Shown: positions 1-64,000 of the stretch, in pieces
Numbering within the stretch: position 1 is the stretch's first letter
Layout: every line of letters begins with the position of its first letter
NCBI GenBank assembly: GCA_963714085.1
Contig: OY970229.1
Coordinates: 1,507,540 to 1,571,539, forward strand
DNA from: an uncultured Candidatus Micrarchaeota archaeon
GTDB lineage: Archaea > Micrarchaeota > Micrarchaeia > Anstonellales > Bilamarchaeaceae
Length of the DNA: 64,000 nt
Direction: 5' to 3'
Notes under the pieces: model-generated
Databases searched by the model: none
What the model saw: only the letters and a program-made list of their open reading frames with translations
Told to the model about the DNA's origin: nothing
Position numbers and translations under genes: made by a program

Positions 1-481
1 ACTCTTTCTTCTTCGGTTCCTCTTTCTTGTGCTCCTTCTTATGCTCTTCCTTCTTGTGGGCCTCCTTCTTCGGAGCCTCTTTCGGGGCTTCCTTGGCCGG
101 CTCGGCCTTCGGTGCCGCCGGTCCGGGCTTGGGCATCTTCTTCAGTATGTCCGCGAGCTTCTCGCTCGCGCCCCCCGGGTTCTCGACCGCGACCGCGCTA
201 GTGCCGACCGGCACTCCGACCGCGATCCCGAGCTCCTTCTTCGTCGCCACGAAGGCGTAGCAGATGTTGTTCTCCTTGCAGAGCATCGGGATGTGCACGA
301 CGATCTCCTCAGGGCTCACGTCGCCCGCGACGACCACGAGCTTCGCGGTCTTGCGTTCGATGGCCTTGGTGGTCTCGTTCACTCCCTTCTTTATCTTGCC
401 GCCGTCCTTCGCGACCGAGAGCATCTCCAGGATCTGCGGAACCAGTTCTGCCGGTGTCTCAATATCCATGTAGCTAACCAT
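1..481 (-). CDS. rpl7ae: 50S ribosomal protein L7Ae with Lys/Glu/His-rich C-terminal tail (runs off window start)
   Basis: Manual translation from ATG at 481 (GGTGG upstream): MVSYMDIETPAELV...GKIKKGVNETTKAIER...LVVVAGDVSPEEIVVHIPMLC...KKELGIAVG. Absent from the ORF track because no stop lies in the window. Confidence 0.95.
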   Translation of the reverse strand, partial: MVSYMDIETPAELVPQILEMLSVAKDGGKIKKGVNETTKAIERKTAKLVVVAGDVSPEEIVVHIPMLCKENNICYAFVATKKELGIAVGVPVGTSAVAVENPGGASEKLADILKKMPKPGPAAPKAEPAKEAPKEAPKKEAHKKEEHKKEHKKEEPKKKE

Positions 482-679
482 TTTTCCACCTCAAAATCTT
501 TTCTCATCGGTAGATAGAGAAAATTTGTATCCTCACTTATAGTTACGAGATTTTAAAAATGTTCATGTGGGCCTCTATATTATATATACGCTAAGCGGGC
601 GGGCGCCCGGGCGCGTCGCGGAACGGTCCGCCGCCCCTGCTCACACTTTTAAATATGGTTATGCGCGAAGTATGAAAAC

Positions 680-1375
680 ATGAAGACGATCGGGCTCATA
701 GGCGGGATGAGCTGGGAATCATCCGCGGAGTATTACAGAATCATCAATGAATCCGTGAGAGAAGAGCTCGGGGGATGGCACTCCTCCAAATGCCTGATGT
801 ACAGCTTTGATTTCGACGAGATGCACCGGCTGCAAGATAAGGGCGAATGGGAAAGGCTGGCCCGACTGGTGGCCGATGCCGCCAGGAGATTGGAGACCGG
901 CGGCGCGGACTGCATACTCATCTGCGCCAACACGATGCATAAAATGGCCGGCGAGGTCCAGAAAGCGGTATCCATCCCAGTGATACACATCGCGAATGCG
1001 ACGGGCGAAGAAATCAAGTCCAAAGGATTGAGGACCGTGGGCCTGCTCGGGACAAGATTCACCATGGAAGAGGATTTCTACAAAGGGCGGCTGTCGGAAA
1101 AATTCGGATTGAAGGTAATCGTTCCGGAGGAGCGGGACCGGCGGTTCATACATGACGTGATATTCAACGAGCTCTGCCTGGGGAAATTCAATCCCAGCTC
1201 TAAAGAGGAATTCAAGAGGATAATCTCCCGGTTGGAAAAAGATGGCGCAGAGGGAGTAGTCCTCGGATGCACCGAGATCCCGCTTTTGATAAAGCAAGAA
1301 GATGTGAAGTCGCCTATATTCGATACTACGAGAATCCATGCGAAAGCCGGAGTGAAATTCGCCCTGGGCGAATAA
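680..1375 (+). CDS. Aspartate/glutamate racemase family protein
   Basis: MKTIGLIGGMSWESSAEYYR, ICANT and LGCTEIP two-Cys racemase motifs. Confidence 0.93.
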   Translation: MKTIGLIGGMSWESSAEYYRIINESVREELGGWHSSKCLMYSFDFDEMHRLQDKGEWERLARLVADAARRLETGGADCILICANTMHKMAGEVQKAVSIPVIHIANATGEEIKSKGLRTVGLLGTRFTMEEDFYKGRLSEKFGLKVIVPEERDRRFIHDVIFNELCLGKFNPSSKEEFKRIISRLEKDGAEGVVLGCTEIPLLIKQEDVKSPIFDTTRIHAKAGVKFALGE

Positions 1376-2150
1376 GCGGAACCGGTTGCTGTGCCGAAAA
1401 ATCCATCGCGACGCCTCGCTTTTCCAGTCCGGCTCGCGATTCGCGGCGAAAAGGCGGAAAGCTCGACGCAACCTTTATAAAGACCCATCCTCATATATGT
1501 AGTTTACCGCTTTTTCAGAGGCGTTTTCGCCGTTGAGAAGGCGTCGTGGAAATCTATTACTTTTAGATTTGACTCACGCTTCAAGAGAAATGATCCATGT
1601 ATAGTATACCTGAACAATTCCAATAGGAATTGCTCCCAAATTTCGTAACGCGGGACAATTGGTTAGGAGAGTTCATCTCTTTTAACTCCAGTTGATCCTG
1701 CTGGAGGGTACTGCTATCAGAGTTCGACTAAACCATGCAAGTCAGCTCACTCACTTGGGTGGGCGGCGTACGGCTGAGTAACACGTAGTCAATCTGCCCT
1801 GGGGACGGGAATAACCTCGGGAAACTGAGGCTAATTCCAGATAGGCGATGGGAACTGGAAGGCCCCATCACCGAAACGGCTGGTGAATTGGAACCAGTCC
1901 GCCCTAGGATGAGACTGCGGCTGATTAGGTAGTTGGTGAGGTAACGGCTCACCAAGCCGATAATCAGTAGGGGCCATGGGAGTGGTGGCCCCCAGAAGGG
2001 TACTGAGACAAGGACCCTAGCCCTACGGGGTGCAGCAGGTGCGAAACCTCCGCAATGCGCGCAAGCGTGACGGGGGGACTCTGAGTGGCGATAACTTAGT
2101 TATCGTCTTTTGCGGAGTGTAAATAGCTCCGAGAATAAGGGTGTGGGCAA

Positions 2151-2198
2151 ACACTGCCCACAACTTACGGCTAAGAACGGTCGTGGGAAGTGGCCTAT
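2151..2198 (+). other. 16S rRNA intron 1, 48 nt, BHB type
   Basis: Removal restores gggcaa|gactggtggcagccgccgcgg; gggc/gcct 4-bp helix with 3-nt bulges aaa and atg. Confidence 0.9.
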
Positions 2199-2462
2199 GA
2201 CTGGTGGCAGCCGCCGCGGTAACACCAGCGCCTCAAGTGGTACCCACGAATATTGGGCCTAGAGCGTCCGTAGCTGGATTGAAAAGTCTACTGTGAAATG
2301 TTGGGGCCTAACTCCAACGCGTGCAGTAGATACTTTCAGTCTCGGGAATGGGGGAGGTTCGGGGTACTTCCGGGGTAGGGGTAAAATCTGTTGAGCCTGG
2401 AAGGACCACCAGTGGCGAAGGCGCCGAACCAAAACATGTCCGACAGTGAGGGACGAAAGCTG

Positions 2463-2496
<34 letters not shown>

Positions 2497-2582
2497 CAGC
2501 TGTAAATGATGCAGACTGAGGTGTTGCGTGTGAGTAATCATGCGCAGTGCTGTAGCGTAGGTGTTAAGTCTGCCGCCTGGGG

Positions 2583-2634
<52 letters not shown>

Positions 2635-2768
2635 CCGTGGATGCTACGGTTTAATTGGATACAACGCCGGAAATATCACCAAGGGCGACGGCAGAATGAA
2701 GGCCAGACCAAAGATCTTGCCTGACAAGCCGAGAGGTATTGCATGGCCATCGTCAGCTCGTGGTGTGA

Positions 2769-2807
2769 GCGCGCAACGGCTCCGAAAGGAGATGAGGCGC
2801 GGCACAA
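2769..2807 (+). other. 16S rRNA intron 2, 39 nt, BHB type
   Basis: Removal restores gctcgtggtgtga|actgtccagttaagtc; gtgt/gcac helix with bulges gag and aaa; cgcgc/gcgcg stem and GAAA-capped hairpin inside. Confidence 0.87.
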
Positions 2808-3432
2808 ACTGTCCAGTTAAGTCTGGCAACGAGCGAGACCCATGCCTTTAGTTACTAACTTCCTCTCCGGAGGAGGTGTACTCTAGAGGGACTGCCCGTG
2901 CTGAATGGGAGGAAGGAGTGGGCGACGGTAGGTCAGTATGGTCCGAAACCCTTGGGCTACACGCGGCATACAGTGGTCGGCACAATGGGCTGCGACTCCG
3001 AAAGGAGGAGCTAATCCCCTAAATCCGGCCGTGGTTTGGATTGAGGGTTGAAACTCACCCTCATGAAAATGGAATGGCTAGTAATCGCGTGTCACTATCG
3101 CGCGGTGAATGCGTCCCCGCTCCTTGCACACACCGCCCGTCAAGTCATCCAAATGTTTTCCTGGTGAGACGCCGGTTCATGCCGGACTCGAACCGAGAAG
3201 GCGTGAGGGGGGCTAAGTCGTAACAAGGTATCCGTAGGGGAACCTGCGGATAGATCACCTCCAATTCGATTTCGATCGGTTGGAACGCGTTATGCAAGGA
3301 ATAATACGTGGATTCTCTAAATGAAGCGTGAGTCTGATTCTTTTTTCCACGAAAATCGACGTCCAGCGCGAGCCATGCGTTCCTGGGCGAGCGCACAACC
3401 TTTTTTAATCTGCGCCAGCTAGTTTCATCCCT

Positions 3433-3780
3433 ATGCCGAGGCTCAAAATCCGCGAAGGAACGCTCGAGCTAGACGACGAGAAGCTCGTGATAAGGAAGAC
3501 GTTCGAGTCCGGCCTCGTGGACAACCTGATCACCCGCACGATCAACGCGCTCGCGAAGAAGGAGGACGTCATAAAGCTGAAAGACATCAGCATGGTCGTG
3601 TTCGAGCCCGGCGTGCCCGGCAGGATGTGCCCGCACATGCTGGTCTACTACGGGAGCAAGAGCCGGCTCATCGAGTTCTGCATAGACAAGGAGAAGCTGA
3701 AAGGGAAATCCAACCTGCGCAAGGCGCTCGAGTTCCTCGAGAAGCGCGGGATCGAGCTCGGCATGGCGGTCGGAGAATGA
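3433..3780 (+). CDS. Hypothetical protein (115 aa)
   Basis: ORF with genome-typical codon usage; no recognised motif. Confidence 0.7.
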   Translation: MPRLKIREGTLELDDEKLVIRKTFESGLVDNLITRTINALAKKEDVIKLKDISMVVFEPGVPGRMCPHMLVYYGSKSRLIEFCIDKEKLKGKSNLRKALEFLEKRGIELGMAVGE

Positions 3781-3810
3781 AAGAAGAAAGCCGTTCCCGG
3801 ATGCGTTCAC

Positions 3811-4035
3811 TCACCCGGGCACGACGATATCGGAGCCGGATCGCTCCAGCGTGCGGTACACTGTCATGTGCGACACGCCCAGCAGGTCAGCGATATCCCT
3901 GATGCTGAGTTTTTCCACGATAAGGAGATCGAGGATCTCACCGAGCCGCGCGTCTATTTTGCGCGGCCGTCCCTTTTTCCCCTTTTCACAAGGACCTATG
4001 GATGTACCTAAAGGTCGGCCATTCACAGGACCGCA
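3811..4035 (-). CDS. Small helix-turn-helix DNA-binding protein (start uncertain)
   Basis: KKGRPRKID...LSIRDIADLLGVSHMTVYRTL resembles a resolvase/Hin-type HTH; no in-frame ATG nearby. Confidence 0.6.
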   Translation of the reverse strand, partial: CGPVNGRPLGTSIGPCEKGKKGRPRKIDARLGEILDLLIVEKLSIRDIADLLGVSHMTVYRTLERSGSDIVVPG

Positions 4036-4195
4036 TGCCTGCGACCGATACCGGGCGGAGAGACTTCCTCGCCTTGCCAACTGCGTTGATTCCTGCCTTT
4101 TCCAAACCACTTTCCATGTCTTTCCACCTCCTTTAGGTTGTTCTGAATATACGCTGCTGAACTGATATATAAATGTTTGTAACAAAACGGATTCC

Positions 4196-4645
4196 ATGGC
4201 TGATATGCTCGGTCTTGCGGTCTTCGTCCTGCTCCTTACCGGATGCGGGCTGGTGAACCAGGCGCAGAACATGAACCAGACGCTCGAGGCCCAGGCCAAC
4301 GCGACGCCGCCCGCCGTCCTGCCTGCGCAGAACGCGTCGATCAACAGCCCTCTTGAAGCGCAATGGGTGCTCATAACGAAGCCGGAGGTGGAGATCGTCT
4401 GCCTCAAGCTTGCCAGGGACGCGGTCGCGGGCAGGGGTTACAGCCCGTCCGTCGTGTTCGGTTGCACCTGCCAGGCGCAGGAAACTGACGAGGTGAAGGC
4501 CTACGGCTGCACGGTGAGCGCGGTGAACGGCGATAACCCGGTCAGCGTGGTCTGCGTCAAGGCCAACGCGACCTGCTCGTCGTCATCCAGTTTCGGGAAC
4601 TCGGTCTACACGTTCGACCAGCTGCAGGCGCTGGCCGGCGGCTAG
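4196..4645 (+). CDS. Secreted Cys-containing lipoprotein-like protein
   Basis: Hydrophobic N-terminus ending LLLTGC (lipobox-like); several further Cys. Confidence 0.75.
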   Translation: MADMLGLAVFVLLLTGCGLVNQAQNMNQTLEAQANATPPAVLPAQNASINSPLEAQWVLITKPEVEIVCLKLARDAVAGRGYSPSVVFGCTCQAQETDEVKAYGCTVSAVNGDNPVSVVCVKANATCSSSSSFGNSVYTFDQLQALAGG

Positions 4646-4849
4646 TGCGCCAGGGAACGCCCGAGTCCGATCCCTGTAAGCGGGCGCCGCCCCTTACTTA
4701 CACAAAAAACAACTCTTTATAAACGTTTATAACATAAATAGGATAACAGAAGGGGCGGCAACGGGCTCCAAAAATTTCATGAATCCAGTCTCGGATATCG
4801 AGGCATCCGCGCTCAGGCGCGGGAGAGGAGACCCAGGTAGTGCTGAAGG

Positions 4850-5788
4850 ATGACGAGGTACTCGTTCATGACCAGACTAAAGAGGCGCAAAGTGGGGCGG
4901 CCCGGAACCGGGAAGCGCGCAGCGCCAGCCGCCGAGTTCGCCAAGGCCGGCGGGCCCCTGCTGGCAACCCCGACCAGGGAAGGGATACGGAAGATATTGA
5001 CGGAAAACCGGGCCCCCATGGACATCATCGTGCAGATGGCCAGGGGTTCCAAGGAAACGATCCGCATACTCGGGGAGCTGGCCTCGGATCCTCATGGAAC
5101 AGTAAGGGACCGCGCAGCGATGGCGATACTGGGGCTTGCGGACGCCTGCGGGGACGTCCCGGGGCTTTTATCCAATCTAGTCATCGCGGCCTTGGACAAG
5201 GAGGCCGAACCGGGCGCCGCGCATTCGCTGGGTCCCATACTCCTGCTCGGCCTGCCCATACTCGGCATGGAGCTCACGCGGGGCGAGACCGAGGCGCGCA
5301 TCGCCGCAGCCAGGGCCATTGGCGTCGCGGCATCGTGCGGCCATAACATGGTGCTGCTAACGCCCGCGCTGACGGGCGGGATTTCGGACGCCGACGCGCG
5401 CGTGCAGAAGGAGTCCATCGCAGCGCTGGGGAAGATGGAGGCCGCCGGGCAGGAAATAAAGTTCAGCGTGCCATTTCTGCTGCTGGCCTCGACCATGGAC
5501 GAAAGTCCCATCAGGGCCGGGGCCATCGAGCTTGTCCGAAGGCCCGGCATATCCGGAAAGCTATCCAGGATACTGTGCGAATCCAGCGAGATATTCATGG
5601 AGCACCTGGACGATCACCAGTCCAGGATACAAGCCGCCACCGTAATCAGCGCAGTCATGAGGTCGGAACCGTTCCTGGAAGGGGTAGGACGGCAGGACTC
5701 GGGATATCTTGATGCCAGGACCGCGCTCGGAGGGGTGCTGGCAGAGATAGAGCGCCTCGAGGAGGCCGACGCCACTCCGAAGTCCTGA
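4850..5788 (+). CDS. HEAT-repeat-like protein with basic N-terminal leader
   Basis: DPHGTVRDRAAMAIL, EARIAAARAIG, DARVQKESIAALGKM, SPIRAGAIELV repeats. Confidence 0.75.
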   Translation: MTRYSFMTRLKRRKVGRPGTGKRAAPAAEFAKAGGPLLATPTREGIRKILTENRAPMDIIVQMARGSKETIRILGELASDPHGTVRDRAAMAILGLADACGDVPGLLSNLVIAALDKEAEPGAAHSLGPILLLGLPILGMELTRGETEARIAAARAIGVAASCGHNMVLLTPALTGGISDADARVQKESIAALGKMEAAGQEIKFSVPFLLLASTMDESPIRAGAIELVRRPGISGKLSRILCESSEIFMEHLDDHQSRIQAATVISAVMRSEPFLEGVGRQDSGYLDARTALGGVLAEIERLEEADATPKS

Positions 5789-5857
5789 AATACCTGAAAA
5801 TCCATTAAAAGTAACATTTAAATACTAGTTCTGCGTAATATGTACAGGTGAAATCCC

Positions 5858-6493
5858 ATGCAATCCACTCTAACCCAGACCCCGGTCGGTACGAAGGCCC
5901 GGCCGCCCGTGTCCACGAAGGCCCCGGCGCTCGATGCCGTTCCAGTCAAGCGTAGCCTGCTCACTGCCGTCAGCAACATGTCCGATAACGGGCAGATGGA
6001 GAATATCGGCAAGGACGGCATGAAGCAACTGCTGCTCCAGTGCGAGACCATCACCGACTATTGCTATCTCATACGCGTGATAAACCGCTATCCGAAAGCG
6101 GTGAAAGCCGCCGAGGCGCTGGCTTCCGACCCCGCGGTCTTCCTGCGTGCCGCGCGAATCATAGAAGCCGGGGTTGACACGCACGATATCCATGACCTGG
6201 TGCCCCTGCTCGTCGAAGCCGCGATGGGGGACAACGTCCCCGCGGAGGTCCAGCTCGCGGTTGAGAGGGCGATCAGAGCTTACTCTCCGATATGCAGCTA
6301 TGTCCAGGATCCACAAGACACATTGTTCAGCAAGGTCGCCGACCCGGCGCTAGCGGGCCATGTTGATGCTCTCATAGATGCGGACACGGCGTTCGGCACG
6401 ACCATCAGCGCAGAAGCATCGAGAATCCTCGCCCAGCGCACCGGTTACATCCTCGTGCCCGCGGGCGAATCCAAGCCGGCCGCCAGCGAGTAA
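5858..6493 (+). CDS. Hypothetical alpha-helical protein
   Basis: TATA-like tttaaa and SD aggtga upstream; 211 aa ORF. Confidence 0.7.
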   Translation: MQSTLTQTPVGTKARPPVSTKAPALDAVPVKRSLLTAVSNMSDNGQMENIGKDGMKQLLLQCETITDYCYLIRVINRYPKAVKAAEALASDPAVFLRAARIIEAGVDTHDIHDLVPLLVEAAMGDNVPAEVQLAVERAIRAYSPICSYVQDPQDTLFSKVADPALAGHVDALIDADTAFGTTISAEASRILAQRTGYILVPAGESKPAASE

Positions 6494-6586
6494 AACCGGC
6501 CGTTCTCCTATTTTTCCTACGTTTTAGTTCCCTGCAGCCACAAGAAGGTTTAATTATGTTCACCCAGCATATGCATAACTGATAGG

Positions 6587-7510
6587 ATGGTGGATGCCGG
6601 GGTCAGGAAGCAGCTGGTTCGCATGCGAAAAGGTGACCAGCTGGCAATCGGATTCCAGAAACTGAGATACCCCGGCGACCCGATTGTCGAGCAGGTCCGA
6701 GGGCTGGGCAAGGCGCCGGGCCTGAAGCTGGATTCCGCGTTTGAGATAAACAACAGCCACGGTGACGGAACCCGGTTCGATTACCGCACCGGGAAGACCA
6801 GCAGATGTCCGGACGCCCGCGCGAGGGGCAGCCTGGTCCTGTTGACATGCACCGCGGACGCGGAGAGCCCCGCGCAACTGCTTACGCCGCTTTACGATTT
6901 CTGCGAGGCCCTGGACAAGCCGCCGCACATATGGTTCCATTCCAGGACCGCGGCCCCGCACTGGTCCTTCACTATATCCGAAGCGCGGGTCAGGGCCGTG
7001 GAACTGGCAGCCATTGTCCCCAGATGCTCGGGCCTTGAAGGGAGGTATTATATCGACTCCCAGAAGCTGCTCCAGGCCATCGAGAGGCTCACGGTGCCGC
7101 CCGATAAAGGCGGGAACCTGGATATCTGGGGCATGATCAGGGTGGACGCGTTCCACATATACGACAAGAGGCCGAAGCCAGGAGGTCCTCAGGATTGGGA
7201 AACCGTGCTGCGCCAGATGCGTTTGGATTGGGCGCTCGCGCAGCGCAAGATGGTCTCCCGTATAATCAGCGACATGAAGATGGACGAGATGTACTTCATA
7301 ATGTCCGGGGGGCTGGAGGGCGACAGGCTCCGCGAGCCGCTCGACGATCTCGCAAGGAGAAAGGTCTACGCCGCGGTTCTGAGGGACCTGAAGGGCGACG
7401 ACAGCATCCACATAACGACCGAAAACCACCTTTCCATGGAGGGCTACGTCCATAGCGTCCTCACGTACCCCTCGACCAATGCGCCTGCACGGGACAGACT
7501 CGCCTCGTGA
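6587..7510 (+). CDS. Hypothetical protein (307 aa)
   Basis: Long ORF preceded by AT-rich promoter-like sequence. Confidence 0.7.
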   Translation: MVDAGVRKQLVRMRKGDQLAIGFQKLRYPGDPIVEQVRGLGKAPGLKLDSAFEINNSHGDGTRFDYRTGKTSRCPDARARGSLVLLTCTADAESPAQLLTPLYDFCEALDKPPHIWFHSRTAAPHWSFTISEARVRAVELAAIVPRCSGLEGRYYIDSQKLLQAIERLTVPPDKGGNLDIWGMIRVDAFHIYDKRPKPGGPQDWETVLRQMRLDWALAQRKMVSRIISDMKMDEMYFIMSGGLEGDRLREPLDDLARRKVYAAVLRDLKGDDSIHITTENHLSMEGYVHSVLTYPSTNAPARDRLAS

Positions 7511-7556
7511 AGCAAAAAAAATAAAAAAAAGAGAGGATGGCCGCCTTGCCCGTTCC

Positions 7557-7676
7557 TTAGAACACCGCGAGCCGCGGCATCAGTGCGAGCTCGAGCAGCC
7601 CGGGTCTCCTGGGCGGTATGCCCATCACCCGTCTTATGGTCTCGACGTCGAGCCCCAGATCCTTCAACTCATTCAT
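7557..7676 (-). CDS. Small protein (39 aa, MNELKDLGLDVETIRRVMG...)
   Basis: SD GGTGA before ATG; T-rich terminator-like tract downstream. Confidence 0.45.
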   Translation of the reverse strand: MNELKDLGLDVETIRRVMGIPPRRPGLLELALMPRLAVF

Positions 7677-7816
7677 ATGATCACCAATTTTTGGATGCGA
7701 TAATACGCACCCGCAAAACCTTCCCGGAAGACAGCCCTTCCGGTAGCATCGGATTCGGTCAACGAAGGTACCGGAATCACACGACCGGGACGAACCCGGC
7801 CCTTCTTTCCCTTCAA

Positions 7817-7927
7817 TCAGGCGGCCACGTTCGGGCAGCCGTCGTGATAAGCGGTCGAGGTCGGCCACTTGGCGAACTCCCCAATCAGCATCCTTACGAC
7901 ACTTTCGTACTTCATCGTCATTTCCAT
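7817..7927 (-). CDS. Small protein (36 aa, MEMTMKYESVVRMLIGEF...)
   Basis: Strong SD GGAGGTG 6 nt before ATG; TATA-like tttataaa near 7975. Confidence 0.4.
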   Translation of the reverse strand: MEMTMKYESVVRMLIGEFAKWPTSTAYHDGCPNVAA

Positions 7928-8018
7928 GGCACGCACCTCCGTTTTAGTGATGGAAGGAGCGCGAATCCGAGGTTTATAAATGCTTGTCACAGAAATGGTC
8001 TAGGAGAGGCTGGTAACA

Positions 8019-9710
8019 ATGTCGGAGCTTGACACGGTCATACGCAAGCATGCGCTCAAGAACGCGTTCGATTTCGGGAAGGCCAACCCGGGTTCGGTCG
8101 CAGGCAAGGTCATCGCTGAATGGCCTGACGCGAAGAATGACATGAAGGGCATCATGAAGAAGATCGCGGAGTCGGTCGCGCTCGTGAACAAGATGAAGAA
8201 ACCGGAGATAGAGGCCGAGCTCTCCAGGTACGAATTCGTGGAAAAGCCCAAAGAAGAGAAAAAAGAGATCGAGGTCGAAGGCGCGGAGATGGGCAAGGTC
8301 GTGGTGCGCTACGCCCCTGAGCCCAACGGCTGGCCCCACATCGGCCACGCGAAGGCATTCTCCATCGCGAACGCCATCGGCAAGAGATACGAAGGGAAGA
8401 TAATCCTCAGGTGGGACGACACGAACCCCGAGGCGGAAAAAGCCGAGTTCGTGGACGCCATCCGGGACGGGATAAAATGGCTCGGCCTGGAATGGGGCGA
8501 GGAGAAATACTGCAGCGACTACATGCAGGACATGTACAAGCTCTGCGAGAAGCTGCTCAAAGACGGCAACGGCTATGCATGCACGTGCACCCAGGACCAG
8601 GTGTCCAAGGCGCGCGAATCGACGAAGCGCTGCGCCTGCGGCTCGGAACCCCCGGCCAAGAGCCTCGAGATGTGGAAGGGCATGCTCGACGGCTCGGTGA
8701 AGGAGGGCGGCGCGACCATCCGTTTGAAGGGGGACATGGCTGCGCAGAACACCGTGATGCGCGACCCCACGATGTTCAGGATAATCACCGCGACGCACTT
8801 CAGGCAGAAGGACAAGTACCGCGTCTGGCCGACCTACGACTTCCAGGGCGCGGTGATGGACTCGCTTTTGGGCATCACGCACCCCATACGCTCGAAGGAA
8901 TACGAGCTGCGGGACGAGCTCTACATCTTCCTTTTAAACAAGCTCGGTCTTCGCGTACCGAAGATGCTCACGATCTCGAGGCTGCAGATCAAGAACGCGC
9001 CGATAAGCAAGCGCCTGTTACGTCCTCTGGTGGAGACAGGCAAGCTCATGGGCTGGGACGACCCGAGGCTTCCTACGCTGGCGGGCCTCAAGCGCAGGGG
9101 CATACTGCCCGAGGCGATACGAACTTTCGTTCTCTCGTTCGGGTTATCCAAGGTCGAGAGCGAGCCGGACTGGGAGGCGCTCCTCGTGGAGAACCGCAAG
9201 CTGCTCGATCCGGTGGCGGACAGGTACTTCTTCGTGGCCGACCCCGTGGAGCTGGAAGTGGAGGACGCGCCCGAGGAGACCGTTAAACTGCGTTTGCACC
9301 CGAAGCTGGAGCACGGGTTCCGCGAGATAGAGACGAGCGACACGTTCTACATAAGCAGGGCGGACGCGGACACGCTGGAGAAGGACGAGGTGTTCAGGCT
9401 CAAGGACCTCTTCAACGTGGAAGTCTCCGAGACCGGGAAGACGCTCGAGGGGAGCTACGCGGGCGACGAGAAGGTCGGGAAGAAGTTCCAGTGGGTGAGC
9501 GATGCGCGCATCGATTGCGAAATCCTCGTCCCGCAGGACCTTCTGAAGGACGGCGAGTTCAACCCCGAAAGTTTGAAGGTCATGAACGGTTTCTGCGAGA
9601 GGAACTGCGCGAAGCTCAAAGAGGGCACGCTCATCCAGTTCGAGAGGTTCGGCTTCGTGCGGCTGGACAAAAAAGATAAGGAGAAGCTGACGTTCGTCTT
9701 CGCATGCTGA
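8019..9710 (+). CDS. gltX: Glutamyl-tRNA synthetase (archaeal type)
   Basis: RYAPEPNGWPHIGHAK (HIGH), DDTNP, ISKR, GWDDPRLPTL, QFERFGF motifs. Confidence 0.97.
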   Translation: MSELDTVIRKHALKNAFDFGKANPGSVAGKVIAEWPDAKNDMKGIMKKIAESVALVNKMKKPEIEAELSRYEFVEKPKEEKKEIEVEGAEMGKVVVRYAPEPNGWPHIGHAKAFSIANAIGKRYEGKIILRWDDTNPEAEKAEFVDAIRDGIKWLGLEWGEEKYCSDYMQDMYKLCEKLLKDGNGYACTCTQDQVSKARESTKRCACGSEPPAKSLEMWKGMLDGSVKEGGATIRLKGDMAAQNTVMRDPTMFRIITATHFRQKDKYRVWPTYDFQGAVMDSLLGITHPIRSKEYELRDELYIFLLNKLGLRVPKMLTISRLQIKNAPISKRLLRPLVETGKLMGWDDPRLPTLAGLKRRGILPEAIRTFVLSFGLSKVESEPDWEALLVENRKLLDPVADRYFFVADPVELEVEDAPEETVKLRLHPKLEHGFREIETSDTFYISRADADTLEKDEVFRLKDLFNVEVSETGKTLEGSYAGDEKVGKKFQWVSDARIDCEILVPQDLLKDGEFNPESLKVMNGFCERNCAKLKEGTLIQFERFGFVRLDKKDKEKLTFVFAC

Positions 9711-9720
9711 GGCTGGTGCT

Positions 9721-10287
9721 ATGCTCACAGAATCGCAGAGGGAGAAGATATCCGAGTTCGCCAGGGAGCGCGTCTCAAAGAACGACTCGTTCCACGACAT
9801 GGAGCACGTGATGAGGACCGCGGACGCCACGGTGCTCCTCTCCGTGGCAGAGCGCGCGGACCAGGAGATATGCTGGACCGCGGCCATGCTGCACGACATC
9901 TGCAAGAGCGAGCCCGGGGACCATGCGGAATCCGGCGCCAAGCTCGCGGAGAAGTTCCTCTCAAGCATCGGCGTGGGCAGGGAGTTCACCTCCCGCGTGA
10001 GGGACGCCATCCGCTTCCACAACAAGGACTTCGACAGCACGGCCCCGATAGAGCAGCAGGTGCTCTGGGACTCGGACAAGCTCTGCAACATGACCCCGGA
10101 CGGCTTCCGCAAGCGGATGCTCCCCTACTGGGTGATGAAGAAGGGGAGGAAGGAGGGCATAGAGGCCGCGGTGGCGGAGTACTATTTCTTCAAGGCCCGG
10201 TTCCACACGAAGGCCGGCATGAAGGAGGTCGGCAGGCACTCCGCGGAGATGGAGCGCTATATGGCAGAGCTCAAAAGCGAAGCATAA
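9721..10287 (+). CDS. HD-domain phosphohydrolase
   Basis: HDMEHVMR...AAMLHDICK...DHA...DSDKL. Confidence 0.9.
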   Translation: MLTESQREKISEFARERVSKNDSFHDMEHVMRTADATVLLSVAERADQEICWTAAMLHDICKSEPGDHAESGAKLAEKFLSSIGVGREFTSRVRDAIRFHNKDFDSTAPIEQQVLWDSDKLCNMTPDGFRKRMLPYWVMKKGRKEGIEAAVAEYYFFKARFHTKAGMKEVGRHSAEMERYMAELKSEA

Positions 10288-10324
10288 AATAGCTTCAGGG
10301 TATCTATAATGCAGGTGTTTTGGC

Positions 10325-10855
10325 ATGGATTTCAAGAAGGCTCTCGGTTCGGCGAAGATGATAATCGTGATCTCACTGGTCTTCAACCTGGTGATGATCT
10401 GCATAGGGGTGGTGCTCGGCATCCTCGGATTCGGGGCCTCGGCCGCGGCGAGCCAGATCGGACTCGTGGCCAGCCTGGGAGGCGCCACGTTAATCACGAT
10501 CGTGAGCTGGGGGGTTAAGGCAATCGTATTCCTGGGCAACATCGCGATAATCGTCTACGGAGGGCACCGCGCAGCGAAACGGGGCAACGACCTCATGACC
10601 TGCGGCATGGTGGGGCTCGTCACCTACGCGCTGGTCGGCCTCTTCTGCGGCGTGATAAACCTCGTGCTCGGGTTCTTCGGGATCGGAGCGGCCCTGATCA
10701 CCAGCGGCAGCGCCATGACCGGCCTCTTCAGCGGCCTTCTGGGCGCCGCGAGCCTCGGGATGGGGCTCGTGTGCGGCGTGATCTGGTACGTCCTCGGCCT
10801 GGTCACGAACTTCCTCGTAGCGCTGGCAGGCGGTATGATAGGCGGCGCGAAGTAG
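10325..10855 (+). CDS. Gly-rich multi-pass membrane protein (paralog 1)
   Basis: About four hydrophobic segments; shares motifs with the next gene. Confidence 0.8.
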   Translation: MDFKKALGSAKMIIVISLVFNLVMICIGVVLGILGFGASAAASQIGLVASLGGATLITIVSWGVKAIVFLGNIAIIVYGGHRAAKRGNDLMTCGMVGLVTYALVGLFCGVINLVLGFFGIGAALITSGSAMTGLFSGLLGAASLGMGLVCGVIWYVLGLVTNFLVALAGGMIGGAK

Positions 10856-10892
10856 GCTCCGGCTTTCCGGGTGCTCGCGGGGATCGTTTGGC

Positions 10893-11447
10893 ATGGGCTT
10901 CAGAAAGGCTCTTGAAGCGGCGAAGGCGACCATCCTGGTCTCGCTCCTGTTCAATCTGGTCATGACGTGCCTCCAAACCGCGCTCAACGCCCCCCAGTCC
11001 GGCATCGTCCCATCCTCCGGTCCCACGCCGTTGGAAATCGCAAGCTGGATCCTGTCATTGGTGGTCTTCCTGGGGAACGTCCTCCTGATCGTTTATTGCG
11101 GATACCGCGCAGCGAAAAAAGGCAACGACCTCGCGACCTGCGGATTGGCCGGGCTCGTCACCTACGGCGTCGTCTATCCTGTGATCTCCGCATTGCAGGT
11201 CGCGGTGGTCCTGTTCGAAGCCGGCGGGGTAGGGCCCTTGATGGACAGCCTGGCCAGCGCGTCCGCGAGCGGCGTGCCTCCGGGCATGGCGGGCCCGCTG
11301 TTCATCGTCGGCGTCATCGCCAGCATGGCGATCCTGTGGGCCGGCGGCATGGTCCTCAACTTCTTCGTCGCGCTGGCTGGAGGCGCGATAGGCGGCGCCA
11401 GGTATGCGGCGTCGTCTCCACGTCCCGGAACGCCGCAATCTTTATAA
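10893..11447 (+). CDS. Gly-rich multi-pass membrane protein (paralog 2)
   Basis: Shares F.KAL..AK, G.RAAK.GNDL.TCG..GLVTY and NF.VALAGG.IGGA with 10325..10855. Confidence 0.8.
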   Translation: MGFRKALEAAKATILVSLLFNLVMTCLQTALNAPQSGIVPSSGPTPLEIASWILSLVVFLGNVLLIVYCGYRAAKKGNDLATCGLAGLVTYGVVYPVISALQVAVVLFEAGGVGPLMDSLASASASGVPPGMAGPLFIVGVIASMAILWAGGMVLNFFVALAGGAIGGARYAASSPRPGTPQSL

Positions 11448-11492
11448 TATTGCCCTGCCTATTGTGACCAACCAGTATATCGAGGGGATAAC

Positions 11493-12272
11493 TTGAAATT
11501 GAAAACGCTGTCCGTCCTGTTGGTCCTCCTAGCCGTGGCATCCGCAACCGCTCCGACTTGGATAGCGCCCGGAGTCAGCCTGAACTATACCTCCGGAACC
11601 ACCTCGGTCTCGTTCGCGGTGACCAGCGCGACGAGCGGCAAGATAGGCATCTCGCTCACCACCTCGCCGCCCCCGAATACGAATAATTTCGAAGAGAACG
11701 CCACTTTGACCTCGGGCCAGTTCTGGTTCGACCCCAACATGATATCCCATGCCTACCAGGGCGAACTGATCAACGGCTTCACCGTCACGAGCACCGGCCC
11801 GCAGTCATTCGCAGGCCAGTCCTGGAACACGGCGACGCTCAGGGGGATCGTGAGCGGCGCGGAGACCAGCTATACATACGACGAGCAGACCGGATTGCTG
11901 CTGGAACAGACCGTGGAGGCGTCCGGAGTGCCAAACGTCGTCCTGTCGCAGTATTACATCCCGGCCCTCGCGCCTCCGCCGCAGAACATCACGCCTCCGC
12001 CGCAGAACACCACGGTGCCTCCTGCTCCGCAGCCCAACGCCACCATCGCGCCCCCGCCCGTACCGCCGGCCGTGAACACCACCGCGCAGGGCAATTCAAC
12101 GGACAATTCTTCGGCCGTGCAGCCAACGGACAACTCGTCCCTGGTTCCATCTGGCGCGGGCGACCAGGGTTCGACGTCGAGCGACCAGTCCTCTTCGTCA
12201 TCGCTCCCCTGCTGCCCGACCTCGTTCATACTGCTGCTCGCGGGATTCGTGGCGATCAAGGCCGCCAGATGA
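11493..12272 (+). CDS. Secreted surface protein with Pro/Ser/Thr linker and C-terminal Cys-Cys-Pro anchor-like segment
   Basis: Signal peptide; PPPQN repeats; ends SSSSLPCCPTSFILLLAGFVAIKAAR. Confidence 0.8.
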   Translation: MKLKTLSVLLVLLAVASATAPTWIAPGVSLNYTSGTTSVSFAVTSATSGKIGISLTTSPPPNTNNFEENATLTSGQFWFDPNMISHAYQGELINGFTVTSTGPQSFAGQSWNTATLRGIVSGAETSYTYDEQTGLLLEQTVEASGVPNVVLSQYYIPALAPPPQNITPPPQNTTVPPAPQPNATIAPPPVPPAVNTTAQGNSTDNSSAVQPTDNSSLVPSGAGDQGSTSSDQSSSSSLPCCPTSFILLLAGFVAIKAAR

Positions 12273-12330
12273 AAATGGGAAAAAGCTTCCGGCCGTGGTC
12301 TGGCGCGATTGAGCTACTCGTTTTTTTCTT

Positions 12331-12996
12331 TTACGGACTGGAGCATGCCCCTATCTCTTCTATTGAAATCACCCTTCTCGGAGGAGGGCTTAACGCGCCG
12401 TTGTAAAACGACCTGTCAAACAGGGCTATCCTGCCGGCTGAAGGCAAACCCTCGCTATTTGCGAAACCGACTATCAATCTCTCGGCTTCAGCGGAAAAAG
12501 CGCGTGCTGGAAGCCTGTCTTCATCATCCGGCAGTATGTACGGGTTTTTCCTTCCTCCCAGGATGATCGACACGTGCGGCGCGACATGGGGATGAACGCG
12601 CGCTATCATCATTGGAAGTTCAAGCTGTTGTCGAATCTCTGGTGAAAATTCCCGGTAGTGCTTCAAAAAAGCGAATACGTCCGTTCCGTTTTTCATCGCT
12701 TCGCATACCATGTGGAAAAGTTGTTCTTTTACCCCACCCACCTCTTCTGTGCGGGCGAAAAAATCCCTGTTGAACGACTGTTGGCCTTTTCCTACGATAT
12801 AGACGACCAATCTTTGATATACGTCTGGATCGCGGCCCGCCTCATTGCTTTGCCTTCGCATCTCCCTCGTTTCCAGTTCTTCCGGAGGCTGAAGAGCATA
12901 CCCTTTGGCCCTGGCCGTCTCGCTAAATTCATTGAATCTTTGCTCTACCGTCTTGCGCCCTGCTCCGTTTTTTGGCTGTATTTGTGTGCTTGCCAT
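12331..12996 (-). CDS. Hypothetical protein (lower GC, accessory)
   Basis: 221 aa ORF with AT-rich upstream region. Confidence 0.65.
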   Translation of the reverse strand: MASTQIQPKNGAGRKTVEQRFNEFSETARAKGYALQPPEELETREMRRQSNEAGRDPDVYQRLVVYIVGKGQQSFNRDFFARTEEVGGVKEQLFHMVCEAMKNGTDVFAFLKHYREFSPEIRQQLELPMMIARVHPHVAPHVSIILGGRKNPYILPDDEDRLPARAFSAEAERLIVGFANSEGLPSAGRIALFDRSFYNGALSPPPRRVISIEEIGACSSP

Positions 12997-13261
12997 AAGA
13001 GAATCCCTGTTCCATGCCGTGATTCTTTGCCAGGTACTATTGTGCTATGTCATACTTAAAAATCTATCATTCATAACACAAGATGTTTAATATAAACGGT
13101 ATTACATTTGTTTCTTCGCCCTCCCGCTCCACTCGCGCTCATAGTTTGTCTTTTTCTGGCATCTTCATCCCGTCGATTCGCGCTCCGCCAGCGAATCCTT
13201 TTTATTGGTTGCCCCTGAAATAGCTTAACTCTTCTACTTATGCGCGGGTTCAGGTGACTCC

Positions 13262-16200
13262 ATGGCAATCACGAAGATACGGAAAAGGGATGGAACTGTA
13301 GTCGACTTCGACAAGGAAAAGATCGTCAACGCCATATTCAAGTCCGCGCAGGCGGTCGGCGGCTCGGACCGCGAGGAGTCCGCGAGGGTCGCGGACCACG
13401 CCATCGAGCTTCTGGGGCAGAAGTTCAAGGAGGATTACACCCCCACGGTGGAAGACGTCCAGGATATCGTTGAGAAGGCGCTCATAGACACCGGCCATGC
13501 GACGACCGCGAAATCCTACATCTTATACAGGCACAGGAAGACGGTGGAGAGGGAGGCCAAGCGCGTCCTCGGAGTCAAGGACGACCTCAAGCTCCCGCTC
13601 AACTCCGTGCAGGTGCTCGAGAGGAGATACCTGCTCAAGGACGACGAGGGCAAGGTCATAGAGACGCCCAGCCAGCTCTTCAGGAGGGTCGCGGACTTCA
13701 TCGCTTCCAACGAGAAGCGCTACGAGGCGGACGCCAAGACCGAGAAATTCTACGCCGACGCGTTCTACGAGATAATGACGACATTCGAGTTCCTGCCCAA
13801 CTCGCCCACATTGATGAATGCGGGCACGGGGCTCGGACAATTATCTGCATGCTTCGTGCTCCCTGTGAAGGACGACATCGAGCAGATATTCGATTCCGTG
13901 AAGCACGCGGCGATCATTCACAAGACCGGCGGCGGGTGCATACTGAAGGGCTCGCGGGTCTACTCGACGTTCTGCGGGTCCGAGGCCATAGACCGGCTGT
14001 ACGATTCCTTTGATTCAGGTTCCAACGTGATACCGGAGAACGGGGCCTTCTACATTGACATCAGCGATGAAAGCATCCGCGTCCCGTCGTTCGACAAGTC
14101 CACCGGCTCCATGGCTTTCGTGCCGGTGCAGAAGATATGGAAGTACATCCTGCCATCCGAGAAGACATTCACGATGAAAGCAGTAGGCGGCTACCATGCG
14201 ACAACGAGCGAGTGGCACCCGTTCTTCGTATTCGAGAACGGCGCGATAATGGAGAGGAGGGCGGACGAACTGAAAGCCGGCGACCTGCTCATCACGTCCA
14301 ACCCGACGCTCAAGGACGCCTGGGCATACTCCAAGAACCATGTTATGGAGGGGATCGAGCTCGACGAGGATCTCGCATGGCTCGCAGGCATATTCTCGAC
14401 CGACGGCTCGCTCGACGAGATACGGCAGGGGCCGAGATTCAGGGTGTTCTCCGCAGACCAGGCTATAATCGACCGCGCGCTGGACATAGTGGAGAAAAAA
14501 ACCGGGAAACGCTACGCAGTGGAGACGGATTACCGCTCGAAAAACCCGGTCATGCGCATAACCGCCTACGATAAGGCTCTCATGGCGGCCTTGAAGAGGC
14601 TGAACCGCGGGATCACCGGCAACAAGACGCGGACCGTCAGGATCCCGGCCGAGGTCTTCAAATCCCCGCTGCCGATCATCGGCGCCTATCTCGGGGGAGT
14701 GATAGACGGGGACGGGCATATCCAGAAGAGCAAGCCCCAGATGGAGATTTCCGGAGCAAGCAAGGAATTCATGGAGGACCTGTGTTCCCTCTTCTCCTTG
14801 TTCGGGATCAAGAGCCGGTACAGGAGGAGAGTCGATCCCAGGAATCCGGATTGGGTCGAGATGTACGAGGTCAGCGTGAGCGGGCAGATAAGCCTGAAGA
14901 GGCTGGCGGACCTGGTCCTGCCCTACATCGTCCTCGAGCGGAAGCGCTCGCGGCTGGAGGCGTATATGAAGAAAACACATTCCTCGAGCCCGGCTAACCT
15001 GGATTTCGCCCTGATAGAGCCAATCCTGAACGAGGCCGGCATCGACACCAAGAACACGGAGATATGGCGCAAAAGCGTGAAAGTCGGGAGCCTTAAGATA
15101 TTCCTCGCGCGCTGGAAGAAGAAGGGAAAGGTGAACCAGACGAAAGCGGTCTCGCTGCTCGAGGAACTGCTGAAGATGGATGTATCCGCGGAATCGAAAC
15201 AAAAGCTCAACCTGCTCATCAACGTCCTGCCGAGCCTCATGGAAATCAAGTCCGTGACCCGGAGCCAGGCGGGCGCAGAGCTCGAGTTCTACGATTTCAC
15301 GGTCCCCGGGACGCAGAACTACCTGGCAGGGAACATGGGGTTGTCTATAATACATAACACCGGGTTCTGCTTCTCCTACCTCAGGCCGAAAGGGGATTAC
15401 GTGAAGAGTACCGCCGGCGTCGCGTCCGGGCCGCTGTCCTTCATGAGCGCGTTCGACAACGCGACCAACGTGATAAAACAGGGAGGATGCGTATCCTCCG
15501 ATTCCCTTGTCAGGACCACCAAAGGGGTGATGGCCCTGAAAAGATTCCTGAATTGCCCGAAGATGGGTGACGCTCCGGCGGATGCCCTCGTATTCACCAA
15601 CGGAAGTTTCAGCAATGCGTATCTCGCCGAGGACAACGGACTTTCGGAAGTGGAAGTCATCACGACCGAAATCGGCACCGAATTGAAGGCGACTTACAAC
15701 CACTCCGTATGCGTAGTGGACGCTGACGGGAAATTCGCATGGAAAGAAGTTTCCCAGTTGAAGAAAGATGATTGGGTCGTCCATGTGCTCGGAGGCCATT
15801 GCGGGATGGACCAACCGCTCCCCAAAGCGGATTTCAAGCTCCACTTCAACGCGAACAAAGTCCGCATACCCAAGAAAATGTCTCCGGACCTTGCGGAATT
15901 GCTCGGCATGTACGTGGCCAACGGCTGCATCAGCGGAAACAGGATTATCTTTGCTGTCGAGAAAAAGGACAAGCAGCTAATCATGAGGCTAAAAACCCTG
16001 ATGGCCGGCCTTTTCAACCTGACCTTCTGCAGGATGGAGGAGAAGGAGAATGACGCATCCTATTGCATGGTCTTCTATTCGAAAGAGCTGGCTAAGTACT
16101 TCGGCAGTGCGGGCTGGAAGAAAAACGGCGCAAAGGACGCTTTCATACCGGACGTAATCTTCGAATCGTCCGAACAAAGCGCGAGGGCGTTCCTGAAAGG

Positions 16201-19168
16201 GCTGTTCGAGGGAGACGGTGACGTCCACAGCGACGGCTATCCAAGGCTCTACTCAATCTCCGAAAGATTGATAAAACAGGTGCAGCAGCTCCTTTTCGGC
16301 CTTGGTATAGTGTCCACCTGGCACAGCTATGACCATCCGGAGAACCGGTTCGGAAAGACTCCGATATGCCACCTGATGGTCATCCAGCAGGACAGCATGG
16401 AAAAATTCTCCAGGGACATCGGATTCATAACCTCGAGGAAGAACAACCTGCTCTCTTCGAGGAAAAAAGCAAGGGCGTTCGAATACTTCGACGTGATCCC
16501 AAACCAGGAAAAACTGCTCAGGTCCTTGTACCGCGGACCCGGGAGGGGATGCGCAAAAGGGAAGAAAAGCAAAGGGGCGGACCGGGTTTTCTACAAGGCG
16601 CTCCAGCACTACTTGGGTGGCGTTTCGACCGTGACAAAAAGGAATCTCACGCGGATGAGGCTGAAATCCCTGATGGCGCGGTTCGAACAGCTCAGATGCG
16701 AGCAGCTTGAGAAGGTCTGCAACGAGCAGTATTTCTATTCGAGGGTCAAGGAAATCACCCACGCCAAGGATTACACCATGGACATCATGGTCCCAGGTTC
16801 GGAGAAGTTCGTGGCGAACAGCATGCTCGTGCATAATAAAAGGCGCGGGGCGAACATGGGCGTGCTCCATGTCTGGCATCCTGACATAGAGGAGTTCATA
16901 ACCGCGAAGCAGACCAGCGGCGTGCTGGAGAACTTCAACGTCAGCGTCGCGATAGACGACAAGTTCATGAAGGCTGTGGAGAGCGACGGCGAATACGAGC
17001 TCATAAACCCGAGGAACAGCAAGGTGGTGCGCAAGGTGAGCGCCAGGAGCATATTCAAGCTCATCGCGTACTCAGCATGGAAGTCCGCGGAGCCGGGGCT
17101 GCTCTTCATAGACGAGATAAACAGGCGCAACCCGACGCCGAAATACCCGATAAACTCGACCAACCCGTGCGTGGTCGGAGACACCATCGTGACGACCAGC
17201 GAGGGGCTGATCGAGATACCGAAAGTCCACAACCCCCACTGGGTGCTCGGCCATGACGGCGGATACCACCCGGTCAGGTGGGCGGGAGAAACTGGCGAGA
17301 AAGAGGTGTTCCTGGTGCGGACCGAGGCCGGTTACGAGGCCAAGGCCACGGCGGACCACATGTTCCTCACCACGAAAGGATGGAAGCAGGTGCGCGAGCT
17401 TACTAAGAAGGACAGGCTGGTGGTCCAGAAAGAGGGCGCGTTCGGGAACGGGCACATCGACAAGCAGATGGCGCTCATGCTCGGGTGGCTGGTCGGGGAC
17501 GGCACGCTGACCAAGGGCGCCCAGGACGCGATATTCTATTTCGGCGCGCAAGAGAAGGAGGAGATGCTCCCGCTGTTCAAGTCCTATCTGGACAAGCTGA
17601 ACGGCTCGGCAGTCAGGCCCATAAAGGACAAGACCGAGACCAGGCTCAAATACTCCTCGAAGATAGCCGCGAGGTTCCAGGATCTCGGCGTGAAGCCGGT
17701 GAAAGCCGAAAACAAGGAAGTCCCCGCCTCGGTATTCACCATGGACCGCGAGACCGTCGCGTTGTTCCTGTCCGCGTTGTTCGGGGCGGACGGTTCGGTG
17801 CAGGGGAGCAAGGAGAAAGGGATAAGCATAAGGCTCGCCTCGAACTCCTCAAGGCTGCTCAAGCAGGTCCAGGTCCTGCTGCTCCAGTTCGGGATAGTAT
17901 CCAAGGTCTACGAGAACAGGAGGAACGCGCACGTGAAGATGATGCCGGATTCCGACAGGCAGATGAAGGCATACTCGTGCAAGGCGCAGCACGAGCTGAT
18001 AATCTCCCGCGAGAGCATGTTCAGGTTCATGCAGAAGATAGGATTCTGCATAGCTGCGAAGAACGAGAAGTTCGCGAGGCTCAAGCCCAAGGAGATATAT
18101 TCCGATGACATCGACCTGTCCGTCAAATCCGTGGAGAAAGCCGGAGTCGCGAAGGTCTACGACCTGACCGAGCCCACGACCCATTCGTTCTCAGCGAACG
18201 GGCTCATGGTGCACAACTGCGGCGAGGTCCCGATGCCGGACTACGAGTCCTGCAACCTCGGTTCCATAAATCTGGTGTGCTTCGTGGACTTCGACTGGTC
18301 CAAGACCCAGTGGAAAAAGAAGGTGGACTGGAAGCGGATGCGCTACGTCATCCGGCTCGCGGTCCAGTTCCTCGACAACGTCATAGACCTCAACAACTAC
18401 CCGATCCCCCAGATAAAGGAGCACACCATCCACCACCGGAGGATCGGCCTCGGCATAATGGGCTTCTCCAAGATGCTCGCCAAGATAGGCGTGCGCTACG
18501 ACAGCCCCGAGGCGCTGGAGGTGGCGGAGGAGACCATGAAGTTCGTGACGGACGAGGCCATGAAGATGTCCCACGAGCTCGGCCGCGCGCGCGGCTCGTT
18601 CCCAGGATTCGCGGAGAGCACCTGGGCAGGCAAGTACGACGCGCTGCGCAACGCGACCGTGACTTCCATAGCGCCCACGGGCACGATCTCCATGATAGCC
18701 GACTCCTCCAGCGGCATAGAGCCGATGTTCGCATTGTCCTACATAAAGACCGTGATGGACGGCACCAAGCTCTACTACTCGGACGACGTGTTCGAGCACG
18801 TGCTGAAGGTCCGCGGATTGTACTCCCCTGAGCTCATGCAGGACGTCATAGACAACGGCACTGTGCAGGGCATGGACAGCATACCCAAGGAGATACAGAA
18901 CGTTTTCGTTGTGGCCCACGACATACCGTCCGACCGCCACGTGATGATACAGGCCGCGTTCCAGCGCCACACGGACCTCGCGGTGAGCAAGACCATAAAC
19001 ATGCCGGCCGAGGCGACCGTGGAGGACGTCGAGCGCGCTTACATGCTCGCCTGGAAGGAGGGCTGCAAGGGCATCACGATATATCGGGACGGCAGCAGGG
19101 GCGAGGGCGTGCTGACCAAGAGGAAGAAGGAGAAGGCGGACCCCCCGAAGGAGCCGATGGAGGGATAA
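13262..19168 (+). CDS. nrdJ: Class II (adenosylcobalamin-dependent) ribonucleotide reductase with N-terminal ATP cone and three inteins (694 aa extein)
   Basis: KIRKRDG ATP cone; FLPNSPTLMNAG, LSACFV, RRGANM, TNP-CGE, CNLGSINL, IAPTGTIS, KGITIYRDGSR. Confidence 0.96.
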   Translation: MAITKIRKRDGTVVDFDKEKIVNAIFKSAQAVGGSDREESARVADHAIELLGQKFKEDYTPTVEDVQDIVEKALIDTGHATTAKSYILYRHRKTVEREAKRVLGVKDDLKLPLNSVQVLERRYLLKDDEGKVIETPSQLFRRVADFIASNEKRYEADAKTEKFYADAFYEIMTTFEFLPNSPTLMNAGTGLGQLSACFVLPVKDDIEQIFDSVKHAAIIHKTGGGCILKGSRVYSTFCGSEAIDRLYDSFDSGSNVIPENGAFYIDISDESIRVPSFDKSTGSMAFVPVQKIWKYILPSEKTFTMKAVGGYHATTSEWHPFFVFENGAIMERRADELKAGDLLITSNPTLKDAWAYSKNHVMEGIELDEDLAWLAGIFSTDGSLDEIRQGPRFRVFSADQAIIDRALDIVEKKTGKRYAVETDYRSKNPVMRITAYDKALMAALKRLNRGITGNKTRTVRIPAEVFKSPLPIIGAYLGGVIDGDGHIQKSKPQMEISGASKEFMEDLCSLFSLFGIKSRYRRRVDPRNPDWVEMYEVSVSGQISLKRLADLVLPYIVLERKRSRLEAYMKKTHSSSPANLDFALIEPILNEAGIDTKNTEIWRKSVKVGSLKIFLARWKKKGKVNQTKAVSLLEELLKMDVSAESKQKLNLLINVLPSLMEIKSVTRSQAGAELEFYDFTVPGTQNYLAGNMGLSIIHNTGFCFSYLRPKGDYVKSTAGVASGPLSFMSAFDNATNVIKQGGCVSSDSLVRTTKGVMALKRFLNCPKMGDAPADALVFTNGSFSNAYLAEDNGLSEVEVITTEIGTELKATYNHSVCVVDADGKFAWKEVSQLKKDDWVVHVLGGHCGMDQPLPKADFKLHFNANKVRIPKKMSPDLAELLGMYVANGCISGNRIIFAVEKKDKQLIMRLKTLMAGLFNLTFCRMEEKENDASYCMVFYSKELAKYFGSAGWKKNGAKDAFIPDVIFESSEQSARAFLKGLFEGDGDVHSDGYPRLYSISERLIKQVQQLLFGLGIVSTWHSYDHPENRFGKTPICHLMVIQQDSMEKFSRDIGFITSRKNNLLSSRKKARAFEYFDVIPNQEKLLRSLYRGPGRGCAKGKKSKGADRVFYKALQHYLGGVSTVTKRNLTRMRLKSLMARFEQLRCEQLEKVCNEQYFYSRVKEITHAKDYTMDIMVPGSEKFVANSMLVHNKRRGANMGVLHVWHPDIEEFITAKQTSGVLENFNVSVAIDDKFMKAVESDGEYELINPRNSKVVRKVSARSIFKLIAYSAWKSAEPGLLFIDEINRRNPTPKYPINSTNPCVVGDTIVTTSEGLIEIPKVHNPHWVLGHDGGYHPVRWAGETGEKEVFLVRTEAGYEAKATADHMFLTTKGWKQVRELTKKDRLVVQKEGAFGNGHIDKQMALMLGWLVGDGTLTKGAQDAIFYFGAQEKEEMLPLFKSYLDKLNGSAVRPIKDKTETRLKYSSKIAARFQDLGVKPVKAENKEVPASVFTMDRETVALFLSALFGADGSVQGSKEKGISIRLASNSSRLLKQVQVLLLQFGIVSKVYENRRNAHVKMMPDSDRQMKAYSCKAQHELIISRESMFRFMQKIGFCIAAKNEKFARLKPKEIYSDDIDLSVKSVEKAGVAKVYDLTEPTTHSFSANGLMVHNCGEVPMPDYESCNLGSINLVCFVDFDWSKTQWKKKVDWKRMRYVIRLAVQFLDNVIDLNNYPIPQIKEHTIHHRRIGLGIMGFSKMLAKIGVRYDSPEALEVAEETMKFVTDEAMKMSHELGRARGSFPGFAESTWAGKYDALRNATVTSIAPTGTISMIADSSSGIEPMFALSYIKTVMDGTKLYYSDDVFEHVLKVRGLYSPELMQDVIDNGTVQGMDSIPKEIQNVFVVAHDIPSDRHVMIQAAFQRHTDLAVSKTINMPAEATVEDVERAYMLAWKEGCKGITIYRDGSRGEGVLTKRKKEKADPPKEPMEG
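13937..15358 (+). mobile_element. Intein 1 in NrdJ (474 aa, LAGLIDADG endonuclease)
   Basis: GGG|CILKGS...IIHN|T; LAGIFSTDG and LGGVIDGDG motifs. Confidence 0.93.
15488..16837 (+). mobile_element. Intein 2 in NrdJ (450 aa, LAGLIDADG endonuclease) followed by Lys at +1
   Basis: KQGG|CVSSDS...TYNH...LVHN|KRRGANM; LLGMYVANG and LKGLFEGDG motifs. Confidence 0.92.
17168..18217 (+). mobile_element. Intein 3 in NrdJ (350 aa) just before the catalytic thiyl-radical Cys
   Basis: TNP|CVVGDT...TADH...MVHN|CGE; LGWLVGDG and LSALFGADG motifs. Confidence 0.94.
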
Positions 19169-19218
19169 GGAAAGGGTTTTAACAGATGTAATCCCATATT
19201 ATCATGAGAGGTTTTACC

Positions 19219-20331
19219 ATGAAAACAACAGTAAGCATAATCAAGGCAGATGTCGGCGGCTATCCGGGCCATTCCACAGTGCATCCGGAGCTCATGAAGA
19301 AGGCCGAAGACGAGCTTGAGATCGCCAAGAAGCAGGGCGAGATAAACGACTATTTCGTGGGCAGGTGCGGCGACGACCTCGAGCTCATCATGTCCCACAC
19401 GAAGGGAGTGGACAACAAGACCGTGCACAAGCTCGCATGGGACACGTTCGTCTCGTGCACCGAGATCGCGAAGAAGCTCAAGCTCTACGGCGCGGGGCAG
19501 GACCTGCTCGCGGACAGCTTCTCGGGCAATGTCAAGGGCATGGGGCCCGGAAGCGCGGAGATCGAGTTCGAGGAGCGCAAGTCCGAGCCGCTGGTGTGCT
19601 TCCTCATGGACAAGACCGAGCCCGGCGCCTTCAACCTGCCGATCTTCAAGATGTTCGGGGACCCGTTCAACACCGCCGGCCTGGTCATAGACAAGGGCCT
19701 GCACCACGGGTTCACCTTCGAGGTCTACGACATCATGGACAACAAGAAGGTCACGCTCAACACGCCCGAGGAGGTCTACGACCTGCTGGCGCTCATCGGG
19801 GGAAAAAGCCGCTACGTGATTAAGCGGGTCTATCCGCGCAAGGGCAGCCCGGTCTCCGAGAAGGAGGCGGTGGCGTGCATCAGCACGGACAAGCTCTCGA
19901 AGATAGCGGGCACCTACGTGGGCAAGGACGACCCCGTGGCGATGGTGCGCTGCCAGTCCGGGCTTCCGGCACTGGGCGAGGTCCTCGAGCCCTGGTCGTT
20001 CCCGCACCTGGTCTCCGGATGGATGCGCGGCTCGCACAATGGCCCCATAATGCCGGTCGCGATGGAGAACTCAAACCCGTCCAGGTTCGACGGCCCGCCG
20101 AGGGTCGTGGCGCTGGGTTTCCAGGTGGCGGATGGGATGCTCGGTAAGCCGGTCGACCTGTTCAGGGACGTCGCGTTCGACAACGCGAGGAGAAAAGCGC
20201 TCAAGATCGCGGATTACATGAGGCAGCACGGCCCGTTCGAGCCGCACCGCCTGCCTTCCGAGGACATGGAGTACACGACGCTGCCCGCGGTGCTGGACAA
20301 GCTCAAGGGAAGATTCGCGGCCATGGACTGA
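19219..20331 (+). CDS. fbp: Bifunctional fructose-1,6-bisphosphate aldolase/phosphatase (class V FBPase)
   Basis: SIIKADVGG, GDDLEL, LYGAGQDLL, YVGKDDPV, GWMRGSH, FDGPPRV, MEYTTLP. Confidence 0.97.
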   Translation: MKTTVSIIKADVGGYPGHSTVHPELMKKAEDELEIAKKQGEINDYFVGRCGDDLELIMSHTKGVDNKTVHKLAWDTFVSCTEIAKKLKLYGAGQDLLADSFSGNVKGMGPGSAEIEFEERKSEPLVCFLMDKTEPGAFNLPIFKMFGDPFNTAGLVIDKGLHHGFTFEVYDIMDNKKVTLNTPEEVYDLLALIGGKSRYVIKRVYPRKGSPVSEKEAVACISTDKLSKIAGTYVGKDDPVAMVRCQSGLPALGEVLEPWSFPHLVSGWMRGSHNGPIMPVAMENSNPSRFDGPPRVVALGFQVADGMLGKPVDLFRDVAFDNARRKALKIADYMRQHGPFEPHRLPSEDMEYTTLPAVLDKLKGRFAAMD

Positions 20332-20335
20332 TGGC

Positions 20336-20806
20336 ATGGATGCCCATCTCACCCTTCTCATAGTCGTCCTGCTCGTGCTAGTAGGCGTATCGGTCTTCCT
20401 TTTCTTCCAGCTCAAGAAGGAGACCGCGAGGATCGAGATGACCAACAGCTCCGGGGGTTCCGTGTTCGTGGACGCTGAGCTCGCGGACAACGCGGCCAAG
20501 CAGGCCCGGGGCCTGATGTTCCGCGGCAGCCTCGGTCAAGACGAAGGCATGCTCTTCATCTTCAACGACGACGACTACCGCACATTCTGGATGATGAACA
20601 CCACGATCCCGCTGGACGCCATATTCTTCTCCTCGAACGGCAGCGTGGTGGACGTGATCGCGATGGCGCCGTGCAAGTCCCTGATCTCCTGCCCGACATA
20701 CCCATCGTCCGGCAAGGCCAAATACGTCCTGGAGGTCAACCAGGGCTTCGCGCAGAAGAACGGGATAGTCGCGGGAAACTCCTCGCTCGTGATACAAGGC
20801 TGGTAG
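20336..20806 (+). CDS. DUF192-family protein with N-terminal membrane anchor
   Basis: ELAD....ARGLMFR...GMLFIF...FWMMNTTIPLD...YVLEVNQG. Confidence 0.9.
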   Translation: MDAHLTLLIVVLLVLVGVSVFLFFQLKKETARIEMTNSSGGSVFVDAELADNAAKQARGLMFRGSLGQDEGMLFIFNDDDYRTFWMMNTTIPLDAIFFSSNGSVVDVIAMAPCKSLISCPTYPSSGKAKYVLEVNQGFAQKNGIVAGNSSLVIQGW

Positions 20807-20831
20807 GGAAAAAGCGGCATATGATCTTATT

Positions 20832-22154
20832 TCAACGGTTTGCTGCCAGATATACGCCGAGATAATTTATCGCTGCCGTTGGACCGAACAGTCCAATCTG
20901 ATTGACAATCGCATGTTCTCTGAACTCTGTAAGCACGGTTTCGGTGCAGTCAGACAGTATCTTTTCCCAATCTGCATGACTTTCAAGGAACGTCCGTATC
21001 TCGGCGTAGGTCGGTTCTGTTCCTGTTGCTCTTCTGAATTGTTCCATGGCCTCTTCGCTGAAAATCCTTATCCCGCTAGTTACGGCAAACTGCTCTATCT
21101 CCCTGACTGTGGTAGTGGAGCAATTTCGTAAAAGCAACAAGCCACAGCGCCAGTCATGGTTGCGCTCTATGTACCTTTGCAGGTCTGCTAGGGTAGGTAC
21201 ACCCTCCTTCAAGACTTCGATGTTTTTCGGCATCTTTTTTCCAGATGGTTTAGGGTGATGATACCCGTGTAGCAAACAATCCAAAGCATTCCCGGCCCTC
21301 GCTCCCAAAAAACCGTATACCTCGCCACGCGATCGTTGTAACTCCTTTTGTTTTTCAATTCCATATCTGCTCGATGCTGCGCCTTCACCGATCCCAAACG
21401 TCTGTCCGATTTCCTTAAACGATAAACGTTGTACTTCTCTCAGTCTTACTATATCCTGATTGCGTTCGCTTCTAGCATTAGCTTGTTCACCCGTGTGGTT
21501 CGCTGCCCGTTCTATGCCGAGATACCTCATCGCTGCCTCTCGACCGAACGATCCAATCCGATTAACAATCACATGTTCTCTGAACTCTGTAAGCACGGTT
21601 TCGGTGCAGCCAGAATCCGACAGCCTCTTTCTCCAATCGGCATGGTTTTCAAGGAACGTCCGTATCTCGGCGTAGGTCGGTGCTGTTCCTGTCGCCCTTT
21701 CGAATTGTCCCAGGGCCTCTTCGCTAAAAATCCTTATCCCATTAGTTGCGGCAAACTGCTCTATCTCCCTGACCGTGGTAGTTGAGCAATTTCGTAAAAG
21801 CAACAAGCCACAGCGCCAGTCATGATTGCGCTCTATGTACCTTTGCAGATCTACTAGGGTAGGCGCACCCTCCATTAAGGGTTCGATGTTTTTCGGCATC
21901 GTTTTTACAGATGGTTTAAGCCGGCAATGCCCGGATAGCAAACAAGACAAGGCATTCCCGGCATCCCTTCCCAAAAAACCGTATACCTCTCCACGCGATC
22001 GTTGGAACTCCTTTCGTTTTTCCTTTTTATACCTTTGCCGTGCTGCCTCTTCACCGATCCCAAACGTCTGTCCGATTTCTTTAAACGATAAGTGTTGTCT
22101 TTCTCTCAGTATTACTACTTTAGCACTAACGGCTTTTGACGCGTCTTCAACCAT
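20832..22154 (-). CDS. Internally duplicated protein with sigma-4-like HTH and helix-hairpin-helix-like segments (lower GC)
   Basis: Two 222-aa units, each with LSFKEIGQTFGIGE.AA..RY and LLLLRNCSTTTVREIEQF. Confidence 0.75.
   Translation of the reverse strand: MVEDASKAVSAKVVILRERQHLSFKEIGQTFGIGEEAARQRYKKEKRKEFQRSRGEVYGFLGRDAGNALSCLLSGHCRLKPSVKTMPKNIEPLMEGAPTLVDLQRYIERNHDWRCGLLLLRNCSTTTVREIEQFAATNGIRIFSEEALGQFERATGTAPTYAEIRTFLENHADWRKRLSDSGCTETVLTEFREHVIVNRIGSFGREAAMRYLGIERAANHTGEQANARSERNQDIVRLREVQRLSFKEIGQTFGIGEGAASSRYGIEKQKELQRSRGEVYGFLGARAGNALDCLLHGYHHPKPSGKKMPKNIEVLKEGVPTLADLQRYIERNHDWRCGLLLLRNCSTTTVREIEQFAVTSGIRIFSEEAMEQFRRATGTEPTYAEIRTFLESHADWEKILSDCTETVLTEFREHAIVNQIGLFGPTAAINYLGVYLAANR
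20860..22110. repeat. Tandem direct duplication, 666-bp period, inside the CDS
   Basis: ccgatcccaaacgtctgtccgattt at 21388 and 22054; other long identical blocks at a similar offset. Boundaries approximate. Confidence 0.9.
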
Positions 22155-22451
22155 GTAAATATATATGCACCAACTCCTTTTAAATCTCACTACAAATCTA
22201 ATCGAATGACGACAATAAGAGGAATAGAACGCTACGGGGCAGGGGGATGGTTATGTTCGGCCCCAGTAGCGCGTCTCAAAGCGAGACATGTCTCTTATCA
22301 ACATAGATGTTTAAATATCTTTTCCTGTGTATGTGCGAACGCACATGGAGCTTTCACGACGTGAGGTATGAGCATATGAACTGTTTAGCAAAAAAAGCCG
22401 GTGTAAAACAACATAATCATATTTAAATTGTCTGTTGAACAACATGGTTCT

Positions 22452-23165
22452 ATGCTGTATCTCATCGGGACCGGGATATCCTTCGACCTCACCCTGGGGG
22501 CCGTCGAGGCGCTCAGATCCTGCGACGAGGTCTACCTCGAGAGGTACACCAACCCGATAGCCGACGCGCACGCGTCCGGTCTCGAGCGCCTCCTTGGGAG
22601 GAAGATAACGATCATCGGCAGGGACAAGGTGGAGAGCAGCTTCCTCGTGGGGCGGGCAGCGGAATGCGACGTCGCGCTCCTGGCATCGGGGGACCCGCTC
22701 ACCGCGACCACGCACGTCACGCTGCTCCTCGACGCCAGGAAAAAAGGGATCAGGACGAAGGTGTTCCACAACTCCTCGGTCTACGCCGCCGCCCCCGGGA
22801 AAGCCGGGCTGCAGATGTACAAGTTCGGCAGGACCGCCACGCTGGTGAACCCGCGGCCGGGCTACAAGCCGACCTCCTCGCTGGATGTCATAAGGCAGAA
22901 CCTGTCCGTCGGGATGCACAGTCTCGTCCTGCTGGACACCGAGCCAGCGCCCATGGAGGCGCAGTACGCCCTGGGCATGCTCTCCGAGTTCGGCCACGCG
23001 GTGGTGCTCTCCCGGCTGGGCGAGGAGGACGAGAAGGTCTCCTACGGGAGGATAAGCGAGCTCGAGGGCGCCGAGCTCGGGAAGGCGCCGTTCTGCATCA
23101 TAATACCGGCCAAGCTCCATCCGGTGGAGGAGGAGTACCTGGAGACGCTCGGGAAACGTATTTAA
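22452..23165 (+). CDS. dph5: Diphthine synthase
   Basis: MLYLIGTG, VYLERYT, GDPLTATTH, GLQMYKFGRTATL, HSLVLLD, IIIPAKLH.VEEEYL. Confidence 0.95.
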   Translation: MLYLIGTGISFDLTLGAVEALRSCDEVYLERYTNPIADAHASGLERLLGRKITIIGRDKVESSFLVGRAAECDVALLASGDPLTATTHVTLLLDARKKGIRTKVFHNSSVYAAAPGKAGLQMYKFGRTATLVNPRPGYKPTSSLDVIRQNLSVGMHSLVLLDTEPAPMEAQYALGMLSEFGHAVVLSRLGEEDEKVSYGRISELEGAELGKAPFCIIIPAKLHPVEEEYLETLGKRI

Positions 23166-23199
23166 ACGCAAAACTGAAATTATGCACAGGGGTGAGGAG

Positions 23200-23664
23200 A
23201 TGTTGGATAAGATAGACGAAACGGACCTGATGATACTGAAGGAGCTCCGCGAGAACTGCAAGCAGCCGGTGAAGGAGCTCGCGAAATCGCTAAAGATACA
23301 TCCGAACACGCTGCTCCAGAGGATAAAGAAGCTGGAGAAGCAGAAGGTCATAATCAAGTACACGGCGGAAGTGGATTTCCGCAAGCTCGGCTACGACCTC
23401 CAGGCCGTCATAATGGGGGAGGTCAGGAAGGGCAGGATCGGCGACCAGGAGCAGCTCCACGAGATCGCCAACATGCCCCAGGTTCAGTACCTCTACGCGG
23501 TCACGGGCGCCTACGATGTGATCGCATCCGTGAGGGTGAAGAACAGGGACGAGCTGGTGGCAGTGCTGGGGAAGATAGGCCAGCACCCCATAATCGAGAA
23601 GACGATGACGCACATAGTGCTCTTCAGCTACAAGCACCCCTACGAGTTCAACCCCCTGCTGTGA
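23200..23664 (+). CDS. Lrp/AsnC family transcriptional regulator
   Basis: IDETDLMILKEL...ELAKSL...RIKKLE...VTGAYD; SD ggtgagg. Confidence 0.93.
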   Translation: MLDKIDETDLMILKELRENCKQPVKELAKSLKIHPNTLLQRIKKLEKQKVIIKYTAEVDFRKLGYDLQAVIMGEVRKGRIGDQEQLHEIANMPQVQYLYAVTGAYDVIASVRVKNRDELVAVLGKIGQHPIIEKTMTHIVLFSYKHPYEFNPLL

Positions 23665-23666
23665 GG

Positions 23667-24611
23667 TCAGCGCAGGCGGAAAACGCAGGATACGAGCAGC
23701 GGGAACCTGTCGTGCTCCTCGTCCACGGCGCGTATCTTGGAATCGGGCACCATCTCGAAGCCGATATGCCGCATGTTGGCGTAGAATTTGCTGAGCCAGA
23801 ACGGCTCGTCGATGCCGAAGTTCGAAAGCCCCCTGGCCACTTTCCTTGAGAGGTGCCTGTTCATTATCACGGGCGGATGGGAGAACTCCATGCTTATCAG
23901 GAACCCGTCCCTGGCCATCTTCTCCCGTATGGCCTCTAGGATGGGGACGCGCTCGTCCACCGGCAGCCAGCGGAAGATGTCCGAAGCCAGCACCAGGTCC
24001 GCCTTTTCTTTCCCTATGCACGTCCGGGACAGGTCGAGGGAAGGAAGGTCCCTGAGGTCCATGAGCAGGTATTCCATCTGGAGGGACGGAATCCCACCGT
24101 GGTGCTCTAAGAGCAGCCCTTTCTTGGCCGCCGCAGCGTCCAGGGCAGCAGGATTGTAATCTATCCCTAGTATGCTCATCTTTCTCGTGCCCGCCTCCAA
24201 GGCCTCTATTACCGAAGGCCTGCGGACTATCCTCCTGTCCAGCTTGCCTGTGCCTGATCCCACGTCCACAACCAGGCGACAATTTTTGATATAGTCGCTG
24301 TATATCCCGCGGAGCCTGCCAGTCTGGAGCTCATAGATCGGATCCCGGTGGAGGTCGTAGCGGGTGTTGTACCTCTCGCCGGACGATTTCTGCTCCGCTA
24401 TCGTGAAGAACCTGGTGAATGTGTGGTGAAGTGCGTGTACCCGCCTCTGGGTCCTGTCCGACCTCGGTATCACCCTCTTTTTCCAGACGTTTATCAACGG
24501 CTTGGCGTTGTCCTCGGAAACATAGGCGTTCCTGAAGCCGGGGCTCCGGGCGGATAAAATACGAGGCGGTCTTGCCATCTCTGACTTGTGTTGAAGAAGA
24601 TGTCTTCCCAT
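23667..24611 (-). CDS. Class I SAM-dependent methyltransferase with long N-terminal extension
   Basis: VVDVGSGTG, LGIDYN, ADLVLA motifs; start may be 24578. Confidence 0.8.
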   Translation of the reverse strand: MGRHLLQHKSEMARPPRILSARSPGFRNAYVSEDNAKPLINVWKKRVIPRSDRTQRRVHALHHTFTRFFTIAEQKSSGERYNTRYDLHRDPIYELQTGRLRGIYSDYIKNCRLVVDVGSGTGKLDRRIVRRPSVIEALEAGTRKMSILGIDYNPAALDAAAAKKGLLLEHHGGIPSLQMEYLLMDLRDLPSLDLSRTCIGKEKADLVLASDIFRWLPVDERVPILEAIREKMARDGFLISMEFSHPPVIMNRHLSRKVARGLSNFGIDEPFWLSKFYANMRHIGFEMVPDSKIRAVDEEHDRFPLLVSCVFRLR

Positions 24612-24759
24612 ATGTTATAATATACGTAGGTAAGGGTTTATAAAATATCGCGCGCCCGCTGTTCTATCCGCCGTGCTTTAGGGGCTGCTGTGGAGGTATA
24701 TAAAGTAACATGTATGAACCGATTATTATTTAAATATCATCCTACAATATATCTATTAT

Positions 24760-25644
24760 ATGAACAAAAATTACCCGCGAGGAGTTGGTATGCTGAAAGA
24801 GCTCACGCCCACTCCTTTTTACAGGCCCAGAACGGGCCCAAGGACATGCGTCCCGGGCAGGAAGGATCCCATGGCGGAGCCACTGCACCCGGAGAACCCA
24901 TACTCCAGCCCCACGCGTTTCGCGCGGCATCAGGAAGACACCGGCCATTTCGCCATCGAGAAATACCTATTAGGCGCCATGCTCGACGAGGTGGGGGAAA
25001 CGGTAGTTTCCCTGGGCTGCGGGAACGGAGAGTTGGACCGCGAACTGGTCGTCATGCGCTCGCAAGAGCTTCTCAAAGGCGGCAGGCTCCGGGTGCTTGG
25101 CGTGGACTGCGAGGAAAGCATGCTCAGAGTTGCCCGTGACGAAATGAGAGCGCTCATAGATGCAAACTCCACACTCAAGAACGCAGACAGAGAGAAGCGG
25201 CTGGTTTGCCAATACAAAGCCGCAACGATCGGCGGCCCATCCTTCGCCGACCTCGACCTGAGGGACACCGCGATAGGCAGCTCCGCTCCAGACACCTTCC
25301 TATCCTTCATGCTATTCGTCATCTGGGCGAGGAGAAGGGAGGCTGCGATAGTGGCGATAGCGGACAAATCCAGGAGCGCGAGCGGATCGGTACGGGCCAC
25401 GACATTCATAAGCGCAGAGGAGTACCCCACGCGCTTGACCCCGGACCCGTCGTTACCGCCCGCCTTCGTGGGCGCGGTGATGGAGCGCAAGGCCAAGGGC
25501 GAGGTGGACCCCGTGACGATATGGGACTCCTTCTGCAGGCACGGATTCGCATACAAAAGCGGCCCAAACAACACTTCGCTCGGCTCCCCGAGTACCGATC
25601 ACGTATTCAGGTCTGCGGTTCTCGAGTACATCGGGCGGGACTGA
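24760..25644 (+). CDS. Divergent class I SAM-dependent methyltransferase
   Basis: VVSLGCGNG, VLGVDC..SML..AR. Confidence 0.75.
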   Translation: MNKNYPRGVGMLKELTPTPFYRPRTGPRTCVPGRKDPMAEPLHPENPYSSPTRFARHQEDTGHFAIEKYLLGAMLDEVGETVVSLGCGNGELDRELVVMRSQELLKGGRLRVLGVDCEESMLRVARDEMRALIDANSTLKNADREKRLVCQYKAATIGGPSFADLDLRDTAIGSSAPDTFLSFMLFVIWARRREAAIVAIADKSRSASGSVRATTFISAEEYPTRLTPDPSLPPAFVGAVMERKAKGEVDPVTIWDSFCRHGFAYKSGPNNTSLGSPSTDHVFRSAVLEYIGRD

Positions 25645-25683
25645 CTCTCAGGAAAAAACAGCCAAAAAAATGAAAAGATCCCC

Positions 25684-25878
25684 TTAGATGCGGGGATATC
25701 TGGTTACCTGGCTGATGAGGTCCACGTGCGAGAGGAACATCCTCCTGCAGCAGTACCTCCTCACGCCCAGGTCATCGAGCGCCTCGTCCTTGGGCTTCGC
25801 CTTGGCCAGCTCGTTGTATCTCTCGTTGAGATGGCCGACCACGGATCCGCAGGAGAAACATCGTATGGGGAATTCCAT
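25684..25878 (-). CDS. rpoN: DNA-directed RNA polymerase subunit Rpo10 (N)
   Basis: PIRCFSCG...LDDLGVRRYCCRRM. Confidence 0.97.
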   Translation of the reverse strand: MEFPIRCFSCGSVVGHLNERYNELAKAKPKDEALDDLGVRRYCCRRMFLSHVDLISQVTRYPRI

Positions 25879-25884
25879 ATCCGA

Positions 25885-26490
25885 TCACCTGTATGACTTC
25901 TGGAACCTGGCCCTGGCCTTCGGTCCCTTGTATTTCTTGGACTCCACCCTCCTGATGTCCTCGACAACCAGCGAGCGGTCGATGTCCACGAATTTTTCCC
26001 TTAGGTTCGTGCCCTCGAAGTATTTCACGAGGGCGTTGGCGATCGCGGTCCTGGCCGCCTGGGCCTGGCCCATGGAGCCTCCGCCGAAGACGGTGACCGA
26101 GATATCCAGGTCGTTCGCTTCCGGGCCGGTGTATCGCAGCGGCTCGCGGATTATCTCGCGGACGTACATGTTGTTGTAGGAATCCAGAAGGACCTTGTTG
26201 ATCCTTATCCTGCCCTTGCCCGGCTTCACCGTCGCCCTGGCAATCGCCAGCTTCCTCTTCCCCCTAGCGACCACGGCCTTGGATTTCTGCTTCTTCTGCT
26301 TCTTGGCCTTTGGCGCGGGCTTCTCCGCCGCCGGCTTCTCCGCGACCTTCTGCGGCTCGGCCTTGGCTTCGGTATCGGGCTTCTTCTCGACAGCCTCCTT
26401 CTTGGCCTTCGCAGCCGGCGCCTCGGCCTTCTTATCCGGCGCCTTCGGCCGGGCGGCCTTCTTCTCCACTTTCTCTGGTTTATCGGTCAT
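25885..26490 (-). CDS. rps9: 30S ribosomal protein S9 with ~70-aa Lys/Ala/Glu/Pro N-terminal extension
   Basis: GKRKLAIARA...GGGSMGQAQAAR...ARARFQKSYR. Confidence 0.96.
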   Translation of the reverse strand: MTDKPEKVEKKAARPKAPDKKAEAPAAKAKKEAVEKKPDTEAKAEPQKVAEKPAAEKPAPKAKKQKKQKSKAVVARGKRKLAIARATVKPGKGRIRINKVLLDSYNNMYVREIIREPLRYTGPEANDLDISVTVFGGGSMGQAQAARTAIANALVKYFEGTNLREKFVDIDRSLVVEDIRRVESKKYKGPKARARFQKSYR

Positions 26491-26494
26491 CGTA

Positions 26495-26911
26495 TCAACC
26501 TGAATATCCGATCATCCTGCACAGATCGCGTATCGTGATGTACTTCGCGCCCTTCTTCAGCGGCATCGCGGCCTCGGGCGCCACGGGCTTGAGGTTCTTC
26601 GGGTTCCCGGTGTACACCAGGAGCTTGTGGTACGCCTCCCTGCCCCGCGCCCTGTCCCATGGCAGCATGCCGCGTATCATCCTCTTCACGAGCATGTGCG
26701 GCAGCTTCGACCACTTGGGCGAGTGCTCCGGAGTGCCCTTGTGCTTGGCCGCGCGCCTCGCGCGGAGCTTGGCCGTTATGGACTTCGGATTTCCCGAGAG
26801 CACCATCTGCTCCGCGTTTATCAGCTGGACCTCCTCGCCGCGCAGTATGGTCTTCGCGACGCGGCTCGCGGTCCGCCCGAAAATCATGCCTTTGCCGTCT
26901 ATGACAACCAT
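26495..26911 (-). CDS. rpl13: 50S ribosomal protein L13
   Basis: VIDGKGMIFGRTASRVAK...KRMIRGMLP. Confidence 0.95.
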   Translation of the reverse strand: MVVIDGKGMIFGRTASRVAKTILRGEEVQLINAEQMVLSGNPKSITAKLRARRAAKHKGTPEHSPKWSKLPHMLVKRMIRGMLPWDRARGREAYHKLLVYTGNPKNLKPVAPEAAMPLKKGAKYITIRDLCRMIGYSG

Positions 26912-26921
26912 CGTGAACACC

Positions 26922-27275
26922 TTACCTCAGAATGACTACGCCCCTGCCGTCCGGGTTGGACTTGCACAGCGACTCTATGCTGAGCGTCTTCCCGCCGGCC
27001 TCGCCGATGAGCTTCCTCGCGGTCCCGCTGAACGCGAACGCCGCGACCGTGAGCTTCTTGGACAGCGCACCCGAGCCGAGCACCTTGCCTGGCACGAGCA
27101 CCGTGGCCCCATCGTCCCCGTAGGATTCGAGCTTGCTGAGGTTGACCTCCACGCGCTGGCGCCTGGGCCTCGAGAGCTCGAGGGCCACCTTCTTCCAAAT
27201 GGGCTTCTTCTCCCGCACCAGCGCATCCACGAGCGATGCGAGTACCGGGTTGTCCTTGACCTTCTTCGTCTTCAT
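26922..27275 (-). CDS. rpl18e: 50S ribosomal protein L18e
   Basis: IWKKVA..L.RPRRQRVEVNLSKL...VPGKVLGSG. Confidence 0.96.
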   Translation of the reverse strand: MKTKKVKDNPVLASLVDALVREKKPIWKKVALELSRPRRQRVEVNLSKLESYGDDGATVLVPGKVLGSGALSKKLTVAAFAFSGTARKLIGEAGGKTLSIESLCKSNPDGRGVVILR

Positions 27276-27386
27276 GAAATCGCCTCTCGGGCGCGCATCG
27301 CGGGATCGCGCGCCGGCTCGCCCTCCCAGTGGGAGAACTCTAATAAGCAGGATGATAATGGAGAGGAAAGTTTATAAATAAAGTCT

Positions 27387-27959
27387 TTAGGGGGAGTCCC
27401 TGTGGTTGTGCCTGGCCCCGTGCTCCCTCAGCGCCGTCGCGATATCCCCGTGCCTCCCGAGGATCGCGAACATCGGCGCAGTCCCGTGGTATTTGTCCTG
27501 GGTGTTCACGTTCGCCCCGTTCGCGATGAGGAGCTCAACGAGCTCCCCGTATCCCCAGAACGCGGCCCGCATCAGCGCGGTCTGGCCGAAGATGTCCCTC
27601 GCGTTCACGTGCGCGCCGTTCGCGATGAGGGCCTTGGCCATCTCGGTCTCGCCCCTGTATGCGGCCAGCATGAGCGGCGTCGCCTCCAGGTGGTCCCTCG
27701 CATCCACATCCGCCCCTGCCTTCACCAGTTTCACCACGAACTCCACTCTGCCCTTTTCCACGGCCCTGAGCAGCCTCTTATTCAGCTGTCTGTGCCTTTT
27801 CAAAGCCCCTCCACCCATCTTGGCGGGCTGCGGCAGCTGGTCCTGCCCTGAGCCGCTCCTCCTGAACACGCCACGGCTGGCTGTAACCGTCCTGGGTGGG
27901 AGCTTTCTCGGCCTTCTTCTCTCTACGAGAGGTGGCACGGGGTGACTCGTCTCGCTCAT
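27387..27959 (-). CDS. Ankyrin-repeat protein
   Basis: TPLMLAA, GAHVNARD, TALMRAA repeats after a basic leader. Confidence 0.93.
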   Translation of the reverse strand: MSETSHPVPPLVERRRPRKLPPRTVTASRGVFRRSGSGQDQLPQPAKMGGGALKRHRQLNKRLLRAVEKGRVEFVVKLVKAGADVDARDHLEATPLMLAAYRGETEMAKALIANGAHVNARDIFGQTALMRAAFWGYGELVELLIANGANVNTQDKYHGTAPMFAILGRHGDIATALREHGARHNHRDSP

Positions 27960-28507
27960 CAGTTCGCACCGCTCTTCCCCAGCATCTTCTCGATCTGCCT
28001 ATGGGCAACGTCCGTGAAGCCGACGGTCGCGTATTTCATCGGGGTCATCAGATAATCATCGGCCGCGTTCGGGTCGGCGCCGTTCTTCAGGAGCAGTTCC
28101 ACCGCTTCCACGAAGCCCCCGGCGGCGGCCCACATCAGCGGCGTCTTCTGGTTCCTGTCCCGCGCGTTCACCTCCGCGCCGTCAGCGACGAGCCGTTGCG
28201 TCATCCTCAAGTTCCCGGTCTGGACGGCCCACACCAGCGCGGTCCAGCCGTTCTTGTCCTTGGCCTCCAGATCTGCGTGGTTGTCCATGAAGAAGTCCGC
28301 GACTGCGTCGTTCTTGTTGCTGATGGCCAGTATCAGCGGCGTGTCGCCGGAGTTGTTCCTCGTGTTCAGGTCCTCGCCCTTCTCGACCAGCGCCCTCAGG
28401 GTTTTCGTGTCGCCGCTGAACATGGTCGCATCTTCGACCGTGGCCTTCTTGCAGCCCGTGAATATCGTGGCGGTCAGCAGGACGCCGAGAGCCGCGCGCC
28501 TGGCCAT
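27959..28507 (-). CDS. Ankyrin-repeat protein with lipoprotein-like signal
   Basis: MARRAALGVLLTATIFTGC then TPLILA, GWTALVWA, TPLMWAA; start uncertain (28507 or 28531). Confidence 0.88.
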   Translation of the reverse strand: MARRAALGVLLTATIFTGCKKATVEDATMFSGDTKTLRALVEKGEDLNTRNNSGDTPLILAISNKNDAVADFFMDNHADLEAKDKNGWTALVWAVQTGNLRMTQRLVADGAEVNARDRNQKTPLMWAAAGGFVEAVELLLKNGADPNAADDYLMTPMKYATVGFTDVAHRQIEKMLGKSGAN

Positions 28508-28565
28508 AGTTCTGAGCGAAGGGCAATGCATCGATCCGTGAGCAAGATGTCTCGTTCCCGTATTA

Positions 28566-28661
28566 CCACCCCTAAAAAAACTATTTCTTACAATTATATG
28601 TTTTGATGGCACATGTTTTTAAACGTATTATTTTGTGTTCGTGGCGGGAAAAAAACACGCC
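28566..28661 (-). promoter_or_regulatory. Duplicated terminator + TATA + SD module, copy A
   Basis: Shares tgtgttcgtggcgggaaaaaaacacgcc, tgtttttaaac, atttctta and ccacccctaaaa with 30771..30867. Confidence 0.75.
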
Positions 28662-28675
28662 ATGCCCGGGACGGC

Positions 28676-29341
28676 CTACTCCCTCGCCCCGTGCTCCCTG
28701 AGCATCTTCGCGATCTCCATGCGGACGCTGTCCATGAAACCTGTTGTTATTGACTTCAGGGCGGTCGTGCCGTTCCTGTCCTCAGCGTTCACGTCCGCTT
28801 GCGCTGTTAGGAGAAGCCTCGCGACATCCCTGCTCCAGTGGGTGACGGCCTTCCTCAGCGCATTCCCGCCGCTCCTGTCCATCGCGTTCACATTAGCCCC
28901 CCTCCCGATGAGTACGCTCGCGATTTTCTCATCGCCCTCGATGGCGCACCACATCAGCGGCGTCCAGCCGTTCCTGTGCCTCGCGTTCACGTCCGCGTCG
29001 TTCTCCACAAGGAACCCCACGACCTGTCTGCGGCCCCAGAAGACTGCCTCCATCAGGGGAGTCATGCCGTTCCTGCCCCTCGCATTCGGGTCCGCGCCTT
29101 CTGCGACCAGTTCCTGCACGTGGGCGGAATCCCCTTTTTTGGCGGCTTCCAGCAGGTTCGCATCCAGCCTCTCCCGCTCTTCCGGATCCAACAGCTGCCG
29201 CATCGCCATATCGGCTGCCGGCTTGTCGGGCCCGGAGCGATCCCTCGCCTTCCTGAACGCGCTCGCACGGCCCTCGGCAATCGTACCGGGTGCCGGTCTT
29301 TTCACTTCGTTATCGTGCAGTCTGTTTTTCATACCGCCCAC
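28676..29341 (-). CDS. Ankyrin-repeat protein
   Basis: GADPNAR..NGMTPLMEA, NGWTPLMWC, GANVNAMD. Confidence 0.93.
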   Translation of the reverse strand: MGGMKNRLHDNEVKRPAPGTIAEGRASAFRKARDRSGPDKPAADMAMRQLLDPEERERLDANLLEAAKKGDSAHVQELVAEGADPNARGRNGMTPLMEAVFWGRRQVVGFLVENDADVNARHRNGWTPLMWCAIEGDEKIASVLIGRGANVNAMDRSGGNALRKAVTHWSRDVARLLLTAQADVNAEDRNGTTALKSITTGFMDSVRMEIAKMLREHGARE

Positions 29342-30057
29342 TCCTTCCCGCCGTGCGCCCTCAGAACTCCTGCCGCTTTATCGTCCTTACTGCTGATTGC
29401 ATAGCCAAGGGCGGTCCTGCCGTTCTTGTCCCCCGCATTCACGTCCGCCCCCATCTCGATGAGCATCTCCGCGGTATCATCATGTCCCTTGGAGGCGGCC
29501 ATCATCAGCGCCGTCTCCCTGTAGTTGTCCCTCGCATCCACGAGCGCCCCTTTCCTTATCAGCATCCTGGCGGTCTCGGTATCGCCTCTTAAGACGGCAG
29601 ACATCAACACCGTAGTTCCCCAGTTGTCCCTCGCATTCACGTTGGCACCCTTCCCAATCAGGAACTCCGCGACCTCCCTGTGCCCGTTGTATATCGCCCG
29701 TATCAGCGCCGTCTGGTCATTGTCATCCTTCGCGTTCACGTCCGCGCCTTTGCCAACGAGGATTTCCACGAGTTCCTTATGGCCAAAAAGAGCCGCCATC
29801 ATCAGCGGAGTCCGCCGGTCGTAGGTCCTGGCGTTGACATCTGCTCCGTCGTCGATCAGCTGCCTCGCCTCTTCCAGCGCGCCTTCATCCATCCTTTTGA
29901 TGAGCAGGGCGCCGAGCTCGGCCGTTCTATGCAGCGGTTCGCTCCTCGGCCTGAACGCGGCGAGCTCCAGCCGCCTCGCCCTGAGCGTCGCGGCGTTCCG
30001 TCTCCTGCGGGCGTTGGTCCCCCTGAGGGTCTTCCTGTGTCTGCTTCCTGTGTGCAT
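29329..30057 (-). CDS. Ankyrin-repeat protein
   Basis: Five GA[DN]VNA.D-type repeats after an Arg-rich leader. Confidence 0.94.
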   Translation of the reverse strand: MHTGSRHRKTLRGTNARRRRNAATLRARRLELAAFRPRSEPLHRTAELGALLIKRMDEGALEEARQLIDDGADVNARTYDRRTPLMMAALFGHKELVEILVGKGADVNAKDDNDQTALIRAIYNGHREVAEFLIGKGANVNARDNWGTTVLMSAVLRGDTETARMLIRKGALVDARDNYRETALMMAASKGHDDTAEMLIEMGADVNAGDKNGRTALGYAISSKDDKAAGVLRAHGGKEWAV

Positions 30058-30058
30058 T

Positions 30059-30766
30059 TCACTCCGCCCCGTGCCTTTTGAGCACTTCAGCGGTCCGCAT
30101 CTCCCTCTCGCGGAGAGCGGACGACAGCGCGCTCTGGCCGTCTTCGTCCCTCTCGTTCACATTCGCGCCGTGCGCGATGAGGCATTCCACGATGTCGGCA
30201 CGCCCGGTGGCGGCCGCCCTTATCAGCGCGCTCATGCCGCCGATGGCCTTCGCATGCACGTCCGCCCCCTTCCGTATGAGCAGTTCCGCGGCCGGTTTCG
30301 TGCTTGCCCGCATCAGCGCGGTCCAGCCGTACTTGTCCGTCTCATCCACGTCCGCACCGTTCCGTATCAGCAGCATGGCGGTCTCCACGTCCCCGCATTC
30401 GACCGCATACGTCAGCGCATTCCTGCCCTCGAAGTCCAGCATGCCCACTTTGGCCCCTCTCGAGACCAGCAGCCTCGCGATCCCGGTGAATACGTGCTCG
30501 GCCGCATGCATGAGCGGAGTCTTGCCCTCGCGGTCCTGGGAGTCCACGTCCGCACCCGCGGCCAGCAACGCGAGTACCTTCTCCTTCCTGCCTTGCCACG
30601 TGGCCCTGCCCAGCTCGACGTTCATCTGGGCCCGTATGCCTGGGGAATCCCTCAGGATCCGGATCACGTCCAACGCCGGAGGCACCCCGCCCCTTCCGAA
30701 CGGCGAGCGTTTGCGCTGCCCCGGCTCATGATACGCCAATGCATGTGCTCCTGTATTTGTCGCCAT
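30059..30766 (-). CDS. Ankyrin-repeat protein
   Basis: GKTPLMHAA, GRNALTYA, GWTALMRA repeats; ATG at 30766 behind SD ggggtgg. Confidence 0.93.
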   Translation of the reverse strand: MATNTGAHALAYHEPGQRKRSPFGRGGVPPALDVIRILRDSPGIRAQMNVELGRATWQGRKEKVLALLAAGADVDSQDREGKTPLMHAAEHVFTGIARLLVSRGAKVGMLDFEGRNALTYAVECGDVETAMLLIRNGADVDETDKYGWTALMRASTKPAAELLIRKGADVHAKAIGGMSALIRAAATGRADIVECLIAHGANVNERDEDGQSALSSALREREMRTAEVLKRHGAE

Positions 30767-30770
30767 GGTC

Positions 30771-30867
30771 CCACCCCTAAAAGCCATTTCTTACGAATAG
30801 TCCTGTTTTGAGGACATGTGTTTTTAAACACATTTTTCTGTGTTCGTGGCGGGAAAAAAAACACGCC
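30771..30867 (-). promoter_or_regulatory. Duplicated terminator + TATA + SD module, copy B
   Basis: Diverged copy of 28566..28661, directly upstream of the first ankyrin gene. Confidence 0.75.
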
Positions 30868-30889
30868 TGCGCGGAATAAGGAACAGCGC

Positions 30890-31393
30890 TCAGTAGAGCC
30901 TGATCTTCCTCTCGGGCGTGTCGGCCCAGACGCTTATCGTCGCGAATCCGGGCTTCCCGGACGCCTCGCGCCTCGTCACGCGGAACTGCGCCTCGGGGTC
31001 CATCCTGCACTCCATTGATTGGCCCGGCCCCAGCGCCTGCTTGCGCACATACTTATCATCCACGTAAAGCTCGCAGACCAGCCTGCCCGCGCGGTTGAAG
31101 CCGGAGAAGAAGACGCGGAATTCCATTTTCCTGCTGCGGAGGGCGATGCTGTCGCCCGCGCCAACCCCCAGGCCGACGCCCGGGACCATCGCGCCATAGC
31201 CCATGCTCAGGTCGATCAGCCTCAGCGGCTCCCCGCATCTCCTGGATACCTTTGTTTGCACGTCTCCGGCCTTATCCAGAAAGCGCATAAGCTCCGTCCT
31301 TATCTCGCGGTTCCCATGCTTCATGCAGCGTTCCTTCGCCGCGCCGGACAGGATGCCCTGGCGAAGAGGATGCCTCCCTTTGTGAGTTGTCAT
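30890..31393 (-). CDS. Hypothetical protein (167 aa)
   Basis: SD aggag upstream; no recognised motif. Confidence 0.65.
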   Translation of the reverse strand: MTTHKGRHPLRQGILSGAAKERCMKHGNREIRTELMRFLDKAGDVQTKVSRRCGEPLRLIDLSMGYGAMVPGVGLGVGAGDSIALRSRKMEFRVFFSGFNRAGRLVCELYVDDKYVRKQALGPGQSMECRMDPEAQFRVTRREASGKPGFATISVWADTPERKIRLY

Positions 31394-31446
31394 TATCTCC
31401 TATTAATTAGAACCATTAAAAAACCTGATTAACAAAATGCATCGGT

Positions 31447-32310
31447 TCAGACCACCGCGACGAGGTAGCCTGCCAGGCCGAGGAACAGCGCGACCAGGCT
31501 GGCGTTCCTCGCCTCTTTTAGCGCTCCAGGCGTCCCCTCCCCGTGGACGATTATCAGCCTGGCGGTGGACCAGAGTATCGCAGCGTCCGCGAGCAGCACG
31601 CAGGCGCCCGGGACGATGCCGAACCTGAGCCCGAAGTCGAAGGGCGCCAGGCTCATCGGTATGAAGACGGCGTACAATATCGTGGACAGGAGGATGGTGT
31701 TCCTCGCGCCTATCAGCATGGGGAGCGTCCTGGCGCCCCTCGCCGCGAGATCGCCCTTCATGTCCTGCACGGTCTTGAGCATCTCCCGCGCCAGGCCGGA
31801 CACGAACCCGATCGATGCCAGCACGACCGCCACCGGCACGAGCCTGGAGGAGACCACGAAGTCGCCGAATATGAACGGTATGGCCATTGTGAGCGCGATG
31901 TAGGCGTTCCCGACGAGCGGCAGCTCCTTCAGCTTCCAGTTGTAGAGCACGGCCAGGGCGTTGAACACGAGCGCGATGATGAAGGCCGGCATGTTTATGA
32001 AATAGGACAGTATGAGCGATTCGCAGATGCAGAGCATGGAGAACCAGAGGGCGAACGTCCTGCTTATCGTACCCTTCACCAGCGGCCGCTCGGTCTCGCC
32101 GTTTATCCTGTCGCTCTCCACGTCCAGGTAGTCGTTGAGCGCGAACGAGCCGGCCTCGCTCAGCATCGGGACCAGCAAGGACAGGATTATCGGGATCGTG
32201 AGCGGCGGCAACGAGCCGATGATGACCGCCTCGCCGATTAGCACCGCGATGGCGAGCATGATCGCGTGCTCGAAGCGCGTGAGGCGCCACAATTCCTTAA
32301 GGAAACCCAT
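31447..32310 (-). CDS. UbiA-family prenyltransferase, probable digeranylgeranylglyceryl phosphate synthase
   Basis: LNDYLDVESDRIN..RPL..G and REMLKTVQDMKGD...TLP motifs; multi-TM. Confidence 0.88.
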   Translation of the reverse strand: MGFLKELWRLTRFEHAIMLAIAVLIGEAVIIGSLPPLTIPIILSLLVPMLSEAGSFALNDYLDVESDRINGETERPLVKGTISRTFALWFSMLCICESLILSYFINMPAFIIALVFNALAVLYNWKLKELPLVGNAYIALTMAIPFIFGDFVVSSRLVPVAVVLASIGFVSGLAREMLKTVQDMKGDLAARGARTLPMLIGARNTILLSTILYAVFIPMSLAPFDFGLRFGIVPGACVLLADAAILWSTARLIIVHGEGTPGALKEARNASLVALFLGLAGYLVAVV

Positions 32311-32425
32311 GGCATCCTCTTGGGGAGGAGGATTAAAAAATATTGGCAAATGTCATCGGTCCGGCTTCTGGAGCAGCGAAGAAACGTTTATAAAGCACAA
32401 TCCTGAGTACTAACTCGGTGAATCT

Positions 32426-33106
32426 ATGGGTTTTATGGAAACGTTGCAGGCTGCGGTTAACGTGGAAGGCGTTAAACTCGCTGCGGGTCTTGCTGATTTG
32501 CTGCCCCGCATGCTATTGGCCATCATACTCATCCTCCTTGGATGGGTCGTGGCGCTGCTGTTGAAGCGGCTCGTGCTGAAGATACTCAAGGGACTCAAAT
32601 TCGAGGACTACCTCAAGTCCCAGAGCTTGGACAAGGCGCTGGGCGCCATAGTGGTCAGCGACGTGCTGGCCCTCATCGTATACTACTATACGCTGGTCCT
32701 GTTCTTCCAGTCCGCCTTCGACCTGGTGTACCTCACCGGGCTGGCGGTGTTCATCGGCGAGATCCTCGCATACGTGCCGGTCGTGATCGGCGCGGTGCTC
32801 ATCCTGCTGCTGGCCACCATTTTGGGCGAGTACGTGAAGCTCATCGTACTCCAGCTTGACGAGAAGTCAGGAACGGTCCAGGTGGGCGCCAGGCTGGTGA
32901 AGCTGCTGGTGATGTACATCGGCGCGGTGATGGCGCTGTCCATACTCGGCTTCAACACCGAGATACTGAACGCGCTGTTCATAACCGTCGCGCAGGCAGT
33001 GTTCTTCGGCATAGCGCTCGCATGTGCAATCGCCTTCGGCCTCGGGGGGCAGGATGCAGCCAAGGACTGGATAAAGACCGCGAGGACCAAGGTCCTCAAG
33101 GCGTAA
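32426..33106 (+). CDS. Membrane protein with MscS-associated TM-helix repeats
   Basis: LPRMLLAIILILLGW.VA and YVP.VIGAVLILL repeats; AIAFGLGGQD. Confidence 0.8.
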   Translation: MGFMETLQAAVNVEGVKLAAGLADLLPRMLLAIILILLGWVVALLLKRLVLKILKGLKFEDYLKSQSLDKALGAIVVSDVLALIVYYYTLVLFFQSAFDLVYLTGLAVFIGEILAYVPVVIGAVLILLLATILGEYVKLIVLQLDEKSGTVQVGARLVKLLVMYIGAVMALSILGFNTEILNALFITVAQAVFFGIALACAIAFGLGGQDAAKDWIKTARTKVLKA

Positions 33107-33161
33107 AATCCTTTTTTTCTTTTCTACTTCTTTTATAATTCTTGTTGGAGTAGCTTCACCC

Positions 33162-34112
33162 ATGGCCGACAAGTATAAAGTCAGGATAATCTCCCCGGCG
33201 CAGAAGGACCGGCTCATGGCGCGGTTGCACTCGGCCGGGCTCTACGAGTGGAAGGCCGCGATCCACGGCACGTGCGTCAAGTTCTTCACGGACAGCAGCC
33301 TCTTCAAGCAGATGTGGGAGGAGAACTTCGAGGCAATGCCGGAATCCATACGGCCCCACGCGAGGCTCTTCGCGGTCTGCGGCCGCGGCCTGAAAGTCCT
33401 CTACGACCCGCTCTCCAAGACCGCGATAGTGCAGGACTGCGACTACTACGGATGGATAAAGAGCATCGCCCTGGGGCTGGTCGGGGACTTCCTCGAGGAT
33501 TTCCCGTCCGAGCACAGGAGGTTCTCCGTGCACGGCTCCTTCGTGGACTGCGGAGGCAGGGGCGTGGCGATAATCGGCCCGCCCAAAAGCGGCAAGACCA
33601 CGCTCACCTACGGCCTGCTCCTGGACGAGCGCAACAACTTCCTCACGGACGACTGGTTCTTCGTGCGCCTGGCCGGCAGGGAGACGCTCGCGTTCTCCGC
33701 GGAGAAGAACTCCTACATAGGCGCGGACCTGGCGCAGAACTGGCCCCAGTTCGCGAAGAGGCTCCAAGGCATCCAGAGGGACAACCGCGAGCGCGCCATA
33801 GTGGACGTGAACCGCTTCTTCGGCGAAGACCGCGTGCGCACGGAGAGCGCGCTCAAGCTCATAGTGCTGCTCACCAGGGAGAAGGGCAGGCCGCCGCTGC
33901 GGAAGCTCTCGACCGAGCAGGCGGTGGGCTTCATGGCCAGGCACGATTTCTGCAACCCGCACCAGCTCGTGCGCAGCAAAGCCAAGCTGCGGCTCAGGAA
34001 GAAATTCTTCAGGGAGCTCTTCTCCCGCTCGCCGGTCTACCTGCTCAACACAATCGAGACTCCGGCCGCGTCCCTCGAAAGATTGAAAAAACTGACCAGG
34101 CAGATTGATTGA
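33162..34112 (+). CDS. HPr kinase/PEPCK-like P-loop protein
   Basis: VHGSFVD...GVAIIGPPKSGKTT...FLTDDW. Confidence 0.8.
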   Translation: MADKYKVRIISPAQKDRLMARLHSAGLYEWKAAIHGTCVKFFTDSSLFKQMWEENFEAMPESIRPHARLFAVCGRGLKVLYDPLSKTAIVQDCDYYGWIKSIALGLVGDFLEDFPSEHRRFSVHGSFVDCGGRGVAIIGPPKSGKTTLTYGLLLDERNNFLTDDWFFVRLAGRETLAFSAEKNSYIGADLAQNWPQFAKRLQGIQRDNRERAIVDVNRFFGEDRVRTESALKLIVLLTREKGRPPLRKLSTEQAVGFMARHDFCNPHQLVRSKAKLRLRKKFFRELFSRSPVYLLNTIETPAASLERLKKLTRQID

Positions 34113-34114
34113 CT

Positions 34115-34948
34115 ATGAAGGTCGGCTTGGTCCAGATGGGAATGAGCGCCGATGCGGCGGAGAACCGGAGGCGGGCGGTAGAGGGCATAAAGGACGCGGC
34201 GCAAAAAGGCGCGAAGATAATCTGCCTCCCCGAGCTCTTCACATCCCGGTATTTCCCCCAGGACGAGCGCGCGGAAGCGTTCTCGGAGAAGATCCCTGGC
34301 GAGACGACCGCGCTATTGTCCGCCGCGGCCAAGGAAGCAAAGGCAGTCATAATCGCCGGCTCCATCTACGAGAAGGACGGCGGCAAGCTCTACAACACCT
34401 CCGTGGTGTTCGACGAGACCGGGAAGATGCTCGGCAAGTACCGCAAGATGCACATCCCCCAGGACCCTAATTTCTTCGAGCAGAACTATTTCGCGCCCGG
34501 GGACCTGGGCTACAAGATTTTCGAGACTAAATACGGAAAGATAGCGGTTCTCATATGCTACGACCAGTGGTTCCCCGAGGCCGCGCGCATAGTCTCGCTC
34601 ATGGGAGCGGACATGATATTCTACCCCACGGCGATCGGGACCGTTGACGGCGTGGAGCAGAGCGAGGGGAACTGGCAGGACGCCTGGGAGACCGTGCAGC
34701 GCGGCCATGCCATAGCGAACGGCGTGGTCGTCGCAGCGGTGAACCGCGCGGGCAGGGAGGAGAAGATGAGGTTCTGGGGCGGCTCGTTCATCAGCTCCCA
34801 GTTCGGCACCCTGCTCGCCAAGGGGAAGGACAAGGACGAGGTGATCGTAGCTGAAGTGGACCTCTCCATGGGCAAGGCGGTCAAGGAGGGTTGGGGATTC
34901 TTCCACAACAGGCGGCCGGACACCTACTCCAGGATAGTCCAGAAGTGA
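34115..34948 (+). CDS. aguB: N-carbamoylputrescine amidase (carbon-nitrogen hydrolase)
   Basis: CLPELF, YRKMHIP, ICYDQWFPEAAR, YPTAIG; adjacent to agmatine deiminase. Confidence 0.88.
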   Translation: MKVGLVQMGMSADAAENRRRAVEGIKDAAQKGAKIICLPELFTSRYFPQDERAEAFSEKIPGETTALLSAAAKEAKAVIIAGSIYEKDGGKLYNTSVVFDETGKMLGKYRKMHIPQDPNFFEQNYFAPGDLGYKIFETKYGKIAVLICYDQWFPEAARIVSLMGADMIFYPTAIGTVDGVEQSEGNWQDAWETVQRGHAIANGVVVAAVNRAGREEKMRFWGGSFISSQFGTLLAKGKDKDEVIVAEVDLSMGKAVKEGWGFFHNRRPDTYSRIVQK

Positions 34949-34953
34949 TCAGG

Positions 34954-35952
34954 ATGCAATACCGCATGCCCGCGGAATGGGAGCCGCACGATGCCACGTG
35001 GCTCAGCTGGCCCAATAACCCCGAGACGTTCCCGCAAGGGGTCATAGAGCGCGTGGAGAAGACATTCGCTCAGATAGCCGCCGCGCTGCAGGAGAACGAG
35101 AAAGTCAACATCCTGGTGAACGACTCCGACTGGGAGCGCAAGGCCCGCGCGGTCCTTGAGAGGGAAGGCGCGGGGGAAGGGAACATCAGGTTTTTCCGCA
35201 TCAAAAGCGCGGATGTGTGGGTCAGGGATTACTCTCCCATCTTCGTGAAGAACGGGAAGGGCGCGGTGCTCGCGGCCAAATGGGTGTACAACGCATACGG
35301 CAACAAATACGAGGACCTGCTCTACGACAACCAGACCGGCGACACGATCGCAAAAGAGTCGGGGAAGGGGATCCTGAGGCCGCTCATCGTGCTCGAGGGC
35401 GGCTCCGTGGACGTGAACGGCGAGGGCCGCATGCTCACCACCGAGCAGTGCCTCCTGAACAAGAACCGGAATCCGTTGCTGGCCAAAGCGCAGATCGAGA
35501 AGTTCCTCAGCGACTATCTGGGCGCAAAAGACATCATATGGCTCAAGGAAGGCATAGAGGGGGACGACACGGACGGCCATGTGGACGACATCACGCGGTT
35601 CGTAGGCCGGAACGCGGTCGTCACTGCTTCGGAAGCGAATCCGCAGGATGAGAATTATAAGATCCTGAAACAGAACCTGGAGATACTGAAAGGGACCGGC
35701 CTGGAAATCATAGAGCTGCCCATGCCTGAAAAATTGGAAATCCCGGAGCGGAGTCTGCCGGTGAGCTATGCCAACTTCTATATAGCCAACAAGCGCGTCC
35801 TGCTCCCGGTGTTCAAGGACAGGAACGACAAGAAGGCGGTCGAGATCCTGCAGACATGTTTCCCTGGCAGGGAGGTCATCCCGATAGAGGCCCGGGACCT
35901 GGTCTACGGATACGGCGGCATACACTGCGCGACCATGCAGCAGCCGCTCTGA
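34954..35952 (+). CDS. aguA: Agmatine deiminase
   Basis: RMPAEWEPH, W.RD, LEGGS, DDTDGHVDD, SYANFY, GGIHCATMQQP. Confidence 0.94.
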   Translation: MQYRMPAEWEPHDATWLSWPNNPETFPQGVIERVEKTFAQIAAALQENEKVNILVNDSDWERKARAVLEREGAGEGNIRFFRIKSADVWVRDYSPIFVKNGKGAVLAAKWVYNAYGNKYEDLLYDNQTGDTIAKESGKGILRPLIVLEGGSVDVNGEGRMLTTEQCLLNKNRNPLLAKAQIEKFLSDYLGAKDIIWLKEGIEGDDTDGHVDDITRFVGRNAVVTASEANPQDENYKILKQNLEILKGTGLEIIELPMPEKLEIPERSLPVSYANFYIANKRVLLPVFKDRNDKKAVEILQTCFPGREVIPIEARDLVYGYGGIHCATMQQPL

Positions 35953-35955
35953 CTT

Positions 35956-36144
35956 TCATTCTGACGTTTCAGCCGGTTTGCCTTTATTGGTTTTGGCCGA
36001 CTCCAAACGAATGGCCATGGTAAGATATCTCTTATCCCGTGCCATGTCCTGTGCCAGTTTTTCTACCGCGCGGGAAGGATATACATCACCATACAACCTG
36101 TGTACCACTTCCCTCATTCGGCCTACCCTGGCTTTGGTTGTCAT
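35956..36144 (-). CDS. Small hypothetical protein (62 aa, lower GC)
   Basis: Fills the gap between genes, with its own tttaaat promoter-like element. Confidence 0.5.
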   Translation of the reverse strand: MTTKARVGRMREVVHRLYGDVYPSRAVEKLAQDMARDKRYLTMAIRLESAKTNKGKPAETSE

Positions 36145-36203
36145 GCTGTGATTACCCGTTTTATCTATTTAAATCTTCCCTTTTTATTATCTTTTTTAAC
36201 ACT

Positions 36204-36980
36204 TTATAAACCCTTGCCCTGCTTCAAATGCTTCAAAAAGTAGTCCTTCATCAGATTCTCCTGGAACTGCCTGTTGGAGGAATAGCCGAACCTCTCCTTC
36301 AGCTGGAGCAGGTACGGGTGCGGCGAGAAGTGCGGCACGGTTATGGCATAGCCCTCCATGTCTATGGACGCGCTCTTGAGCGTCGCGCCCCCGTACTTGC
36401 CGTAGACGCTCTTGAACTGCGAGGACGTCATCACCTGCTCTTTTGTGACTATCCTGTTCCTCACCTCGCTGTTCGTGAAATTGAAGGAGATGCGCCTCTT
36501 CTCCAGCTCGCCGCTGAGCAGGTTCCGGAACGATTTCTCCATGTCGACCTTTATCGTGACGTTCTCCCCGTCCGCGACGGTGCTGAACTCCCCTGGCGCG
36601 AAATGGGCGAGCACGAAGGACGTGAAGAACTCCTTGCCCTCGCGGTGGTTCACGGACTTCGAGAACACCACCAGGTTCTCCCCCCAGAAGAAGAGCGAGC
36701 GCATGGAGCCGTGGCTGAACATGTTGCCCAGGCGCTCGCCGTCGAGCATGATGGGCTGGAAATAGTTCTGCGGCACGGACATGGGAGCACGGGCCTCGAA
36801 CATGGGGAAGACGAGCTTGACCGGCCATTTTACGGTCGCGATCAGGCCTCTGGCTATGGGCCGGATGCTCTCCACCATCTCCCTGGAGAACTCCAGCCTC
36901 GCTCTGTCGTCCTCGAGCATCTTGTCCAGCAGGACCTTGTATTCGTCCGAAGCCTTCGCTTTCTCGCAGATGTCGCACAT
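36204..36980 (-). CDS. Hypothetical protein with N-terminal CxxC
   Basis: MCDICEKA...; genome-typical codon usage. Confidence 0.75.
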   Translation of the reverse strand: MCDICEKAKASDEYKVLLDKMLEDDRARLEFSREMVESIRPIARGLIATVKWPVKLVFPMFEARAPMSVPQNYFQPIMLDGERLGNMFSHGSMRSLFFWGENLVVFSKSVNHREGKEFFTSFVLAHFAPGEFSTVADGENVTIKVDMEKSFRNLLSGELEKRRISFNFTNSEVRNRIVTKEQVMTSSQFKSVYGKYGGATLKSASIDMEGYAITVPHFSPHPYLLQLKERFGYSSNRQFQENLMKDYFLKHLKQGKGL

Positions 36981-37051
36981 GGAACCGACAATGAAAGCTC
37001 GGTTCAGCTTTTTAAAATTACTTATCCAATGTAATCCCACAGGGATGACGA

Positions 37052-38140
37052 ATGGATGAGCAACAGAAGAAGATTTACACCATAATAGGCTCCATCGTAA
37101 TGCTCGGCAGCCTGTTCTACGGCATGCAGTTCCTCGCGAGGAACTCCGGCCAGACCGTGCTCACCGGAAGCACGCTCTCCGGAACCACGGTGTTCAACGG
37201 CACCATAAGGACCTACGAGCCCATGCTCATAGTGCCGAGCATGCCCGATTCGCTTGTCAGCGCCCTGCGCAGCGACGACCGCGTCAAAGCCGTAACCGGA
37301 GGCGCTTCCGGCTACCTCATCAACGTAAGCACCCGCGACGACGTCTTCTCCCTGGCACAGGACCTGCAGGCGCAGAACGTGAACTCGAGCGCGATAGCGG
37401 ACATCATGCTGCCTGTGCAGCTGGACGTGCGCTACGGCAACGCGACCGACCAGATGGTGAATGCCTCGGGCAGCATCGGCATCTGGACCGAGCCTTTCGT
37501 GGACATAGGCAGCGATGTGGTCGTCCACATGACGGCCGTCACGCAGAGCGGGGTCCTGGTCTCCTACTCGTCGCCAATCCTCGTCTCCAACGATGTGTCG
37601 GTGACCGCCAACGCGACCGTGGTCTCGTTCACCGGCAAGAAATACACGTTCATCGTAGCGTGGGAGAACCGCAGCTCCGTGGACAAGGCCTCCCTCTCCG
37701 CACTTTACGGCAATGGCAGCGTCATCTACTCGCGCAACGACTTCGTATCCTTCCAGCCCGCGCTCAACGTCTCGCAGATAAACGCGACCAGGTCGCTGCC
37801 CTACATAACATACATATCCGACACCGGGGCCTCGGTGAGCGCCAACTTCACGGACATGAACAGGACGGTCTCGGATTTCAACAGCACGGCCGTGTCCTTC
37901 CCGGATTCGGAGCTTGACATCGTGACCAACCAGTCCGTGAGCCTGCCTTACCCGGGGAACGCGAGCTATGGATACGTGATATCGCTCCCTTCCAGCGCGG
38001 GCGGTTATTCCCTGAATCCGCAGCCCCTGATCATAGCCCTTCCCGCCCAGTACGGCGTTAATGACACGGTGAGCGTCCTGGTGAACGGCACTGCCATGGG
38101 CGGCGCGATCGTCCGGATAAACAGCGTCGGGCCGGGCTAG
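37052..38140 (+). CDS. Membrane-anchored beta-rich surface glycoprotein
   Basis: N-terminal TM; many N-x-S/T sequons; Ser/Thr/Val rich. Confidence 0.75.
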   Translation: MDEQQKKIYTIIGSIVMLGSLFYGMQFLARNSGQTVLTGSTLSGTTVFNGTIRTYEPMLIVPSMPDSLVSALRSDDRVKAVTGGASGYLINVSTRDDVFSLAQDLQAQNVNSSAIADIMLPVQLDVRYGNATDQMVNASGSIGIWTEPFVDIGSDVVVHMTAVTQSGVLVSYSSPILVSNDVSVTANATVVSFTGKKYTFIVAWENRSSVDKASLSALYGNGSVIYSRNDFVSFQPALNVSQINATRSLPYITYISDTGASVSANFTDMNRTVSDFNSTAVSFPDSELDIVTNQSVSLPYPGNASYGYVISLPSSAGGYSLNPQPLIIALPAQYGVNDTVSVLVNGTAMGGAIVRINSVGPG

Positions 38141-38152
38141 CGGGTTGATGGC

Positions 38153-38653
38153 ATGAGGATAAACTGGAAGGACCTGTTCATCGCGCTGGTGATAGGGCTT
38201 TGCGTAGGTTTCCTGGGCACATTCGCAGTGATGGCCCTGGGCGCGGCCTTACAAACCCTCGCGCTGCGGTCCATGTTCTTCAGGCTGTTCTTCCTGTCCA
38301 TGATAATCGCCGTCTCGCTCGGGTTCTATCTCTGGAGGAATAAGAGCAGCTGGGCCGACACCGCTATCATCTCCTTCATTTACGGGTTCATCCTGCCTTT
38401 TTTCGCGATGCTTTTCTTCCTGGTCGTCGTCATCATCGAAGGCATAGGGGGTTTTGACGTATTCAGCCAGATATACCGTCTCGACACGGCGACCATCCTG
38501 GCCTCGGTCGTGTTGATCGCATGCGGCAACGGGCTCCTGGCGGCGATACTGGGCTGCATCGTGAAATACGCGATCGAGCCTCGCGATACGCATCAAAAGC
38601 CGAAGGTAAGAACTAAGGAAACGGCTCATATCGACGTCTTGCTGAACAGGTAG
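38153..38653 (+). CDS. Multi-pass membrane protein
   Basis: Four hydrophobic segments. Confidence 0.7.
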   Translation: MRINWKDLFIALVIGLCVGFLGTFAVMALGAALQTLALRSMFFRLFFLSMIIAVSLGFYLWRNKSSWADTAIISFIYGFILPFFAMLFFLVVVIIEGIGGFDVFSQIYRLDTATILASVVLIACGNGLLAAILGCIVKYAIEPRDTHQKPKVRTKETAHIDVLLNR

Positions 38654-39378
38654 GACGCCGCTACGATCCCTACTATCAGCGATCCGACAGCGACCCCGAG
38701 GTCGAGCCATATGCTGAATGTCCCTGAGCCGAGCATGAGTATCCTCAGGCCGTCCACCGTGTAGCTGATGGGGTTGAGCTGGCTTATCACCTGCAGCCAT
38801 TGGGGCATCTTGTTTATGGGGAACAGCGCGTTCGAGAGGAAGAACAACGGCATGACCACCAGGTTCATTATGAGCTGGAAGGTCTCCACCTCCTGGATCA
38901 GCGAGGCGAAACAGATGCCGACGCTGACCAGGAAGCAGGACAGGATGATCAGCATGACGAATATCCCGGCGATGTTCAGGAGCGACGGGACCGCGATCCC
39001 GGTGATGAGGAACCCGAGCACGAGTATTATTACGCCCTGGATGATCGCCGTTGTGGCGCCGCCCAGCGTCCTGCCAATGACCAGCGTCTGCCTCGTGGCG
39101 GGCGCTGCGAGCATCTCTTTCAGGAATCCGAACTCCCGGTCCCAGATTATGGAGACCCCGGACGATATGGACGTGAACAGGACGCTCATCGCGAGTATGC
39201 CCGGCAGTATGAAGCCCTCGTAGTTGAATCCGGGCATCATGGCGGACAGGCCGCCTCCCAGGGCCGCAAGGAACAGCAGCGGCATGCCCAGGCTGCTTAT
39301 CATCCTGGACTTGGAGTTGGTGTAACGCTTCACTTCTCTGAGCCAAACGGCGTATATCTTGGACGGTTCAAAGCCCAC
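38626..39378 (-). CDS. ABC-2 type transporter permease
   Basis: DREFGFLKEML.AP, PLFFLSNALFP, NPISY.VDGLR. Confidence 0.93.
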   Translation of the reverse strand: MGFEPSKIYAVWLREVKRYTNSKSRMISSLGMPLLFLAALGGGLSAMMPGFNYEGFILPGILAMSVLFTSISSGVSIIWDREFGFLKEMLAAPATRQTLVIGRTLGGATTAIIQGVIILVLGFLITGIAVPSLLNIAGIFVMLIILSCFLVSVGICFASLIQEVETFQLIMNLVVMPLFFLSNALFPINKMPQWLQVISQLNPISYTVDGLRILMLGSGTFSIWLDLGVAVGSLIVGIVAASYLFSKTSI

Positions 39379-40348
39379 GTGCTCGCCTCGTTGCCATCAT
39401 TCCGCTCGGTGCGGCCTTCTCTTCCCTGATGCTGGTGCCGGTGTAGTGTATGAAGACGTCCTCAAGGCTCGGCATGTGCACCTCTATGCTCTCTATCTCT
39501 ATGCCTGCGCCGAGTGCGGCCTCCATCACCTTCGGGACCAGCTTCCCGCCCTCCTTGGCCTCGAACGAGACGGTCATGTCGGCGATGCGCGGCTCCGCGC
39601 TCAGGCCCATCTTCTTGACAAGCGCGGCCAGCTTCTTGGGCTCGCGGCATTCCACGGACATTATGCTCCCCCCGATTATGGCCTTAAGGTTCTTGGGGGT
39701 GTCCAGCACCTTTATCTTGCCATGGTCCACGATCGCTATCCTGTCGCAGAGGAAGTCCGCCTCCTCCAGGTAGTGCGTGGTGAGTATTATGGTTATCCCC
39801 TGCTCGCGGAGCTTCTCTATGTAGCTCCAGATATGCCTGCGGGTCTGGGGGTCCAGGCCCAGGGTCGGCTCGTCCAGGAAGAGTATCCTCGGCGTGTGCA
39901 TGAGGCCCCGGGCGATCTCCAGCCTGCGGCGCATGCCTCCGGAGAAGGTCTTGACCATCTTCTCCTGCCAGTCTGTCAGCTCCACCAGCTCCAGGACCTC
40001 CTTTATCCGCTGCCTCCGCAGCGGGCCGTCCATGCCGTAGAGCCTGCCGTGTATGTCCAGGTTGTCGTAGGCGCTCAGGCGCGTGTCCACGGTCGGGTCC
40101 TGGAACACTAATCCTATGGAGCCGCGCACCTCGTCCGACTGGGTGCGCACGTCGAAACCGTTGACCGTCGCGGTGCCGGAGGTCGGCTCGATCAGGGTCG
40201 CGAGCATGTATATCGTGGTGCTCTTGCCCGCGCCGTTCGGGCCCAGGAAGCCGAACAGCTCCCCGGTCTTCACGCTGAAGCTTATGCCGTCCACGGCCGT
40301 GAAGCCGTTGAACTTCTTGACAAGGTCCTTGACCTCCATCGCGTCCAT
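39368..40348 (-). CDS. ABC transporter ATP-binding protein (DrrA-like exporter)
   Basis: GPNGAGKST, FSGGMRRR, LFLDEPT, TTHY. Confidence 0.95.
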   Translation of the reverse strand: MDAMEVKDLVKKFNGFTAVDGISFSVKTGELFGFLGPNGAGKSTTIYMLATLIEPTSGTATVNGFDVRTQSDEVRGSIGLVFQDPTVDTRLSAYDNLDIHGRLYGMDGPLRRQRIKEVLELVELTDWQEKMVKTFSGGMRRRLEIARGLMHTPRILFLDEPTLGLDPQTRRHIWSYIEKLREQGITIILTTHYLEEADFLCDRIAIVDHGKIKVLDTPKNLKAIIGGSIMSVECREPKKLAALVKKMGLSAEPRIADMTVSFEAKEGGKLVPKVMEAALGAGIEIESIEVHMPSLEDVFIHYTGTSIREEKAAPSGMMATRRARGL

Positions 40349-40358
40349 GGGAACCAGC

Positions 40359-40589
40359 TCAGAGGCTTTTCAGTATCTTCTCGGCGAACTCCTTTATGGC
40401 GTCGGCCTTCAAAAGCACTATCCCCCTGTGCCCTCTGCCGAGGACGACGAGCTTGTCTCCGGGCTCTATGCCGAAGTCCTCCCTCGCCTCCTTGGGGATC
40501 ACTATCTGGCCCCGCTCGCCCACGGCGACCGCTCCGTAGAAATGCCTCTCCTTCATGCCTTTCATAATCATATTATGCATACTAATCAT
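40359..40589 (-). CDS. AbrB/MazE/SpoVT-family regulator
   Basis: VGERGQIVIPKEAREDFGIEPGDKL; true start probably a downstream Met. Confidence 0.9.
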   Translation of the reverse strand: MISMHNMIMKGMKERHFYGAVAVGERGQIVIPKEAREDFGIEPGDKLVVLGRGHRGIVLLKADAIKEFAEKILKSL

Positions 40590-40759
40590 ATTTAAATGTA
40601 TTGTGTGGGCGGGAAAAAACGCTCACCGCAGCGGCCCCCGACCTTTCGAACCGGCATCGGATCAGGATGGCGCACGGATACGCGCCATAAAGCACATCAA
40701 ATACGCATTTAAACATTTCCTACATAAAACCCCGTAACGAATAAATTTTGGGGATTCCT

Positions 40760-41371
40760 ATGAAACAATCAACCACGGCGAAAAGGGCCATTGCCAGGCG
40801 GACAGCAACTGCGGTTTTACTCGGGGCGAGTTTGATTTCCTTCAGTCCGCTTCTTGGTGGCTGCGATGACCCAAAGACTGCTCTCGAAGCGAGGTGCAAT
40901 CAGGGGTACATCTCGATAACAGTACAGAGCTATGGCAATGCCCTGGAGTCTATGGGCGCATCGAATGATACCATGGTCAGGCGCCTGTCAAACGAATTCG
41001 TCTGCCCTCCGCGTCGGTTCGCGAAGAACGCCCAGGACGTATCCTGGTTCCGGAGCTCCAACGTTGACCTCGCAGAGAGCTGCTCCCAGGACCTTGGAAT
41101 CCCTCTTTGGGGCTTCAACAAGCTGCAGAAGCTGATCTATTTCGACGGCCCGGCCGGAAAGTACGAGTTCTCAGTTCCGGTGCGCGAGCGCAACCCGGAG
41201 CGCAGGCAAAAGGGCTATGCGAGGCTCCAGGACGCTCTCAGGAGCGGCATCCAGGCTCTTGAACTGGGCGGCTCGCCGATCATCGTGCGGCTGGATTCCA
41301 TATCGCTAGACGGCGACCAGATCAATGTCAAGGCCGTCGCTGGGCCCCGCGAAACTTTCGCGAAGCAGTAA
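40760..41371 (+). CDS. Secreted lipoprotein-like hypothetical protein
   Basis: Basic N-region with RR, hydrophobic stretch, LLGGC. Confidence 0.65.
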   Translation: MKQSTTAKRAIARRTATAVLLGASLISFSPLLGGCDDPKTALEARCNQGYISITVQSYGNALESMGASNDTMVRRLSNEFVCPPRRFAKNAQDVSWFRSSNVDLAESCSQDLGIPLWGFNKLQKLIYFDGPAGKYEFSVPVRERNPERRQKGYARLQDALRSGIQALELGGSPIIVRLDSISLDGDQINVKAVAGPRETFAKQ

Positions 41372-41374
41372 CGC

Positions 41375-41881
41375 TCAGAGCCCGGCCAGCCTCTCCGCGC
41401 CTTTTATGGATTCGATGAACTTCACAGTTCCTTCGGGCACGTGCTTCTTCCACTCCGGGTCGCCCTTGGCGATCAGCTCCCGGATGAGCCTGCCCTCCTT
41501 CGGCCCGCGGTCGAAGAACTCCACCGGTTTCAGCGGGATCCCGGCCTTGTGGAACAAATCAGCGACGACCTCGTTGTTGGAATACACCGCGTTGAAGTAC
41601 GGCACCAATGATTTCACGTGCCCCACCCATTTCGAATGGTCGTTCACGTCCCGCACCGGGATGATCAGCATCCTGGAGAGCTGCTCGCCGCTGAACGCGG
41701 CGCGTATCATCTCGATCCGCTCGCCCGCGGAAAAGGGATTCTCCTTGGTCATGGGCGACTCGGCCGAGCCCACGCAGATTATCACTTCGGCATGCTCCGA
41801 GAGCAGCCTCTCGACCACGCTCCTGTGGCCGTGGTGGAACGGCTGGAACCTCCCTATGAAAAGCGCCCTGTCAGCGGTCAT
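41375..41881 (-). CDS. nadM: Nicotinamide-nucleotide adenylyltransferase
   Basis: ALFIGRFQPFHHGH, NPFSAGERIEMI. Confidence 0.92.
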   Translation of the reverse strand: MTADRALFIGRFQPFHHGHRSVVERLLSEHAEVIICVGSAESPMTKENPFSAGERIEMIRAAFSGEQLSRMLIIPVRDVNDHSKWVGHVKSLVPYFNAVYSNNEVVADLFHKAGIPLKPVEFFDRGPKEGRLIRELIAKGDPEWKKHVPEGTVKFIESIKGAERLAGL

Positions 41882-44800
41882 TTCTTCACTGGTTTATCTG
41901 CCGTCTGGACGTGCTCGCTCCTCTTGTCGAACTTCACGCCCACTATCCTGGATTCGCCTCCTACCTTGGCCACGCCCAGCACGGTCTCGGCGGTCGACAT
42001 CACTATGTCGTTGTGGGACACGACCATGAACTGGGTGTCGGCCGCCATGCCGGACACGAGCTGGGAGAGGTTCTTGCTGTTCTCCTTGTCCAGCGCGGCG
42101 TCGACCTCATCAAGTATGTAGAACGGCGACGGCTTGAAGAACTGCATGGCGAATATGAACATCAGGGCCACCAGCGAGTTCTCTCCGCCTGAAAGCGAGT
42201 CTATGGAGTGCTCCACCACCTTGCCGTCCTTGCCCGCGCGCCTTATCTTGATGTACAGCCCGGACTCGAAGGGCTCGTTGGGCTTGTCCATGTAGAGGTA
42301 GCCCTCGCCTATCTTCAGGTAGGTGAACATCTTCTTGAAGTTCTCGCTGACGGAATAGAAGGTCTTGAAGAACGCGTCCTTCTTGTGCTGCTCGATCTCG
42401 TTTATCATGTCGAGGATGGACTTGCGCTCGTCGCCCAGCTTGTTTATCTTCTCCTCCACCCCCTCTATCTCGGCCTTCTTCCTCCCGTACATCTCTATCG
42501 CCGCCATGTTGACGTTCGGCATGGAGTCTATCAGCGCCTCGGCCTCGCTTATCATGGCGTTGAGCTCGTCTTTTTTCACTCCGTCGAGCAGCTCCGCGTC
42601 CTGGTATTTCACGAACTCGGCCCTGATGTCCTCCAGGCGCGTGGCGGCGGTAGCCTTCCGGACCTCCAGCTGCCCCATATCCTTGTTGAATTTGTCCAGC
42701 TCGAGCCTCTTCTCGGCCCGCTGCCTGCTCAGCTCGGTTATCTCCTTCTCCATGCCCTTCATCTTCTCCATGAGCTTCTCGCTCTCCTTGGATATGCCCG
42801 AGACCTTGTCCTCGAGCTTGAGCAGCTCCTCCTGCTCGCCCACGGCCTGGCGCTTGAGCTCGTTTATCTTCGCGATCGCGTCCTTGGCCTCCTTCTCCAG
42901 CTCCTTCACGCGCTTCTCCTTGGCCCGCAGCTCGCCCTTGCGTATCTCCAGCTCCTTCGCCTTGCCCTCTATCGTCGCTCGTAGCGAGGACACCTTCGAG
43001 GCGAACTCCGTGCGCTTCCTGCCCGCCTCGGCGGACGCGCTCTCGAACTTCTTCTCCGCGGCCTCCAGCTTCGTCCTCAATTCCAGCATCTTCGCCTGCC
43101 CGGCCTCTATCTGGGACGCCAGGGACGCCATCTCGCCGGCTTTCGCCTTGAGCAGCGCCTCCATTTCGGCTATCTCGGAGAGCACGCCGTCCCTGCGCTT
43201 GAGCTCGTCGCGCAGCCTCGCGCTGTCCTCCTCGTGGCGCCGCAGCTCCATCTCGAGGGTCTTCATCTTCAGCTCGAGCTCGGACTTCCTCGCGCGCATG
43301 TCCTGCTCGGACTGCCTTATGGAATACAGCTCCTGGACCAGCGATGCCTTGGCGCCCTTCAAGGACTCGAGCTGCGTCTCTATCTTCTTGAGCTGGCTGT
43401 TGCCGAGCAGCGAGGAGTCCTGCCTCCCTCCGCTCACTATGCCGGAGCGCTCGAATATCTCGCCGTCCATGGTGACCATGCGGTGCTTGCCGACCCCTAT
43501 CCTCTTCGCGTCGTCCGCCCCGTCCACCAGCAGCGTCTCTCCGAAGACGTACTCCATCGCGCGCCGGACATGCGCCGGGCAGCTTATGACCTCGAGCACG
43601 GACTCGAATCCGTTGTGCTTGGCCGCCGCGGAGACGCGCACGTCGTTGAGCGGTATGAACGTCGCCCTGCCGGCCTTGGCCTTCTTCAGCCGGTCTATCA
43701 CCCTGGTGGCCGCGTCTATGTCGTCCACCACCACGTAGAGCAGCCTGCTGCCCCCGCACGCCTCCACCGCCTGCGCGTGCTTGGGCTCGAACGCTATGAG
43801 GTCGGCCACGGTGCCGTGTATCCCGTTGCCGTCCTTCTCCCTCATGGCGGCTATGAACTGCAGCGCGGGGTTGGCCAGCTGTGGCGACGCGCGCACCTTG
43901 TGCACGGCCTTGGCCTCGTTGAGCTCGAGGAGCTTCCTGTCCAGCTCGCGCACCTCGTCGTTTATCTCCTTGGTCCTTGCGAACGAGGCCTCTATGTCGT
44001 CGCCTATGCCTTTGGCGGCTTTCCTCAGCGACTCCACCTCCTTGTCGGAGGCCTCCGCCTCAGGGGCTTCGGGCGCTATGCGCTCGGCGTCCTCCTTCTT
44101 CATGGCGATTATCTCGCGCTTGGACTCGGTCTCGCTTTTCACGCTCGCGAGCTTCTCCCGCAGCCCCTGCACGTTCTCGGACGCCTGCGCCACCGAGGTC
44201 CGGAGCGAATCGACCTCCTCGTTGCGGATGAGGGCCGCCTGTGCCGCGGCCGCGGCCTCCAGCGACTTCAGCTCGTCCTTCATCCTGCCCACTTCGGAGT
44301 CCAAGGCCTTGAGCTCGTCCCCCTCCTTGCCTACCCCCTTGGAGATGCTCTCCGCGTCCTCGTTGGCCTTGGCGACCGACTCCTCCTTGTCCTTGGACAT
44401 CTGTATCTTGGAGCTGGCCGACGCTTTCAGCTCCTCTATCCTGCGTATTATGGTGGACGTCTGCTGCCTCTCCACGAGCTCGCGGTTGGTCTGGTAGCGC
44501 TGCGCCTCTACCGCGGCGATCTTCGCGTCCAGCTCCGCGTGGTCCTTTTCCCGCGCGCCCATGTTGAACCGTATCTTCTCCTCGAGCTTGGCCGCATCGG
44601 CGAGCTCCTTCTCCAGCCGGTTCAGCTCGCTTTTCAGCAGCGTGCCCCTCGCGCTCGAGAGCTTCTTCTTCGCGTCCATGAACTTGAGCGCGGCCTCCTT
44701 CTCCTGCTCGAGCTGGTTCAGTATCGCCTGGCGCTCGCCCAGTATTATGGAGGCGTCCTTTATCCTCGACTCCACGATGTCCAGCTCGCCTATGGACTCC

Positions 44801-46926
44801 TTCTTCTTGGACTCGAAGTCCGATATGCCGGCCACTGAGTCTATTATGGTGCGCCGCTCCTTGCCTCCCATGTTGATTATCCTGGCGACCTCGCCCTGCG
44901 CGATTATGTTCCTCCCGGACTCGTCGAGGTTGTACTTCTTCATGCAGTCGAGTATCGCGTTCCTCGTGGTCTTCTTGCCGTTTAGCCGGTAGAGTATCTT
45001 GCCGTCCTCGCGGATCACGCGCTTGAGCTCCAGCTTCGTGTCCCCGTCGAACTCCATTGTGACCTCCGCGGTCCTCGCTCCGGTGTGGATGAGGTCGCGG
45101 ACCTTCTTGGCCCGCAGCGATTTCAGGGATATCTCCCCCATGACGAAGCGTATCGCGTCGCCGAAATTGCTGTTATGGACTATCATGCCGTTCGCGATGA
45201 AATTATGGTGCTCCCCGATGCTCAGGTCGTAGACCCATTCCTCCCTGGGTGCGGTCGCCTCTATGCTTTCGACCTCGTCCCAGAAGATATCCGATTGGGA
45301 AAGCAGTTCCAGGCGCGCGACAGCCTCGGATTCAATCTGTTTCTGGAGCGCCACCGGGCGCATGGCATTGACCAGGAGATGCCTGATCCCGTAGCGGGAG
45401 GGAAGGCATTGGTCGTAGCAGTATGCATCTAGACGCGGGAACTCCTTTTTCATCCTCTTGACTGAGATGCCGAGGTCGCTGACCGCGGTCCTGACAACTG
45501 AATTGGCTTCTATAAGGTCCACGTTGGGATTGATCTTTTTTTGGACGAGGCGCCTGAGTCGTTCCGATTTCTTTTTATGCACCATTTTAACGTTCCGCTC
45601 GAACAACGCCATGTTCTCGATTTCTGAAATCGTCAGCTTCAGGTAGGAACCGACAAAACCTGTTTTGGTCTCTCTCTTGGAGACCCTCGCCTTCCTTGGA
45701 ACTACCCCCAGCCGGAGCAGTATCGATTCCACGCCGCTTATGAGCCTCTCGCTTTTCAGCGTGAGCTCGACGGTATTCTTCGAGACGTAACCATCCCCGC
45801 AGAACAACCCGTTGAGGAGGTTGGACAGCTGCTCGTCCGTGCTGTGCTTGAGCAGCAGGTCCGATATGTATTTTCCTTCTGCACCTTGGAAAGACATCCC
45901 GAGCTTCAACAGGAGGTTCCTCAAGGCAGTATTGTTGATTATCACATCGCAGGCGTTCTCCTTGTATTTGTAAATGTGGGGTTCGACATGGAAAACGTCC
46001 CTGGTGATCCTGGCGAAATCCTGCACGACCTCCTCGCAGCCGTTGGTGAACCTGATCTGATTGTTGTGCATGCTCGTGCTTCCATCAGCCAGGAGATAGC
46101 CGAGGAACCTGCAAAGCTCATTGGAATTCTGCCATGGCATCCTCAGGATGGAACCAGCGCCATCGCCTTTCACTTCCGTTATCAGCTGGGCGGTCTCTAT
46201 ATCGCTGAAGCCGAAGAACCTCAGTGTCCGCACCAGGTAAGGGAATTGGATCGCTTGTTCCATGTTCACAAAGCACGTGAGGGCTGTTTCGGGAAGCTGT
46301 AGCTTTTCCCCCAGCGTTCCCCAGGTCATTCCGGCCTTTTTGGATCGGATTATCGTGGCTATCTTCTCATCGTATGGCACGTAAATCTTGTCATCGGGGC
46401 TTATGAGGTCGAGGAACTCCAGGAAGAACGGCTCCTGAGGCTCCACCGGCACCTTGCGCGGCACGGCGATCCTTATCCTCTCCTTCAGCTCGTCCGCGCG
46501 TATCGGGCGGATTTGGCCGTTGTCGAGAATGAAAAAAGGATGGTACTCGGTCGCGACTATCTCCTTTCCCGAGCGGGTCCTCACCCTGAGCATCCTGCTG
46601 GGGGCCTTCCTCTTCACGAAGGCGGCAATCGCCCTTTTCGTTATCTTCAGGCTGTTGGTATCCAGGGTGAGTATCTCCTTCGGGGCCTCGGCCTGGGCGA
46701 CATAACCATCGTCCATCTCTTCGACATGGCCGTTCGAGAGCGCATGGTCCACGAGGTCGCGAATCTTCTCGGTCGTGCCGTCGGAGAGCAACACCTCGGT
46801 GTCGCCATCCACGCACTTTCCCGACCCGTTCGGGCCCGCGAGGCAGACGAACGATTTGGGGAGATCTATGTTCACGAGCTTGAATGACTTGAAATTCCTG
46901 ATTTTGACCCTGGAAATGTAGATCAT
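41878..46926 (-). CDS. smc: Chromosome segregation protein SMC with one intein (1134 aa extein)
   Basis: NFKSF, GPNGSGK|SN, coiled coils, hinge GRATFIPL, LSGGE, FYILDEVDAALD. Confidence 0.96.
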   Translation of the reverse strand: MIYISRVKIRNFKSFKLVNIDLPKSFVCLAGPNGSGKCVDGDTEVLLSDGTTEKIRDLVDHALSNGHVEEMDDGYVAQAEAPKEILTLDTNSLKITKRAIAAFVKRKAPSRMLRVRTRSGKEIVATEYHPFFILDNGQIRPIRADELKERIRIAVPRKVPVEPQEPFFLEFLDLISPDDKIYVPYDEKIATIIRSKKAGMTWGTLGEKLQLPETALTCFVNMEQAIQFPYLVRTLRFFGFSDIETAQLITEVKGDGAGSILRMPWQNSNELCRFLGYLLADGSTSMHNNQIRFTNGCEEVVQDFARITRDVFHVEPHIYKYKENACDVIINNTALRNLLLKLGMSFQGAEGKYISDLLLKHSTDEQLSNLLNGLFCGDGYVSKNTVELTLKSERLISGVESILLRLGVVPRKARVSKRETKTGFVGSYLKLTISEIENMALFERNVKMVHKKKSERLRRLVQKKINPNVDLIEANSVVRTAVSDLGISVKRMKKEFPRLDAYCYDQCLPSRYGIRHLLVNAMRPVALQKQIESEAVARLELLSQSDIFWDEVESIEATAPREEWVYDLSIGEHHNFIANGMIVHNSNFGDAIRFVMGEISLKSLRAKKVRDLIHTGARTAEVTMEFDGDTKLELKRVIREDGKILYRLNGKKTTRNAILDCMKKYNLDESGRNIIAQGEVARIINMGGKERRTIIDSVAGISDFESKKKESIGELDIVESRIKDASIILGERQAILNQLEQEKEAALKFMDAKKKLSSARGTLLKSELNRLEKELADAAKLEEKIRFNMGAREKDHAELDAKIAAVEAQRYQTNRELVERQQTSTIIRRIEELKASASSKIQMSKDKEESVAKANEDAESISKGVGKEGDELKALDSEVGRMKDELKSLEAAAAAQAALIRNEEVDSLRTSVAQASENVQGLREKLASVKSETESKREIIAMKKEDAERIAPEAPEAEASDKEVESLRKAAKGIGDDIEASFARTKEINDEVRELDRKLLELNEAKAVHKVRASPQLANPALQFIAAMREKDGNGIHGTVADLIAFEPKHAQAVEACGGSRLLYVVVDDIDAATRVIDRLKKAKAGRATFIPLNDVRVSAAAKHNGFESVLEVISCPAHVRRAMEYVFGETLLVDGADDAKRIGVGKHRMVTMDGEIFERSGIVSGGRQDSSLLGNSQLKKIETQLESLKGAKASLVQELYSIRQSEQDMRARKSELELKMKTLEMELRRHEEDSARLRDELKRRDGVLSEIAEMEALLKAKAGEMASLASQIEAGQAKMLELRTKLEAAEKKFESASAEAGRKRTEFASKVSSLRATIEGKAKELEIRKGELRAKEKRVKELEKEAKDAIAKINELKRQAVGEQEELLKLEDKVSGISKESEKLMEKMKGMEKEITELSRQRAEKRLELDKFNKDMGQLEVRKATAATRLEDIRAEFVKYQDAELLDGVKKDELNAMISEAEALIDSMPNVNMAAIEMYGRKKAEIEGVEEKINKLGDERKSILDMINEIEQHKKDAFFKTFYSVSENFKKMFTYLKIGEGYLYMDKPNEPFESGLYIKIRRAGKDGKVVEHSIDSLSGGENSLVALMFIFAMQFFKPSPFYILDEVDAALDKENSKNLSQLVSGMAADTQFMVVSHNDIVMSTAETVLGVAKVGGESRIVGVKFDKRSEHVQTADKPVKK
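45172..46815 (-). mobile_element. Intein in the SMC Walker A motif (548 aa, LAGLIDADG endonuclease)
   Basis: GSGK|CVDGDT...ATEYHPF...IVHN|S; LGYLLADG and LNGLFCGDG motifs. Confidence 0.94.
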
Positions 46927-47041
46927 GGGAACACTAACTCCATTTCGCGAATCAGGATTAAAAGGCTTGCTGCGCGGGATAACTAGTGTTGACTTAGGTG
47001 TATAAAAATGTTTCGTTACATATGTAATCAAGGTGATATTG

Positions 47042-47926
47042 ATGGCATACGCATTGAAACAAGATGTCGCTGGACACAAAGCGACGAAAACCGCATCGCT
47101 AATGCTCGCGCTCCCGCTCGCCGCAGGGCTGCTTTCATCCAAGGCCAGGGCTGAGACGGAAAACACCCCGACCAAGCCGACCGTTGCCGTGGAGCAGTAC
47201 ACTTATGTGAGCAGAGCCCAGGTAATACGGGGGCTTGTGACGAGCTGCCAGAAGAAAAATGATTGCGTGCTCCATTCCAACGTGAAAGCCGGGGACTCCC
47301 TTTTCACGCTAACCGACGCGAGAACCGGCGCGCTTGTTGTGGAAGCGAAAGTGACCGAAGTGAACCCGAACGGTGTTACTTTCACATTGAAAGATCCCGC
47401 GAGCAGGATTTCTGAGACGTTCACCCTGAATTACGACGGCACCGGGACGAACGTTCCGCAGTCGCTTGTGAATACATATTTCAATTGGAGCGGTTGGAAA
47501 GCGAAGAAGACCGCTGACCCGAACGTGGCCGAAGTCAGGCTGCCGGAAAATTTCGAATCAAGCGCGCACAAGTGGGCGCGAAAGACTAAAACCGAAATAG
47601 CTGGGAAAGGACTCGCGATGCTTATCCCGGCGCCGAAGGATGGTAATACGGGTTTCCTCGTGTTAGACCGCGACCTCGATGCGCCCGTGGTGACCAAGGT
47701 CGATGGCAAAGGGGTCGAATTCGTATTCCCGTATCAAGCCTTTCAAGTGCCTGAAACCGGATCTCATGCCGGAGGGCCCGTAAGGCTCGATTATGGCCAG
47801 GAATGCACAATCATACGAGATGTGAGCGTCATGTCGCTCAAAGCACAAAAAAGAACCGGCAAGTACACCGCGAACATGACCGTCACCGAGATGGAACCGG
47901 TATACGGGGACTCCGGCAGCAAATAA
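47042..47926 (+). CDS. Secreted hypothetical protein
   Basis: SD aggtga; signal peptide ending KARA; beta-rich mature part. Confidence 0.7.
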   Translation: MAYALKQDVAGHKATKTASLMLALPLAAGLLSSKARAETENTPTKPTVAVEQYTYVSRAQVIRGLVTSCQKKNDCVLHSNVKAGDSLFTLTDARTGALVVEAKVTEVNPNGVTFTLKDPASRISETFTLNYDGTGTNVPQSLVNTYFNWSGWKAKKTADPNVAEVRLPENFESSAHKWARKTKTEIAGKGLAMLIPAPKDGNTGFLVLDRDLDAPVVTKVDGKGVEFVFPYQAFQVPETGSHAGGPVRLDYGQECTIIRDVSVMSLKAQKRTGKYTANMTVTEMEPVYGDSGSK

Positions 47927-47953
47927 AATCGTTTGAATGCCTCTGCGGCGGGT

Positions 47954-48223
47954 TCAGCGCGAGAGCTCCTTGAGCATCTCCGCGCCCTTGGCGGTGAGTG
48001 AGAGGAAGACCGGCTTCCCGTCCGGATTCAGTATCTCGACGTATTTCTCCTCCACGAGCAGGTCCAGGTGCTTCCGGACCGCCACGTGGCTCACCCCGAG
48101 CCGCTCGGCGAGAAGGTTGAGGTAGCACGCCTCGTGCTTCCTCTCGCATTCGGCGATGATCCTGATGATCTTGCGCCGGGTCTCGGAACCCTTGCTCCAG
48201 TAAAATAAAATGGTTCGGCTCAT
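47954..48223 (-). CDS. ArsR-like winged-helix regulator
   Basis: KGSETRRKII...NLLAERLGVSHVAVRKHLDLL. Confidence 0.85.
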   Translation of the reverse strand: MSRTILFYWSKGSETRRKIIRIIAECERKHEACYLNLLAERLGVSHVAVRKHLDLLVEEKYVEILNPDGKPVFLSLTAKGAEMLKELSR

Positions 48224-48549
48224 TCTACCCTCTTGCGTATGTCCTTCATCGTCTTATATATGCCGTAGCAGGACGCTGCGAAGAATATCGCGGACAGGAT
48301 GTCGCTGATTTCCTGAAGCGACGCGAAGACCTCGAAGCCGCGCATCATGGGCACCAGTATCAGGAGCCACTGCGAGATGGCGAAGAAAAGCGCCGACAGG
48401 ATAAGCGAGAACCAGTACCAGCCCTTGTCCGTCTCAAGGTACAGCTTTATCGCGAGCACCAGCGCGCCGAGCACGCTGATGGACGCCACTAAGCGCAGCA
48501 CGAGCACGAGAACCATAAATCCGTCTGGCGGCAGTATCATCGGAGCCAT
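48220..48549 (-). CDS. Small membrane protein, stop overlapping the regulator start
   Basis: Three to four TM segments; SD aggtga. Confidence 0.75.
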   Translation of the reverse strand: MAPMILPPDGFMVLVLVLRLVASISVLGALVLAIKLYLETDKGWYWFSLILSALFFAISQWLLILVPMMRGFEVFASLQEISDILSAIFFAASCYGIYKTMKDIRKRVE

Positions 48550-48589
48550 TCTTTTCACCTGACATGGTTGAGGCGCCGGAAGCTTTTTA

Positions 48590-48623
48590 AATGTAATTAC
48601 ATTAAGGTTACATTAGGCTTACA
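48590..48623. promoter_or_regulatory. Putative operator in a divergent promoter
   Basis: Palindrome aatgtaattacatt plus TTACA at 48597, 48608 and 48619 (11-bp spacing). Confidence 0.55.
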
Positions 48624-48642
48624 GAAACGGCCAACGCGCAGG

Positions 48643-49473
48643 ATGAATGATATGTCAGAGTACATCCTAGAGATAGATTCCGCCACAAAGGAATACCGGT
48701 CCGAGGGAGCCACGTTCGTGGCGCTCAAGGGGATCAGCATCAAGATAAAGAAGGGCGAGTTCGTGGCGATAACGGGCCCGTCGGGCAGCGGGAAGAGCAC
48801 GCTCCTGCACTTGCTCGGGTGCCTGGACGTGCCGAGCAGCGGCGAGGTGTACCTCGACAGCGTGCCGATATCCAAGATGAGCTCGGACGACCTGGCCGTC
48901 GCGAGGAACAAGAAGATAGGCTTCGTGTTCCAGGCGTTCAACCTCTCGTCAACGCTCAGCGTCTTCAGGAACGTGGAGCTCCCTCTCATGATAAGCGAGA
49001 TGGACGACGAGAGGCGCGCGCCCATCGTCAAGGAGTGCCTGTCCATCGTCGGGCTCTCGAGCAAGGAGAAGAGCATGCCCTCGCAGCTCAGCGGCGGGGA
49101 GAGGCAGAGGGTGGCGATCGCCAGGGCGCTCGCGAACCAGCCGGAGATGATACTCGCGGACGAGCCGACCGGCAACCTGGACTCCAAGTCCGGCAAGGAC
49201 GTCATGGACTTCCTCGCCGACCTGTGGCAGGAGCGCGGGATAACCGTAGTCATAGTCACGCACGAGCCGGTCGTGGCCGCATACAGCGAGAGGGTCGTGC
49301 ACATAAGGGACGGAAAGATAGAGAGCGAGACCCTCCAGAAGCCCACGAGGGCGAAGGACGGCGACCACATAAAAGTCAAGGAATTTGAGGATGCCAGGGC
49401 AGTCCCGAAGCCCGCTGGGCAGAAGGGTGGCAAGAGCAAGGTGAAGGAGTTCGAGGATGCTAGAGGTGCTTGA
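48643..49473 (+). CDS. LolD/MacB-type ABC ATP-binding protein
   Basis: GPSGSGKST, LSGGERQRVAIARAL, ILADEPTGNLD. Confidence 0.95.
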   Translation: MNDMSEYILEIDSATKEYRSEGATFVALKGISIKIKKGEFVAITGPSGSGKSTLLHLLGCLDVPSSGEVYLDSVPISKMSSDDLAVARNKKIGFVFQAFNLSSTLSVFRNVELPLMISEMDDERRAPIVKECLSIVGLSSKEKSMPSQLSGGERQRVAIARALANQPEMILADEPTGNLDSKSGKDVMDFLADLWQERGITVVIVTHEPVVAAYSERVVHIRDGKIESETLQKPTRAKDGDHIKVKEFEDARAVPKPAGQKGGKSKVKEFEDARGA

Positions 49474-51096
49474 ATGAAAACGATGACCCATATATTATTC
49501 GGCGTATTGATGATTTGCATGATGGCGGGCGTGCTGTCCGCCGCGAACACCGGCACCACCGCGGGTTCCACCAACGGTGCCGCGCTGCAGGTGAGCGGCT
49601 ACACCACGGTCCCCCAGAGCGTGTATCCCGGCTCGAAGGGCGAGCTGCAGGTCACGATAGCCAACTCTGGCACTGACACCGCATCGGCGACCGTGGTCAA
49701 TTACGAGCTGCCGGGCCAGACCCAGCCGTCCCAGGTCACGGTCGGCGACATAGGCGCCGGAAGCAGCGCCATAGCATCCATACCCTTCCAGGTCCCCATG
49801 AACGTGAGCAGCGGCTTCTTCGTCATGAACCTGAACGTCGTGTACTTCGGCGACCCGACCGACACGACCGTGAAGAACACTCCGCTCTCGATAACGATAA
49901 TGGTCTCCCAGCACCAGATACTCAACGTCAAGACGGTATCCGTGACGCCCCAGTCCGTGCAGGCCGGGGACGAGGTCACGGTGGACCTCGATGTGCAGAA
50001 CACCGGCGGAGTGATGAACAACGCGGTCATAACCGCGGACGGCGACACCACTTTCACGCTCGCCGGAACGACGCAGCAGTCCATCGGCAACGTCCCATCC
50101 GGAGGCAATGTGAACGTCTCCGTGCTCCTCGTCGCGTCCTCATCCGCGGCTCCGGGAAGGTACAACATCCCGCTGATCGTGGACTACGAGGACCTGCTGC
50201 AGAACACGGTGAACCAGACGGTCTCCGTGGGCCCGGTGACGGTGTCCGAGCCATCGGCCCAGTTCATGGTGTCGATGGTACCGACAGGCCAGGTCGAGGT
50301 CGGAGGCGAGGCGCCGTTCGCGCTCACCCTGACGAACCTCGCCGCCAACGTCATATCCGCGACCGTGGACCTCACTGAGAACACGCCGTTCACTCCCATA
50401 GGCTCCAGCAGGCTGTTCTTCAGCGGCATAGAGCCGGGCCAGAGCCAGACCCAGACGGTCATGGTCGGCATCGAGGCCGGGACGACCTCGGGATACTACG
50501 ACTTCCCCCTGACCATCACCAGCAACGGCAATTCCTACAACCAGACCATGGGCATACTGGTGAACGCGACGTCGGACTTCGATGTCAGCGCGACTACGAC
50601 GCCTGAATTCGTCTCGACCGGCAGCACCGGGGTCAAGCTGACCGCGGAGATAGCCAACACCGGTAACGGGCCCATGAGGAGCGTGTACGCCGACGCGGCG
50701 TCCACGGAGGACTTCGTGGTGATAGGCACCACGGACAAGTTCATCGGCACCCTCAACATAGACGACTTCGGCACGCTGCCGCTGATCATCGACGTGCCCC
50801 AGAACCTGACCCCGGGCGATTACAGCCTGCCCATATCCGTGACCTTCAAGGACGCCAACAACGTGGAGCAGACCATAGTGAAGAACCTCACCATAACCAT
50901 CTATTCGCAGCAGGACGCGGCCAGGGACAACCTCCTGGCCAGCGGAGGCACCGGGACTACTGGAGCCACGGGCGCCTACGGCGGAAGGAGCGGTGGCGGG
51001 CTCTTCGGCATATCCTACCTGATGTGGATAGGCATCATCGTGGTGATCGTCCTGGCCTACTACGGCTACAAGAGGTACAAGGGGAGCAAGAAATGA
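49474..51096 (+). CDS. COG1361-like S-layer-domain protein
   Basis: Signal peptide, repeated Ig-like segments (N.G...; PG.Y.LP), C-terminal TM; lies between ABC ATPase and permease. Confidence 0.82.
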   Translation: MKTMTHILFGVLMICMMAGVLSAANTGTTAGSTNGAALQVSGYTTVPQSVYPGSKGELQVTIANSGTDTASATVVNYELPGQTQPSQVTVGDIGAGSSAIASIPFQVPMNVSSGFFVMNLNVVYFGDPTDTTVKNTPLSITIMVSQHQILNVKTVSVTPQSVQAGDEVTVDLDVQNTGGVMNNAVITADGDTTFTLAGTTQQSIGNVPSGGNVNVSVLLVASSSAAPGRYNIPLIVDYEDLLQNTVNQTVSVGPVTVSEPSAQFMVSMVPTGQVEVGGEAPFALTLTNLAANVISATVDLTENTPFTPIGSSRLFFSGIEPGQSQTQTVMVGIEAGTTSGYYDFPLTITSNGNSYNQTMGILVNATSDFDVSATTTPEFVSTGSTGVKLTAEIANTGNGPMRSVYADAASTEDFVVIGTTDKFIGTLNIDDFGTLPLIIDVPQNLTPGDYSLPISVTFKDANNVEQTIVKNLTITIYSQQDAARDNLLASGGTGTTGATGAYGGRSGGGLFGISYLMWIGIIVVIVLAYYGYKRYKGSKK

Positions 51097-52328
51097 AACT
51101 CAAGGACATCCTCGACCTTGCCCTCACCAGCATACAGCACAGGCACCTGCGGAGCTGGCTCACCATACTTGGCATAGTCATCGGCGTGGCATCCATCATC
51201 ACGCTGATAGGCATAAGCCTGGGGATAAGCAGCGAGATAAGCTCCAGGCTGAACACGCTCGGGAGCAACATAATAACCATAAGCCCGGGCGGGCAGCAGG
51301 CGTCCCGCATGGGAGGCGGCGGGTTCGTGCAGCCCACGGGACCCGGCGGCTCGGGGGGCGAGAAGACCACCCCGGAGATAACGTTCCGGGAAGCCAGCGA
51401 CCTGAGCACCCTGCCCGGAGTGGAGAAGCTGGACACGCGTATCCAGAAGCGCCAGACCATCGAGTACCAGAACCAGAACTCATCCCTCACCGTGATAGGC
51501 ACGGACCCGGCGGCTTTCGCGGACACGGTCGGGGTCGTGATGTACAACGGCCGCTACCTGAACCCCAGCGACGGGCAGTCCGCGGTGGTCGGGTTCGGAG
51601 TGGCCAACCAGACGTTCAGCGACCTGGACATGCTCGACAAGCAGATAAAGATAGACGGCATCCCGTTCCACGTGGTCGGGATACTCAACTCGTCCGGCGG
51701 CGCGGGTTTCGGCACCGTGGACAACGACGTGTTCATACCGGTGAAGACCGCCGAGGAAATGTTCAACCAGACAACGGACGTCAGCGAGCTCGTGGTGATG
51801 GTGTCAGCGGACCATGACACGGACACGGTCGCGAGCGAGCTGGAGAACGAGCTCATAATCCTGCACCGCGTGACGAAGGACACCGAGGACTTCACCATAA
51901 CCACGGCGGCGACATTGGAATCCACGATATCGAGCGTCACGGACACCCTCGGGCTGCTCCTTGGCGGCATAGCGTCGATCTCGCTGCTGGTCGGCGGCAT
52001 AGGCGTCGCGAACACCATGTTCATGAGCGTGCTGGAGCAGACCAGGGACATAGGCGTGTACAAGTCGCTGGGCGCCAAGAACAGGGACGTGGTCTACATG
52101 TTCCTCTGCGAGGCGGCGATAATCGGATTCGTGGGCGGCTTCCTGGGAGTCATACTCAGCTTCGTCGTATCGGCCATCCTGGGCAACTTCGGCGTGCCGA
52201 TCACGATAAGCGCGGAGCTGGTCCTCGGAGGGCTGTTCTTCTCGGTCGTGATAGGCGTGGTGGCCGGCTGGGCGCCGGCAAGGAACGCGGCTTCGATACC
52301 GCCGGTGGAAGCGCTGAGGTACGAGTAG
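51093..52328 (+). CDS. MacB/FtsX-family ABC permease
   Basis: RSWLTILGIVIGV, ISLLVGGIGVANTM..SV.E.T..IG..KSLGA, PARNAA...PVEALRYE. Confidence 0.95.
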   Translation: MKLKDILDLALTSIQHRHLRSWLTILGIVIGVASIITLIGISLGISSEISSRLNTLGSNIITISPGGQQASRMGGGGFVQPTGPGGSGGEKTTPEITFREASDLSTLPGVEKLDTRIQKRQTIEYQNQNSSLTVIGTDPAAFADTVGVVMYNGRYLNPSDGQSAVVGFGVANQTFSDLDMLDKQIKIDGIPFHVVGILNSSGGAGFGTVDNDVFIPVKTAEEMFNQTTDVSELVVMVSADHDTDTVASELENELIILHRVTKDTEDFTITTAATLESTISSVTDTLGLLLGGIASISLLVGGIGVANTMFMSVLEQTRDIGVYKSLGAKNRDVVYMFLCEAAIIGFVGGFLGVILSFVVSAILGNFGVPITISAELVLGGLFFSVVIGVVAGWAPARNAASIPPVEALRYE

Positions 52329-53524
52329 CTACTTTTTTTATTTCAAAAGCCGGCTAACGGCCCATAGGCAGGACCGAAATCGCTCAGGCTGTCTATATCC
52401 TCAAGCTTTCTTATCCCCAGGTAATCCTTGATCCTGGTTTCCATCCTGGCGAATGCCGCTGCCAAACGCGATTCGAGGCCAGGATCCCCGATGACATCGC
52501 GATATGCCGCCACGTCTTTGCCAAGGATGCGCCGGGTCAGGAATTTAAGGTCGGACCGGATTTCATCCTTGCTTAACAGGTGACATAATTCGAAATCCAG
52601 GATCGGGACGCACACTTTTCCTGCGGCATCGAACCACGCCCCGTCCTTGCCCGGAGATTCGTTATGGTGGATGCCATTCGAAGCGAGCACGATTTTTGAA
52701 AAATGAAAGGGAAGCAGGATCGACCATGCATGTTCGCGCAGGCTGATCAGCTTCTCCCGATGATCCTGATCGGATCCCGTATAAGAGTCAGAGACTTCTG
52801 AGACGTGTCTCATGTCCGGATCCAAATCAGATTCGAATCTGGATGAACTGATTGATCCATCCAGGCCTTGCATATACTCGAAAAGGCCGAACCTCTGTCC
52901 GAGCTTGTCCTCAAGATATCCGATGGGTGATTCGAAGCGGATGGCGAACGCCTCGTCTTCATAATCGGCAAAACCCGACAAGGCCCGCGCCACGAGGATT
53001 TCCCCCAATGTGAGATTGCACGTCCTCTCGCCATGGCGGTGCTCGTCTCCGGGTCCTCTCTCTTTTTTCACTACGAACTCCCCGGACCCGTCATCTGGAG
53101 CGATGAAAAAAATCTCCCTGCCCTCGGCGCGGGCTTCCCTGGTCCTCCGCTTCTGGGCCAGACTGAACTTTTCCGGCGTACTGGAATATTCACGAAATAG
53201 AAAAAGGGCACCGTCTCTTGTCGGAATGCTATGCAGCCTCATGGCCTCCCTGCGGTTCTCCTCATCGGCCGGGCTAAGCTTTTGAAAACGATGAAGATTG
53301 ACCGGTTTCGCGGCATCTCCTTTTTGCGGCGGCTTCAGACCGCCAATCCCACCCTTGTCCATGCTTAACTTATGCTAATCCGGCTTTAAAAGCATTTGCT
53401 TATACTTTTAAACACATTCTTCATTATTAAAATATCGGAAAATCAATCATATGATTGAAATATCAATCGACTGGAGGGCCAGGAACGCGGCTTCGATACC
53501 GCCGGTGGAAGCGCTGAGGTACGA
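52281..53524 (+). repeat. 44-bp perfect direct repeat pair (52281-52324 and 53481-53524) bracketing a 1.2-kb insert
   Basis: aggaacgcggcttcgataccgccggtggaagcgctgaggtacga occurs twice, exactly 1200 bp apart. Confidence 0.95.
52343..53362 (-). CDS. Atypical protein-kinase-like fold protein
   Basis: FVVKK, LFEYMQG, NGIHHNE and ILDFE fall in the order of kinase subdomains II, V, VIb, VII (degenerate). Confidence 0.55.
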   Translation of the reverse strand: MDKGGIGGLKPPQKGDAAKPVNLHRFQKLSPADEENRREAMRLHSIPTRDGALFLFREYSSTPEKFSLAQKRRTREARAEGREIFFIAPDDGSGEFVVKKERGPGDEHRHGERTCNLTLGEILVARALSGFADYEDEAFAIRFESPIGYLEDKLGQRFGLFEYMQGLDGSISSSRFESDLDPDMRHVSEVSDSYTGSDQDHREKLISLREHAWSILLPFHFSKIVLASNGIHHNESPGKDGAWFDAAGKVCVPILDFELCHLLSKDEIRSDLKFLTRRILGKDVAAYRDVIGDPGLESRLAAAFARMETRIKDYLGIRKLEDIDSLSDFGPAYGPLAGF

Positions 53525-53552
53525 ATAGCGGATTTTTCAAGATGTGAACGGT

Positions 53553-54266
53553 CTATCTGTCCCAACCGAGCAGCTGAACGCGGGAGAGGTCCGGTTCATT
53601 GTTCATGCGTTGGGCAGGGATTGCAACCGACAGGAGGATGGGGCTCAATTGTTCGACCTGGTAGTCCCGTACCCCATACATATCGAGCATCTCGCGGATC
53701 TCCTCCATCGTAAATGTTCTCCCTGACCAGGAGAGGGATGCCGAACGGAAGGCATGGCCATCGAAGCTCACGTCCGAAACAAGCATGCTCCGGTAATACG
53801 CGAGGCGGTGCTCAAGCCCGAGGACTACCGAGTCCCCGGTGTTCGGATAAAGAGAGACGAGTGTCAGCCTCGAGATGCGCGTGAGCTCCTTGAGCCATTG
53901 GTGTCGCTCTGCAAGCGCGCAGTTCCCGAGCGTATTAACCGTAACATATGCCAGATCGAATTCTAGGTCAAGGAAACCGGTTCTCCGCACATCGCGTACC
54001 AGGAAGGTGAGGCGGAAATCATTCAGGTTCGCCTTATCCTCCGCGATGGCGAGTTCGTTATAATCGATGCCGACTATTCTCCCATCCAACCGGTCCTTCA
54101 ATGCGTTCATGTCCTCGCCGAGGCCGCATCCGACATCGAGCAGGAGCGGGGCGTAACGCAGTTGCTTCCGGAGCCCGTGCGCATGCCTGACGATCGCTTC
54201 GCGTTCGAGGTTTTTCAGGTCCTTAAGAAGGGGGTATTCTAGGAGTTTGGAATTCATCGAGCGCAA
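53553..54266 (-). CDS. Class I SAM-dependent methyltransferase
   Basis: LLDVGCGLG, IVGIDYN, FDLA...NTLGN. Confidence 0.85.
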   Translation of the reverse strand: MRSMNSKLLEYPLLKDLKNLEREAIVRHAHGLRKQLRYAPLLLDVGCGLGEDMNALKDRLDGRIVGIDYNELAIAEDKANLNDFRLTFLVRDVRRTGFLDLEFDLAYVTVNTLGNCALAERHQWLKELTRISRLTLVSLYPNTGDSVVLGLEHRLAYYRSMLVSDVSFDGHAFRSASLSWSGRTFTMEEIREMLDMYGVRDYQVEQLSPILLSVAIPAQRMNNEPDLSRVQLLGWDR

Positions 54267-54532
54267 GGCTCTGAGTGCCGTCTGTTTGTCTCCGAGGAAA
54301 GTTACCAGTATTCCACCATTATTCTATATGTATAAAAACAAATAAAAACCAATCTCAAATCCCCAAAATCCAGGCTACCGTATTTTCCCCACCTTTTGAC
54401 GAACCTCGCCATCAATGCACCGGCATGCGAGGGGTCGGGCGCATCGGTTTCGATATCCTTGCTCGGCAGGAGCATTTTCTACTTCTGCAAATCCCACTTT
54501 TCAATATAGCTGGTTTTGAGATGCCGATTTCC

Positions 54533-55525
54533 TCAATTTTTTCCCGCAGGGAAATAGCTCGTCACAATCTCGTTAGTCACAAGCGTGGTATCCCTCCGCT
54601 TGATGATGTTGCTGAACCTGTCCTTAAACCGTTGATTGAAAGACCTCAGGTCCGCTGTTGTCGGCACTTCCAGTTCTATCGATAAGTCGTAGTAACCTAT
54701 TGTCTCAGTGGCCCATAGCACATGCGGTTCGAAGCTAAGGAACGAGTAGAGCTCCTTTTTCTTCTTCTCTGTCGCCCGCTTGAGGTTGATCCAGATCTTG
54801 TAGTACGAATAGCCGAGTTTTGCGTAATCTATCCAGACGTGGGAACCTTGGATGATCCCATCCTTTTTCAAACGTTTGATTGATTCCATGACTGTCGGAA
54901 TCGATACGTCTGCGCGCTCTGAGAGCGTTTTTACCGGCGCCCTTGCATCTGCTGAGAGCGCTTCCAGCAGCTGGTTTTCAGCGTCAGAAACGCTCCGTAT
55001 CTCTGTTGTTTCGCTGCTCCTTACAATCTCGCGCGCCCCATTTGCGAAGCCGAAATCCCTTTTGAAATAGTTGAAGATGAGCGTGTGCATCAGCTGTTTC
55101 TCAATGACGTAGTCTCCGAAGCGCTCCCCGAAGTCTGATATGAAATCAGACACCTCCATGGCATCGCGCACCCTTGGGGCGACATTCAGGTCCCAATCCC
55201 CTTCGCAATTGGCCGCCCACCCGATTGTTTTGAGGCTTTTGATATACCGGATAATCTCCTTCTCTACATCCGTGGGAAGCTCCTCGAACTTGAACAGAAT
55301 AGGGTACATCCTGAAGCCGAGTTTATGGAGATCCATTTCTGTGAGATAGCCTCTGATGAGGCCAAATTTCTCCATATTCTTCACGCGGTATAGGACGACT
55401 TCCTTGCTCACTCCTATTTTCTTTCCTATCTGGCGATAGCTCTGCCTTGCATCAAGTTCGAGCTCACGGAGTATCTTGAAGTCTTTCGCATCTGGTTTCG
55501 GGCTCTCCGTTTTGGTTTTTATCAT
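54533..55525 (-). CDS. Tandem (double-domain) Lrp/AsnC regulator
   Basis: Two HTH plus effector-domain units: LELDARQSYRQIGKKIG...GDWDL and LSADARAPVKTLSERA...GYYDL. Confidence 0.9.
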   Translation of the reverse strand: MIKTKTESPKPDAKDFKILRELELDARQSYRQIGKKIGVSKEVVLYRVKNMEKFGLIRGYLTEMDLHKLGFRMYPILFKFEELPTDVEKEIIRYIKSLKTIGWAANCEGDWDLNVAPRVRDAMEVSDFISDFGERFGDYVIEKQLMHTLIFNYFKRDFGFANGAREIVRSSETTEIRSVSDAENQLLEALSADARAPVKTLSERADVSIPTVMESIKRLKKDGIIQGSHVWIDYAKLGYSYYKIWINLKRATEKKKKELYSFLSFEPHVLWATETIGYYDLSIELEVPTTADLRSFNQRFKDRFSNIIKRRDTTLVTNEIVTSYFPAGKN

Positions 55526-55629
55526 TATTTTACCTTTTGCAAATATATTTTCTATCTTATTTATGTTTGGTAAAATTTTTAAAGATAAGGTTTATTATTC
55601 GCCTTTGAGTTGTTGTTAATGGTGGTATA

Positions 55630-57510
55630 ATGATTAAGAAAGAAAATGACCGAGCCGGATTCCTGCTCCTGCTCTCAGATCCAAAAACTGCTTTGGCGGC
55701 AATAAGAAGGGCTGACACGGATACGCTCAGGCACATAGCAGATTATTCGGATAATGCAGGAATGCGCCTGGCCGCGATAAAAAGATTGGACTGTGCTGGC
55801 ATCGGCGTTTATGCCAAGCTCAAAGATAAGCCAATTAAGGAAGGCGTTTGGCACGGATTTGTTCCAGAGCTTATCAGGACAAATGCAGAATTACTCTACC
55901 TTGCCCAAAATGGCAATGAGAAGATAAAAGTTGTGATCGCTATGAGCAGCGATATCGACATCAATATTCGCATGGAAGCAGTAAATGCTCTAAGCGGCAA
56001 GTTCGCCAGACTAAAAATTATCCACCGTCTTAGACATGGGATGGACGAGAGTACTTCACTGACCGATAATGAAAAAGTTATGGCTGCGTGTGCAAGATTG
56101 CTCCCTCGAGAGAAGGGTAACAAATACGTTGCTGCTTATTCCGAAGACGAAAGCGAAGCCATGGCTGCTTTTGGAAGGATAAATGAACAAGAAGAATTAT
56201 GGTTTGTTGCTGCAAGGAGTCCGAATCCAGAAATCCGAAAGACAGCAGTTTGCCGCATTGAAGATGAAAAGCAAGTCGGGGCGCTAATAGCCAAGCTTGT
56301 GGGCAGAGGCCGCACATTATCTACTTTGGGCTGCCATTATTTTCATATGCCGCGCGGTTATCAAGAAGCAATAGATAACCTGTTAGAAAAAAATCGCATA
56401 GAATCTATTTTGGAACCGCTGCGCGAGTTGGCAGATGCAAGGAATGAGAATGAACATCATCGCAAGCGCCTTGCCGAGGCCTGCACCTTCTTGGGCCAAA
56501 GTGGAAAAGAATTGCCCGAGGAAGTCCATCTTTTCATAGCACTGTACGTTAGGAAAGTTACAAAATCGATCGAATGTGAAAACGGGCCCTATCGTACAAA
56601 AACACTGTTTGAAGGCAACGACGCGGTGCGGCTGGCTTCATTGAGAAAATTGGGCGAGAAGGCTCTCGCGGAAGTGGCGCTAACTATTGAAGACGATATG
56701 GATATTGCCGCAAGGGCAGCGCGGAAGATAAATGACCAGGATGCGCTGTCGAAGATTGCGCTGAGATGGGCCAGGGGTCGGTATGGAGCTTCGTATGGTT
56801 GGTATAGCGTTACAGAACCTGCAAAAATAGCAATCGACGCTCTTGATGCATGCCACCTACGTCTTTTCCTATTAAACTACCAAGGAATGGATCTGCAGTT
56901 TCATGACGATTACTGCCCGACAATCGCCTATGCACTAAAGCAATTAGGAAGCAAAATCTCCACAACTGCAGAGCCAGAAATACTTCAATTCATCGCAATG
57001 CATGCCCCGAACACAGAGGAAAGACATGCGGCATTTGAAAAAATAATGCACCTGCCTGAATTAATTGAAGGCATTATCACGCATGTTTACATAAGACATG
57101 ATAACTATGTTCATGCGCCTTATGGCGAATATCGCGATGTTGCAGGATGGGTCTTGGACGCGCTTTACGATGCAGATAAGGGCAGATTTGTTGTTGCAAC
57201 ATGCAAATGCCGTTATAACGAGCAGGTTGAGGAGTTATTGCAAAAAACGGGGGCCATAGATGACCTCATTGTGCTTGCCAGAATCAAAAAAGAGTTCAGG
57301 GAAGAGCTCAGGGCATGCCCTTGGTCCAAAACAGTTGAGAAAATCACCGACGCTTGCGATAAAAGGCTGGCCACGTTAGGAATCAACCCTGCGCTTGCAG
57401 ATCTTCTTGCGAAGAATCCGCTTGCGCGTGGAGAAGCAGTTGATGCAAACATGGCAAAACGCCCCGTGCCTTCGGCTTTTCAACGGGCAAAAAAGCTACC
57501 TAATAGATAA
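55630..57510 (+). CDS. Alpha-solenoid/HEAT-like repeat protein (lower GC)
   Basis: MRLAAIKRL, IRMEAVNAL, IRKTAVCRIED, VRLASLRKL, ERHAAFEKI repeats. Confidence 0.75.
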   Translation: MIKKENDRAGFLLLLSDPKTALAAIRRADTDTLRHIADYSDNAGMRLAAIKRLDCAGIGVYAKLKDKPIKEGVWHGFVPELIRTNAELLYLAQNGNEKIKVVIAMSSDIDINIRMEAVNALSGKFARLKIIHRLRHGMDESTSLTDNEKVMAACARLLPREKGNKYVAAYSEDESEAMAAFGRINEQEELWFVAARSPNPEIRKTAVCRIEDEKQVGALIAKLVGRGRTLSTLGCHYFHMPRGYQEAIDNLLEKNRIESILEPLRELADARNENEHHRKRLAEACTFLGQSGKELPEEVHLFIALYVRKVTKSIECENGPYRTKTLFEGNDAVRLASLRKLGEKALAEVALTIEDDMDIAARAARKINDQDALSKIALRWARGRYGASYGWYSVTEPAKIAIDALDACHLRLFLLNYQGMDLQFHDDYCPTIAYALKQLGSKISTTAEPEILQFIAMHAPNTEERHAAFEKIMHLPELIEGIITHVYIRHDNYVHAPYGEYRDVAGWVLDALYDADKGRFVVATCKCRYNEQVEELLQKTGAIDDLIVLARIKKEFREELRACPWSKTVEKITDACDKRLATLGINPALADLLAKNPLARGEAVDANMAKRPVPSAFQRAKKLPNR

Positions 57511-57614
57511 AAAAATCAAACTCGGATATGTGAAGTGAGATTGCCAAACTTACTTTTTCATTCCAAATGGTCTGCTCACACAGCTATAAAAAATGATTAC
57601 GTTATAATAACGTT

Positions 57615-58388
57615 ATGCAAGTGGCGAAAGAGAAGAGACGCACCAAGATATACAATGAGCTAGCCCGGCATTTCCCCTTATGGCGGGAGGCCTGCCTGGA
57701 GGAGAAAGGCAGGGACCTCAAAGAGACGCTATTCATCAAGCAGGTGTTCAAAGCCGCAGGGGGAAACATACGCTCGGTCGTCGATCTCGGCGGTGGCGTC
57801 GGGACGCACTCGAAGGGGCTTGTCGAGGCGGGTTATGACGTGACCCTGTTCGACCAATCCCGGATCGCGATCGCCATAGCGCAGCGGGGCACCCCCAGGC
57901 TCGCGACGGTCCAAGGCTGTTTCGAGTCGATATACCTGGACACGGGGTTCGATGCGGCGGTATGCATGTGGTCGACACTGGCCTACGTCCACGGCGAAAA
58001 GGGCCGCAAGCATTTCTATCAGTGGCTCAGAGACCACGCCAAGGACGTCATCATCCTCGACCAGGCCAATTTCCATGCTTATCCGAGAGTGTTCCACAAG
58101 GTATACGAAGCGGAGAACGAGGGATACGCCATCAAAGTGACGAGGGACTGGGTTCTTGACGCGCATGGCTGCAAGCGCACGAAGTTCGTCTACGAGCTTT
58201 TCAACAAGAGGACCGGGGCCAGAGAGGTCATAGACGACGAAGAGACGCAGAAATACATCCCCATCGAGCGGCTCGCGTGTTATCTGGGCAGGGGATGGGA
58301 CCTGGCGCACCTGGTCGGCGACTACGACCTCGCGGAACGCTATGAGCGCGAGCGCTCGTCCAGGATGATAGCCGTCTTCACGAAGTAG
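57615..58388 (+). CDS. Class I SAM-dependent methyltransferase
   Basis: VVDLGGGVGTH, VTLFDQS, FDAAVCMW. Confidence 0.88.
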   Translation: MQVAKEKRRTKIYNELARHFPLWREACLEEKGRDLKETLFIKQVFKAAGGNIRSVVDLGGGVGTHSKGLVEAGYDVTLFDQSRIAIAIAQRGTPRLATVQGCFESIYLDTGFDAAVCMWSTLAYVHGEKGRKHFYQWLRDHAKDVIILDQANFHAYPRVFHKVYEAENEGYAIKVTRDWVLDAHGCKRTKFVYELFNKRTGAREVIDDEETQKYIPIERLACYLGRGWDLAHLVGDYDLAERYERERSSRMIAVFTK

Positions 58389-58390
58389 GA

Positions 58391-58606
58391 TCAGCTTGTT
58401 TTTGAAGCGCCGACGCCAAGCACGCTCAGCGCGTGGGTCGTGGGGAAGACTATGCCGACTATTCCCATTGCGACTATGGTTGCACTCAATCCGCCCGTGG
58501 AATACAGGTAGAGCAGTGCGAGCACCACTATGACATACCTCGCCAAAAGCATGTAATCTATCTTCGTGTCTGTCTTCGCCTTAGCGTCCCCTTTCGATAC
58601 GGCCAT
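58391..58606 (-). CDS. Small membrane protein
   Basis: SD aggtga; two hydrophobic segments. Confidence 0.6.
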   Translation of the reverse strand: MAVSKGDAKAKTDTKIDYMLLARYVIVVLALLYLYSTGGLSATIVAMGIVGIVFPTTHALSVLGVGASKTS

Positions 58607-58703
58607 ATCTTCACCTTGGCTTCGTTATAGGCAACAAAGGCATGATTGATAAAGCTAACACCCGGATCACTGCGGCCTTTCGGGATATGTTGAAAGTAGA
58701 AAA

Positions 58704-58777
58704 TGGACAGGACGGGATTTGAACCCGTAGCCTCTCCCATGCCAAGGGAGCGTTATACCGGGTTTAACTACCTGCCC
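58704..58777 (-). tRNA. tRNA-Ala(GGC)
   Basis: Cloverleaf GGGCAGG/CCTGTCC-A with G3:U70; anticodon arm CTCCC-TTGGCAT-GGGAG; T-loop TTCAAAT. Confidence 0.97.
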
Positions 58778-59062
58778 AGAAAGGTGTTATATCTCCGCCA
58801 CAGCGTTTTTAAAAAGATGTTTGTTCATCCGGTCGATGATATCGAGGAATAAGATGAGGGAGATGGTAGACCCGAAGGCTCCATCTGCCCTCCCACTCTT
58901 CTAGCCCAAACGGGCAGAGTAAGCGTTGTAAGAAAAAATTTATATATCATCATTTCCTATTCGGTGGATTGACAACACAATAGTGTAGATTCAAACCCTA
59001 TCCATGGCAGCGCCCGCCCGCCGCTGAGGTTGATTTAAATATTTACTGTTGGAGTACTGTGC

Positions 59063-60427
59063 ATGCCAGAAATCCCGAAAAAGAGCAAGGACGACAAAAG
59101 TTATAAGGCCCGCGGCTCGCAGGCCCCGCAAGCGAGCAAGGACGACAAGGCTTACAAGGGCTACAGCGGCCCGGCCCCACAGAAGAGCCCGGACCCCAAG
59201 GCATACGAGGGCCACGAGACCCCGGCGGCCAAGGGCACCCGGTCCATGGTGATGATCCTCATAGCGGTGATGCTGGTCCTCATAGTCATCGCCGCGGGCG
59301 TGCTCATCTTCCTGTTCATGAACAGCCCCATCACCTCCCCGGTTCCGCAGCCCACGCCCGTGGTCAACGAGACCACGAACCTCACCAATGCCACCGCCCC
59401 CCAGTGCGACGACCAATGCATGCTTCAGAACGCGGTGGACAGCGGCTCCGCGGACCTGTGCCTCAACATAAGCGACGTGTCGATCAGGCAGGAGTGCTAC
59501 GTGCTGCTCTCCAATACCTCGGTCTCCGTGTGCCTCGACCTGGCGAACGAGACGGACAAGGTCAAATGCGTGAGCGACTACGCGGTCACGAACGCAAACA
59601 TCTCGCTCTGCTCGCTGCTCTCCGGATCCGGCGCCAGCGCCTGCATGGCCGCGGTCAACCCGTGCTACGCGGACAACGGCACCGCGCAGCTGCTCTGCTT
59701 CGCCCTGGCGAGCAGGAACTACTCCATATGCGGCTCGGACAGCGAATGCATACTCAACTACAGCCGCTCCACCGGCACGACCGACGCCTGCGGCCAGCTG
59801 AGCCTGGTCGCGAACCAATACGGCTGCTGGGCCGAGGCGAGCGACATGGACAAGTGCGCGAACCTCTCGATCAAATCCCAGGAGGACCTGTGCTACGACG
59901 TATACGCGATGCAGACCGGCAACTCGCAGCTCTGCCAGAACATAACGCCGGACAACCTGTACCAGACCCAGTGCCTATCGTACTTCGCGGTGAAGGCGGG
60001 CGATTATAGGTTCTGCAACCAGGGCCTGTCGCTCAACAACCGCTGGATCTGCTACACGAACTACTCGATCTCCACCGGGGACGTGACCGGATGCGACAAG
60101 ATAGATCCCCTAGCCAGCTCGGCGAAATTCACCTGCTATTACACCTACGCGATACAATGGGGCAATCCCAGCGTCTGCGGCGAGTTCGCCGGGGTCCCGT
60201 CCGAGATGACCGAGTGCTACATCGGAGCCATGGTCCAAAACAACACGAAGCTGAACTATTCGTACTGCGCAGACATCAACATCACCAGCTGGCAGAACCA
60301 GTGCTACGATGATGCGGCGACGCTGCACAACGACTCGTCCATCTGCTCCTACATAGCGTCCCAGAACGACCGGAACAGCTGCCTGGCGGACCTGAACATA
60401 ACCATCAACGAGGCTAACAAGAGCTAG
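59063..60427 (+). CDS. Membrane-anchored Cys-rich repeat surface protein
   Basis: Charged N-terminal repeats, one TM, then many C..I/L......C.... units. Confidence 0.85.
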   Translation: MPEIPKKSKDDKSYKARGSQAPQASKDDKAYKGYSGPAPQKSPDPKAYEGHETPAAKGTRSMVMILIAVMLVLIVIAAGVLIFLFMNSPITSPVPQPTPVVNETTNLTNATAPQCDDQCMLQNAVDSGSADLCLNISDVSIRQECYVLLSNTSVSVCLDLANETDKVKCVSDYAVTNANISLCSLLSGSGASACMAAVNPCYADNGTAQLLCFALASRNYSICGSDSECILNYSRSTGTTDACGQLSLVANQYGCWAEASDMDKCANLSIKSQEDLCYDVYAMQTGNSQLCQNITPDNLYQTQCLSYFAVKAGDYRFCNQGLSLNNRWICYTNYSISTGDVTGCDKIDPLASSAKFTCYYTYAIQWGNPSVCGEFAGVPSEMTECYIGAMVQNNTKLNYSYCADINITSWQNQCYDDAATLHNDSSICSYIASQNDRNSCLADLNITINEANKS

Positions 60428-60449
60428 AAAGAAGAAAAATTAGAAAAAA

Positions 60450-61187
60450 TCAGGCCTCGGCCGGCTTCTCGGCTGGCGCCTCCTTCTTCTCCTCCGGAGT
60501 CGAAGTCACCACCTTGGCCTCTTCCGCGGCCTCGGCCTGCGCGGCCTCCTCGCCCGTCTCGGCCTCGCCCTCCTTCTCCTCGAAGAGCGCGGTCTCGAAG
60601 CTGCTTATCTCATACTTGAACTCGTCGTAGGATTTTATCTGCCCCTGCGCAAGGGCCATCTCGCGCGCGAGTATGTAGAATATGAGCGCCAGCGAGCGCT
60701 TGCCCTTGTTGTTTATGGGGATCACCAGGTCGATGAACTTGGTCTCGTTGTCCGTGTCGCAGAGCGCGATTATCGGGACCCCGTTCTTGGCGCCCTCGCT
60801 GACGGCCTCGCGCTCACCCTTGGGGTCGCATACGAACAGCAGTTTCGGCTCCTTGAAGCCCTTGTAGCTCATGTTCGTCATGGTCCCTGGGATGAACCTG
60901 CCCTTCGCCATCGGTACTCCGGTTATCGTGGAGAACTTCGACGCCGGGTTGCTCGAATAGATGCGCGACGCGACCACCAGGAGCTCGTCGGGCTTGTACA
61001 TAGCCATCATCTTCGCGGCTGCTATGAGACGCTCGGCGCTCTGCCTCAGGTCCAGGATGTACAAGCCGTCGTCCCTTCTCCTGAACACGAACCTCCTCAT
61101 GTCGTTGGTCCTTATCTTCGTGCCTATGTGCACGCCTGCCTCCAGGAATATCTCCTGTTTCAAAGGCAAACCGGTCTTCTCAGCCAT
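60450..61187 (-). CDS. rps2: 30S ribosomal protein S2 with acidic C-terminal tail
   Basis: FLEAGVHIGTK, GRFIPGTMTN, IALCDTDN, IPINNKG. Confidence 0.97.
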   Translation of the reverse strand: MAEKTGLPLKQEIFLEAGVHIGTKIRTNDMRRFVFRRRDDGLYILDLRQSAERLIAAAKMMAMYKPDELLVVASRIYSSNPASKFSTITGVPMAKGRFIPGTMTNMSYKGFKEPKLLFVCDPKGEREAVSEGAKNGVPIIALCDTDNETKFIDLVIPINNKGKRSLALIFYILAREMALAQGQIKSYDEFKYEISSFETALFEEKEGEAETGEEAAQAEAAEEAKVVTSTPEEKKEAPAEKPAEA

Positions 61188-61213
61188 CTCATCTACCTCC
61201 GTTTGGTAAAAAA

Positions 61214-61359
61214 TGGGGTCGCTGAGATATACTCTCCCTGACCGCGGATGTTTTTAATCAGGGAATTGAATTCCTGAGATGTCCGGATGACTATCCGGGC
61301 CGTCTTCTCAGATAACTAGCACCCCAAGCTAGCAGGATACCAGGTTACCTCACGACCCC
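61214..61359 (-). tRNA. tRNA-Pro(GGG) with two non-canonical introns (61271-61306 at 53/54; 61229-61265 at 58/59)
   Basis: GGGGTCG/CGACCCC-A acceptor; CTAGC-TTGGGGT-GCTAG anticodon arm; removing 36 + 37 nt gives CTGAG-TTCAAAT-CTCAG and a 73-nt tRNA. Confidence 0.93.
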
Positions 61360-61509
61360 GTTGAAGGAAATATCGGTTCGTAGGATTTTTATACCCGCGC
61401 CCGTGGCTGGGCACGGGCCGGATGCGCTCGCAACGTCGTCCCGCTCGGCGAACCTTTTTAAACCTTTTCTGAGTTGGAAAATGCAGTATCGAGGCGGGTG
61501 ATTCGGAGG

Positions 61510-64000
61510 ATGGGTGCGGCAACGTCAAGCCATGTGAGATGTTTTTTCATACTTGCGCTAATCCTGCTGTTCACTCGAGCCACCGCGCTGAGCGTGACGA
61601 CCAATCCGGCCGGGACGCTCGATGCCAGCAGTGTCTCCTCAATCGCCGGCTACTGCAACATCACTCCGGCCGACTCAAGCGCCTATGCCATAAACTACAC
61701 ATGGTTCGTGAACGGCACCCTGAACGCCAGCGGCACATTCTCATCCCTGACCCCGTATACCATACTCGGAACGACCGGCAGGGTTTTTGCTTATGATGCA
61801 GGTTTCACCAACCCGACAAATGCCAATGACAGCAACTACTCCACCAAAGCCTCCTATACGGCCTTTTCCAATGCCTCGCTCTACTGGAATTATACCAACC
61901 CGGCCAACAGCACCAACGCCACGGTCTGGCAGACCAAGCAGGGCAACCAGACCACTAATAATGTCACACTTCCAGCATCATGTGCGAATCAGGCGACAAT
62001 CCAGCTTAAGATAACCTGCAATAACACCGATACCCAGCTCCAGGCTGACGCAAACCCAAAAACGGTTGTGGACAACGCATCCGTAGGTTCGCTTGCCTGG
62101 GCAAACGCGTCCAACGCGGAACTCCCAGACGGTCTATTCGCAGTAGCGACCAGCCCCGGCAATAGCACCCCGGAGCAAACTCATTACCTGCTTGCCACGA
62201 ATTTCAGCTTCAACATCACTGCAAACGCCACGATAGGGGGACTTGTGGTGACGATCGTGAGGAACACCACCTCGACAACGGTTAATGACACTGTGGTTGA
62301 GCTTGTCAAAAACAATGTGATTGGCGGCACCAATCACGTCACCAACTCCCCTCTCAACTGGTCAAACAACGTAACAACTGTCACCTATGGGAATACCACG
62401 GACCTATGGGGCCTGGCATGGACGCCCGCGGATGTCAATAACCTGACTTCAGGTGTCGCCTTCTCAGTCACCCGTAATGCCGGAACCGGGAGCAAGCTGA
62501 TAGACGTCGATATCATAAACATAACGGTTTATTACAACACCTCCGCGATAGGGAACTATTCCCAATCCTCAAAATTCTGCTACAACGGCTCGACCTGGCT
62601 GAGCGTCGGCACCAACAGCACGTCCACCAACAACTTTTCAGCCGCAGACGTCTACGACCAGGACGTCTATTTCAACATATCCAACAGCAGCGCCAGCGGA
62701 ATAAACTATCTTGTCAACAACCTCACCACCTCGTTCGCGAACGGCCAGAACTGGACTTTCCAATGCACGGCCACAAACGGGACCACGACCTCGATCCAAA
62801 ATGCCACTAATGTCGTCCTGGCCGCCCCGATTCCGGTGGTCACCCTCAACTCGCCTGCCAACGCCTCGATCTTCAACACCTCGAGCGTTACGTTCAACTT
62901 CACCACAACCGCCAAGTCCTCAACAACCAACTGCTCCATCTATCTGGATGGGGCGCTCAACCAGACCAACTCCTCTGTGAGCAACAACACCGCGACCTTG
63001 TTCACGATAAACAACCTCACAAACACCGACCACACATGGTACGTGCAGTGCAAGGACAATGCTAACACCACTGGGACAAGTGCCACCTGGAACTTCACGG
63101 TCGACACGTTCACCCCGGTAGTCACCCTCAACTCTCCGGCCAATCTCTCGATATCCAACTCTTCCAGCGTGACGTTCAACTTCACGAACGTAGACGACCG
63201 GCCGACGGACAACTGCTCGATCTTCCTTGACGGCACCCTGAATCAGACCAACTCCTCGGTGCTGAACAACACCCCGACTATCTTCACTATAAATGGCATA
63301 ACGGACGGCAACCACACCTGGCGCGTGCAGTGCAAGGACATCAGCAACAATACCGGAGTCTCTGCAACAAGGAATTTCACTGTGGATACCACCCTGCCCA
63401 GGGTGATATTGAACTCTCCAGCCAACCTTTCCATATTCGATCCCGCAAACGTGACGTTCAACTTCACCGCCACGGACAACCTGGCCTCGACAATGAACTG
63501 TTCCATCTTCCTTGACAGCGTCCTTAACCAGACCAACTCTTCGGTGACGAACAACACCGCGACCACTTTCACGATCAACAGCATAGCTGACGGCAACCAC
63601 ACCTGGTATGTGCAGTGCAAGGACAATGCGAACAACAGCAATACAAGCGAAACCAGGAACTTCACGGTCGATAGCACTCCTCCGGTTGTCACCCAGAATT
63701 CTCCGGCCAACGCCTCCATATCAAACTCATCCAGCGTGACGTTCAACTTCACGGCTACGGACAACCTCGATCTGGCAACCAACTGCTCGATCTTCCTGGA
63801 CGGCGTCCTGAACCAGACCAACTCCTCGGTGACGAACAACACCGCGACGACCTTCACTATAAACAATATAACGGACGGAAACCACACCTGGTACGTCGCA
63901 TGCAAGGACAATGCGAACAATACTGGAAACAGTACAACAAGGAACTTCACTATAATAACAGTCGCTCCTTCAATCAGCTTCATCAGCCCTGCAGCCAACG
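61510..64000 (+). CDS. Large secreted surface glycoprotein with tandem Ig-like repeats (runs off window end)
   Basis: Manual translation MGAATSSHVRCFFILALILLF...; Asn/Thr-rich open frame; repeats P.V.LNSPAN...FNFT.TDN...NCSIFLDG..NQTNSS...HTW.V.CKD. Confidence 0.9.
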   Translation, partial: MGAATSSHVRCFFILALILLFTRATALSVTTNPAGTLDASSVSSIAGYCNITPADSSAYAINYTWFVNGTLNASGTFSSLTPYTILGTTGRVFAYDAGFTNPTNANDSNYSTKASYTAFSNASLYWNYTNPANSTNATVWQTKQGNQTTNNVTLPASCANQATIQLKITCNNTDTQLQADANPKTVVDNASVGSLAWANASNAELPDGLFAVATSPGNSTPEQTHYLLATNFSFNITANATIGGLVVTIVRNTTSTTVNDTVVELVKNNVIGGTNHVTNSPLNWSNNVTTVTYGNTTDLWGLAWTPADVNNLTSGVAFSVTRNAGTGSKLIDVDIINITVYYNTSAIGNYSQSSKFCYNGSTWLSVGTNSTSTNNFSAADVYDQDVYFNISNSSASGINYLVNNLTTSFANGQNWTFQCTATNGTTTSIQNATNVVLAAPIPVVTLNSPANASIFNTSSVTFNFTTTAKSSTTNCSIYLDGALNQTNSSVSNNTATLFTINNLTNTDHTWYVQCKDNANTTGTSATWNFTVDTFTPVVTLNSPANLSISNSSSVTFNFTNVDDRPTDNCSIFLDGTLNQTNSSVLNNTPTIFTINGITDGNHTWRVQCKDISNNTGVSATRNFTVDTTLPRVILNSPANLSIFDPANVTFNFTATDNLASTMNCSIFLDSVLNQTNSSVTNNTATTFTINSIADGNHTWYVQCKDNANNSNTSETRNFTVDSTPPVVTQNSPANASISNSSSVTFNFTATDNLDLATNCSIFLDGVLNQTNSSVTNNTATTFTINNITDGNHTWYVACKDNANNTGNSTTRNFTIITVAPSISFISPAAN
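62830..64000 (+). repeat. Tandem 282-285 bp coding repeats (four full units plus the start of a fifth)
   Basis: Equivalent codons at 62845, 63127, 63409, 63694 and 63979. Confidence 0.9.

Follow-up and report, generated by a model that had tools for sequence, protein, structure and literature searches.

How can an intein leave its host protein when the residue behind it offers no side-chain nucleophile? All three described intein classes pass via Cys, Ser or Thr at position +1 (excerpts of PMC7765530 and PMC4031507). In the window analysed here, the whole stretch of 64,000 nucleotides, the second of three inteins in a ribonucleotide reductase (RNR) gene is followed by Lys. Its clade breaks the +1 rule in an enzyme that the host seemingly needs, and one of two surprises must therefore be true: either natural, efficient splicing that is independent of the +1 residue, so far proposed only as a minor reaction of BIL (bacterial intein-like) domains, or an RNR specificity loop that functions when cut. 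If splicing is true, traceless ligation and purification tags free of any junction constraint could be developed from it; if the nick is true, it bears on the transmission of allostery by loop 2.

The host reductase and its three inteins

The gene and its inteins are arranged as follows, with a slash marking each junction between intein and extein.

13262..19168, + strand: host gene, class II (NrdJ-type) RNR with ATP cone, 1968 aa (ORF translation, Pfam)
13937..15358, + strand: intein 1, 474 aa, GGG/C...HN/T, canonical +1 Thr (sequence)
15488..16837, + strand: intein 2, 450 aa, HINT splicing domain and LAGLIDADG endonuclease, belongs to the clade without a +1 nucleophile (sequence, Pfam, structure model, tree)
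17168..18217, + strand: intein 3, 350 aa, NP/C...HN/C, canonical +1 Cys (sequence)

Once the three inteins are taken out, the NrdJ extein measures 694 aa and keeps the catalytic motifs LSACFV, NP/CGE, ESCNL and IAPTG. L140, a family allele that carries no intein, gives a match to T. maritima NrdJ (1xje) with E 8e-131. With a barrel bearing the catalytic Cys motifs, a loop 2, and no NrdB found for this NrdJ host, the enzyme is class II by sequence, and B12 dependence is predicted. The reading frame is intact and, over the flanks compared, the extein is 97% identical to an empty allele of the same genus, which agrees with the first-pass annotation in seeing no decay of the host ORF. That annotation had also credited the other three inteins with Thr, Cys and Ser at +1; Thr and Cys are indeed found in the NrdJ ORF, but the intein with Ser sits outside it, in a minus-strand gene near 45170.

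A second RNR, which would have suggested a dead allele, was not found in this genome, nor in the others among 8 of the 11 host genomes checked, which include three complete-genome records. The other three hosts have one (a second NrdJ in G404, NrdD in G430 and G431), and the host genomes are mostly incomplete (87.65% for G000). NrdJ thus appears to be this archaeon's only enzyme making DNA building blocks.

Intein 2 is inserted at a fixed position in NrdJ, at the tip of specificity loop 2. This loop couples effector to substrate mainly via backbone contacts (PMC4728125, excerpt). Through the T. maritima alignment, the scissile bond maps to E. coli residues 296/297. In the portion cited of Zimanyi et al., E. 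coli residues 295-297 are drawn only as a line in the contact scheme, and Arg298, the equivalent of the Arg that adjoins the junction, is essential in E. coli.

Intein 2 and the clade without a +1 nucleophile

Intein 2 comprises amino acids 743-1192 of the ORF, with the junctions IKQGG/CVSS...MLVHN/KRRGANM. Counts in the list below refer to aligned clade members.

15479..15487, + strand: Gln-Gly-Gly closing the N-extein, the half of loop 2 on the effector side (sequence; loop 2 from PMC4728125, excerpt)
15488..15490, + strand: Cys1, invariant in 90/90 (alignment)
15692..15703, + strand: block B TxxH (T69-Y-N-H72; T69 at 15692, H72 at 15701), T69 in 90/90, H72 in 86/90, Glu in 4 (alignment)
15896..15925, + strand: LAGLIDADG motif 1, ELLGMYVANG, Asn145 in place of the acidic residue (Asp in 86/90) (alignment)
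16190..16219, + strand: LAGLIDADG motif 2, FLKGLFEGDG, Asp243 intact (Asp in 88/90) (alignment)
16775..16810, + strand: block F, Asp432 (16781) kept; Asp 74, Glu 14, His 2 in the clade; Glu-Lys-Phe here in place of the His-Thr-Tyr found in Ser/Thr+1 relatives (alignment)
16832..16837, + strand: terminal His-Asn (H449-N450), invariant in 90/90 (alignment)
16838..16840, + strand: +1 Lys, codon AAA, the host's native residue, aligned to T. maritima Arg206 (sequence, alignment)
16841..16858, + strand: RRGANM, substrate-side half of loop 2, its first Arg aligned to T. maritima Arg207 (E. coli Arg298) (alignment)

Cys1, TYNH, the block F Asp, the terminal His-Asn and Lys at +1 are all present as first described, and Gly(-1) of the N-extein is the predicted acyl donor. 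Both LAGLIDADG motifs had been called present; this holds for motif 2, but motif 1 has lost its Asp, and the endonuclease of this copy is probably impaired because Asn145 stands where 86/90 clade members have Asp. On the insert Pfam reports only Intein_splicing and LAGLIDADG_3, and a structure model (pLDDT 88.9) finds its best structural matches among inteins, with the HINT fold. Cys1, block B Thr/His, block F Asp, terminal His-Asn and this fold are those of a class 1 intein, except that the +1 Cys, Ser or Thr for the block G branched intermediate is missing. Class 2, as defined in an excerpt of PMC7765530 (direct attack by the +1 nucleophile, an N-terminal one being absent), does not apply to an intein with Cys1 and no +1 nucleophile; nor does class 3, with its Cys at block F position 4 and WCT motif but neither Cys1 nor Ser1, as that column holds only Asp, Glu or His and Cys1 is invariant.

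Other nucleophiles were sought and rejected. There is no shifted junction or downstream nucleophile in KRRGANMGVLHVW, and removal at HN/K gives exactly the empty-allele sequence, QGGKRRGANM, as had been predicted. An internal class 3-like nucleophile is not apparent either: the sole clade-specific conserved Cys, C147 (87/90), lies in an endonuclease motif, C23 is present in only 56/90, and the clade alignment contains no clade-specific internal Cys, Ser or Thr in the splicing domain.

The AAA codon at 16838-16840, which the first-pass annotation wished to see distinguished from ACA, was checked in contigs of other runs' assemblies, X2 and X3 being from a study other than X1; the X4 assembly had no coverage of the junction. 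AAA, not ACA, is present in the X1, X2 and X3 contigs. In X2 and X3 one contig each runs across the junction, the sole differences being synonymous T>C changes at 16834 and 16837, and AAA is thereby upheld. The one contig of X1 also retains AAA but has G at 16837, changing the terminal Asn450 to Lys, which may be an error or a rare dead allele. AAA is one base away from ACA, as a sequencing or assembly error or RNA editing of the +1 codon would require. Against this are the three contigs and the eight different non-Ser/Thr/Cys +1 codons in the clade (AAA, AAG, CGC, CGT, CGA, AGA, ATC and ATT); because these vary, no single error or edit yields Ser, Thr or Cys, and we consider error or editing the remotest of all explanations.

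Recurrence in independent genomes, proposed earlier as the mark of a real class, was found many times over. At the NrdJ site, 111 of the best 120 of 221 homologues have a non-nucleophile at +1 (Lys 86, Arg 15, Ile 9, Met 1) and nine have Thr; Val also occurs in the clade (1). A GTDB pattern scan, whose counts are a sample, gave at least 27 non-nucleophile junctions, in archaea and a few bacteria, versus at least 85 with Thr or Ser, among at least 112 real ones (8/120 rows dropped as chance matches). The non-nucleophile +1 inteins form one clade (SH-aLRT 100). Of the representatives, 12/143 were dropped for want of a C-terminal end and 24/143 fell outside a stricter parse; the second tree left out L025 and sampled 30/87 other-site inteins. 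C1, T69, N444, H449 and N450 are found in 90/90 clade members at 27-90% pairwise identity, and median identity between the clade and the Thr/Ser +1 group is 30%. Related inteins at other sites keep Ser, Thr or Cys at +1 (87/87), as does P0156, the sole clade member at a shifted site, which has Ser. On the clade tree Lys and Arg switch repeatedly, with at least four changes for Arg forced by well-supported branches.

Even the copies with a mutated or shortened endonuclease (this one, L008, L026, L196 and L199) show no change in the splicing residues. Among metagenome copies (1/67 rows dropped as a chance match), all 59 complete ones begin with Cys and 1/66 is broken, with a one-base gap relative to a 99.8% identical copy. 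Among 21 loci just 2 pairs were unsaturated, and their dN/dS over the splicing part is 0.04 and 0.09. Block F, whose residues serve +1 activation and Asn cyclisation (PMC7765530, PMC4031507, in excerpt), is altered. Inteins with Ser or Thr at +1 in the same site have Thr440 in 57/59 and His439 in 42/59; at these columns neither Thr nor His ranks among the clade's four commonest residues, and Asp432 is relaxed. The His change is not required, since the basal members P0163 and L211 keep His. Further deviations are Glu for the block B His in four members and His for the block F Asp in two. A pattern scan detected no mini-intein under about 366 aa among the 59 complete copies, and a weak search of shorter proteins matched 1/93 candidates, a truncated protein. 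Four viral matches in IMG/VR all have Thr or Ser, and annotated phages gave no match at E 1e-20.

The intein is also patchily distributed. Of 400 genomes in the phylum, 2 have a match at E<=1e-40, which in one case lies at another site. The nearest inteins are 58-60% identical, and several reside in hosts with 56-65% extein identity, versus 76-97% for empty family alleles (P0068 pairs, with anomalously low flank identity, were disregarded). GC3 is 0.72 in intein 2 versus 0.84-0.90 in the exteins. Patchy presence, empty alleles in kin and lateral spread characterise a homing element, and most clade members, though not this copy, retain both LAGLIDADG Asp residues. All 29 family alleles fetched are empty, with Lys (27) or Arg (2) at the +1-equivalent position; judged from these alleles, the +1 residue is the host's own and Lys is the usual one. 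The first-pass observation is confirmed and is neither an error nor a one-off; the non-nucleophile +1 lineage is old and mobile. No paper on RNR inteins with Lys, Arg or Ile at +1 was found in the literature searched, with subscription journals, InBase and bioRxiv supplements outside the search; intein annotation that requires Ser, Thr or Cys at +1 would misplace or dismiss such elements.

Possible routes to a mature reductase

Since a whole lineage has no +1 nucleophile in a seemingly sole reductase, NrdJ must mature by a non-canonical route. We give even odds to the view that intein 2, mobile, equipped with an endonuclease and part of an old clade, splices at the loop 2 tip without a +1 side chain. 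Cys1, aided by block B, would form the Gly(-1) thioester, and Asn450 would cyclise without a prior branched intermediate, freeing the alpha-amine of residue +1. The folded reductase would keep both loop ends together, so that the freed alpha-amine could attack the unhindered Gly thioester to give a normal peptide bond with any +1 side chain; some nicked by-product would be expected. Such aminolysis is supported by the conserved chemistry of both ends, the indifferent +1 residue, the altered block F, the lack of a clade-specific internal nucleophile in the splicing domain and the host's apparent need for the product. More tentatively, and with considerable doubt, the clade may consist of true inteins that make up a fourth class by mechanism. 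They would be mobile and endonuclease-bearing, be housed in an essential and often sole enzyme, and be capable of efficient, traceless direct aminolysis with any +1 residue, unaided and with short flanks sufficing; protein splicing would then no longer be bound to Cys, Ser or Thr.

The splicing route matches one proposed for type A BIL domains (PMC4031507, excerpt). Conserved Cys1 and His-Asn would equally be expected if the intein merely cut itself out. Also counted against splicing are the lack of a mini-intein, the block B and F deviants, the X1 change of Asn450 to Lys and the second RNR in 3/11 hosts.

A possible but less favoured explanation is cleavage only, in which thioester hydrolysis and Asn cyclisation would leave a loop-2-nicked reductase whose chains remain associated and active enough. 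Type A BILs, without a +1 nucleophile, can splice by alpha-amine aminolysis but mostly cleave (PMC4031507, excerpt), and one review, in the part cited, holds them unable to ligate (PMC7765530). The scissile bond lies inside the stretch shown just as a line in E. coli, the natural two-chain RNR of phage Aeh1 is active (PMC3045599, excerpt), and non-nucleophile +1 residues are confined to loop 2. This clade is found only there, P0156 has Ser+1 and a class I set with Gly+1 uses the same loop, which implicates the site no less than the intein. However, a loop that signals mainly via its backbone, next to an essential Arg, is an awkward place for a nick; the split Aeh1 enzyme requires acquired tails (PMC3045599, excerpt), of which this NrdJ has none; and a harmless break should leave split or frameshifted derivatives, whereas just the one metagenome copy is broken.

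Why separate lineages of inteins show the trait only in loop 2 of RNR would be explained if a reductase Cys took the acyl group from Cys1, giving a branched intermediate that passes to the +1 alpha-amine. The host's catalytic cysteines are kept and the active site borders loop 2, but such a relay is purely conjectural, the sequence around the junction (QGG/KRRGANMG) has no Cys, and we think it improbable. It is quite improbable that the intein stays unremoved or the allele is dead, a homing parasite whose host lives on another reductase or salvage. The three hosts with a second RNR, the incomplete genomes and the X1 contig would fit this, but not the sole RNR found in the other eight, the intact ORF with its near-identical extein, or splicing residues that persist beside a damaged endonuclease. 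Attack of the Lys epsilon-amine on the thioester, giving an isopeptide-linked enzyme, had been suggested earlier and would suit Lys as the commonest +1 residue. This suggestion now seems very improbable, given the clade members with Arg, Ile, Met or Val at +1; moreover, Lys and Arg switch repeatedly and Lys is the ordinary host residue.

Comparison with known systems

Class 1 LAGLIDADG inteins such as TliVMA (7QSS/7QSU) and PI-PfuI (1DQ3) have the fold in common with intein 2 (7qss: Foldseek E 9e-28; VIA Z 31.5, rmsd 3.9 over 398 residues). They share Cys1, block B TxxH, block F Asp, His-Asn, an endonuclease and a conserved essential-enzyme site, and Thr/Ser+1 inteins occupy the identical NrdJ site, QGG/xRRGA. 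In contrast to these, the clade is separate, has block F His-Thr-Tyr mostly replaced and has no +1 nucleophile, hence no block G branched intermediate.

Type A BIL domains (C. thermocellum BIL, 2LWY) resemble intein 2 in combining Cys1 and terminal His-Asn with no +1 nucleophile, and in the HINT fold (2lwy: Z 16.4, rmsd 1.9 over 126 residues). BILs sit in hypervariable parts of non-conserved proteins (PMC7765530, excerpt), whereas intein 2 is fixed in NrdJ loop 2, has an endonuclease, a conserved essential enzyme as host, patchy spread and intein-like ancestry (in a tree without BIL sequences).

A further parallel is the class I RNR inteins of Pandoravirus, given in three rows of an excerpted table (PMC5784728), with the junction YVDQ/GGGKRKGA in the same loop and no +1 nucleophile. 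They differ in their class I host, in an insertion two residues earlier in loop 2 and in Gly at +1. No comment on the Gly+1 junction was found in the searched text of that paper (Green, Novikova & Belfort 2018). The CroV entry of the same table has Ser+1 and is therefore canonical.

Finally, in NrdA-a/NrdA-b of phage Aeh1 an RNR gene is likewise split by a mobile endonuclease, yet the enzyme remains functional (PMC3045599, excerpt). The Aeh1 enzyme, as described there, comes from two genes, has no HINT domain and depends on acquired tails that are essential, whereas intein 2 lies in one frame with a complete splicing domain.

The nrdJ gene and its +1 lysine codon

The ORF at 13262-19168 encodes 1968 amino acids, which Pfam resolves into an RNR barrel with an ATP cone, interrupted by three intein/LAGLIDADG inserts; an extein of 694 aa is left once the inserts are taken out. 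Judging by the names of close homologues, the host is an archaeon and probably belongs to the Micrarchaeota.

Inteins of the nrdJ ORF (residues of the ORF; +1, first C-extein residue)
Intein 1: aa 226-699; +1 Thr
Intein 2: aa 743-1192; +1 Lys, codon AAA at 16838-16840
Intein 3: aa 1303-1652; +1 Cys

As reported in the first-pass annotation, intein 2 combines the splicing residues (Cys1, T69-x-x-H72, block F Asp432 and His449-Asn450) with Lys at +1. Its claim of two LAGLIDADG motifs holds in part, as motif 1 carries Asn145, at a position occupied by Asp in 86 of 90 relatives. The AlphaFold2 model (pLDDT 88.9, 60 sequences) finds its best matches among endonuclease-bearing inteins (TliVMA, 7qss, E 9e-28; Z 31.5, rmsd 3.9 over 398 residues). 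The window's other inteins have Thr (intein 1), Cys (intein 3) and Ser (a fourth, ending in HN/S; slashes in motifs mark junctions) at +1, as annotated, and the five other intein ends that a C-terminal profile located in the genome likewise have Ser, Thr or Cys there. Further features of the window are as follows.

41881-47202, minus strand: long ORF (1774 codons, stop to stop), presumably SMC-like by its motifs; the fourth intein ends inside it, near 45170
12270-13260, upstream of nrdJ: about 1 kb without a convincing plus-strand gene, AT-richer than coding DNA and containing a minus-strand ORF of 221 aa
20832-22190, minus strand: 452-aa ORF whose two units, nearly identical and about 215 aa long, both open with a helix-turn-helix-like stretch (LSFKEIGQTFGIGE); its DNA differs in style from that of its neighbours

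The first-pass annotation had left open whether codon 16838-16840 might read ACA; assembled contigs of three public runs (X1, and X2 and X3 from a different study) all read AAA. X2 and X3 each supply one low-depth contig across the junction; the only differences are silent and fall in the codons for His and Asn, which leaves HN/K intact. The sole X1 contig over the junction (16310-17432) keeps AAA, but has G for T at 16837, its single difference in 1123 bases; the resulting Asn450 to Lys change is either an error or a rare dead (inactive) allele. Lys +1 recurs in other genomes, which settles that it is real: an intein 59% identical, from another genus of the same family (G069), ends in HN/KRRGANM. 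Error or editing as the source of the lysine is thus the least probable alternative of all, and practically negligible.

A clade of inteins with non-nucleophilic +1 residues

Recurrence of HN-KRRGA junctions in NrdJ homologues, proposed earlier as support for a real class, is extensive. Among 221 homologous proteins, each of the best 120 has a QGG/C...HN/xRRGA intein, with x being K in 86 (including intein 2), R in 15, I in 9, T in 9 and M in 1. A homology-independent GTDB scan (HN-x-RRGA-[N/Q/K/H]-M) gave at least 120 matches; with 8 chance ones dropped, the 112 real junctions listed have T (64), S (21), K (13), R (12) or I (2) at +1. The 27 K/R/I junctions among them contradict the possibility, also raised earlier, that all homologous inteins here have C/S/T. 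They comprise 4 from bacteria and 23 from archaea (Asgard groups, Aenigmatarchaeota, Nanobdellota, Woesearchaeota, Thermoplasmatota, Methanoperedens and others); 83 of the 85 T/S junctions listed are bacterial. A metagenome scan restricted to K/R yielded 67 matches, 66 of them real; all 59 copies readable whole begin with Cys and span about 366-450 aa, and one further copy carries a one-base frameshift. No mini-intein of the K/R/I clade was found, whereas a 139-aa Ser+1 mini-intein occupies the same site in Anaerolineae (L025), and locus L118 has an end like it.

The non-nucleophile inteins are one clade, not scattered decay. Clustering at 90% kept 90 K/R/I/M and 59 S/T inteins, with a median identity of 45% inside the K/R/I/M group versus 30% between groups, and a single branch separates the two in the splicing-domain tree (support 90). 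In a quick IQ-TREE tree with other-site inteins (151 columns, midpoint root), 45 non-nucleophile members and one Ser+1 member share a branch (SH-aLRT 100). The Ser+1 exception, P0156 (a 1111-aa representative protein), sits one codon further upstream in loop 2 (QG/C...HN/SFRRGA); its placement is unsure, being at the base in one tree and inside the clade in the other, and it may serve as a natural control or represent the ancestral state. A profile search with the N-terminal splicing region against 1.84 billion representatives gave 143 new hits, 12 without a readable end; every non-nucleophile +1 among them (K 9, R 3, I 1, V 1) sits at the NrdJ QGG/xRRGA site, and inteins parsed at other sites have S/T/C in 87 of 87. 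The +1 residue switches repeatedly within the clade, R alone requiring 6 changes, of which well-supported branches force 4 or more. Arg+1 inteins of Chloroflexota (L008, L037, L060) cluster with a Thorarchaeota (Asgard) copy (L080), which suggests transfer between domains.

Block F, whose Asp has been assigned to +1 activation and whose His to Asn cyclisation (PMC7765530, PMC4031507), reads D59/59...N47-H42-T57-Y58 in S/T+1 inteins at this site; in the clade it has D74/E14/H2, variable His and Thr columns, and F79/Y11. The loss within block F is not universal, since basal P0163 and L211 retain His-Asn-Tyr. Clade-specific residues are R9, N29 and D49. The splicing domain has no new conserved Cys, Ser or Thr, and this is evidence against an internal branch of the class 3 kind. 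Glu replaces the block B His in L047, L068, L026 and P0108, and His the block F Asp in L047 and P0108, which sets these members still further apart from the canonical catalytic scheme.

Insertion site, origin and host need

An empty family allele aligns with Thermotoga maritima NrdJ (1xje; E 8e-131), KQGG-K-RRGA lying on KQGS-R-RRGA, and by alignment count +1 and +2 correspond to Arg206 and Arg207. The latter equals Escherichia coli Arg298, in a loop 2 (residues 292-301) that connects effector and substrate sites mostly via backbone contacts; there Arg298Ala is almost inactive, and the contact scheme reduces residues 295-297 to a line (Zimanyi et al., 2016, PMC4728125). This correspondence places the scissile bond at the predicted tip of loop 2, one residue ahead of the essential Arg.

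The 29 best-matching family alleles, out of 74 genomes with a match, are all empty, reading QGGKRRGANM (27) or QGGRRRGANM (2); a same-genus empty allele, 97% identical over the compared flanks, has AAA at this position. Among the closest inteins, at 58-60% identity, several occupy hosts only 56-65% alike over compared flanks, two family-like hosts being 74-82% alike, and GC3 is 0.72 in intein 2 versus 0.84-0.90 in the exteins. Taken together, the native K/R alleles, divergent hosts and GC3 gap show that the host supplies the +1 residue, and that intein 2 entered by lateral transfer an allele that already had Lys there; Lys +1 did not arise by later mutation from Thr.

None of the 90 clade members varies at C1, T60, T69, N444, H449 or N450. 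Of the pairs formed by 21 loci just two are unsaturated; their dN/dS is 0.042 and 0.086 for the splicing part and 0.082 and 0.148 for the middle. Another RNR, named in the first-pass annotation as a mark of a dead allele, did not appear in the window's own genome (G000; 87.65% complete, one contig), where searches turned up neither a further class I/II large subunit nor an NrdD, a monomeric class II domain or an NrdB. The intein-bearing gene is the only RNR found in 8 of 11 hosts (G000, G069, G401-G403, G428, G429, G432; G401-G403 are records titled complete genomes), in a survey that covered NrdB for five hosts and the monomeric domain for ten, and in which genes may be missing from incomplete genomes. 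Further RNRs occur in G430 and G431 (NrdD) and in G404, where a second, intein-free NrdJ-like ORF (L128; 713-aa open frame) adjoins the K+1 gene in tandem, directly upstream, with a divergent loop 2 (IRQGFRRYST).

Proposed mechanism and relation to known inteins

Alongside the observed residues, clade, site, selection and host need, we infer, at roughly even probability, that intein 2 splices by aminolysis. Cys1 would make a Gly thioester, Asn450 would cyclise and free the +1 alpha-amine, and this amine would attack the thioester while the folded barrel keeps the loop ends together. Gly is the least hindered acyl donor. This aminolysis route has likewise been proposed for type A BILs, where cleavage dominates (Mills, Johnson, Perler, PMC4031507).

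Cleavage only, with the nick tolerated, is the main rival and a serious if distinctly less probable one; Cys1 and His-Asn are required for ligation and cleavage alike, so sequence cannot tell them apart. In its favour, a two-chain RNR, that of Aeh1, is active (PMC3045599), and Gly+1 inteins of class I RNRs occupy the same loop in three Pandoravirus rows of a published supplement, unlike its CroV entry, which has Ser+1 (Green, 2018, PMC5784728). Against a tolerated nick, the essential Arg adjoins the cut, the Aeh1 enzyme depends on extra tails, and broken copies are scarce. A relay via a host cysteine is improbable, a dead or unspliced allele marginally more so, and an isopeptide link, also raised in the first-pass annotation, very improbable indeed. 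Aminolysis by the alpha-amine remains our preferred reading.

The Lys/Arg/Ile +1 intein is real, clade-wide and apparently undescribed: no description of the clade was found in the full-text literature, subscription journals, InBase and preprint supplements being out of reach. Were ligation shown, the clade would become a new mechanistic class. Intein 2 belongs to neither class 2 nor class 3. It resembles type A BILs in its predicted junction chemistry, but does not lie in the variable region that defines them; and it resembles class 1 homing inteins in other respects, LAGLIDADG motif 1 of this copy aside, but lacks their defining +1 nucleophile.
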